A DNA stretch of 64,000 bases. Origin: Antechinus flavipes (Eukaryota). The stretch lies in assembly GCF_016432865.1 (NCBI RefSeq), contig NC_067400.1, positions 1,116,001 to 1,180,000 on the forward strand. The letters are read 5' to 3'. The notes beneath the pieces were generated by a model. The model did not search any database. It was not told the origin of the DNA and saw only the letters and a program-made list of their open reading frames with translations. Below, piece by piece: positions 1-64,000 of the stretch. Numbering within the stretch: the first letter of the stretch is position 1; every line of letters starts with the position of its first letter. Both the position numbers and the translations under genes were made by a program.

Positions 1-86
1 TTCTGCTGCCCAGAGCGGCCCCCTGAGACTGCAGTAGAGTGGGAGTGCCCACAAGTCCACCACAAAGCTTCTCGAATTTGACTTAC

Positions 87-215
87 CTCTTTGGAGTTCA
101 GAATTTTGAGCAAAGGGAACAACACAGCAGGGAAGAGGGACGTCACAGCCAGAGGGATGACCTCTGTGCACCAGTACACGGCCATGAGGATGATGACGTA
201 GCCACAAGCAGCAGG
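87..215 (-). CDS. SLC13A5: SLC13A5 coding exon 2 (43 codons)
   Basis: tgcag|CCT acceptor; GAG|GTAAGT donor; LMAVYWCTEVIPLAVTSL motif of the SLC13 family. Confidence 0.95.
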
Positions 216-3200
216 CTGCAACACAAGCCATACTGGGAGTTAGGTGGCAGCCCCCACAGCTGCCCTCAAGAGAGGCTTGCTGTGCATTTCTCAAGCATTT
301 CTACAAGGTGAGCTCCCCAAGTAATGAAGTACCCAAGACTGGGAAAAGTGAGAGCTTCAGTCAGACAAGTCCAAAGGGATCAGACCGCCATCAGGAAATG
401 ACCCTGGCTCTCCCTCCTCTCTCGTCTTCTGGGAAGATGCGCTCTGGAAGACCAACCCATGGAAAAGGAGGTAAAGAGGGCGAGCCCCGCATCGCACCTT
501 CCCCAAAGGTGAGGGGAAGGACCAGCAAATCACAGGACAACAGTAGCAATGGCCGACACGTAACATAGAGAGATATGGCGAGAGTTGAGCGCTTTATAAA
601 TTTCTCATTTGATCCCCACGATGGCCCTGGGAATCCAATGTCATCTCCATTTCATGAAGGAGGAAAAAGCAAAGAGGGTGAGGTGACTGTCCCAGCATCA
701 CACAGCTAGTGAGATCCTCCTGATCCCAAGTGAGTGCTTCCCCCGCTGAGATGCCTCCCAACAAAGAGCCTTGGGTCTGGAGCAAACACAGCCTTGGAAG
801 TGCTCTGGGCTCAGTTTTCTCCTCTGTAAAGTGAGGACTCTTATTATGGAGTTTCAAAAGTCCATTCCCTTCTTAACAAAGCAGTCAGCAAAATTCAGGT
901 CCCTGGGTGGCCACAGCTCCCCTTGCCCCTCATCAAGGATAACAAGGTGAGAGAATTGGACCTCACGGATGGGATGAGACCAGTGGTCAGAAATGACTCT
1001 TGGAGGAATATCTTATCTAAAAAGAGGAGGATCAAAATGTGGGCGGGGAGGGGAGGGAAAGAGGATGAGGGTAGCATTGATATATTTTTTAAAATCACCA
1101 TTTGGGGAAATCTAGGAGTCAGAATGGGGGACGCGTGGTGGACAGTTGGGCAAGGAGGATGGGGAACAGAATGGAAATCCTATTTTCATGGGAGTAAACT
1201 ACATCCCGCCCCGGCAGAAGGAAATGGCCGAGCGGCTCAGGGGGCCGAGCACCCATCTGAAAAGGATATTCTCGTGACCAGGGTTTTCAGTCATTGGGAA
1301 TCCGAGGTAACAGAACATTGTTTGGGACCGAACTGAATGATCTTTCAGGAGGTGGAGAAAGCAGTGATGGGATTGCTATTCAGTAAGTGCACCAACATCG
1401 AGAAGTACATGGGAACTTGGACAGGACAATAGGGACTGATGGGCAAGTACTCCAGATCTAGGGTGACCATACCTGCATTGGACAAGCATTTATTATGCAC
1501 CGACTAGGGGTGGAGCACTCTTGCTGGGACCTGGGACAGCAGGAGGGCTTTCTTTAGGCTCTGACATTCTCCTGGGGATGGGGGAGGCAGAAGAGCCCTG
1601 CTGGCCATATTGTGACCATATTGGGGAGGGGTGAGAATTAAAGAAGCTTCCTGAAGGCTTTAGTAGCCCAGTTTAGCCTTGAAGGATTATAGGAGGGGGA
1701 GGGGAGGAGTAGTCTAAGTTTAAGGGACAGCCTGAGATACCCAACAGTCACCTGGATGAAATTAGTCACATGTACTGTGTAAGAGAGCAGTCTCAGGGGT
1801 GACTGGGGGTTGGACCCCAACTCCTAAAAGCATTAGAGAAATGGGCCAGTCCCTCCTTAATACAATTTCTTCCCAATGGCCAGTCGGGGAAAGCGTGGGA
1901 CACTGCACTCAGCACCTCAGTCCCGGGCCTGGCCACCCTTCCAAAGCCTCTCCTCCACCCTGGGAGTGCCCCAGCCCGACAGTCGCCAGTTTCAGAAGTC
2001 AGTGGGCATCTGTACCCCAACATCTGGCACACTGGTGCTCAGACTGAAGAGCCGGTGGGGCTGCAGGTAGGAACTCACAGGGCTCTCAACAAACTCCAGC
2101 TGGGGCCCAGCAAAAGCTTTCTGTTTGACTTTGAACATCAAGCCATTGTCTCTGAAGACTGAGAGACGGGCTGGTAAGTGCTGGAATACTTGTAAGTGGG
2201 GATGACACAGCAGGAGGGAGCCAAGGTGAGGAAGCACAGGTGACCAGCCCAAACTTGGAAGAAACCCGAAAGATTGGCAAGCAGGTGAGGTCTGGGGGGG
2301 AGGGACACACAGGTGGGCAGCCCCAACCTGAGGCTGCATGGACCCTGGAGGGGGCTCCAGAACTCCAGCCCTGCTCACCCCAAGTGAGAGAGGTGGGGGT
2401 GGGAGGGAGATCAGGCATGGGGAGAGCACCCAGCTGCAGAGGCCAAGAGGGGCAGAGCAGCCCAGGCCATGTCATTCCCAATTCACATGAGATGGCCACC
2501 CTGAGCCAAGCTGAGAAAGTCTGCCCTCAGACAGTGTCTGCTCTCTTGGGTCCAGCCCCAGAGCAGCTGCCACTGATTGCTGGGGTCTCCTTGTGCCCTG
2601 TCCTCTCCCTGAGCTCCAGAGGTTCTTGCCAGGGCTGCCCAAGGTGGAGAGGAGCCTGGGCTGCTAGTCACTAGCCAGGAACCACACGAGTCTCACCAAC
2701 TCGGGCATCGTCAGTCTTGGTAAGAACTCTCAGGAGGCTCCCCGTTGTCCTCATAGATCTCCTCGGTCAGTTAGAAACCAGGAGCTGGTGAGCAGGGGCT
2801 GGGCCCCGGGGCTCTGGCTGCTTCCCAGAGCGCTCCTCAGTTACCACAAAGACTCAAACTAGACAGCTCTGGGGCAAAGCAGAGAAGCGGGTGGCCGTCC
2901 CCACTGAGAGCGGCCCTCCACCGGCCTGCCTCTTCCTGGGCTCGGACGCACTAGCCACGGTCTCCCACAGGCGCGCCCTTGGGCAGCCATTCTGGACGCC
3001 CCCACTGCTGTCCCGCAGGGAACAGAGGAGAGAGGAGGGAGGAGGGAGGACGGACAGCTGGGAGGAGGGGAAAAAGACAGCTGGGGAAAGGAGAACGGAC
3101 AGTTGGGAGAAGGAAGGCGGGCGGGGGCGCTATCTCGGGGAGCCAGAAGTGGACGCAGGAGCTGGAAGACCACCCTGCGAGACAGCGCCGAGCTCCAGGA

Positions 3201-4935
3201 TCGGACAGCTCCGGGAGTCGCGGCCAAGCTCCAAAGAGCAACTTCGCAGGTCCATGGCCTCTTCTCTCCTTCCCGGGCACTGCCGCTAGGAGGCGTACGG
3301 GAGCGCTAGGTTCGGGAGCCCCAGGAGCCGGGGACGGGGAGAGAGCTCTGCGGACCGTTCCTCAGGGAGATGCAGAGTACTGGGGAGGAGTCCAGAGGCT
3401 CAATAAGGTTCGGCCCGACACTTAGGATCCTACCTCAGCAGCACAGAGAAGCCCGAGACTGCTAAAAGAGTAAGCAAGGGAGAGCAAGCAAAAGATGGAG
3501 GTGGGAAGAGGGGACGGGGAGAGAGACGAGAGATATAAACAGAGAGACAAACCAAGAGAAGCAGAGAAGGAGAGGGGAAACGGAACAGAGACTGAGAGGG
3601 ACGGAGAGAAAGTGGAGAGAGGGTGAGACAGAGAGGAGGAGGAGAGAGAGAGACTGGTACAGAGGGAGGGAGGGAAGAGAAAGACAAACCAGAGAAAGAG
3701 AGAGAAGCGGGACACAGGAGGGGAAGAGCCGAGGGAGAGAAAAAAACAGGAGAGATGAGAGGGAGAGAGAAACAGGAGAGATGGGAGAGAGAGGAGAGAG
3801 AAACGGAACAGAGACAGGGAAGGAGAGAAAGCGGAGAGGGTGAGACAGGAGAAAGAAAAAGATAGACGAAGGAGAGAGAAAGACAAGTACAAAAAGAGAG
3901 GGAGGAAAAAGAAAGAGAAGCCAGAGAAAGAGAGAGAGAAGCGGGACACGGGAGGGGAAGAGCAGAGGGAGAGAAAAAAACAGGAGAGATGAGAGGGAGA
4001 GGAGAGAGAAACGGAACAGAGAGAGAGAAGGAGAGAAAGCGGAGAGGGTGAGACAGGAGAAAGAAAACGACAGGCGAAGGAGAGAGAAAGACAAGTACAA
4101 AAAGGGAGGGAGGGAAGAGATAGCGGAAAGATAGGGATAGAGAGACGGGGAAAAGCAGGAGAGATGGGAGGGGGACGGGAGAGGGAGAAGGAAAGGGATA
4201 AACAGAGATGAGGGGGGAGAGGGAAAGAGAAAAACAGTAGAGATGGGGGGGAGGGAAGAGCCACAGGGAAGCCAGAGGTGCGGGGGCGAGCCGCCACTTA
4301 GCGCCCAGTCCCCCGCAAAGGGAGAGAGTGCTAGTCAGCCTATGCTGGCAGCCCACGAGCCCTGCCCCTGGGAGGGAGCGCTCTGAAGAGCTGGGGGAGC
4401 CCTTTGCGTTAATTCATTGTCCCGAGCCCCCAGAGCCGCTATTTTGGGCCTTCAGCCCGGGCTCCCGGCAGGCAGCGCTGTCCAGTTAAAGGGGGTCTTG
4501 GTCCTGGCCCCGGATCTGTCCAGACCGCGCCTCCGGTTCCTAATGGCCCCGGCTTCGCTCACCGGGCTGACTTCCCGGGTCCCAGTCCGGCCCTCTGCCT
4601 GTCCCGGTCCCCATGGTCCTAAGCCAAGAGTCTTGCCTCTGTCCCTAACGCGGGCCCAGCTCCGGGCTCCGTCAGCGCACAGCCCACACCACTCAGCCAA
4701 CACTTATTCAGCACCTGCTGTGTGCTGAGCCCCGGCCGCTCGGCCGGCCCCTGGACCTGTTCCCGGTCGGGTCCCAGCCCCGTGCGCAGCCCCCAAGCCC
4801 ATCCCCGGCCCCCGGCTCCGGGCCCATCTTCACCTTGAACTGGGTCTGTATCATGAGGGGCAGCAGCAGCAAAGGGGGCAAGAACAGAAGCAGAAAAGAC
4901 CCAAACTTCTTCAGGCAGCTCCTAAACGAGGCCAT
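87..4935 (-). CDS. SLC13A5: Na+/citrate cotransporter NaCT, 5' part (coding exons 4935-4834 and 215-87; the gene continues left of the window)
   Basis: Spliced translation MASFRSCLKKFGSFLLLFLPPLLLLPLMIQTQFK|PAACGYVIILMAVYWCTEVIPLAVTSLFPAVLFPLLKILNSKE matches the SLC13A5 N-terminus. Exons are 102 and 129 bp with GT/AG ends. Synteny with XAF1 supports SLC13A5 over other SLC13 paralogs. Confidence 0.93.
2860..3420. other. Intronic CpG-rich segment in SLC13A5 intron 1
   Basis: High CpG density compared with flanking intron. Confidence 0.5.
3440..4260. repeat. Purine-rich (GA) low-complexity tract with internal duplications
   Basis: Direct reading; source of the spurious S/L/F-rich ORFs. Confidence 0.9.
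4834..4935 (-). CDS. SLC13A5: SLC13A5 coding exon 1 (34 codons)
   Basis: ATG at 4935-4933; AAG|GTGAAG donor. Confidence 0.92.
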
Positions 4936-6420
4936 CTTCGGTTGGGGGAGAGAGAGCCAAGAGCGGGAGGGAGGGCTGCGGGAGCCGCCGCCTTAAGTAG
5001 AGCCTGCGGGAGGCCCCCGGCCCCCGCGGAAGAGGGGAGGGGAGAAATCCCCTCCCCCGAAGCTCAGGCCCGGCCCGGCCCCTCTCTCCCCGCCTTGGTT
5101 CCTCCCTCCCCGCCCCGCAACCTGGTTTGAGCCGGACGTCGGAATGGGGGAAGGGCTCCCTCCTCTGCCCTCCCAGGTTCAGGCCACACCTCCCCGACCC
5201 CCGCCCCTCCCCTCAACTGGGCAGCGCCCGAGGGAGCGGACCCAGTCACACCCTCCTGCCGGCAGGGGGAGGCTCGGCCGGAGGGGCCGGCCTCCGAGCT
5301 CCCCCACACACCCCCGGGGGAGGCAGGAAGACTGGAGGCGGGGGGAAGCCGGGGGCTGCCACGCAGCAGAATCCAACTTTCCGGCCCGGAATTCCCGCGT
5401 TGTCCCAGAGAAACCGTAACGGACACTAACGCTCCCTTGCCCCCGCCCCCCTCCATTTTCTCACACATCGCCGGGAGGTTCTTTCCGTCTGCTCCCCACC
5501 TTCCCGGTGACTCCTGGTCCCCGCCTGACAAATGTGCCCCTGACGCGCCTCTCCTTCCCAGAGGAGCCTCCGACGGAAACCCGATTGCTAACCCCGACGA
5601 GGGGCCATAGAGGGTCGGACCCCCGCCTGTGCACCGTGGGTCAAGCTGAGTCTCCAGCACGCCCTCCTGCCCCGACCGCCCAGTCCTAAGCCTCGGTCCT
5701 CGTCCCAAGCTGATGTGTGAGCCCCGTCCCTTTCCCCCGACAGCCGGAACAGGCGCCAGCTTCCTCCGCCTGCTCGCGCTCCTCCTGCGTTGCCTTGGCA
5801 TTCAGTGTCCCGCCCCAGCCTCCCCGAGTCTCCGCTAATCTCTCTGCGTCCTATGTCCCCGTCCCAGTGAACTTGGGACGCTCCTTACCGGGTCCCATGC
5901 TCTTTGTCCCGAGCCGGGGCCAGCTCGCTCAGCTCCTCTCACGGACGCCCTCCGCTGGACTTGAACTTTAGACAAACCCTCGGGAAGAGATCTAGAGCCG
6001 GCACTCGGAAGGGCACGGTCTCTAGTGCCCGTTCCCCCCTTCCCTCCCCCTCTTCCCCCCTCCTCCCCGCTTCTCTCTCTCCTCCCTCCCCTCTCCCCCC
6101 CCCCCCCCCCCCGCTTCGCCATGTGAACGTCGGGGCTCAGGTCTGGGATTCTCTGCTTCGCAAGTACCCGGATGCCTCAGCAGGCGGCAAAGGGCAAGTG
6201 CCCGGAGTGGGCGAGGGGACTTTCCAGCTTGTTGGAGAGGCGGCTGAGGCAGCCCAAGGAGCCGGCAGAAGTCTTCCAAGATCCCAGACCGCCTTCGTGC
6301 AGGTAACAGAAGCCGGAGGGCCGCTTTTCACTCTGTTGGGCCGCATACAAAGCAAAAGAGTCTCAGGCTGGAGGTCGGGACCCTGGGAGCTCCCCGAAGC
6401 TCCCCAGTGATAGCTAGGAC
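4936..6420 (-). promoter_or_regulatory. SLC13A5 CpG-island promoter/upstream region (GC boxes; perfect kB site at 6216-6225)
   Basis: CpG-rich; CCCCGCCCC near 5108; GGGACTTTCC at 6216-6225. Confidence 0.6.
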
Positions 6421-6484
6421 CTCTAGATTTTCCCATTCGGAGAACATGGGGCTAAGCATGGGGAGCTGTTTGCAGGCCCTGAAG

Positions 6485-6700
6485 CCGCTAGGTGGAGCAC
6501 AGAGTGGCCATCCTGCCGACGGAGAGTTCAGATCCGGCCTCGGACAGATGTATTAGCTGTGTGGCGTTGGACAAGTCATGTCACCCTGCTTGCCACCATG
6601 TCTTCATCTGTAAAATGAGCTGAAGTAGGGAAAGGAAAGCAACTTTGTCTTTGCCAAGAAAACCCTAAATGGGGTCACGAAGGGTCATTCAACAAAAACA
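6485..6700 (+). mobile_element. Marsupial CORE-SINE (Mar/WALLSI-like)
   Basis: gagttcagatccggcctcggaca...catctgtaaaatgag core plus tttgccaagaaaaccctaaatggggtcacga tail. Confidence 0.7.
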
Positions 6701-7939
6701 AATCCATCGTTGCCATTGACTGCCTGGTAGTGGGGAAGTGCACCCCAGGGATTCCGGAGGGAGGTTTTTGCTTGACGTTTTTCCCCACTCCATCTGACTA
6801 AAATGCTTTTGCTAAGTCCTAATTAACTTTGGCCTCCCATGCTGCTGGTCAGCCACCAGTGGAGAGTCCTGGGAGTATGGGCAGATTCCCCCCTCTGGGG
6901 CCCCAAGCAGTAAGTTCGGTGTGGGGCAGTCCACCAGAGGTGCGACAGTCAGACATGTGGCCAGATCTAATGCTCTGTTCTCTGCAGCCTTTGACACAGT
7001 GGGTCACCCTCTTCTCTTAACTGGCTTCTCTCCAGGCTCCCAGAAGACTTGTCTCTCCTATTTCCTGCTCCTTGTCAGTTCTGCCTGGATTTTCATCCAG
7101 TTCACTCCCACTAACCATGAGTCAGAGTCAGTATCACAATATTCTCTGCTAAGCCCTGGAAATGTAGAGGCATCAGAGTGGGTCTGCCTGCAGACGCTTA
7201 CACTATAAAGGAACATTAACCACCTAAGAAAAGGCTGAAAAGGCACAGGGAGTAGGAGCCCCATGCGCTCCTTTGGCTGGTTGAGACATTATCTGAGGAG
7301 GTGTCCATAAAAGAGTTTCTGGGAATTGTGAAGAACAGGAAAGCAAAAGAGTGGATAAATTTGAGGTGAATTTCCTAGACACCTCTTCAATGATGGAGCA
7401 TCTGGGAGGAGCTGTCCAAAGTCCACCTCCACCCTCTCCATTTATGAATGCTTCTCTGGGTTCTTCCCCCTCTGTACTATTTCCCATCCACTCTCATGGT
7501 CATCTCAATGTTCATGATCATCAGATCTACTTATCCCCCCTCCCCCAATTTCCCTGCTGACCTCTGGACTTACAGCTTTTGGGCCATCTTGAGCTAAGTG
7601 ACCACTGGCAGCTTCATTGTCCGATATCCAGTTCTGAGTCACAGATCCGCTAAATGGGACTTACCCACAACAGCGGTATTCCAGGTAAGGATGCCCTAGC
7701 AGCATATGGGAAAAGGAAGAAAAAGCAAGCAGTAGTAGCAAAGGTGTGACTCAGAACTCAGAAACAGAGCAGGCTCTCACTTCCAACTCTAGCCTATCCT
7801 ACAGAGGAATAAGCAGGGCAGAAATCTGAGACCCAAGGGGAACCTATAATTCTACCAGGTCTCAGTTGGCCAATACTGACAGAGTCCAGCAGCATCACCT
7901 TGCTCAGATCCAAGACTTGGTCAGAAATCTATAGAGGTC

Positions 7940-8420
7940 AAATCAAGGGGGCAGAAGTTAAACATAGTCTTGGATTAGAAAGACCATTTGGAAAATTACA
8001 GAAAATGTGCAGATTTCCAGCCTGTCTGAGATCCCCAATAAGACAACACCCCAAGAAGACAACATGATCAACAGTTTCCAGAAGCAAAGACTCAAAGGAA
8101 AACCCAGAATGGGCACAAACTTAGAATTCCTGGAAGAGACAAAGCAGGAGTTTTGTTGTTGTTGTTGTTGTTTAAATTTTAATAAAAACACGAGGAAAAA
8201 ACTGGAAAAGAAGTGGGAGCTATAATCATAGCCAACAAAGAGCTTACAGAGATTGAATAGAATTTTAGAAAAGTTAGCTATGATAGACTTCTGGAGGAAA
8301 CTGAATGGGAATAGAATATGCCTTTTCTCAGCTGTACATAGCACTTCACAAAAATTGACCATTCAGTAAAGCATTAAAATCTTACAACAGCAGAAAATTC
8401 AAAATAGTAAATATATCTGG
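7940..8420 (+). mobile_element. Degraded L1 fragment (ORF2 endonuclease region)
   Basis: ttctcagctgtacatagcacttcacaaaaattgaccat encodes a decayed FSAVHGTFTKIDH motif; stops and frameshifts. Confidence 0.75.
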
Positions 8421-8429
8421 AGGACGTTA

Positions 8430-9000
8430 AGTGATTTAAGAAAGGTAAACGAACAGATGGAAACTATGGGAACTCTTCAGCCTCCAGCCAGCTCTACTCT
8501 TCATGTCATTCCGGTGAAATCTCTCAAAGTGCTCTGTGTCTGCACCAGAGTGCTCCTCTCCAATGCAGCTGAACTCTCTTCTCGTAGCTTTTTCCTCTGA
8601 AAACTCTTCTTCTGCCACCAGCCAGCCAAGTGGAAAATATTCTCTCTTGCCTTGCCTTGGAGAGAGGGCTTCTGGCGTAATTCCGCTGAAATCTCGACTT
8701 GTAGCTTCTTCACTCTGAAAAACTTCTTTGACTGGCCCATTGAAGCTCTATTTATGTTCCTTCAAGAGAGGGATTGTGGGTTTTCTCCCATAGTGCTCTT
8801 TGGCCCAAAGAGCTTCAAAGGAGGTGTGAACTCATAAAGTTACAAAGTTTACTTTGTGAAACTCCCATACTTGTGAACTCCAATGAGTAAAGGTGTGAAC
8901 ACAAGCCTTGTATTAATTAGTTCTACTTAGTACCTTGTTTCAGGTTCTGGCCCAAAACATCTTCTTGTAAGATTAGATCAACTCCAATTAGTTAGCAGTT
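8430..9000. mobile_element. Probable ERV solo LTR inserted in the L1
   Basis: Non-L1 block interrupting L1 ORF2; repeated gtgaactc motifs resembling marsupial LTRs (recalled). Confidence 0.45.
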
Positions 9001-10560
9001 TGTAAAGATTCCAACATATACCCTTTTCAAAATACAATAAAATAAAATTATATTTAATAAAGGACCATGAAAACATAGGTTGAAAATTAATTGGAAATTA
9101 ATTCTCAAGAATGAAAGGGTCAAAGAACAAACCACAGAAACAAATAACTTCATTAAGAGAATAAAAGCAATGAGACAAAATGACAAAATGCCAAAATTCA
9201 TTGTAATACAGCAAAAACAGTATTTAGGGAGACTTTGTATCTCAACGTTTACATCATCTAAAAGCGTAGATCAGTGAAATTGGTATGCAATTTTTTAAAA
9301 ATAGGGGAAAAACCCTCCAATTAAATATCAAATTGGAAATTCTGAAAATCAAAAGATTAATAAAATTGAAAGTAAGACGACCCATTCAATAAAACCTAGA
9401 AGCTGGTTTTGGGGGGGAAATGATTAATTTGATTTAAATGAGAAGGAAATCAAATTATCAGTATCAAAATACTGAAAAGCATGAATTTACCACCAATGAA
9501 GATGAAATCGAAGTAATTATTAGTTATATTGCCTAATTAAATCCAATAAACCACACAATCTAAGTGAAATGGATGAACATTTGTTGTTGTGGAGTCACTT
9601 CAATCATGTGTGATTCTGAAACCCCATATGGGATTTTCTTTGCAAAGATCCTGCTAATAATTTTTCTTCTCCAGTTTACATTATAAATGAGGAAACTAAG
9701 GCAAAAAAGGATTAAGTGATTAACCTAGAGAGGCACAGCTAATAACTGTTTAAAGCCAGATTTGAAATCAGGTTTTCTTGACTCCAGGCCTGGGATTCTA
9801 TCCACTGTACCACCTCACTACCCCTACTGAATATTTTTTAAAAACAAAATAAATTGTCCAGATTAACAGAAGAGGAAATATTTAAATAACTCTGTATCTT
9901 AAATCCACAAGATCAGATAAATTCACAAATTAATTCTGCCAGACATTTAAAGAACAATTCATTCTGATGTCATATAAGCTATTTGGAAAAATAGGCAAAG
10001 AAGGAGTCCCTCCAAATTTCTTTTATAACACAAATATGGCACTGATAAATTAAACCAAGAAGAACCAATACAGAAAACTGGACCAATTTGGACCAATTTT
10101 TCCTAATGACTATTGATGCAAAAATTTTGAATAAAATACTAGTAAGATTACAAAAATATATCACAAAGATCATACACTATGATCAGATAGGTTTATACCA
10201 GGAATACAGGGCTGGTTCAATATTGTGGAAATTATCAGCATAATTCAACATATCAAAAAACCAAACAAACATATAATTATTTCAATAGATGCAGAAAAGG
10301 CTTTTGACAAAATACAATACTCATTCCTATTTTTTAAAAAACACACTAGAGAGCATAGAAATAAATGAAGCTTTCCTTAAAATAGCATTTATCTAATATC
10401 ACTAGCAAGCATTATCTGTAATGAGAATAAACTAAAAACCTTCCGAGTACAAACTAAGGTTGCCCATTATCACCACTATTATTAATATTACCTAGAATAA
10501 TAAGAGGGGGAAAAAATGAAGGAATTAAATGAGGAAACAAAAATACATCTTTGCATAAGT
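9000..10560 (+). mobile_element. Degraded L1 ORF2 (RT region), interrupted by a SINE
   Basis: Decayed [20 protein letters not shown] and [13 protein letters not shown] motifs. Confidence 0.85.
9575..9820 (-). mobile_element. Mar/WALLSI-like SINE nested in L1
   Basis: aatgaggaaactaaggc...agatttgaaatcagg...tatccactgtaccacc. Confidence 0.7.
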
Positions 10561-11399
10561 TTTTTGTGCATGTGTATTTCAACCACAGGTTAGAATCACT
10601 ACCTTTTCCAGTAAGCAGGTCATATCTTTGTTCATATCCTTTTCTAGCCCTTCATGCCAGGAGGTGAGCAGTGTGGTCCTTAAGTAGGCTGCCAAATCCC
10701 ACTACAACTTCAAGTGAGAAGGCCACCCTCTGGCCTGGGCAGGATGGTGACTACAACTCCCAGTGTATCTGCATCTGCTACTCTGTCACTTGCCCACCAC
10801 CACAGGACTTTAAGAGAGGTAGAAATGGTAAAATGGCATGAGTGGTATCTTTTGACTCAGTGCAGCAGAGTTGCATGAAATCATTAGCCTCATTCTTTCT
10901 ACCAGAATTGTCACAATCCAGCATCAGGACAAAAGTCAGAACAACTGATCGTGACCCTGGATACAGTGGATGTCCTTGACATCTATGACATCTAACCAAA
11001 CTCCAAGTTTTCTACAGCTGCTGCTTCAGTCACTTTCAAAGTTATGGAATTAATTATTCTCATCTGCCCATTCTAACAAGGGAAGTCTTCACATTTGGGG
11101 TTCCATACCTCCCTAATTCACTGATGAGACTGAAGCCATTGGAAACTTGTAAGACGTGTTAGCTCACCTGCCAAGATGGTTTACAGCTCCTTGGAGCATT
11201 TGAGGGGCAGGTAGAAACCAGAAGTGAAAAGTAGCTCTGAATAGATGGCCCTCACACCAGAAGAACTAGTCTCCCCTGAACACTCACACACCCCAATGTC
11301 CCACTAGTCATCTGGTCCTTGCACACCTTCTTTTGAACACTCTAGAATAGGCCTCATTTTCAGGAGAGCTTGCGGTCCTAATTCCCTCAATTTCCTCAC

Positions 11400-12400
11400 A
11401 TCATAATTCCTTCAAAATTGTTTTAGATCATTGTATTGCAGAGAGTGGTTAAGACTTTAATAGTTGATCATCTTATAATATTGCATTTGCTATGTAAAAT
11501 GTTCTGCTGGTCCCAAGAATTGGGATACTCTTCACTTTATATCAGTTAATTTAAGTCCAGATTTTTCTGAAACCTGTTATTTCTTTTACACAATAGTATT
11601 TTATCACAATCACATATCACAACTTGTCCAGCTATTAGCATTCCATGAATTTCAAATTTTTTGCCACTACAAAAGGAACTGCTGTAGTTATTTTTGTACA
11701 TAAAATTCCTTTTTAAAAATCATTTTGGATACAGACCCATGCTATTGCTTGATCAAAGAGCATACATGGTTTTATAGTCCTTTGGACATAGTTCCAAGTT
11801 GTTTTCCAAAATGGCTATACTGACAACTATACCAACAGTAACAGTGTCCCTATTTTCCCACATCTGAACATTTGTCCTTTTCCTTTTCTGTCATTTTAGC
11901 CAGCATCTGACAAGTGTGAGTGATACCTGAGAGTTGTTTTAATTTGCATTTCTCTTATCAATAGTGATTTAGAGTTTCTTAAACTTTTTTCATTTGTGAT
12001 CCCTTTTCACCCAATTTTTCTGTGACCCACAGGGTCACATAAAATAGGTATACAAATCAAGCATTTGTTGTTAAAAAATCATTTTACACCCCCCAATTCA
12101 GTTATATAACTCTATATGAGTTCACAAGCCACAATTTAAGAAGCTTTGGTTTAGAGTATTGTTTACATGACTATACAGAGCTTTAATTTCTTCTTCTGAA
12201 AATGACCTGTTCATATCCTTCAATCATTTATCAAATTGGAAAATGACTTATATTCTTATAATAATTGAGAAATGAAGCCTTTATCAGAATAACTTGCTAT
12301 ATAAATAACAAGTCAAATTTGTAAGAATACAAGTGATAAATGGTTAAAAAATATTGTAAGATTAATCTAGATTCAGAATTCACATTCAACTGATATAGTC
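11400..12400 (-). mobile_element. L1 3' ORF2 fragment, antisense
   Basis: gagttgttttaatttgcatttctctta and ttctgaaaatgacctgttcatatcc are L1 antisense hallmarks. Confidence 0.75.
11970..12148. mobile_element. hAT/Charlie-type MITE nested in L1
   Basis: Imperfect TIRs gagtttcttaaact / aatttaagaagctttg; 8-bp TSD-like atttagag (11967-11974) and gtttagag (12149-12156). Confidence 0.65.
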
Positions 12401-25400: not shown

Positions 25401-28400
25401 CAGCTCTTTGCTCTTCAGAAAGCCCCCAGTGCCCTTGTCCCATTGACCCACGACTCCCCCAGAGTGCCTCCCCTGCTTCTGACCCCATCTTTCCTCCCAC
25501 CTTCAGGCCCAGTGCAGTCTGTGTCTAGAGAGCATGCAGAAGTACCTGCTGGAAGCTCATGAGGTAAGAACTCTTTATCCTGGGGAGGACAGGGGAGGAG
25601 GAGCAATGGGAAGTCCTGCCCTCCCCTTCTCGGGGACTGGGCCAGCAGCCGGGCCCTCGGGCCCTGCGTGGGAGTGGGCCCTGCCTTTCTGGTACACAGC
25701 CGTGGCTGACCAAGGCCTGGCTTCCCAGCAGGCCTTGGGAGATGGCCAAGCATTTCCTCCTTCCCCTCAGGCTGCGTGCCCGGAGCGCCCCATCGAATGT
25801 GAATTCTGTGGATGGGCTGTGCCGCTGAGTGGCCTGGAAGAGCATGAGTCCGGCTGCAGCGGTCAGTCAGGGCCCTCTCTCAGTGGCCAGTCAGGGCCCT
25901 CTCTCAGTGGCAAGCAGCCTGACCCGTCTGCGCCTCTGGCCAGTCTGGAAGGCCCCTGCGCAGACAAGCCCAGGAAAGGTGGGTGGACCCGGGGAAAGGC
26001 TCACCTCTTTTACTTACCCCTAGCTCTGGGTCTGTTTCCCAGTTTGTGGAAGGGGAGGTCCCATGGATGCCCTCCATGACCTCATCCAGCACTCCCCTGT
26101 TGTGGAAGTCTGGGAATGTGCTCCCTTGGAGTCCCTTTCCTGGATGGGTCCCCAAGTCAGCTTATTGCAAGAGGGACAGCACTCTGATGGTAGAATGAAT
26201 GAAGGAAGGAAGGAGTAAATTAATGAGTGACTGAGTAAATGCATGAATGAATAAATGAGTGAATGAATGAGGGAATGAATGAGTAAATGAATGAATAAAT
26301 GAGTCAATGAGTTGGTGAATGGATGAGTAAATGAATGAATAAATGAGTGAATGGATGAGTAAATGAATAAATGAGTCAATGAGTGAGTGAATGAGTAAAT
26401 GAATAAATGAGGGAATGAATGAGTGAATGAGTGAGTGAGTGAATGAAAGAGTAAATTAATGAGTTAAATTAATAGGGGAGGTTCCAGCTTTGCCCCTTCT
26501 TCAGTCCCTCGCTGTGCCAGGCTCCGAGCACCTCATGGATGGTGGTCCTGGTGCTGCTGCGGCCCCAAGGAGCCCTCTTTACGTACCCCAAACAGCTCAG
26601 GCCAGAACCGAGTTCGAAAGATAACATTCTCGTTCCCTCGGCTTCCTCACGCCCAGGTTAGAAAGAGCAGTGGCAGGAGTGTGACAGGTCCCCAGCCTGG
26701 CTGGGCTGGCCCCAGGGGAATGCCCATGGCAAGGGTCCTCCCTGCTCCTTGGGCCCAGTCTGGGCTGCAGGAAGGTGTCCGGGAGGCAGGGGAGGGCCGC
26801 CCTCTGGCCCCACTGGGGCACGTCCAGCTCACCCTGGCTTGGACTTGCCGGCAGTGTCGGGAAGGGGGGGCCTCAGACACGGAGATCTGGTGACCTGCCC
26901 CGGGGGACTGGGGCGCAGCACTTGCTGCTCCTGTAGCAGCCGCAGAACGGGAGAGGAGACTTTGTGTTTGGGATTGTTTGTGCTTTTCCAAGCTCCCAGC
27001 CAGAAAGCCGGCTGCCTAGAGTGCAAGCGAGACGCCTCGGAAGCAGAGCTCCCCCAGCACCAGGTGAGTGGGGGGACGAAGGGGGGCACTGGGATAAGGC
27101 AGTGCAGGGGCTCCCATGCTCTGCTGGCGGGGGTGGCAGTGATTAGTCCTGGGGGCAAATAAGATATTGGGGATGCTCTAGAATACTTGGGAGGGAGGAA
27201 GATCTGAATTCAAAGTTGCTTTGATACTTACTGGGCAAGTTGCTTAACCTCTGTCTACCTCTGTTTCCTTATCTGTAAAATGAGAATAATAATTACTTGT
27301 GCAATATTGGAGGAACAGATATTTATAAAGCATTTTGTAAACTTTGTGTTCTATAAATGCGCTGCTATGACTCTGCCCAGGGCTGCTCTGATATTGTGAC
27401 TGGGCCTGTTCCAAAGCAACGGAGGGGCTCAGGCTTGTTCCAGTTCTGGCGCCAGATCGGGTTCTGGGACAATGGGAGAAAATCCTGACTTCACTCCCGG
27501 CCTCCCCCTTCCCCGTGTGGCCCCTTCTTGGGCTCCTAGGGGGATAGAGAGGAGGCAGATTCCCTCCCTGAGGGAGCTTAAGCCTAGGGCTGTGGAGGGA
27601 GGCAGGCTACGCCTTCCTCTCCCTCCTCCTCCTTTGGGCCGAGGCGGGGTACAAGTCTAGCCGAATTCTTGCCTCAGCCAAGTTGTGTGAGCTCGGTCAG
27701 GCAAAGACCGTCCATTACCAGTCTGCCGTGCGCCGGGCAGGCGCCGTGCTAAGGGCTGGGGCTACAAAGAAAGGCAAAAAGCCCAAACCAAAGGAAAAGC
27801 AGCTGGGAAGCAGGGACAGCGAATGAATCAAGCAGGAGATGCAGAGGGACTGAAATGCGAGGTGGGGAGGGCTCAGGGACTCTGCCGGGCAGGGCAAGCT
27901 TCGGGGTTAATGAGAGAGATGCTGGGACCGTGGCAAGGTCCAGAGGGGTGAGGACTCCTGGCCTGGGAAAGGAAGTTTCAAGTTCCTCGAAGGGATCTCA
28001 CCAAGTGGTCCTGTAACGTTCCTTAGGGGAGGGGGCTCCTAAGAAAAGAAGGGCAAGGTCTGTAGCCCCATCCCCAGCCAGGGGCAGACAGTGTAGTCCT
28101 TGGTGAAGCTTTTTTTGTCATCCAGAAGCCTGCTCTCCCTCCCTTTCTGCCTGCTTGCCTTCTCCCCCTCCCTCTCTCCCTCCCGCTCATCCTCCCTCTT
28201 CTTCTGTCCCTTCTTCCCCCTCATCCTCTATCTCTGCCTGATTTCTACCCTCCTTCTCTCCCTCTCATCCTCCCTCTTCTTCTGTCCCTTCTTCCCCCCC
28301 TCATCCTCTCTGATTTTTTCCTTCCCTCTCATCCTCCCTTTTCTCTCCTTCCTTCCTTCCCTTCCTCTCTCCTTCTGTCCTTTTCCACCTTCTCTCCTCC

Positions 28401-29883
28401 CTCTGTCCTTCCATCCCTCCCTTTCCCTCACTCCCCCCATTCATGGATGTCCCTTCCTTTCCCAGCTCACTGGGGTGATTCCCGGCAGTCTCTAGGCCAG
28501 GCCGGCAGGCTGGCCGCCGCTCCCCCATCTGCCTGGCCTGTGGCCGTGAGCCGCCGCTTCTCCTTGCCCCCACAGGCCGAATGCCGCCAGTTCACGGAGC
28601 TGAGGGGATCCTTTAATGCCTTCTTGCTGAAGAAGCCGGAGCGGCCTTCTCCAGTCCCGGGGATTCTAGATCCAGCTCAGGCGTCTACAGGAGAGAGGGT
28701 CGTCCGCCCAAAGAAGAAAGAAAGTCACACGGACAAAACAGCTCTAAGCTCCACGGCTGCCCGGATCGAGAAGGAAGAGTATGATGTTCTGGAAAGCTGC
28801 TCCTTTTGCCACATCCTGCTTCCCCTACCTGTACTGAAGCAGCACGAGGTAGGCCCTGAAGCTCCCAGGCAGAGCTCCTTCCTCCAGGAGAGCTGCCCCT
28901 CCCCAGCAGAGGATCCCCTTTTCCCAGGAGAGCAGTTCCTCCCCAGCAGAGGATCCCCTTCCTAGGAGAGCAGTTCCTCCCCAGCAGAGGATCCCCTCCC
29001 CAGGAGAGCTGCCCCTCCCCAGCAGAGGATCCCCTCCCCAGGAGAGCTGCCCCTCCCCAGCAGAGGATCCCCTCCCCAGGAGAGCAGCCCCTCCCCAGCA
29101 GAGGATCTCCTTCCCAGGAGAGTTGCCCCTCCCCAACAGAGGATCCCCTCCCCAGCAGAGGATCCCCTTCCCAAGAGAGCTGCCCCTCCCCAGCAGAGCA
29201 CTTCTCCAGGACACAGAAGGCCTTTTGGAGGGAGGTGCTTACAGGCAAGGAAAGGGAAATCACCCCTAACTTTTATGAATAAAGAGAAAGGCCCAGTACA
29301 GAAGCAAACACCCCCCTCCCCGCCGAGGACTAGGCAAAGACCAACAAGAGATGGAGATACCGAGGCAGGCTTTCTGGAGGAAGTAACATTTGTACAGGGT
29401 GAGGTAAAGGGACAGAACATGGCAAGAGACTGCAAGACAGGGACAGGGACAGGGGCCAGAGAGCAGGGTCCCTGCAGGGCTGGGCTGGACACCCTGGACT
29501 AGAAGAATGATGCAGAATCCTAGATTTAAACCAGAAGAGGAAGCTGGGGCAACCAAGAAGGGAAACAGCTTGTCCATAATTATTCAAGTCATGGAGGTGG
29601 GATGCTGGAGCCCCATCCCCCCTTTGTGACTGCATCTTCCACAGTGAAGGAGACCGATAGGATGGGGGGAGAATAGATGGGTTGAGAGGGAAGACACTCC
29701 ACATCTCTGCAACCCTAATTGGGCTGCTGAGGATCTTGGTCATACCACGCCCCCTTGATTTACGGAGTTTCCCTAGGATGACCACCGCACCCCTGGCTCT
29801 CTGGGTCTGCTACCTGTCTCAATCCCTTCCCTTAGGAGAAGTGCCAACTTTTGGCTTCTCAGCAATGGAAGATTCTGAAATAG
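22416..29883 (+). CDS. XAF1: XIAP-associated factor 1, 274 aa. Exons 22416-22447, 24040-24175, 25507-25563, 25771-25978, 26993-27063, 28576-28848, 29836-29883
   Basis: 825-bp spliced ORF with consistent phases; six CxxC..H..C/H fingers; C-terminal YDVLESCSFCHILLPLPVLKQHE|EKC; syntenic position. Confidence 0.92.
24040..24175 (+). CDS. XAF1: XAF1 exon 2
   Basis: ttcag|T...CAG|GTACAG; LLHEAHCLRFRAICPEC. Confidence 0.95.
24260..24915. repeat. (GAGT/GAAT)n simple repeat spanning a gap; a second copy at about 26190-26470
   Basis: Direct reading. Confidence 0.9.
25507..25563 (+). CDS. XAF1: XAF1 exon 3
   Basis: AQCSLCLESMQKYLLEAHE, 57 bp, GAG|GTAAGA. Confidence 0.93.
25771..25978 (+). CDS. XAF1: XAF1 exon 4 (ZF4 intact, ZF5 degenerate)
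   Basis: AACPERPIECEFC...HESGC; AAAG|GTGGGT. Confidence 0.9.
26993..27063 (+). CDS. XAF1: XAF1 exon 5
   Basis: Phase-1 acceptor ttttccaag|CT; GCLECKRDASEAELPQHQ; CAG|GTGAGT. Confidence 0.8.
27180..27370 (+). mobile_element. MIR-like SINE in XAF1 intron 5
   Basis: ctgggcaagttgcttaacctct...tgtttccttatctgtaaaatgagaataat. Confidence 0.7.
28576..28848 (+). CDS. XAF1: XAF1 exon 6
   Basis: cacag|GCC...GAG|GTAGGC; C-terminal finger. Confidence 0.92.
28883..29208. repeat. 38-bp VNTR (about 8 copies) in XAF1 intron 6
   Basis: Unit caggagagctgcccctccccagcagaggatcccctccc; period 38 (29001, 29039, 29077). Confidence 0.9.
29836..29883 (+). CDS. XAF1: XAF1 exon 7 (EKCQLLASQQWKILK*)
   Basis: ccttag|GAGAAGTGC completes ZF7; AATAAA at 30048-30053. 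Confidence 0.88.
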   Translation, partial: EKCQLLASQQWKILK

Positions 29884-30060
29884 AGGATTCCTGAAGGATC
29901 TGGAAAACCCCAGAGCTGGAGGGAGGAGGTGCTCTGAAGATCCCCATCTTCTCTTTGTCTACCTGCCTTCCTGGGCCTTGTCCTGTGCCATTGGACTTTT
30001 GTTTTTGAGAGAAAAGCCCTCGCACATAACTGGTGATACCGTAAGCAAATAAAGAGAGCA

Positions 30061-31160
30061 TAGAATATTTTATCTGGCAGATTTATGGGTAGGGGAAGAA
30101 TTCAGATCCAAAGAAGATATCGAGAACATTACAAAATGTAAAATAGATCATTTTGATTATATAAAATTTTAAAGTTTTTGCACAAACAAAACCAATTCAA
30201 TCCAAATCATAAGGAGAGCAGAAAGCTGGGAGGAAATTTTTGCAACAAGTATCTGTGATAAAGGCCTCATTTCTCAAAGATATAGAAAACTGAGTCAAAT
30301 TCATTAAAATATGAAGCCATTTCTCAATTGGCAAAGGATACAAATGGGCAGTTTTCAGGCAAACTATAGTCATATGAAAAAATAACTACTGATCCTCGAG
30401 AAATGCACATTAAAACAGCTCTGAGGTGCCACCTCACATCAATCAGATTAGCTCATATGACAAAAAAGAAAAATGTGAGATGTTGGAAGGGATGGGGGAA
30501 ATTGGGACACTTATGCACTATTAGTGGAGTTGTGAATTTCTCCAACCATTCTGGAGAACAACTTGGAACTAAGCCCAAAGGGTCATAAAACCAAGCATTC
30601 ACTCTGCCCAGCAATACCGTGTGCTAGCAAAGACACCCCCCCAAAGAGAGGAAAGGACCTTTAACACAAAAATAGCTACAGCACTTATTTTTTTGTGGTG
30701 GCTAAGATTTGGGGAGTGGCTAAGCAGGTTGTGGTATATGAGTGTAATGGAATGTTATGGTGCTATTAAAAATCACCAGCGCCATCGGAAAAGCCTGCAA
30801 GACTTTCAGCCATCAACTGATGCAAAGGGAGAGGAGGAGAACCCGGAAATGTGGAACGTTGCCTGTAACAGCCTGATGGAGGGCTCTGAACGACTTAGCT
30901 GTTGTCAGCACTACACTGGTCAAGGACAAGCCCAAAGACCTAATGATGAGCACACTATCTGTCTCTAGAGAAAAACCTATTTGATCCAACACAGATCACT
31001 TTCATTTTTTTTCTTCTTGTAAAACATGGAGCACGTCTCACGTGTGGAATAAAGTGGAACAGAATTGCACGGGTGTAACCTCTATCTGAGTGCTTAGCAT
31101 TACGGGGAAGGGGATGGATAGAATTTGGAACTCAACATTTCAAATAAAAATGCTAAAAAT
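30061..31160 (+). mobile_element. L1 3' fragment immediately after the XAF1 poly(A) signal
   Basis: ataaaggcctcatttctcaaa...attaaaacagctctgaggtgccacctcaca; 3'UTR ends aaataaaaatg. Confidence 0.8.
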
Positions 31161-31939
31161 GAAAAGAGCGAAGCGAGAAGGAATTGAATTTTCACTGACT
31201 TGTTGGCCAGAGGACCGCCTCAGAATGGCTCCGGGGAGGGCAGGAACGCCTCATTCCTTCCCCTCCCCACTCTTGGAAGTCCAAGCACCAAGAGTTCTTG
31301 CACTAAAGCCCCGGGAGTTCGCCTCCCGTAGAAAGCAGGTTTATTTGTCCCCGAAGAATGAAATACACTAACAACTTCTCTGTTAAGCTGAACCAGGATG
31401 GACCGCGTGGCTCCTGGAACAATCCGGGGGCAGCCTCCGGTTCTCGGCTCGGACTGTTCCCTGGCCAAGAAGCCGCTGTCCAGAACTGCCTGGGCTCTGC
31501 CCCCCTTCCTCCACTTGTAGCTTCTCAGGGACTGCTGATAGCGGAGCCTCGGGGCATGGGGCAGTGAACAATGGGGGAGTTGGGGGGGGGGACCTCGGGT
31601 GTTGGCTGGCTCTGGAGAGCTTTAGCTTTTCCAGCGCGTGCTTGTCCTTTGCTTCTGTCCCTGAGGACCTTCCCCCCACCGCCACCATTAAGCACGACCA
31701 CATAGCCGGAGCATCTTGCACAAGTATTCGAGGACAGGAAGGTCCTATTTCACCCTCAGTATGGCAAGGTTCTGAGACAGGGACAGACAGACCCCCTCGG
31801 TCTGGAGGGGCAGAGCTCCACTGACCTAGAACCAGGGGAAGTGAGTGCCAGACCCAGTCGGCTAGTCGCTTTAAGCTAAGGACTCCTCGTTTGGTTTCCC
31901 ATCGGCCCTCTCTCCCTTCCTCAAAGACCGCGAACAAAG

Positions 31940-32960
31940 GAGGCACAAGCGCTTTAGAACCGACCGCCAGACGCTTTCTGGGCGTCTCGCGCTCTCTGGG
32001 GGACACAGAACTCCCCCGGAAAATCGCGGCCCTAAGTCTTGCCTAGATCTGGCCCCTGACGCGTCCGGGCAGCCCGAGCTGCCTCCCTGGAGCTGCGGCC
32101 AGGACTTCCGGATGAAGCGAGGGCAGTTGGAAGGGGAAGGCCCCCGGGACCCCCCGGCAGTCCCAGAGGGAGGAGGCTCAGACGGGCCTAGGCTCTGCCA
32201 GGGACACACAGCTGGACAGTGGCAAGGTTCCATTCTCCGGAGCGGCCGGGGGGGAGGGAGCTGGAGAAGGGGGGGGGGAGCGGGGCTGGGAACCGCCATC
32301 CCTTCCCTCCTCCACCACCCCGGGACTTGGGCGCCAGAGGGGCAGCGCCTACCCTCCTCGCCGGGCCTGGAAGCGTCATAAAGGCGCCCCCTTCACCCCA
32401 GTTGGCCGTGGGCGACTTCCCCGCCAGCCAGCTGCTGCCTGCGTGCCCACGGGGCCCCGGGCGCACTTGACCAAGCACAGGCGGCGGCGCCGGCCCCCGA
32501 CGGACTAGGGCCTCGCACAGGAGGGGGCGGGCGCGCTCCAGCCTGCGGCGGTGGCGGCAGCCGGACCCCGAGCGCAGCGGGTGGGTGGCGGCGGCCCCCG
32601 GGGACAGAACGGGGCTGGACCGCGGTCACGGCCCCGGGGACGGGATGGGCCCTAGCCAGCGTCCCAGAGCGCTACGCCATGCGCCACTTAAGCCGCAAGA
32701 GTCCCATTCCCCAGACCCCGGAAAACCCGGCCCGTGCCCGCAGCGCCGAGACCCAGCGAGCGCCCCTCGAGGCCATGAGCACCCGCCTGTCCTTGGGATC
32801 GAGCCTGTCAGGCTGTCCTAGACCTCGCCAGCCCACGGCGCCCTCCCAACCTCGGCAATTGGCGCGGGACCAGAGGAGATAAGGAAGGGCCTCGGCCACG
32901 GCGCTGCGAGGGGCCGCTCCTCCGCTTCTCCTCCTCCTCCTCCTCCCTCTTCCCCGTCCT
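31940..32960 (+). promoter_or_regulatory. CpG island, probable FBXO39 promoter and non-coding exon 1
   Basis: CpG-dense; GC box at 32522; candidate donor CGG|GTGGGT at 32580/32581; FBXO39 exon 2 has an acceptor at 36053 that needs an upstream non-coding exon. Confidence 0.55.
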
Positions 32961-33139
32961 CCTTCCTTTTCTCCCCCTCCTCCCTTTCCTAGCCTCGAGC
33001 TCCCTTCCTCTTTGGTTTGGAGAGGAAACTCAGTTTACTGGTTCAGTCCGGTGTCTCCTCATTTCTAACCTTACAAAGCAAGATAGAAATTTCCCACCAA
33101 CTTGTCGCAGATAAATTAGGGGTGACTTCTGTCCCAAGA

Positions 33140-35790
33140 CTTTGTTTTGTGCTCTCCTTGTCTCTTTCTCTGTATCTGGGTATCTCGGTGTCTCTCTGTC
33201 TCTCTGTATCTCTCCTCTCCTGTCTCTCTGTCTCTCTCTGTCTCTGTATCTATCTGTCCAATTGTCTCTCCTCCCCTCTCTTGTCTTTGTCTCTGTGTCT
33301 CTCTGTCTCTGACTGTCTGTCTCTCTCTTCATTCCTCTCTGTTTCTGACTCTATGTGCTTGTGTGTGTCAGTATCTCTCTTCTCTCCTCTCTTTCTTTCT
33401 GTCTCTCAGTGTCTCTCTCTCTGGCTCTGTTTTCTCTCCTCTCTATCTCTGCTTCTGTGTATCTCTCTCTGAATCTGTCTGTTTCTTCTTCCCTTTCCTG
33501 TCTCTGTGTCTCTCTGTGTGCCTCTGTCTCTATGTGTGTCTTTGTCTCTGTCTCTGTGTGTCAGTCTTTCCATCTCTGTCTGTCTCTATGTATTTCTGTG
33601 TCTCTCAGTCTTTCTGTCTCTGTGTATTTCTGTGGTTCTCAGTCTTTCTGTCTCTGTCTCTCTTCTCCCCAATCTGTCTCTGTGTGTCTCTCAGTCTTTC
33701 TGTGTCTCTGTCCATCTCTGTGTCTGTCTCTTCTCGCCTCTGTCTCTTTTTTTTGTGTCTGTCTGTCTCTCCTCTCTGTTTCTGTCACAATCTTTCAGTC
33801 TTTCTGTGTCTCTNNNNNNNNNNNNNNNNNNNNNNNNNNNNNNNNNNNNNNNNNNNNNNNNNNNNNNNNNNNNNNNNNNNNNNNNNNNNNNNNNNNNNNN
33901 NNNNNNNNNNNNNNNNNNNNNNNNNNNNNNNNNNNNNNNNNNNNNNNNNNNNNNNNNNNNNNNNNNNNNNNNNGGTGAGATCTCAGCCCTCAGTGGCTCA
34001 GTCACAGAGTCTCAGACTAAGACTAAGAAGGGATTGGGACGGCCATCAAGTTTTCCCAGTGTTAGAGAAGGGAGACCCCCTCTGTTGGAAGACAATCTGT
34101 GCAGTGTTTTCCCTGTTGCTCAGACTCTCCTCCACAAACAGTGGAATGGAGGCCCCACGGAGGAAGCCGCACTTGGAGCTTGGCCCTGGAAGGGTGGGCT
34201 TGGACTTGGATTGGGGAGATGTGAGAAAAGGGGGTCTGGGGAGGCTATCCCAGGGGAGAGGGGAAGGCAGGAAGGAGAATGCAAGGCAAAGGCTCAGTTC
34301 CATGTGTGCAGTGCCACTGGCCATCCAGCTGTTCCTTGAACAAGATCCGCCATCTCCAGACTCAGGGATTTTTCTGTGACGTGCCCCCTGTGATCGTCCC
34401 TCATACTCACTTCCTATCTTCCTTGACCTCAAATCCCAGAAAAAAAATCATCTCTGCAGAAGGAAGCCTTTCTTTCTGCCCCTCCAATGCTCACATCTTC
34501 CTCCTCCTATTGCCCCTTTTTCTCATTTATAGTTTGTCTATAGTCCATAATTGTTTGCTAGTAGCCTCCCATGAACTCTTCGAAAGCAGGGTCTGTCTTT
34601 TGTTTCTTTTTGTATCTCCAGAACTTAGTACAGTACCCAGAACATAGTAGGTGCCTAATAAATGCTTGTTGACTGACTGATTTGGATAAATGACAGTCAG
34701 GAGCAACTATGCTTGTGGGCAGGTAGGTAGATACACAGAAAGAGAGGCAGACAGACAGACTGACGGGAAGGGAGGCAGATGCAGATGGATGCGCAGATTC
34801 AAGCAAGCAAACAGGCAGCAGGCAATGTGGTAGGCAGCCGGCCAGATGGACTTGCAGACTGTTAGAGAAAGAGGAGGCAGCGTGGCAGCTCGCCAGGTGC
34901 GGGAAGGTGGGCAGAGGGGAGGGGTGGCAGGGGCCTCTGCTGAGGGGAGAGCACAGGGAGTGCCCTCGGAAATTATTTTAAAAGGCAAGCGGACGAGCGG
35001 ACAGATGGACTGGCAAGAAGCCAAGCAGATGATCGGGCAGACAGAGAGATTGACAAGGACAGACATATAGTAAGGCAAGCTGACAGACGGATGGACAGAT
35101 GGACAGACAGACAGATGAGAAACCAAACAGATGCTCAGACAGACAAGCAGAGAGACTGGCAGCCACAGGGACAGACAGATAGTAAGGCAAGCTGACAGAC
35201 CCAAGGAAGCAGAGAAATGGACTAGCAAGCAGCTGGACTGGCAGACAGACAGAAAGACAGACAGATAGTGAGACATTCAAGAAAACATACAGCTGGACGA
35301 GCAAACAGATAGGCAGCAGGAGGTACAGATGGACAGATAGGCAAGCAGACAGAGACGGGGCAGACTGATACATAGACAAGCAGCCAAATAGAAAAACAAG
35401 CAGACGGATGAGTGGCCAGACAAGTAGATAGACTTGTGAATAGATGGACAGAAAGACAATCAGGCCGATAGTAACAGCAGGGAGACACAGAGACAAAAAA
35501 GAACCAAGTAGAACCATTTGTCTCCAAATAGAAGGAAGGAAGGGAGGGGGGAGGTGGAGGGGAGAAGGAGAGGGAAAGGGAGGGAGGGAGGAAGGAAGAG
35601 TAGGAGACAGAGACTGGGGACAGACAGAGATGGGGGGGGGAAGGAGAGGAAGAGGAAGAGAGGAAGGAAGGGAGAATGGAATGGGGAGAGAGACAGAGGG
35701 GAGGAGAAGCGGGGAGAAAGGGAGGAAGGGAGAGGAAGAGGGAGGAAGGGGGAAGGAGAGGGAGGGGGTGGGAGGAGAGAAAGAAGCCCA
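33140..35790. repeat. Low-complexity CT/GT, GACA and GA tracts with an L2 tail (about 34530-34685)
   Basis: Direct reading; gtaggtgcctaataaatgcttgttgactgactga is an L2 end. Confidence 0.8.
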
Positions 35791-35945
35791 AGCAGATAAG
35801 CAGAGCAGCAAGCGACAGATGAGAAATTCACAGACAGGCAGGTAGATGCCCGGAGAGAGGCACAATATACAAGAAAATTCTCAGCTAGGCAGTGGGATGG
35901 CCCGACGGCCCCGCACCCAGAGGCAGGCAGATGAAGGGCACATAG

Positions 35946-39810
<3,865 letters not shown>

Positions 39811-41059
39811 GGAGCACACCCAGGAGGAGAGCACCCTCGCTGCTCTTGGGGCTCCTGAGCCCATCCTCCACAGAGTTGTCCCTGGAGCCTTCCTCCGGGA
39901 CCTGGCTCCCTCTGCAGCCAGAGCAGAATCCTGAGGATTTGGGGCCAGGCACTCTCCCAGCCTCCCAAGTCCTTTTAAATGCTGTCTTTACAACTGCCTC
40001 GGGCTGCTGATTCCTCTGCTTGTCCCTTCCGTTTTGTTGTGGTTTTTCCTCACTACCTAACTCAGGCTCCCCCAGGCGCCCACCCCACCCCCGCCTCCCT
40101 TGGACTGACTCCAGATTCATTTTGTCAATGAATTTTCTTAGGCCCAAGTTCACGGTTTCAAAGCAAGCCCTTTCTCCTCTCCTAAGAGCTCCTACTGGAA
40201 AAAGACATCTTGGAATGGGAAAAGCCAATCCTCTGTCCTAGAAGGATCAAGAGGTACAAATAACAGGCAGAAAGCTCTGACCTCAGTGCCAAAAAGCCCT
40301 TCCTCATGATTACAGCAATCATTTGCAGTAGAACAGGCTTCCCGGTGTGGGAATTGGGGGCCTTGTACAGGGGCTGGGTGGGTAGGGAGGGGCTTCTGCT
40401 CCAGGTCTGCCCAGTTGGGCACAATGTCCCCTAGGGCTCGGCCAGCTCAGAGCCCCCTCTGCTCAGAGCCTCAATTCTGAAGAATAGAGGAAGTCCTGGA
40501 TTCCTTTAGATGGTCTCTGTCCTGCGTTCATTGGTAGGTCAGCACTACCACTGGAAAGCCCTGTCTTCTCCTCCTCTTCCTCCTCCTCCTCCTTTGCTTT
40601 CCATCCCCTTGACTTGGGTCCTGAAGCCCGTGGGCTGCCCTTAGAGCTCGGCCCGGATCCCGTTTGGCTCCTGTTGGATGATGGAGAGACTGATCCTTCC
40701 GGGGTGCGAGTGGCAGGAGGCTGCAGGCTTCCGCTGTCTACTGGGCGAGTGATGTGGAAGTGGGCTTGGCAGCAGAAGCCAAGCAGCTATTTCTTCAGGA
40801 GAATCAGATTCCCAGAACCTCTGAGGGTGGAGGGTTCAGGTACCTGGAGACCAATTTGAGTCTGCCCCCCACCACAATTACTGCTCACAAATGATCATAG
40901 AGCTTCTGCTTAGAGATCTCNNNNNNNNNNNNNNNNNNNNNNNNNNNNNNNNNNNNNNNNNNNNNNNNNNNNNNNNNNNNNNNNNNNNNNNNNNNNNNNN
41001 NNNNNNNNNNNNNNNNNNNNNNNNNNNNNNNNNNNNNNNNNNNNNNNNNNNNNNNNNNT

Positions 41060-41500
41060 ACATGCAAAGGTTACAAGAAAGTTTAATAAAGATAAACTGA
41101 GACAGATTCAGCAAAATCCATTTCTTTAGGGAGATGTGGTCTGGCTGGCACTTCAGTAGGGTCAGTGACTCTAAAGGGTGCCTCCTTTTTATTGACATGA
41201 AAGAAAGCAGGACAGCTTAGGGATCATGGACGGGACAATTGACTATGCTAAGAAAGTTGGCTCACATTCGGGTGGGGCTAGTTGTGCCCCTCTCGGATCT
41301 TTAAGAAATGGGAACTGTTTGATGGGATCCCTTTGCCTCTTGTAATCTTTGCTAGAAAGATCTCCCTTTAAGGAGAATCAAACCTTCCCAGATTGCACAA
41401 GGACAGGCAAGGAGCTACGTCATATCTTTGGGGATATGGCACCAGATTAAACCATGGGCTTAAAGACAATAAGCAGATGTCCTAGAGGTAATGCAGAAAA
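41060..41500 (-). mobile_element. Possible LTR fragment
   Basis: On the minus strand, a TATA-like CAATAAAAG followed about 100 bp later by ATTAAA, an LTR-like layout. Confidence 0.35.
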
Positions 41501-41509
41501 CGAGTCATT

Positions 41510-41673
41510 TAATTCTATTTTATTTTATTTTTATTTTGCTGAGGCAATTGGGGTTAAGTCCCTTGCCCAGGGTCACACAACTAGGACATATTAAGTATCT
41601 GAGATCAGATTTGAACTCAGGTCCTCCTGACTTTAGAACTAGTGCTCTATCCACTGTGCCACCTAGCTGCCCC
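41510..41673 (-). mobile_element. WSINE1-like dasyurid SINE
   Basis: ttttgctgaggcaattggggttaag..ttgcccagggtcacaca...gatttgaactcaggtcctcctgact...ccactgtgccacctagctgcccc. Confidence 0.85.
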
Positions 41674-41871
41674 CCATTTTATTTCAATTAGTATTATTTA
41701 GTGTGATTCCAAAAGGAGAGTGATTGCTTATATCATATTTGCCTTTCAATGTACATTTAGTCACTCAAGTAATATCAGCATATATTTTACATGTCTTAGA
41801 TGGAAGGATAATTAGATAAGCTTAGATTTTTCTCATAGGGCCCCCAAATTTTTGCAAGCTCCAAGTTCACT

Positions 41872-42358
41872 TGTTATAATTAAAGCACAAGTTACAAAGT
41901 TCACTCGGCCACATCAGACTAACTGGAAGACCTCGGCCCTTCCTTCTTAATCATCGTGACTAAACCGGGTGTGGGGGAGATGGTCTGCTGAGACGGAAAG
42001 CCCCGAGACTTATTTTTATCCAGCTTGTTGCCCAACATCAGGGGGACGGCTATGACCACTAGACCAACAGGTGACCTTGGCCTTATCCTTCCCATGACCG
42101 ATATCGTGTGATCCTCTCTACCAGTCACGAGCTCATCAACCCTCCGTTGTTTGTCCACCGTTGAGGCTGTTTCATCCTGTACCTGCTGTATCGTCTAGCT
42201 GTCAAACACTCCGGAGGCCCTGGGGAAAGGGGGCGTCTCAGATTGTGAGGGAGCTCAGAGGTCCCTCTAATAAAGAGCGATGGGCTCAGCCTGCCTCGGT
42301 GCTTTTTATTGCAGATTGGACATTTGTGGAGCCCATCCTAACACTATGAGCAGTAACA
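41872..42358. mobile_element. Candidate solo LTR (about 490 bp)
   Basis: TGTTA...TAACA inverted termini, retained CpGs, AATAAA on both strands; TSD ambiguous (act/actt). Confidence 0.5.
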
Positions 42359-43549
42359 ACTTTTCAACTTATTGGGAAAGCTGGAATCCTGGGCTTAACT
42401 CAAAGGCACAAAGGCAGGTTCAGGCTGATACTAAAACTCACAACAGCAGGAGGTCAATTGCAAAGCATATGGCAGAAATCAGAGGTGATCATTTTGCTCT
42501 TTTCACCGTTTAAAATGTTCAGCCTCTTGCTGAGGGGAAACCCAATACAGACTTAAATACTTCCCTTCCTCTGGATGTAGAGAGCCCTCCGCTGCTCCCC
42601 GAATCGCCCCTCCTGGGCAAATCACTTAATTCCATCTGTAAAGGAGGGAGGGGGAATGGGAAATGCCTTGGGACATTCAAATGCCAGGGAAATCTGTGCG
42701 CCGCCGGAAGAGAAATGGGCGATGTGGGAGGTTTTCTTTTGTGGTTTATCTGAACACACATTGTGTCATGAATCACGTTGGAGAGAAAAATCAGAGCAAA
42801 AGGGGGAAAGCGTGGGGAGAAAATCACAGAAAAGAGAAGTGCACACAGCGAGTGCTGATTCGCACTCAGTCTCCTTAGTTCTCCCTCTGGGGGCAGACGG
42901 CATTTTCTGTCCAAAGTCCATTGGGATTGCTTTGGGCCGCTGAGAAGAACCAAGACTTCCACAGTTGATGAGAGGTTTTCGAGGAAAGAGATCATGTCTT
43001 GGAGCGGAGGGATCGCTTTTAAGAAGCACACGGATAAATATGAAAGGGCCGGCGGACGATTTTGGCCGCAGCGCCCACTCTGCCCCCTTCTTCGTAGCCT
43101 TTCAAGCTTTCCAGTCTCTCGGCCTTCCTTGCCTTCTCCCAACACGTCCTCTACACCGGCTCCACCCCTTTGTCTCCCACCAGGCACGCCCCCCTGGACG
43201 TCCCACAGCACCCAAACTCCCTAGCTGAAAGCTCTTCCTTCTGAAACCCACTCCTCTCACCTGTCTGCACCCCGACTCCTCCCTATTCCCCATTCATTCA
43301 GACCCTCAGAGGATCCTCGACTTCTCCCCCTTCCCCATCTCTGCTAATGACTCCATCCTCTCCATCCCTCCCCCCCAGCAGCCCCCTCCTCTCTCCTCCA
43401 AGAGTCACAATCTCCTCCGGGACAATTGTGATGACCACCTAAGAGTTCTCCCTCCTGCCCCAGCCTTTCCTCCTGCAGATGCTTTCAGAACATTTCCCCC
43501 TTCCCTTGTGGAGCGGGCCCCAATCCGCCCTCCAGCGCAGTCTCCTCCC

Positions 43550-45100
43550 TAAGAGCGGCCCACGCTCTCCTCCCCCTCGCGCCCTCACTCTCCTCCTCGC
43601 CGTCCTGTGGGCTGGGAGCGTGTGCTCAGTCACTCCAATCCTGACTCTGCGACCCGTTTGAGATCCAGCCAGGACGCGCCCTCCCCGCTTGCTCACCGAG
43701 CTTCTCCAGAAATGCGGGCCAGCGCAGGAAACACGTGCCCCCCGGAGGCTGCCCCGCGGCGCGCCCTTGCCCACCTCCCCCGGGCTTTCTCAGCCCCTTG
43801 CTTCCGCTCTCCGGGGCCCCGAGTTCCTGGGGAAAGTGTAAGAAAAAAGGCCGGTCACAGGCACAAAGCTGCTCCAAGCGGCTCGGCTCAAGCGCACGCG
43901 TGAACTTGGGGAAGGAAAAGTCTCTTAGATGTCCTGCCGCGTTTGCTAGGGGCGGTTCTTCCCCCACCCCCCCACCCCCAAGGGCCAACTAAATCACAAA
44001 AGTCGCTGGGTCTGAGAGAAAAAGCTCCCGCGCCAGCAGCGCCCGGCCCGGGGGAGGGGGGGAGGGGGCTTCCGGTGGCCGGGTGAGCGCAGCGCCCGCG
44101 GGAGCTTCTCCCTGGGAGAGCCCGGGCGGCGAGGGACCGGGTGGCCAGGGCCAGCCCCAAGCTGCCGGGCGGCCGAGCGAGCGGTCGTGGCTCCCAAGAC
44201 GCCGACTTTGGGCAGAAAGCGCCATCTGCCTCCAGAGGGAGGCTGCCGAGAGGGGACATGAATCAGCACCCGCCGCGTTCACTTGTTTCTGTGCCTTTTT
44301 CTCCCTCAACGTGATTCAGAAAGAAATGTGCATTTTAAAAGTTGGCACACGTATATCAACCAGAAAAATGAAAAAAAAATCTTAGTGGTTGTGGGAACTG
44401 GGGGACTGAAGCTAGGGAGGCGGGAGGACTCGACTGCGGCTTCAAAGCCCCCTCCCCAAGAAAAGCCGAGTGGAAGCTACAGTGTCAGTCTCCCATGAGG
44501 AGGGAAACAGCTCCCCACTAGAGAGGCCCTGACGGATAGCGAGCCCCCCATCGCAGATGGTCTCGGAATGAGAGATGGCCGAGTCCCAGCACACACCGCC
44601 GAGGTCGGCGGCCCTGCTGGGGAGGCTTCTGCCGGCCCGGCCCGCCCAGGCCCGGTGGCAGCAGAAAGCGCAGGACCGAGCTCTGGGCTCCCGCCCCTGC
44701 CCCTCATTCTCTTTGGGGAAGCGTCTGCTTATTGCACCGGAGGTCTCGGCTTCACCCGCACCCTGAGGGCGGGGCTCAGCGGTGTGGAGATAACCTTTAG
44801 GGCCCCTGGCCCGGGACATGCCCCCCACAGACTCGGGGCTCCCTCGGGAACGGGCCTGCGAGCACTTCCGAGGGGCCTTGGGTTGCCAGTGAGTCCGCAG
44901 TCTGTGGTGGAAATTAGGTCGGGACTTCTCTGTCGCTCCTGTCAGCTCTGGGGTTCTGAGGGACCCAGAGCCTGCTGCCCCCAGAAGGGCGCCCCTGGCC
45001 CGGGGCTAAAGGCTCCATTCCAGCACCACTGGCCTGAACCAGAGTTAGCCCAAGGGTCTCTGGGAAGTGCGGAAATCTGCTTCCCTTTTCTGGAGGGGGG
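43550..45100. other. Orphan CpG island between the convergent 3' ends of FBXO39 and TEKT1
   Basis: CpG-dense; no recognisable coding exon. Confidence 0.65.
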
Positions 45101-45199
45101 GGGGGGGACGTGGACACTGAATGCATGAAAATGTCAAAGGGATGAAAGGCTTTGGAAGCTGAGGCCTCATTGGAGAAGGGGGGGGGCTGCCTCCCTCCA

Positions 45200-46392
45200 G
45201 CTAAAGCCCCTGCAGGGGGAGAAGGGGGGGTGCTCACACATCCCCCCATTAATAAAGTCCTTGCAGGGGGAGAAGGCGGGGGGGGGGGTGCTCACACTGT
45301 CCCCCCATTAATAAAGCCCCTGCAGGGGGAGAAGGCAGGGGGGTGCTCACACTGTCCCCCCATTAATAAAGCCCCTGCAGGGGGAGAAGGCAGGGGGGTG
45401 CTCACACTGTCCCCCCATTAATAAAGCCCCTGTAGGGGGAGAAGGCAGGGGGGTGCTCACACTGTCCTCCCATTAATAAAGCCCCTGCAGGGGGAGAAGG
45501 CAGGGGGGTGCTCACACTATCCCCCCATTAATAAAGCCCCTGCAGGGACAGAAGGCAGGGGGGTGCTCACACTGTCCCCCCATTATTAAAGCCCCTGCAG
45601 GGGGAGAAGGCAGGGGGGTGCTCACACTGTCCTCCCATTAATAAAGCCCCTGCAGGGACAGAAGGCAGGGGGGTGCTCACACTATCCCCCCATTAATAAA
45701 GCCCCTGCAGGGACAGAAGGCAGGGGGGTGCTCACACTGTCCCCCCATTATTAAAGCCCCTGCAGGGGGAGAAGGCAGGGGGGTGCTCACACTGTCCTCC
45801 CATTAATAAAGCCCCTGCAGGGGGAGAAGGCAGGGGGTGCTCACACTGTCCCCCCATTATTAAAGCCCCTGCAGGGGGAGAAGGCAGGGGGGTGCTCACA
45901 CTGTCCCCCCATTATTAAAGCCCCTGTAGGGGGAGAAGGCAGGGGGGTGCTCACACTGTCCTCCCATTATTAAAGCCCCTGCAGGGGGAGAAGGCAGGGG
46001 GTGCTCACACTGTCCCCCCATTAATAAAGCTCCTGCAGGGACAGAAGGCAGGGGGTGCTCACACTGTCCTCCCATTAATAAAGCCCCTGCAGGGGGAGAA
46101 GGCGGGGGGTGCTCACACTGTCCCCCCATTATTAAAGCCCCTGTAGGGGGAGAAGGCAGGGGGGTGCTCACACTGTCCCCCCATTATTAAAGCCCCTGTA
46201 GGGGGAGAAGGCAGGGGGGTGCTCACACTGTCCTCCCATTATTAAAGCCCCTGCAGGGGGAGAAGGCAGGGGGTGCTCACACTGTCCCCCCATTAATAAA
46301 GCCCCTGCAGGGGGAGAAGGCAGGGGGGTGCTCACACTGTCCCCCCATTAATAAAGCCCCTGCAGGGGGAGAAGGCGGGGGGTGCTCACACT
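45200..46392. repeat. 54-55-bp VNTR, 21 full units
   Basis: Unit gtgctcacactgtccccccatt(a/t)..taaagcccctgcagggggagaaggcagggg; tgctcaca recurs 22 times from 45231 to 46383. Confidence 0.97.
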
Positions 46393-46544
46393 AGTCTCCC
46401 CAAAGCCAGAGGCTCCCGCAGACGTGGAGCCCCCTCCCCTTCTGTCCCAGAGCTCCCGCGTCGGCGGGCACCAGAGCCTCGGTGTCGTGCCCGGGGCATC
46501 ACCGGCTGCAAGGAGGGCCGGGCCGGGCACGGTTAAGGAGTTGC

Positions 46545-46550
46545 TTTATT
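46545..46550 (-). terminator. TEKT1 poly(A) signal
   Basis: AATAAA on the minus strand, 31 nt after the stop codon. Confidence 0.75.
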
Positions 46551-46581
46551 GAAAATCTGAAATCTCTGGCGAGAGGGCGGC

Positions 46582-53255
<6,674 letters not shown>

Positions 53256-54270
53256 CTAGCCCTCCATCACCATCTGCTCCCAGGAAGCCCCCAACCCCCG
53301 ATTCCCTCAGTCAGAAATGGACGCTGAGGGCGGCTTTGCGGGCACTGCCCTGACGCACACTTGGTACAGCTCGTGCTATGGGCCCTCCCTCCGGTGCCCG
53401 GCCCGGTGCTCCGCACACAAAAGCTCCCACCGAATGGGGCCGGAGGAAAGGGAGGATGACTGAGGAGCTGACCACCGCCTCCCCAGAGGCTTCCGGCAGC
53501 CCTGCCCCGACTCCCAGAGGGCACCGCCTGCGCCCCTTCCCAAATTCATATCAGGCTTGAGTTCGAGGTGGGAAGGGAGGACTGGGCCCCGCGCAGCCAG
53601 AGCTGGGTCAGGAGCAGCCGGAAGAAAGGCCCAGGGCTCTGGCCGCCGCTCCGCGGAAGAGAATTGGGGGAGCTCGCCCCACGTGGGGGGTCGGGGATTG
53701 GGGGCTGCCGAGGAGGAGGGCGCAGCTTGGCCCGAAAGAGGCTCCTGCCGGCCGTTAGCCTGGGGGAGGGGTCAGGCCTAAAAAGCTCAAAATGAGAAGG
53801 GGGGAAGGCCAGAGTGCAGTTTTTATCTGGTCTGTCAACATGGCGCACACCTTCCGGCCCGAGGGGACAGGGCCCACTCAAGGGGGGATGAGCTCCCAGG
53901 CCCCGCCCGGACGCTGAAGTCAGTGCAGAAGGGAGGGGGTGGCTGGAGGGGCGCCTGGCAGAGTCCACAGAGCGCTGCTGGACCCGGAGCCCGCCCCAAT
54001 CCCGGACGGGAGGGAGCTGCTCGGCCTGCAGGACTCGGGGCCCCAGGCCGGCCCGCTCCGCTGAGCCACACCCCCCCAGGCCACTGCCGGGCACCCAGGC
54101 TGGAGCCCCATGACTTCGGCAGGAACCATTAGGGGAAAGGGGAAGAGGAAGTGGGGGGGGTCGAGGGAGACCTCGGGCTCAGCACTCAGCCCAGGCAGGG
54201 TTTGAGCCCCAGCGCTGCAGCTGCTTCCAGGAGTTAAGGGGGTAAGGAGCAAGGTGCCCCAGCAGAGCCC

Positions 54271-55640
54271 CGCCCCCCTGCCAGCCTTACCCAGGCGCCC
54301 CAGAGACGCCCCCACTGCCTTACCCAGGTGCCCCAGAGATGCCCCCACAGCCTTACCAGGCGCCCCAGAGATGCCCCTGACAGCCTTACCAGGCGCCCCA
54401 GAGATGCCCCCACAGCCTTACCAGGCGCCCCAGAGATGCCCCCACAGCCTTACCAGGCGCCCCAGAGACCCCCCACAGCCTTACCCAGGCGCCCCAGAGA
54501 CGCCCCCACAGCCTTACCCAGGTGCCCCAGAGATGCCCCCACAGCCTTACCCAGGCGCCCCAGAGATGCCCCCACAGCCTTACCCAGGCGCCCCAGAGAC
54601 GCCCCCACAGCCTTACCCAGACGCCCCAGAGACGCCCCCACAGCCTTACCCAGACGCCCCAGAGACGCCCCCACAGCCTTACCCAGGCGCCCCAGAGACG
54701 CCCCCACAGCCTTACCCAGGCGCCCCAGAGACGCCCCCCACAGCCTTACCCAGGCGCCCCAGAGACGCCCCCACAGCCTTACCCAGGCGCCCCAGAGACG
54801 CCCCCACAGCCTTACCCAGGCGCCCCAGAGATGCCCCCACAGCCTTACCAGGCGCCCCAGAGATGCCCCCACAGCCTTACCCAGACGCCCCAGAGATGCC
54901 CCCACTGCCTTACCAGGTGCCCCAGAGATGCCCCCACAGCCTTACCCAGGCGCCCCAGAGATGCCCCCACTGCCTTACCAGGTGCCCCAGAGACGCCCCC
55001 ACAGCCTTACCCAGGCGCCCCAGAGACGCCCCCCTGCCAGCCTTACCAGGCGCCCCAGAGACGCCCCCCTGCCAGCCTTACCAGGTGCCCCAGAGACGCC
55101 CCCCACAGCCTTACCCAGGCGCCCCAGAGACGCCCCCCACAGCCTTACCCAGGCGCCCCAGAGATGCCCCCACAGCCTTACCCAGGCGCCCCAGAGACCC
55201 CCCACAGCCTTACCCAGGCGCCCCAGAGACGCCCCCACAGCCTTACCAGGTGCCCCAGAGACGCCCCCACAGCCTTACCCAGGCGCCCCAGAGACGCCCC
55301 CACAGCCTTACCCAGGCGCCCCAGAGATGCCCCCACAGCCTTACCAGGTGCCCCAGAGACGCCCCCACAGCCTTACCCAGGCGCCCCAGAGACGCCCCCA
55401 CAGCCTTACCCAGGCGCCCCAGAGATGCCCCCACAGCCTTACCCAGGCGCCCCAGAGACGCCCCCACAGCCTTACCCAGGCGCCCCAGAGATGCCCCCAC
55501 TGCCTTACCAGGTGCCCCAGAGACGCCCCCACAGCCTTACCCAGGCGCCCCAGAGACGCCCCCACTGCCTTACCCAGGCGCCCCAGAGACGCCCCCCTGC
55601 CAGCCTTACCAGACGCCCCAGAGACGCCCCCCAGCCTTAC
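54271..55640. repeat. 31-33-bp VNTR (about 43 copies) at the start of putative TEKT1 intron 1
   Basis: cacagccttacccaggcgccccagagacgcccc. Confidence 0.97.
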
Positions 55641-55740
55641 CTTGGCGATCTGGAGAGCGCGAACTCAGGAGCTGCCCCCGAGTTTGTCCACACCGGACTG
55701 CGAACTGGAAGCTGCAAACCCTCAGGTTCCCATGGCAACC
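55641..55740 (-). other. TEKT1: Putative TEKT1 non-coding exon 1
   Basis: Strong donor AAG|GTAAGG at 55641/55640 next to an X-box; 5' end not determinable. Confidence 0.6.
55726..55739. promoter_or_regulatory. RFX X-box (ciliogenesis promoter element)
   Basis: GTTCCCATGGCAAC fits GTTNCCATGGNAAC; extra half-site GTTGCC at 55784-55789. Confidence 0.85.
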
Positions 55741-56687
55741 AAGAACGCGTCTCCCGGGAGATGGGGCTGCGCTCCGCGCGTGCGTTGCCAGGCTTCGCTG
55801 CCCGGCCCCCGCGCGGATCGAGCAGGCGCCCAAGCCTCAACGCCAGCCCCGCGCCGTTGTGGGGTAGAGGGGGAAACCGAGGCAGGGCGCAGGGAAGGGA
55901 AGAAGGGACGGCAAGCTCGGACTCAGGCACGTCCCCAGCCTCTCGGAACCTCGATTTAGCGGTCCGAAAATGGGACGGGGCGGGGCTCTGGCCCCCGCTC
56001 ATCGGGCTGTCCTGCGGACGATGCTCCAGCAGAGGGCGCGGGGAGCTCTCCATCTCCGAGGGTTTCCAACCCAGGCTCCGGAGAGCTGCAGAAGGCGTCT
56101 TCTTCTGGGCGCGGCGGGGAGGGAAGTGCCCCGCAGACTTTGCCATGCCCTACTGATTCCGTCTCCCCACCTGTCACTTGGGGGATTGCGGGCTCGAACA
56201 CGCTTCCAGACCCCAGTCGCGCCCCCTCCAAATCTATCCAATCTAAACCACGAGCGCTTCTCCAACAGCCAATCAGAAGCAAGTAATGAGCCAAGCGCCT
56301 GCCCTCAATGTCTGCTCCGGCCTGAAAGTGAGAGCGGAGGGGCGGGGCTGGGAGGAGGGGCGGGTCCAAGGGAGGGATCGAGGCTGATGGACAGGTCAGG
56401 GGAGGCCCAGATTGCATCTGAGAGGCGGGGCCAGGGGCGGGACCGGGATGGGGGGGGGAGCAGAAATTAAAACTGGGGGCGAGGCCAAGGCAGGATTGAG
56501 TTGAGGCCTTAGTGCGATGGACGTTAGTAGGCGGGACCAGGGCGGGTTTGATTCTGAGGGGGCGTGGCCGCGGCTGACTTGCAAATAAGGGGCGGGGCCA
56601 TAGCGGGATTGAGGCTGAGGGCCGGCCCAGAAGGGGTTGCGGCTGGGGGGCGGGGCACACGCAGTGGGAAGGCTAAGTGAAGCGAAG
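55740..56687. promoter_or_regulatory. Bidirectional CpG-island promoter TEKT1 / SLC25A1-like
   Basis: CCAAT at 56269-56273 (AGCCAATCAG); GC boxes near 56339, 56426, 56589 and 56647; head-to-head genes. Confidence 0.7.
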
Positions 56688-56832
56688 ATGAGGCCGGAGG
56701 TTCTGAGGAGTCCCGGCACTTTGGGGCAAGTCCCTGAGCTCCCTCAACTAGGCCCTAGGCTGGGCCTGGCTGCTGCAGCCCCAGGGTCTGGAGGAGGCAA
56801 GATCACGCACCCGGGAAAGGCGATCCTGGCCG
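56688..56832 (+). CDS. SLC25A1-like exon 1
   Basis: MRPEVLRSP...[22 protein letters not shown]|GTAAC; the start codon choice is inferred. Confidence 0.8.
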
Positions 56833-59800
56833 GTAACGGGGGCGTGGTCACGCGGGGGTGGGGGAGGGGTGCCTGGCGGGGTGGTGGGGAGGGTCCGATT
56901 CCGGGGTCTCCCGGGGGTCACATGAAGGGTTCTAGTGGGCCCCCCCGTGCGGAAAGGCCTGTCATGGAGAGGCCACGGTTATTCCCGCAGATTGGGGGAG
57001 GGGGAGCCATGGTCAACGCCCTAAGCAGCCCCCGCTCCCCTGCCTCCCCCCCAGCGCCCCCTTGGGCTTGGGGAGACTGCGCGCGCGAGAGTCTTCGGGC
57101 CCTGCAGCCCGGGCGGGGCGTCTCCCGGTGAGACCTGGTAACCGCTCCCCTTCCGGAGGCCCCAAGCGCCCTTGTTCTGTCTGGGCCCCGCAGGTGGGAT
57201 CGCGGGCGGCATCGAAATCTGCATCAGCTTCCCCACCGAGTACATCAAGACGCAGCTGCAGCTGGACGAGAGGGCCAAGCAGCCGCGCTACACCAGCATC
57301 CGTGAGGGGCGGGCGGGGGATGGCGGGAAGCAGGCTGGGCCCCCCTCGTGGACCCCCTGTGGGCAGCCAGGGCCCCTCCCCCGGGCAGTCAGGGCCCCTC
57401 CCCCGGGCAGCCAGGGCCCCTCCCCCGGGCAGCCAGGGCCCCTCCCCCGGGCAGTCAGGGCCCCTCCCATGGGCAGTCAGGGCCCCTCCCACGGGCAGCC
57501 AGGGCCCCTCCCACGGGCATTCTGGGACCCTCCCACGGGCTGCCTGGGACCCCACCACGGGCATTCTGGGACCCTCCCCCGGGCATTCTGGGACCCTCCC
57601 CCGGGCAGTCAGGGCCCCTCCCATGGGCAGTCAGGGCCCCTCCCCCAGGCAGCCAGGGCCCCTCCCCCGGGCAGTCAGGGCCCCTCCCCCGGGCAGTCAG
57701 GGCCCCTCCCCCGGGCAGTCAGGGCCCCTCCCCCGGGCAGCCAGGGCCCCTCCCCCGGGCAGTCAGGGACCCTCCCCCGGGCAGCCAGGGCCCCTCCCCC
57801 GGGCAGTCAGGGCCCCTCCCACGGGCAGTCAGGGACCCTCCCCCGGGCAGTCAGGGACCCTCCCACGGGCTGCCTGAGACCCCACCACGGGCTGCCTGGG
57901 ACGCCCCCTCCCTCGCTGACCCCTGTTCCTCTCCCAGTTCACTGTGTGAAGCTGACCATTCAGGAGCACGGCTTCCGGGGCCTCTACAGGGGCCTCAGCT
58001 CCCTGCTCTATGGCTCCATCCCCAAGTCGGCCGTGAGGTGAGTGGCCGGGGGCCATCGGGTCGGTCCCCGTGCTGCCCACAGCCCCAGCAGTTACTCGGA
58101 GGTACCGGTTTGGAGTCAGGAGGAACTGGGTTCAAATCCTGCCTCAGACCCTTAGCTGGGGACCCCCAGCCTCAGTGTCTGCCCGGCTTGTTGGGAGGAC
58201 CCCAGGGGAGAAGGCCCTTCACCAATGAGTCTGGGGCAGGAAGGCTCTGGGGGGCCCCGCCCCGAGGGGAGGGCGTGGGCCCTGGGCAGGGCTTCTCCCC
58301 GGCCTGTCGGCTCTTGGTGCGCCCTAGCTGCTGGACAAGAGGGCCCTCGGCCCCTCTCCCTGCCGACCGGGCTTGGGGCTGCTCTGGTGGAGGTCCCCGA
58401 ACAGCCCCCTGCCCAATCCTCGCCATTGCTGGGTGCCAGCAAGGATGCAACTTTGGGCCCTGCCTGCACAGCCTACGTGGCCCAAGGCAACTTCAGGGCC
58501 GGGCACGGGGATGCCCGCTGATGTTTAGCCCAGGGATGCCCGCTGATGCTTGGCACGGAGATGCCCACTGATGCTTGGCACTCCCAAAGCAACTTCGGGG
58601 CCGGATACGGGGACGCCACTGACGCTTGGCACTCTGCAGGTTCGGCATGTTTGAGTTCCTGAGCAATCGCTTCCGAGATGCCGATGGCAAACTGAGCAAC
58701 AGAAAGAGCTTTCTCTGCGGTCTCGGGGCCGGTGCCACGGAGGCCGTGGTTATTGTCTGTCCTCTGGAAACCATCAAGGTCCGTGCACTCTGAGGCCTGG
58801 GGGTCCCGGAGATGGGCCACAAGTGGGCGACCCAGGCTGGGCTCCCTCCTTCCCGTCCGTGGGGCTGCTCCCTCCAAGGCTGGGGAGGATGGGGAGCAGG
58901 CGGAGGACCGGACTTCAGCGGAAACCTCCCAACGGCGCCCTTCTCTGCAGGACACCGGCGTGGCTGATGGGGGATGGGGAGAGGAGGGGCAGGACGGGGT
59001 CTCCTTTGTCTCTGTCTTGCGGAAGGGGCCCTCTTGGGTTACTTGGCAGAGAGGGCAGCATAATCTCCTGCCCAAGGAGCCCATGCCAGGCCAGAGGGTG
59101 GCATCCCTGGCTGCCCCTGCCAGTGCCAACCTCACATTCCCCAGCGTGGCAGAGAGTGTCAGAGGGAAGGTTTCGTCCCTCGTACAAAACCATCTCGGGA
59201 GGGAGATTCTGGGCTTTGCCGCGTAGGTGCCCGCCCTGGGCAGGGGAGGAGGAAGGGCACAGAGCCCCTGGCCAGGCGGGCTCCAAGAGCCTCGCCACAG
59301 GAACCAGCGGCCCTTCTGTGGTCCACAGGTGAAATTCATTCACAATCAGACGTTCGGAGAAATTAAATACCAAGGATTCTTCCACGGAATCCGTGAGATT
59401 GTGAGGGTACAAGGTACTTGGGGCCCCCCGCCATCCCAACAGCGCGGGCTCCCTCCCCTGGCACTCCCTGTGCCCCTGGGCTGACAGATCTGGTCCTGGG
59501 GGCCGAAAGGAGGCCTCTGCAGCCGCCTGGGTCCCCGGGGTCTTGGGAAGGGGGGGGGATGGGAGGAAGGCCGGAGATGGGCAGCGGCTGGCCCTTCCCA
59601 GGCGTGCAAGGAATCTACCGGGGCCTCACGGCCACCATCATCAAGCAGGGATCCAACCAGGCCATCCGCTTCTTCACAATGACCTCCCTCCGCAACTGGT
59701 ACCAAGGTGAGGGCTGGGCCGGCCGCCACACAGCTCCCTGAGCGTGGCCAGAGGGACCTTGGGAAACGAGCTGCCCGAGGGAAGAGGCCCCAAGGCCCGT

Positions 59801-61552
59801 GGGCAAGGGCAGAGGCTGCCAAGGATTCCAGGCGGTGGCAGAGGAGGGGAAGAGCGCCAAGGCCTCCCCTCCCCCCAGCACCCAAGCGTGGGGAGGCCCC
59901 GGCTGCCACCTGACCGCGCTGGCCTTGATCCCCTCTCCTGGGTCCTCGAAGGCCCTTTGCCGCTGCATGTGCCCCTCCCCCCTCCTCAGCTCTGCCCCCC
60001 TGCAGGACAGCCCAGCCTGGCCCCTCCCCTCTCCCCTACCTGTAGTTGTGTAAACACGCTGAGGGTTTCATGTTCTCCTCAGTAATGAACATCCCCAGGC
60101 TCAGGCCTCGCTCTGCCCTCCAGGGGCCTTGTCCTTTTGGGGTGTCACCCACCTGATAGGGTCACGGAGCCTGGGCCTGTCTTGTCACCTTTAGGATGCT
60201 CAGAGGTCGGTTGTGCTCCCAGGGATGGAGCCGGGGACAAGCAGTGCTCTCAGAGCAGAGTGCTCCCCACTCTGTAGGGCCCCAAAGGGGTTTGGGGTGG
60301 ATTTCAAGGGGTCAGAGAACTTGGACTGGGAGAACATGTAAATAACCACATTGCCACCTAACTGGTCTCCCTTGGTCTCCATATTTTATTTCCTCCATAA
60401 AACAACCTGATTCTGAGAAGGGGCATCTGAAGGCTTCCCCAGCCTGTCACCCGGGGGGCGGGAGGGGGGCTGCCCAAGCAAGGCTCTTTCAGCCAACAGT
60501 CTCAGCATCAGCCGAGATGAGAAAAGTAACGGGGCCCCCCGAGAAAGTCTGGCTCCCGGCGGGGCAGAAAATTAGGGTCCCGGGCTGGGCAGAGCCAAAG
60601 AGAGACTTTCCCCTCAAGGAGCTCAGCTCCTGGGGGAGAGAACGGGGCTTGGTCCAGGGTGAGGTGGTGAGGTTGGTGCTGAGTGGGCAGCGTCTCCAGC
60701 TTTTGCTCCATCTAACACTGAACCCGAATTTCTCCATCAGGTGACAATCCCCAGAAAAAGATCAACCCTTTCATCACAGCCACCTTCGGGATGACCGCAG
60801 GAGCCGCCAGCGTCTTTGGCAACACCCCAGTTGATGTGGTAAAAACACGGATGCAGGTAATGCAAAGGCAGGGGAGCCGGTTCTTGCCCAGGGATAAGAC
60901 AGCCAGAGGAAGAACAACTGATGGGCCCTGCGCCCCCTCGCCCCTCAAAGCCCTTCGTGTTCCATGCCCCTAGAAGGGCGGAGCAACTTGGCTCCTCCAG
61001 TCATGGCAGCCATGAGAAAGGCTGCTGAGACAAATCCAAACGCCTGGAGTCCAAGGCTGCGCCACCCCTCATGCTGACCTAGGGTTAGAGCTGGTGGTGC
61101 CCGCAGACATNNNNNNNNNNNNNNNNNNNNNNNNNNNNNNNNNNNNNNNNNNNNNNNNNNNNNNNNNNNNNNNNNNNNNNNNNNNNNNNNNNNNNNNNNN
61201 NNNNNNNNNNNNNNNNNNNNNNNNNNNNNNNNNNNNNNNNNNNNNNNNNNNNNNNNNNNNNNNNNNNNNNNNNNNNNNNNNNNNNNNNNNNNNNNNNNNN
61301 NNNNNNNNNNNNNNNNNNNNNNNNNNNNNNNNNNNNNNNNNNNNNNNNNNNNNNNNNNNNNNNNNNNNNNNNNNNNNNNNNNNNNNNNNNNNNNNNNNNN
61401 AAACAGACAGACAAATAGATAGAGGAATAGATGGAGATGATAGATAGACAGAGGGATGAATGGAGATGATAGATAGATAGACAGATAGATAGAGGAATGG
61501 ATGGAGATGATAGACAGACAGAGAGAGGGATGGATGGAGATGATAGACAGAC

Positions 61553-61591
<39 letters not shown>

Positions 61592-63154
61592 GGGATGGAT
61601 GGAGATGATAGACAGATGGACAAATAGATAGAAGAATGGATGGAGATGATAGACAGACATAGATGGATGGATGGAGATGATAGATAGATAGACAGACAGA
61701 TAGATGGATGGATGGAGATGATAGATAGACCAACAGACAGACAGATAGATGGATGGATGGAGATGATAGATATAGACAGACTGACAGACAGACAAATAGA
61801 TAGNNNNNNNNNNNNNNNNNNNNNNNNNNNNNNNNNNNNNNNNNNNNNNNNNNNNNNNNNNNNNNNNNNNNNNNNNNNNNNNNNNNNNNNNNNNNNNNNN
61901 NNNNNNNNNNNNNNNNNNNNNNNNNNNNNNNNNNNNNNNNNNNNNNNNNNNNNNNNNNNNNNNNNNNNNNNNGGTAGATGTATAGTTAGACACATGGATG
62001 GACAGTTACATAGATGGGGAGATAGATGAATGGATGGAAATAGATAGAGGGGTGGGTGGGAATAGATAGAGAGAGAGAGAGAGAGAGATGGGTGGTGATG
62101 ATAGAGAGATGGGTGGGAATAGATAGACAGACAGAGGGATGGATGGAGATGAGAGATAGATAGATAGGTAAAAAGAGGGAATGGATGGAGATGATAGACA
62201 GATAGGCATAGATAGATATACTTAGACATACAGCTAGAGATAGATGTATAGTTGGACACATGGATAGACAGTTACATAGATGGGGAGATAGATGAATGGA
62301 TGGATACATAAATATGTAGGTGCATGGGTTGATATACATATATTAATGTGTATATATATATATATATATATAGCTAAACATGTAGTTTGACAGTTACATA
62401 GATGGATGGACAGAAGAATGGGTGGACTAACGGATGCATGGACAGAAGGATAGATGGATACATAGGTGCATGAATCCATGGCAGGATAGACAGCTATACA
62501 CATACTTACGTATATATTTAGATACGTAGTTTAATAGTTACGTAGATGGATAGAAGAATGGGTGGGCAGACAAGACGGTGGGTGGACGGATGGATGGCCA
62601 GATACAGAGGCACATGGTTAGATAGAAAGCTACATGCACACATACATATGTAGCAGACACACAGTTTGATAGACACATGGATGGATGTTTGGATGGATGG
62701 TTGGACGGACGGATGAATAGAGATGCATAGATACGTAAGTACATGGATGGATAAGTAGACATACATACATAGGGAACTAGACACATAGTTTGATAGTCAC
62801 ATAGCTGGATGGACAGACGGATAGACGGATGGATGAGCCGGCAAATAGACGCAAAGATTGCTCCCATCGGCCGGGTCCCTTCTCTCCCCAGCATCTGTGC
62901 TCAGCTGTCGTGTCTTCCCTTTAGACCGCCAACATCCTGGGAGCAGGGATCCCTTCCTATTTATGGAATGGCCCAGTGCCCAGCGCACAGTAGGTGCTAC
63001 ACCCGATTGCTGGCGTAGCTGCCCGCCAAGTTTTGCTTTTCCTTCCCGTGCCCGTCATCGCTGTTCCTCTTTTCTTTCAGAGCCTGGAAGCGAACAAGTA
63101 CAAAAGCACGATTGACTGCATCTCCCAGATCTATAAAAATGAGGGCCTGCTGGC
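56688..63154 (+). CDS. Mitochondrial tricarboxylate (citrate) carrier, SLC25A1-like paralog. Exons 56688-56832, 57194-57301, 57938-58037, 58640-58778, 59329-59413, 59602-59706, 60741-60856, 63081-63154; final exon beyond the window
   Basis: 872 bp in frame, no stops, all GT-AG; three carrier motifs [24 protein letters not shown]; [19 protein letters not shown] and [10 protein letters not shown] as in CIC; exon sizes match SLC25A1 as recalled. Symbol withheld because synteny argues for a paralog. Confidence 0.93.
57194..57301 (+). CDS. SLC25A1-like exon 2
   Basis: [26 protein letters not shown]; 108 bp. Confidence 0.95.
57355..57900. repeat. 22-bp GC-rich VNTR (about 24 copies) filling SLC25A1-like intron 2
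   Basis: gggcagtcagggcccctccccc; period 22 (57361, 57383, 57405). Confidence 0.95.
57938..58037 (+). CDS. SLC25A1-like exon 3
   Basis: [33 protein letters not shown]; 100 bp. Confidence 0.95.
58640..58778 (+). CDS. SLC25A1-like exon 4
   Basis: FGMFEFLSN...[21 protein letters not shown]; 139 bp. Confidence 0.95.
59329..59413 (+). CDS. SLC25A1-like exon 5
   Basis: [29 protein letters not shown]; 85 bp. Confidence 0.95.
59602..59706 (+). CDS. SLC25A1-like exon 6
   Basis: [33 protein letters not shown]; 105 bp. Confidence 0.95.
60741..60856 (+). CDS. SLC25A1-like exon 7
   Basis: [38 protein letters not shown]; 116 bp. Confidence 0.95.
61401..62830. repeat. (GATA/GGAT/GACA)n simple-repeat tract with gaps in SLC25A1-like intron 7
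   Basis: Direct reading. Confidence 0.9.
63081..63154 (+). CDS. SLC25A1-like exon 8
   Basis: [25 protein letters not shown]; 74 bp; GC|GTAAGT. Confidence 0.93.
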
Positions 63155-64000
63155 GTAAGTGCCTCGGGACACCCGAGCTGCCCCGACTTTCCTTGACAGG
63201 AAGGCCAGGCCTTCCTTTCTCCCCGTTGGGAGGGTCCCCACGGTGTCATGTGGCGTCGTCTGGCCATTTCTCTCTGATGATTTAACCCTGAAATTCAGCC
63301 TTGGTGCCCCCACGTCCAGACCCCAGAGAGACAAGGAGCCAAGCCAGGGTCCTGGTGGGGGAGGGGGTCCAGGGCACGCTTGGACTTCCCCCGACTCATG
63401 TCCTACTTCGTGTCAGCATCCAGCTCCGTGCAGCATATTTTTAAAAGCCCAAGAGGGTTATGGGAGCACCTGAAGGATTGTACCAGCCTCAGAGGAGGGA
63501 GGAGCCCCTGAGTGGGGAGGATCTCCTGTGGGCTGACTGGCCCCAGTCGGGGTTTTCAGCAGGGGATCACCCAGAGGCTGATACTTTGCTGAGGAGGAGG
63601 AGGGGGAGGCTGTCCAGCCTCAGGAAGCCCAGAGTTCTCTCTCACCTATCAGGTCTTTGGCCTTGGGGTCTGAATCCCTCCCTTAGGCCCTCCCCAGCCT
63701 CTCAGAGAACCCCTCTTTGAGGGAATCGCCCAGTGAGATCCTGAAGGTCAGTGGTCATCTCTGGGTCTTTAGGACAGTCCCCAGACTGGAGGTGAGGAGG
63801 AGAAATGTTCATTTTAAAAACATTGAGTTCCAATTGTCTCGCTCCCTCTCCCCGCCGCCTCCTTGAGAAGGCAAGCTATTCACCACAGGTCATACACATG
63901 TAGTTACAAAACCATTTCCATCGTAGTCACGCTTTCAAGAAAAGTGAAGGAAAAATTTCAAGTGTGCTCCCTCTGCATTCAGACACGCGGTTCCTTCTCT

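What the first reader, a model, noticed from the sequence alone, without database searches (positions are those of the whole stretch)
55641..56832. Head-to-head promoter coupling a tektin gene and the citrate carrier under an RFX X-box: possible sperm/cilia-specific metabolic module
Seen: the putative TEKT1 exon 1 and the SLC25A1-like ATG are about 1 kb apart in one CpG island, with a near-perfect X-box (55726-55739), a CCAAT box and several GC boxes. Known: RFX2/3 X-boxes drive motile-cilia and sperm-flagellum genes. Inference: the paralog may be co-expressed in testis or multiciliated cells, supplying citrate exchange for flagellar-midpiece mitochondria. That would give a reason for keeping it in non-eutherians.
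Basis: inference. Interest (0 to 1): 0.7.

Follow-up and report, generated by a model that had tools for sequence, protein, structure and literature searches.

The report
Conserved TEKT1 X-box beside citrate-carrier paralog
A strongly conserved RFX-binding site marks the start of the sperm and cilia gene TEKT1, which has sat head to head with a second mitochondrial citrate-carrier gene since early bony vertebrates; the site looks like TEKT1's own switch, and nothing shows that it also drives the carrier.

Summary
TEKT1 lies on the minus strand (coding exons 53162-46585) and an intact SLC25A1-like carrier on the plus strand (ATG 56688). They are head to head in one CpG island. The island holds the window's only X-box (GTTCCCATGGCAAC, 55726-55739), a conserved CCAAT box (56269-56273) and a cluster of GC boxes.

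The X-box block ties for the most conserved 30 bp of the intergenic region across six marsupials. It recurs 84-85 nt upstream of the TEKT1 exon-1 donor in a shrew, whose 36-kb locus shows no carrier exon. It is also found in a lizard and, as a core, in bowfin, 3.7 kb from the carrier. Mouse Tekt1 is a published RFX2 ChIP-seq target. So the site is best explained by TEKT1 alone.

The carrier has its own CCAAT/Sp1-type promoter, like human SLC25A1. It belongs to the old slc25a1a-type clade kept by most non-eutherian vertebrates, so its retention needs no sperm-specific reason.

One point favours coupling. NCBI models in three dasyurids include an upstream first exon (1b, reaching at least 55970) that starts near the X-box, but it skips the canonical start codon. 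No RNA runs were available, so co-expression is untested.

The parts
55726..55739 (.). Palindromic RFX X-box GTTCCCATGGCAAC. It sits in a conserved block (55714-55754) that also holds an invariant GCAAAC (a forkhead-like core on the TEKT1 strand) and ACGCGTCTCC.
   Evidence: only match in 64 kb; 25 of 30 columns invariant in six marsupials (background 25%). Identical in devil; GTTCCCATAGCAAC in dunnart; GTTCCCATGGCAGC in koala and Dromiciops. Shrew, lizard and bowfin counterparts.
55641..55725 (-). Inferred non-coding TEKT1 exon 1. The 5' end is unknown. The donor is CCAAG|gtaagg, and the exon's last base is 55641.
   Evidence: The donor GT and the flanking block (55651-55680, 23 of 30 invariant) are conserved in six marsupials. 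The shrew has a GTAAGT donor 84 nt after its X-box. There is no RNA evidence.
54282..55641 (.). 33-bp tandem repeat (about 41 copies) filling TEKT1 intron 1 up to the exon-1 donor.
   Evidence: Only about 2 copies in dunnart.
52973..53179 (-). TEKT1 exon 2, the first coding exon (ATG 53162-53160, Kozak GCCACCATGG). An acceptor ccttccccag lies just upstream.
46585..51181 (-). Remaining six TEKT1 coding exons (approximate: 51181-51014, 50295-50155, 49871-49731, 48876-48649, 47251-47024, 46749-46585).
   Evidence: Pfam Tektin profile covered 1-383. Best solved-structure matches are Tektin-1. tblastn with devil tektin-1 gives 85-98% identity.
55970..56327 (+). Annotated alternative first exon 1b of the carrier (5' end unknown, at or before 55970). 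Its donor at 56327|56328 splices to exon 2. It contains the conserved GC box at 55977-55986 and the CCAAT block.
   Evidence: Antechinus isoforms X1 and X2 (P0132, P0016) match this stretch 100% and then continue in exon 2. Devil X1 and dunnart X2 end at the same junction (…PES|GIAGG). The upstream ORFs differ between the three species.
56269..56273 (+). CCAAT box inside the conserved block 56257-56286.
   Evidence: 21 of 30 columns invariant in six marsupials.
56336..56660 (+). Degenerate direct-repeat array carrying GC (Sp1-type) boxes at 56339, 56434, 56589 and 56647. This is the presumed proximal promoter of the canonical carrier transcript.
   Evidence: Poorly conserved (61 of 325 columns invariant). 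An 18-bp deletion removes the first box in two related organisms, and the devil has a gap there.
56688..56832 (+). Canonical carrier exon 1 (ATG 56688; the exon's last base is 56832, followed by the intron start gtaacg).
   Evidence: 100% match to Antechinus isoform X3, P0130.
57195..63155 (+). Carrier exons 2-8 (approximate: 57195-57303, 57940-58038, 58638-58784, 59326-59415, 59601-59711, 60740-60860, 63080-63155). The last exon lies beyond the window.

Best explanation
The X-box is the conserved core-promoter element of TEKT1. RFX factors (RFX2 in spermatids, RFX2/3 with FOXJ1 in multiciliated cells) most likely bind it and start TEKT1 transcription leftwards, through a short non-coding exon 1 that ends 85 nt away. 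This step is inferred from motif, position, conservation and mouse data.

The slc25a1a-type citrate carrier on the other strand is an ancient head-to-head neighbour. The pairing is shown in lizard and bowfin. The carrier keeps its own promoter of the CCAAT (NF-Y) plus GC-box (Sp1) kind, 0.5-0.9 kb from the X-box. That promoter gives the canonical mRNA starting with ATG 56688; the promoter type is shown but its activity is inferred.

The TEKT1-proximal part of the CpG island probably also fires rightwards. That would give the annotated exon 1b, which splices past the canonical start codon and so is more likely a by-product or non-productive leader than a sperm-specific carrier. The junction is annotated in three species; its tissue and its meaning are inferred.
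For: X-box and TEKT1:
- Unique, non-random X-box.
- Joint most conserved 30-bp window of the intergenic region in six marsupials.
- The X-box-to-donor spacing is the same in shrew (84 nt) and Antechinus (85 nt), and no carrier exon is found in the 36-kb shrew locus.
- X-box-like sites at the TEKT1 5' end in lizard (GTCGCCATGGGGAC) and bowfin (core CGCCATGGCAAC), 1.3 kb and 3.7 kb from the carrier ATG.
- Mouse Tekt1 is listed as an RFX2 ChIP-seq target, and its promoter reporter is activated 8-15 fold by Foxj1.
- RFX ChIP peaks centre just upstream of transcription start sites (PMC7498320).

The carrier's own promoter:
- Conserved CCAAT block and GC-box cluster.
- Multi-CCAAT promoters in the lizard and bowfin orthologues.
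- Human SLC25A1 has a CpG-island promoter with seven Sp1 sites (PMC4009865).

Age of the pairing and of the paralog:
- Head-to-head Tektin/Mito_carr pairing in devil, dunnart, possum, Dromiciops, lizard and bowfin. In koala the divergent upstream gene has no Pfam family on record, but it carries carrier exons by tblastn.
- The tree places the gene with the 'A/-like' clade.

Exon 1b:
- Annotated in three dasyurids with one shared donor and with non-conserved upstream ORFs.
Against: - No RNA data for any tissue were reachable (the laid runs were DNA contigs). No transcription start site, strand or tissue pattern is shown.
- Exon 1b shows that plus-strand transcripts can begin close to the X-box, which is what a shared bidirectional promoter would give.
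- X-boxes are palindromic and act in either orientation, and 0.5-0.95 kb is within reach of a promoter-proximal activator.
- The pairing has survived since the bony-vertebrate ancestor (more than 400 My by my estimate), which could itself reflect shared regulation.
- Mouse Tekt1 is RFX2-bound but was not differentially expressed in Rfx2-/- testis, so even the TEKT1 link may be redundant with other factors.
- Only 1.3 kb beyond the shrew X-box was visible.
Confidence: 0.6

Rival explanations
1. The island is one shared bidirectional promoter, and RFX binding at the X-box co-activates TEKT1 and the carrier in spermatids and multiciliated cells. This would make the paralog a flagellum or cilia-linked citrate carrier.
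For: - Head-to-head genes in one CpG island.
- Annotated carrier exon 1b begins within 230 bp of the X-box in Antechinus, and the devil model's CDS starts at the ATG inside the X-box.
- The pairing is conserved from bowfin to marsupials.
- The carrier sits on a long branch in the tree, yet it is nearly identical among three dasyurids. That fits a changed but constrained role.
- Testis-specific mitochondrial carrier paralogs are known, for example SLC25A31 (from my own knowledge).
Against: - X-box conservation is fully explained by TEKT1, given the shrew with no carrier exon in its 36-kb locus and the 3.7-kb distance in bowfin.
- Exon 1b skips the canonical ATG and the residues that begin transmembrane helix 1, and its upstream ORFs are not conserved between Antechinus, devil and dunnart. 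X-box-proximal transcripts would therefore not encode the normal carrier.
- The canonical exon has a separate CCAAT/Sp1 promoter.
- Zebrafish slc25a1a knock-down gives broad developmental defects, not a cilia-only phenotype (PMC4487986; PMC4746751). Those are morpholino data, and orthology is assumed from naming and from the tree.
Confidence: 0.2
2. The two genes are fully independent. Exon 1b is an artefact of gene-model building, for example unstranded TEKT1 5' reads or ORF extension in GC-rich DNA, and no carrier-strand transcription starts near the X-box.
For: - The N-terminal extensions differ wildly between species: 400 aa in Antechinus, 436 in devil, 301 in dunnart, 508 in koala and 582 in possum. 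The possum model starts antisense in TEKT1's own Kozak palindrome.
- Long open frames are common in this GC-rich DNA.
Against: The same GT donor (56327|56328) joined to exon 2 appears in three independent annotations. A spliced junction fixes the strand.
Confidence: 0.15
3. The X-box is a chance match without function.
For: No binding data exist for this species. The motif has one mismatch to the vertebrate consensus on either strand.
Against: - About 0.002 sites are expected in the 1.2-kb stretch.
- It is in the joint top conserved window in six marsupials.
- It is retained, with conserved spacing to the exon-1 donor, in a eutherian.
- The mouse orthologue is RFX2-bound.
Confidence: 0.03

Closest known systems
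RFX X-box promoters of motile-cilia and sperm-flagellum genes (mouse Tekt1 and Tekt4 as RFX2 ChIP-seq targets; FOXJ1/RFX modules)
   Same: A palindromic 14-mer next to the 5' end of a tektin gene, conserved across mammals, with a forkhead-like core 5 nt away. The mouse orthologue is RFX2-bound, and its promoter responds to Foxj1.
   Different: Binding was not tested in any marsupial. Non-dasyurid marsupials carry GCAGC instead of GCAAC in one half-site. Here the island also faces a second gene that eutherians do not appear to have at this locus.
Bidirectional CpG-island promoters (head-to-head genes with start sites less than 1 kb apart)
   Same: Opposite strands, one CpG island, about 1 kb between TEKT1 exon 1 and the carrier ATG, and an annotated upstream carrier exon that starts beside the TEKT1 promoter.
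   Different: Start sites are not mapped. Two separately conserved motif clusters (the X-box block and the CCAAT/GC boxes) lie about 530 bp apart. In bowfin the same two promoters are about 3.2-3.7 kb apart, so sharing is not ancestral.
Human SLC25A1 (CIC) promoter
   Same: TATA-less CpG-island promoter with multiple Sp1 GC boxes within about 300 bp of the ATG (PMC4009865). The window has four such boxes in the 350 bp before ATG 56688.
   Different: The human promoter is described as lacking a CCAAT box, whereas the paralog keeps a conserved CCAAT. The window's GC boxes sit in a fast-changing repeat array.
Fish slc25a1a ('tricarboxylate transport protein A')
   Same: Same clade in the tree, and the bowfin member is likewise head to head with a tektin gene and followed by a CH-domain gene.
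   Different: The marsupial protein sits on a long branch (67% best identity to other vertebrates). Part of that comes from the spurious N-terminus of the model that was used.

Membership tests
RFX X-box (ciliary/flagellar gene promoter element) | Match to the X-box consensus (GTNRCC N0-3 RGYAAC; nematode form GTHNYYATRRNAAC) | tested here: met
   Full match to GTHNYYATRRNAAC on both strands, and one mismatch to the vertebrate form. It is the only such site in 64 kb, where 0.18 strand-matches are expected.
RFX X-box (ciliary/flagellar gene promoter element) | Lies close to the transcription start of a cilia or flagellum gene | tested here: inconclusive
   It lies 85 nt upstream of the conserved donor of the inferred TEKT1 exon 1, with the same spacing in shrew. 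No transcription start site data were available.
RFX X-box (ciliary/flagellar gene promoter element) | Evolutionary conservation above its surroundings | tested here: met
   25 of 30 columns are invariant against a 25% background in six marsupials. Counterparts exist in shrew, lizard and bowfin.
RFX X-box (ciliary/flagellar gene promoter element) | Bound by an RFX factor, and expression depends on it | not testable with these tools
   Only by analogy. Mouse Tekt1 is an RFX2 ChIP-seq target but is not differentially expressed in Rfx2-/- testis (PMC4498915 Table S1).
Bidirectional promoter | Two genes on opposite strands, head to head | tested here: met
   TEKT1 is on the minus strand and the carrier on the plus strand. 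The same layout is seen in devil, dunnart, lizard and bowfin.
Bidirectional promoter | Transcription start sites less than 1 kb apart | tested here: inconclusive
   1047 bp separate the exon-1 donor from the carrier ATG. Annotated exon 1b reaches to at least 55970, which is 231 bp from the X-box. No 5'-end data were available.
Bidirectional promoter | Correlated expression of the two genes | not testable with these tools
   No RNA run holds the locus.
Tektin-1 | Full Tektin domain, and closest to Tektin-1 among tektins | tested here: met
   Pfam PF03148 positions 1-383 are covered by seven exon pieces. The best solved-structure matches are Tektin-1 (E 3e-26, against 4e-20 for Tektin-4). Identity to devil tektin-1 is 85-98%.
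Mitochondrial citrate carrier, slc25a1a-type paralog | Mito_carr repeats, and grouping with the 'A/-like' clade rather than with SLC25A1 proper | tested here: met
   PF00153 hits. In the tree of 39 proteins the dasyurid sequence falls with the fish A and shark '-like' proteins, outside the clade that holds eutherian SLC25A1 (support 93). The tetrapod '-like' proteins, including the TEKT1-adjacent lizard one, form a separate group at an unresolved fork. Support 83-88, with a long branch. Citrate transport itself was not tested.

The most novel reading that the evidence does not exclude
In dasyurid marsupials the TEKT1 X-box promoter may truly fire in both directions. In that case exon 1b would be a testis or ciliated-cell-specific first exon of the citrate-carrier paralog. 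It would either produce an N-terminally altered carrier for flagellar mitochondria, or switch the canonical carrier off by reading through its promoter and skipping its start codon.
Probability: 0.2. Interest if true: 0.5.

Novelty: new member of a known kind. Interest (0 to 1): 0.3.

Why it matters
The result gives a clean, deeply conserved example of an RFX X-box with fixed spacing to the first splice donor of TEKT1, from marsupials to a eutherian. It shows that TEKT1 and the slc25a1a-type citrate carrier have been head-to-head neighbours since early bony vertebrates, and that eutherians seem to have lost the carrier.

It replaces the idea of a 'sperm metabolic module' with a precise and cheap test. 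In stranded testis and liver RNA-seq of Antechinus, devil or dunnart, count three splice junctions: TEKT1 exon 1-2, carrier exon 1-2 and carrier exon 1b-2. If exon 1b proved testis-specific, the locus would be a tidy natural case of a cilia-gene promoter capturing or silencing a metabolic neighbour.

Tried and rejected
- RNA evidence. The one run search returned six holders, none on record as RNA. Laying four of them gave only genomic contigs of three related organisms. The X-box was unchanged, which carries little weight at about 2% divergence.
- Logan transcripts. The 90% cluster of the dasyurid carrier holds only NCBI and UniRef models and one 55-aa JGI piece, so no transcript contig could be fetched.
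- Solved structures for the carrier ORF: no hit.
- Frog locus (Rana). Nothing lies within 10 kb upstream, so it is uninformative. The shark locus came without DNA. Antechinus isoform X2 was not on record for a locus look-up.
- Supplementary tables of the RFX1-3 ependymal paper are not held.
- A paper that seemed to mention slc25a1a turned out to be about mouse Slc25a1-AKO.
- Chance as an explanation for the X-box was rejected. A second X-box near the canonical carrier start was looked for and not found.
Exons were searched by reference one at a time, and database proteins stood in for the full-length products.
- No N stretch was filled, and no human contig was fetched or compared.

Full report
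**What is there.**
- The minus strand carries TEKT1. Seven exon pieces (53162-52974, 51181-51014, 50295-50155, 49871-49731, 48876-48649, 47251-47024, 46749-46585) cover the Pfam Tektin profile from position 1 to 383.
- These pieces match solved Tektin-1 chains better than any other tektin. They are 85-98% identical to devil tektin-1.
- The plus strand carries a mitochondrial carrier gene (Pfam Mito_carr). Its exon 1 (ATG 56688 to 56832) is identical to 'tricarboxylate transport protein, mitochondrial-like isoform X3' of Antechinus flavipes.
- The window is therefore that species or something nearly identical to it.
Exons were searched one at a time by reference, and database proteins were used for full-length comparisons.

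**The observation.**
- GTTCCCATGGCAAC lies at 55726-55739. It is the only site in 64 kb that fits GTHNYYATRRNAAC.
- Shuffles give 0.18 strand-matches per window, and a palindrome counts twice. About 0.002 sites are therefore expected in the 1.2-kb stretch of the finding.
- From about 55600 to 57400 the DNA is a CpG island, with GC 0.61-0.73 and CpG observed/expected mostly 0.58-0.88.
- A CCAAT box lies at 56269-56273.
- Five of the window's eight GGGGCGGGRC matches fall in 55977-56656, all on the plus strand, where 0.65 are expected for the whole window. Four of them sit in a degenerate direct-repeat array at 56336-56660.
- The TEKT1 ATG exon has an acceptor (ccttccccag) 17 nt before a Kozak-type ATG. 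About 2.5 kb upstream, a GT donor (CCAAG|gtaagg, last exon base 55641) sits 85 nt from the X-box.

**Comparative evidence for the X-box.**
- I fetched the TEKT1 or carrier locus of devil (two assemblies), koala, Dromiciops, brushtail possum, fat-tailed dunnart, Etruscan shrew, sand lizard, common frog and bowfin.
- In a six-marsupial alignment of the intergenic region, the 30-bp window 55725-55754 has 25 invariant columns. That ties it with the 3' end of carrier exon 1 as the most conserved window, against a background of 25%.
- TEKT1 exon 1 next to its donor (55651-55680, 23 of 30) and the CCAAT block (56257-56286, 21 of 30) come next.
- The X-box is identical in devil and reads GTTCCCATAGCAAC in dunnart, which is still a consensus match. 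Koala and Dromiciops have GTTCCCATGGCAGC, and possum has GTTCCCACGGCAGC.
- An invariant GCAAAC lies 5 nt to the left. On the TEKT1 strand it reads TGTTTGC or TGTTTGT in the three non-dasyurids, which is a forkhead-type core. That assignment is my inference.
- The shrew has GTTGCCATGGAGAC, preceded by the same ACGCGT, 8.7 kb upstream of its TEKT1 coding start. A GTAAGT donor follows 84 nt after it, the same spacing as in Antechinus.
- No carrier exon is detectable in the 36-kb shrew locus, although only 1.3 kb beyond its X-box was visible.
- The lizard has GTCGCCATGGGGAC 1.5 kb from its TEKT1 ATG and 1.3 kb from the carrier ATG.
- Bowfin keeps the core CGCCATGGCAAC about 0.7 kb from tekt1 and 3.7 kb from the carrier.

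**Published support for the TEKT1 link.**
- Mouse Tekt1 is listed as an RFX2 ChIP-seq target in testis, although it was not differentially expressed in Rfx2-/- testes (PMC4498915, Table S1).
- A mouse Tekt1 promoter reporter is activated 8-15 fold by Foxj1 and less than two-fold by Rfx3 alone (bioRxiv 10.1101/2024.10.28.620684).
- RFX ChIP peaks centre just upstream of transcription start sites (PMC7498320).
- The X-box is therefore best read as TEKT1's own, old promoter element.

**The carrier and its promoter.**
- A tree of 39 citrate-carrier proteins separates SLC25A1 proper from the other vertebrate carriers. SLC25A1 proper comprises the eutherians, squamate and toad SLC25A1, fish 'B' and hagfish. 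The others are fish 'A' (slc25a1a) and the '-like' genes of sharks, coelacanth, amphibians, turtles, a gharial and lizards.
- The dasyurid protein falls with the fish 'A' and shark proteins, on a long branch (support 83-88, quick search). Part of that branch comes from the spurious N-terminus of the model used.
- The lizard and bowfin members of this second set are head to head with a tektin gene and are followed by a CH-domain gene. The pairing therefore goes back to the bony-vertebrate ancestor.
- Keeping the paralog is the ancestral state, and it is the eutherian loss that needs explaining.
- The lizard carrier has 3 CCAAT boxes directly upstream of its ATG, and the bowfin carrier has 7. 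In bowfin they are separated from the tekt1 X-box region by about 3 kb of AT-rich DNA.
- In marsupials the CCAAT block is conserved, whereas the GC-box array changes quickly. An 18-bp deletion removes its first box in two related organisms, and the devil has a gap there.
- Human SLC25A1 likewise uses a CpG-island promoter with seven Sp1 sites (PMC4009865).
- From exon 2 onwards the dasyurid carriers are almost identical in Antechinus, devil and dunnart, so the protein is under strong constraint.

**The one point in favour of coupling.**
- NCBI models in three dasyurids include an isoform whose first exon lies upstream of the canonical one. This exon 1b uses a single shared donor (window 56327|56328) spliced to exon 2 at 57195.
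- The three models are:
  - Antechinus X1 and X2 match the window 100% from 55970.
  - Devil X1 has its annotated start codon at the ATG inside the X-box.
  - Dunnart X2 has its start codon 8 nt after the CCAAT box.
- Plus-strand transcripts therefore probably begin in the TEKT1-proximal part of the island.
- However, exon 1b skips the canonical ATG and the residues (…HPGKAILAG) that begin helix 1. Its upstream reading frames also differ in all three species.
- It therefore behaves as a non-coding leader, and such transcripts would not encode the normal carrier.
- Koala and possum models carry even longer, mutually unrelated extensions. The possum canonical ATG reads ACG, which warns that part of this is model-building noise.

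**What could not be done.**
- No RNA run holds this locus, and the four runs laid were genomic contigs. Start sites, strands and tissues are therefore unknown.
- Zebrafish slc25a1a knock-down gives broad developmental defects (PMC4487986, PMC4746751). This argues against a cilia-only role in fish, but the data are from morpholinos and orthology rests on naming and my tree.

**Verdict.**
- The X-box-TEKT1 link is strongly supported and matches what is known in mouse.
- The proposed coupling of the carrier, and the 'reason for keeping it', are not supported by the architecture or the phylogeny, but they are not excluded.
- The best reading (0.6) is two neighbouring promoters in one island, with some divergent transcription from the TEKT1 side. 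A truly shared RFX-driven promoter gets 0.2.
- Interest is modest (0.3). This is a new, well-conserved example of a known kind of element, plus a simple junction-counting test.

Noticed in passing
window 54282-55641: A 33-bp tandem repeat (about 41 copies) fills TEKT1 intron 1 right up to the exon-1 donor, and each unit contains a GGTAAGG-like string. The dunnart has only about 2 copies, and the devil has several 33/66-bp copies. The array therefore expanded within dasyurids.
   Followed up: partly
window 55850-55965: The conserved stretch between the X-box and the GC box at 55977 resembles two opposed pieces of a MIR-type SINE core (…GGAAACTGAGGC… and …CCTCAGTTTAC…AAAATGGG). I recognised it from memory, and no repeat library was available to test it.
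   Followed up: no
L005 about 6870 (brushtail possum): The position of the canonical carrier start codon reads ACG instead of ATG. The annotated 582-aa possum model instead starts antisense in the CCATGG of TEKT1's own start codon.
   Followed up: no
L007 about 7480 and 8669-8740 (sand lizard): There are two copies of an 'X-box plus GATTGGCTG (CCAAT) plus GAATGAATGAATGAA' module about 1.2 kb apart. The copy nearer TEKT1 is CpG-poor and looks like a decayed duplicate.
   Followed up: no
window 57361-57870: A 22-bp tandem repeat (23 copies) in carrier intron 2 keeps an open frame, so exon 2, the intron and exon 3 read as one 289-aa ORF. This is a trap for ORF-based gene calls.
   Followed up: no
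window 56336-56353: An 18-bp deletion that removes the first GC box of the array is seen in contigs of two related organisms (runs X3 and X6). The devil has a gap at the same place.
   Followed up: partly
window 36069-37391 (+): A long single-exon ORF is the counterpart of the F-box gene found downstream of TEKT1 in devil, koala and possum. From its sequence and from memory I take it for FBXO39, which would fit the FBXO39-TEKT1 order that I recall from human 17p13.1.
   Followed up: no
L007 17171-25387; L009 17844-23775: A CH-domain gene lies tail to tail downstream of the carrier in both lizard and bowfin. A 464-aa gene in the same position in dunnart has no family on record. Its identity as SMTNL2 is a guess from memory. 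If right, it would point to a eutherian rearrangement at the spot where the carrier was lost.
   Followed up: no
P0130, P0129, P0135 (dasyurid carrier proteins): From exon 2 onwards the carrier is almost identical in Antechinus, devil and dunnart. Yet it sits on a long branch relative to other vertebrates (best identity 67%), which suggests an old burst of change followed by strong constraint.
   Followed up: partly

What the first reader, a model, noticed from the sequence alone, without database searches (positions are those of the whole stretch)
56688..63154. Intact second mitochondrial citrate carrier (SLC25A1 paralog) at a locus where eutherians appear to have none
Seen: eight in-frame exons with canonical splice sites, the SLC25A1 intron pattern (so not a retrocopy), all three PX[DE]XX[KR]X[KR] motifs and the CIC substrate-contact segments. 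Known (recalled): human SLC25A1 lies at 22q11 between GSC2 and CLTCL1, and no SLC25 gene sits beside TEKT1 in human or mouse. Inference: an ancient, possibly whole-genome-duplication-derived paralog kept in marsupials and lost in placentals. It has divergent loops ([11 protein letters not shown] versus IHDQTSPNPKY) and a longer N-terminus, which could mean altered kinetics or regulation.
Basis: partly seen in the sequence, partly recalled or inferred. Interest (0 to 1): 0.85.

Follow-up and report, generated by a model that had tools for sequence, protein, structure and literature searches.

The report
Second citrate carrier gene in a marsupial
This marsupial (yellow-footed antechinus) carries, next to TEKT1, an intact and selectively maintained second mitochondrial citrate-carrier gene: the mammalian counterpart of fish slc25a1a, an ancient copy not seen in placental mammals or birds, and already present in public gene annotation.

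Summary
Eight in-frame GT-AG exons of an SLC25A1-type carrier lie at 56688-63154. Both N gaps sit inside intron 7 and hide no coding sequence. Exon 9 is intact, 3.4 kb past the window end.

The window is Antechinus flavipes, and the gene model equals RefSeq XP_051847479.1, named 'tricarboxylate transport protein, mitochondrial-like'.

- The same species has a canonical SLC25A1 (XP_051829159.1) on another chromosome-scale contig. It is 71% identical to this protein.
- A careful ML tree puts the window gene in a 100/99-supported clade with the reptile, amphibian, coelacanth and shark '-like' copies and the teleost 'A' copies.
- An AU test rejects grouping it with canonical mammalian SLC25A1 (p=0.003).
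- The Tektin | carrier | smoothelin-like gene order is shared with a lizard. Canonical SLC25A1 sits beside a clathrin heavy-chain gene.
- No eutherian or bird protein fell in the A clade.

The gene is under strong purifying selection: against Tasmanian devil, omega is 0.09, with 0 nonsynonymous and 11 synonymous changes in the carrier core. The marsupial stem branch is long.

So this is a real, functional ancient paralog. It is already annotated and belongs to a named orthogroup (slc25a1a), so interest is modest. Loss in placentals was tested only at the protein-database level. I found no earlier record of it in the scan on other DNA.

The parts
56688..56832 (+). Exon 1: ATG plus the N-terminal extension, up to ...[12 protein letters not shown] (phase 1 donor).
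   Evidence: First in-frame ATG, identical to the start of RefSeq isoform X3. Less constrained than the rest: 4 aa differences from Sarcophilus, omega 0.28.
57194..57301 (+). Exon 2 (108 nt): helix 1 with PTEYIKTQ.
   Evidence: Same size and phase as in canonical and A-type genes of other vertebrates.
57938..58037 (+). Exon 3 (100 nt).
58640..58778 (+). Exon 4 (139 nt): includes PLETIK of repeat 2.
59329..59413 (+). Exon 5 (85 nt): the divergent matrix loop [11 protein letters not shown].
   Evidence: D153N and P159I (human-type numbering) fall here.
59602..59706 (+). Exon 6 (105 nt): helix 4 with [11 protein letters not shown].
   Evidence: The Q182R change falls in the [WYF][KR]G motif.
60741..60856 (+). 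Exon 7 (116 nt): [10 protein letters not shown]; ends in phase 0.
61111..61972 (.). Two assembly gaps (61111-61400 and 61804-61972) and the ATAG/GATG microsatellite between them. All of this is inside intron 7.
   Evidence: No coding exon is expected here in any family member.
63081..63154 (+). Exon 8 (74 nt), the last exon in the window. Exon 9 lies about 4.3 kb downstream, outside the window, at L001:21463-21577.
55970..56328 (+). Alternative upstream first exon used by RefSeq isoforms X1/X2. It is a 120-aa ORF through the CpG-rich intergenic region, and it replaces the conserved [12 protein letters not shown] segment. The end coordinate is approximate.
   Evidence: It probably does not give a functional carrier N-terminus (inference).
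46582..53162 (-). TEKT1 coding region (Tektin, 401 aa), head-to-head neighbour of the carrier gene.
   Evidence: L001:613-7193 on the minus strand, Pfam PF03148. Window coordinate = L001 coordinate + 45969.
57361..57870 (.). 22-bp GC-rich minisatellite (23 copies) filling intron 2. It is stop-free in the exon 2/3 frame.

Best explanation
The locus is the Antechinus flavipes orthologue of the vertebrate 'A-type' citrate carrier, known as zebrafish slc25a1a and as NCBI 'tricarboxylate transport protein A' or '-like'.

Shown:
- The gene arose by duplication of SLC25A1 before the last common ancestor of jawed vertebrates.
- It has stayed beside TEKT1 and a smoothelin-like gene since at least the amniote ancestor.
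- It coexists in this genome with the canonical SLC25A1.
- It is kept intact by purifying selection.

Inferred mechanism: a nine-exon, 329-aa, six-helix carrier of the mitochondrial inner membrane. It exchanges citrate (or another tricarboxylate) for malate by the alternating-access mechanism of the SLC25 family. It uses the same substrate-contact stretches and gate motifs as canonical SLC25A1.

The copy evolved fast on the marsupial stem, mainly in loops and the N-terminus, and is now tightly constrained. That pattern suggests a specialised, possibly tissue-restricted, role rather than pure redundancy.

No A-type protein was seen in eutherians, birds or diprotodont marsupials, so the copy was probably lost there.
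For: Identity: P0183/XP_051847479.1 starts with exactly the window's 290 aa. The locus maps to GCA_016432865.2 CM028219.1.

Family: three Mito_carr repeats, E=3e-67. Exon sizes and intron phases are identical to kiwi canonical SLC25A1 and to lizard and tarpon A-type genes.

Paralogy:
- Careful ML tree of 70 rows: A clade 100/99, marsupial copies inside amniote A 98/91, canonical mammals 99/98.
- AU tests reject marsupial-like plus canonical mammals (p=0.0034) and a placement at the vertebrate base (p=0.031).

Same-genome canonical copy: P0297, on a different contig.

Synteny:
- Tektin(-)/carrier(+)/CH-domain gene(-) in Antechinus, Monodelphis, Gracilinanus and Lacerta. Sarcophilus shows the Tektin neighbour within the 3-kb flank fetched.
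- The CH-domain gene belongs to the smoothelin family.
- Tarpon slc25a1a lies next to an XAF1-like gene, and a sturgeon gene model fuses XAF1-type zinc fingers to the carrier.
- Canonical SLC25A1 lies next to a clathrin heavy-chain gene in possum, elephant shrew and kiwi.

Selection, against Sarcophilus: dS 0.084, dN 0.0073, omega 0.088. In codons 49-329 there are 11 synonymous and 0 nonsynonymous differences, while introns are 9-13% diverged.

Function-relevant residues:
- All nine positions where human disease mutations impair the carrier are kept (residue list from PMC4746751).
- Only 8 of 137 near-invariant columns differ, and six of those changes are conservative.
Against: - No expression, localisation or transport data were available, so 'citrate/malate exchanger' is inferred from sequence.
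- The marsupial stem branch is about 0.6 substitutions per site, against about 0.08 for the canonical mammalian stem. Two near-invariant positions are changed non-conservatively (P159I, Q182R). Substrate preference or regulation could therefore have shifted.
- A FastTree run on 215 rows pulled the marsupial copies to the base of the vertebrates, which shows long-branch sensitivity. The AU rejection of that placement is only p=0.031.
- Loss in eutherians, birds and diprotodonts rests on absence from protein-database hits, not on genome searches.
- The tree does not resolve the canonical copies as a clade, so the timing of the duplication relative to lampreys is open.
Confidence: 0.88

Rival explanations
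1. It is the single SLC25A1 orthologue of this species, moved from the clathrin/GSC2 neighbourhood to the TEKT1 neighbourhood.
For: In Sarcophilus and Sminthopsis the orthologous protein is named plain 'tricarboxylate transport protein, mitochondrial'. No dasyurid appeared in the possum-centred canonical cluster.
Against: A canonical copy of the same species exists on another contig (P0297). The tree and an AU test separate the two. The TEKT1 neighbourhood is shared with a lizard A-type gene.
Confidence: 0.01
2. It is a marsupial-specific DNA-level duplicate of canonical SLC25A1 that diverged quickly. Its position among non-mammalian '-like' genes would then be a long-branch artefact.
For: The marsupial stem branch is long, and FastTree misplaces the clade.
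Against: - AU rejects union with canonical mammals (p=0.0034).
- The same three-gene microsynteny is found in Lacerta.
- The copy shares A-type residues with the lizard and tarpon genes, for example GGIAGG, CVxLTxQxHG and TAxFGxTAG.
Confidence: 0.02
3. It is an intact-looking but decaying or unexpressed copy.
For: No expression data were obtained. The copy seems to have been lost repeatedly in other amniote lineages. Two of the three RefSeq isoforms use an odd upstream first exon.
Against: - The reading frame is open over all nine exons in Antechinus and Sarcophilus, and intact full-length protein models exist for Sminthopsis, Monodelphis and Gracilinanus.
- There are 0 nonsynonymous against 11 synonymous changes in the carrier core, with introns about 10% diverged.
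- All splice sites are canonical.
Confidence: 0.03
4. It is functional but neofunctionalised: a carrier with changed substrate preference or regulation, or a tissue-specific carrier (for example testis or ciliated cells) driven from the CpG-rich promoter region it shares with TEKT1.
For: - Evolution accelerated on the marsupial stem and was followed by tight constraint.
- There are non-conservative changes at two otherwise invariant positions, and the matrix loop is rewritten.
- The head-to-head arrangement with TEKT1 is conserved from lizard to marsupials.
Against: The contact-point stretches and all tested disease-critical residues are unchanged. Q182R moves the sequence toward the general family consensus. 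Nothing here measures expression or transport.
Confidence: 0.2

Closest known systems
Canonical SLC25A1 (CIC/CTP, the mitochondrial citrate carrier; human 22q11.2)
   Same: - Three Mito_carr repeats and nine exons with identical exon sizes and intron phases.
- About 70% identity.
- Identical substrate-contact stretches and all nine tested disease-critical residues.
   Different: - Different locus: beside TEKT1 rather than beside a clathrin heavy-chain gene.
- Separate clade, and it coexists with the canonical copy in the same genome.
- Longer N-terminus, a rewritten matrix loop in repeat 2, and much faster evolution on the marsupial stem.
Zebrafish/teleost slc25a1a ('tricarboxylate transport protein A') and the NCBI 'tricarboxylate transport protein, mitochondrial-like' genes of sharks, coelacanth, amphibians, turtles, crocodilians and lizards
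   Same: - Same orthogroup by tree (100/99 support).
- Same gene structure and shared diagnostic residues.
- Same neighbourhood: TEKT1 and a smoothelin-like gene in the lizard, an XAF1-like gene in tarpon and sturgeon.
   Different: The marsupial members are far more diverged: 72% identical to the lizard A-type, whereas lizard and tarpon A-types are 83% identical to each other. They are the only mammalian members seen.
RefSeq models XP_051847477-9 (Antechinus flavipes), XP_031813212/3 and UniProt G3VAL5 (Sarcophilus), XP_074153830-2 (Sminthopsis), XP_056662924 (Monodelphis), XP_044512680 (Gracilinanus)
   Same: This is the very gene and its marsupial orthologues.
   Different: These are automatic annotations only. 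In Sarcophilus and Sminthopsis the paralog carries the plain SLC25A1 product name, which hides the paralogy.

Membership tests
Mitochondrial carrier family (SLC25, Pfam PF00153) | Three tandem ~100-aa Mito_carr repeats | tested here: met
   PF00153, 3 stretches, E=3.4e-67 for P0183.
Mitochondrial carrier family (SLC25, Pfam PF00153) | PX[DE]XX[KR]X[KR] signature on helices 1, 3 and 5 | tested here: met
   [24 protein letters not shown]. Repeat 1 ends in Q, exactly as in canonical SLC25A1.
SLC25A1 / citrate carrier subfamily | Falls within the SLC25A1 clade, and all closest database relatives are citrate carriers | tested here: met
   In some searches all named hits are tricarboxylate transport proteins; the vertebrate clade is 100/99 against the invertebrate outgroup rows (a sea urchin, two spiders and a tick).
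SLC25A1 / citrate carrier subfamily | Nine-exon gene with the family's intron positions and phases | tested here: met
   exons 2-8 of 108/100/139/85/105/116/74 nt and phases 1,1,2,0,1,1,0,2 are identical in kiwi canonical, lizard A, tarpon A, Sarcophilus and the window.
SLC25A1 / citrate carrier subfamily | Residues needed for citrate transport: P45, G130, E144, G167, S193, M202, R247, R282 and Y297 of human CIC | tested here: met
   9 of 9 conserved. The residue list is from Table 2 of PMC4746751.
SLC25A1 / citrate carrier subfamily | Citrate/malate exchange activity and location in the mitochondrial inner membrane | not testable with these tools
   Needs proteoliposome transport assays and localisation experiments.
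A-type paralog (slc25a1a orthogroup) | Monophyly with fish 'A' and tetrapod '-like' copies, to the exclusion of canonical SLC25A1 | tested here: met
   (100/99). AU tests (p=0.0034; p=0.031). FastTree disagreed on placement but never joined it to canonical mammals.
A-type paralog (slc25a1a orthogroup) | Conserved neighbourhood: Tektin head-to-head upstream, smoothelin-like gene downstream | tested here: met
Canonical SLC25A1 orthologue (22q11-type locus) | Adjacent to a clathrin heavy-chain gene (CLTCL1) and grouping with mammalian SLC25A1 | tested here: not met
   The window gene is flanked by TEKT1. Canonical copies lie beside a clathrin heavy-chain gene. AU p=0.0034. A separate canonical copy exists in this species.
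Processed retrocopy | Intronless, with a poly-A remnant | tested here: not met
   Eight introns at the family's positions.

The most novel reading that the evidence does not exclude
After the A-type citrate carrier was lost in eutherians, birds and perhaps diprotodont marsupials, the copy kept by dasyurids and opossums went through a burst of change and was then locked in by strong selection. On this reading it is a neofunctionalised carrier, co-regulated with TEKT1 from a shared promoter region. It might, for example, supply or export citrate in sperm or ciliated cells. Such a mammalian mitochondrial transport function would have no counterpart in placentals.
Probability: 0.15. Interest if true: 0.55.

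Novelty: already known. Interest (0 to 1): 0.33.

Why it matters
1. Orthology bookkeeping. Devil and dunnart annotations give this paralog the plain SLC25A1 product name. Marsupial 'SLC25A1' expression data, such as the dunnart uterus table in PMC5799185, may therefore refer to either gene.

2. Zebrafish models. slc25a1a has been knocked down as a model of human SLC25A1 and 22q11.2 deletion phenotypes (PMC4487986, PMC4746751). By name and identity pattern it belongs to this A-type lineage, which placentals seem to lack. The closer counterpart of the human gene is then slc25a1b. This is an inference, because the zebrafish proteins themselves were not in my tree.

3. A natural experiment. Marsupials could show what a second citrate exporter does in a mammal, and why it appears to have been dispensable several times.

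None of this changes what is known about how citrate carriers work.

Tried and rejected
- The spliced protein could not be passed to the search tools by reference. I used the stop-free stretch 57142-58038 (exon 2, open intron 2, exon 3) with a region restriction to reach full-length relatives.
- The look-up of encoding contigs found nothing for P0007 and P0049, because only the longest isoform of a gene is on record.
- No DNA was available for Monodelphis, Gracilinanus, Trichosurus, Chiloscyllium or Elephantulus. No opossum-dasyurid dN/dS or branch test was therefore possible.
- The shark locus showed no informative neighbour within 10 kb.
- FastTree on all 215 rows placed the marsupial copies at the base of the vertebrates. 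I treat this as long-branch attraction, since the site-heterogeneous careful tree, the AU test and synteny all disagree.
- Six literature searches found no paper describing the marsupial copy or the age of the A/B split.
- The scan's notes held nothing on the canonical locus of this genome.
- Retrocopy, sole translocated orthologue, marsupial-specific duplicate and pseudogene were all considered and rejected (see rival explanations).


Full report
**What is in the sequence**

Reading 56000-64000 and assembling the proposed exons gives eight + strand exons:
- 56688-56832
- 57194-57301
- 57938-58037
- 58640-58778
- 59329-59413
- 59602-59706
- 60741-60856
- 63081-63154

Every exon has an AG acceptor and a GT donor. 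The joined 872 nt have no stop and translate to 290 aa of an obvious SLC25A1-type mitochondrial carrier. No exon 9 lies in the last 846 bases of the window.

**The assembly gaps, tested first as requested**

The N runs at 61111-61400 and 61804-61972 both lie in intron 7 (60857-63080). They are embedded in ATAG/GATG-type microsatellite, the usual cause of such gaps.

Exon 7 ends in phase 0 and exon 8 starts in phase 0. In four other genes of the family a 116-nt exon is followed directly by a 74-nt exon. Those genes are kiwi canonical SLC25A1, the lizard and tarpon A-type genes, and the Tasmanian devil orthologue. The protein alignment shows no missing residue at ...KTRMQ|SLEA....

The gaps therefore hide no coding sequence. 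I did not try to fill them, and the continuity of the intronic DNA across them remains unknown.

**Whose gene it is**

A search with the stop-free stretch covering exon 2, the open intron 2 and exon 3 found P0007. This is 'tricarboxylate transport protein, mitochondrial-like isoform X2 [Antechinus flavipes]'. It is identical to the window from exon 2 onward, and its alternative first exon is window 55970-~56328.

Isoform X3 (P0183, XP_051847479.1, 329 aa) begins with exactly the window's 290 aa. The locus is GCA_016432865.2 CM028219.1:1161970-1193834 (L001; window coordinate = L001 + 45969).

Exon 9 is at L001:21463-21577, about 3.4 kb past the window end. It has an AG acceptor, is in frame, and is followed by a stop. 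So the gene is complete, and it is already annotated.

**Is it a second copy in this genome?**

Yes. The 90% cluster represented by P0040 contains P0297, XP_051829159.1, 'tricarboxylate transport protein, mitochondrial [Antechinus flavipes]'. It is 313 aa long and lies on a 727,308,865-bp contig, whereas the window's contig is 636,717,922 bp.

P0297 is 98% identical to the brushtail-possum canonical protein and 71% identical to the window protein. Opossums also have both kinds of copy.

**Phylogeny**

I built a careful IQ-TREE (LG+C20 PMSF) on 70 rows. The results were:
- A clade of 37 rows has 100/99 support. It holds the shark and skate, coelacanth, bichir, paddlefish, bowfin, amphibian, turtle, crocodilian and lizard '-like' copies, the teleost 'A' copies, and the five marsupial '-like' rows, in roughly species-tree order.
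- The marsupial rows sit inside the amniote subclade (98/91).
- Canonical mammalian SLC25A1 (eutherians plus possum, glider, koala, opossum and monito del monte) forms its own clade (99/98).

Forcing the marsupial '-like' rows together with canonical mammals costs 37 lnL units and is rejected (AU p=0.0034).

A FastTree of 215 rows instead pulled the long marsupial branch to the base of the vertebrates. That placement costs 19 lnL units under the better model (AU p=0.031), and synteny contradicts it.

In the 215-row tree, all 27 eutherian rows and the six canonical marsupial rows form one clade with three unnamed rows. All five bird rows are canonical-type. No eutherian, bird or diprotodont protein appeared among the closest relatives of the window protein.

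**Synteny**

| Copy | Species | Gene order or neighbours |
|---|---|---|
| A-type | Antechinus, Monodelphis (an F-box gene lies further upstream), Gracilinanus, Lacerta agilis | Tektin(-) / carrier(+) / CH-domain gene(-) |
| A-type | Sarcophilus | Tektin(-) upstream; only 3 kb of flank was fetched |
| A-type | Tarpon (slc25a1a) | Next to an XAF1-like gene, with Rap-GAP and INPP5K-like genes nearby |
| A-type | Sturgeon | One gene model fuses XAF1-type zinc fingers to the carrier |
| Canonical | Possum, elephant shrew, kiwi | Immediately downstream of a clathrin heavy-chain gene |
| Canonical | Donkey | One isoform model even fuses clathrin and carrier domains |

The CH-domain gene belongs to the smoothelin family (E=6e-23 to the smoothelin and SMTNL1 CH domains). 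The two paralogs therefore occupy two different, anciently conserved neighbourhoods.

**Gene structure**

Exons 2-8 measure 108/100/139/85/105/116/74 nt and the intron phases are 1,1,2,0,1,1,0,2. This holds in every gene examined, canonical or A-type. That confirms a DNA-level paralog and excludes a retrocopy.

**Is it functional?**

Against Tasmanian devil, all nine exons align without gaps. Over the whole CDS, dS=0.084, dN=0.0073 and omega=0.088. From codon 49 onward there are 11 synonymous and 0 nonsynonymous differences. Introns differ by 9-13%, with the GC-rich intron 1 higher.

Pfam finds three Mito_carr repeats. All nine residues at which human mutations impair the citrate carrier are conserved (list from PMC4746751; check).

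Among 137 alignment columns that are at least 97% conserved in 62 rows from spiders to mammals, the window protein differs at eight. In human-type numbering these are T43S, V49I, M143L, D153N, P159I, Q182R, V290M and I296L. Six are conservative. P159I lies in the rewritten matrix loop [12 protein letters not shown]182R brings the [WYF][KR]G motif of repeat 2 closer to the general family consensus.

The helix 2, 4 and 6 stretches are unchanged or changed conservatively. These stretches carry the common substrate-contact points of the family (Robinson and Kunji 2006, as cited in PMC5830478).

From this I infer a working tricarboxylate/malate exchanger. Transport, localisation and expression were not testable here.

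**Rate pattern**

The stem leading to the marsupial A-type copies is about 0.57 substitutions per site, followed by 0.30 to the dasyurids and 0.42 to the opossums. The canonical mammalian stem is about 0.08.

| Comparison | Identity |
|---|---|
| Window protein vs opossum orthologue | 77-80% |
| Window protein vs lizard A-type | 72% |
| Lizard A-type vs tarpon A-type | 83% |
| Canonical possum vs elephant shrew | 91% |

So the copy changed fast early in marsupial history and is tightly constrained now in dasyurids. That fits a shift in role, or past relaxation followed by renewed constraint. The data here cannot tell these apart.

**Comparison with what is known**

The gene is a member of the SLC25A1 subfamily. 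Within it, it belongs to the A-type orthogroup, whose zebrafish member slc25a1a is a named, experimentally studied gene (PMC4487986, PMC4746751).

The marsupial genes are present in RefSeq and UniProt as automatic models. I found no paper that describes the marsupial copy, the pre-gnathostome age of the A/B split, or the loss in placentals. I therefore rate the feature 'already known' as a gene and kind, with an under-described evolutionary story.

**Verdict**

'Lost in placentals' is shown only at the level of protein databases, and 'whole-genome-duplication-derived' is plausible but unproven. Interest is modest: it matters mainly for orthology assignment and for the choice of zebrafish model gene.

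Noticed in passing
Protein clusters (no window coordinates): In Sarcophilus harrisii and Sminthopsis crassicaudata the orthologue of this paralog carries the plain product name 'tricarboxylate transport protein, mitochondrial' (UniProt G3VAL5, XP_031813212, XP_074153830). Antechinus and the opossums have '-like'. This invites mis-assignment of orthology in marsupial studies.
   Followed up: partly
Hit lists: No A-type protein from diprotodont marsupials (possum, glider, koala) or from Dromiciops appeared, only canonical ones. No bird A-type appeared either, although a gharial and turtles have it. This suggests repeated independent losses among amniotes. No monotreme protein of either type was listed.
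   Followed up: no
window 55970-56328: RefSeq isoforms X1 and X2 start from an upstream exon: a 120-aa ORF through the CpG-rich TEKT1/carrier intergenic region. It replaces the conserved [12 protein letters not shown] start of helix 1. It looks like a transcript-model artefact or a non-functional isoform.
   Followed up: partly
window 57361-57870: Intron 2 is filled by a 22-bp GC-rich minisatellite (23 copies, 91% matches). It happens to be stop-free in the exon frame, so exon 2, intron 2 and exon 3 form one 299-codon open stretch (57142-58038).
   Followed up: partly
window 54282-55641: A 33-bp tandem array of 41 copies (93% matches) lies between the TEKT1 coding exons and the carrier gene. 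It is the subject of another first-stage note (s1-184932).
   Followed up: no
L003:4857-7323 and protein P0001: In tarpon an XAF1_C-domain gene lies directly upstream of slc25a1a. A sturgeon gene model fuses XAF1-type zinc fingers (PF21366) to a partly duplicated carrier. The XAF1-carrier linkage is therefore older than tetrapods.
   Followed up: partly
Protein P0204 (Dromiciops gliroides): The Dromiciops protein named '-like' actually falls in the canonical marsupial clade, on a long terminal branch (0.33). This may be a poor gene model or a fast-evolving canonical copy.
   Followed up: no
Lamprey rows P0160 and P0199 in the tree: Two lamprey citrate-carrier proteins do not join the A clade and sit unresolved among the canonical copies. 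The duplication cannot be dated relative to the cyclostome split with these data.
   Followed up: no
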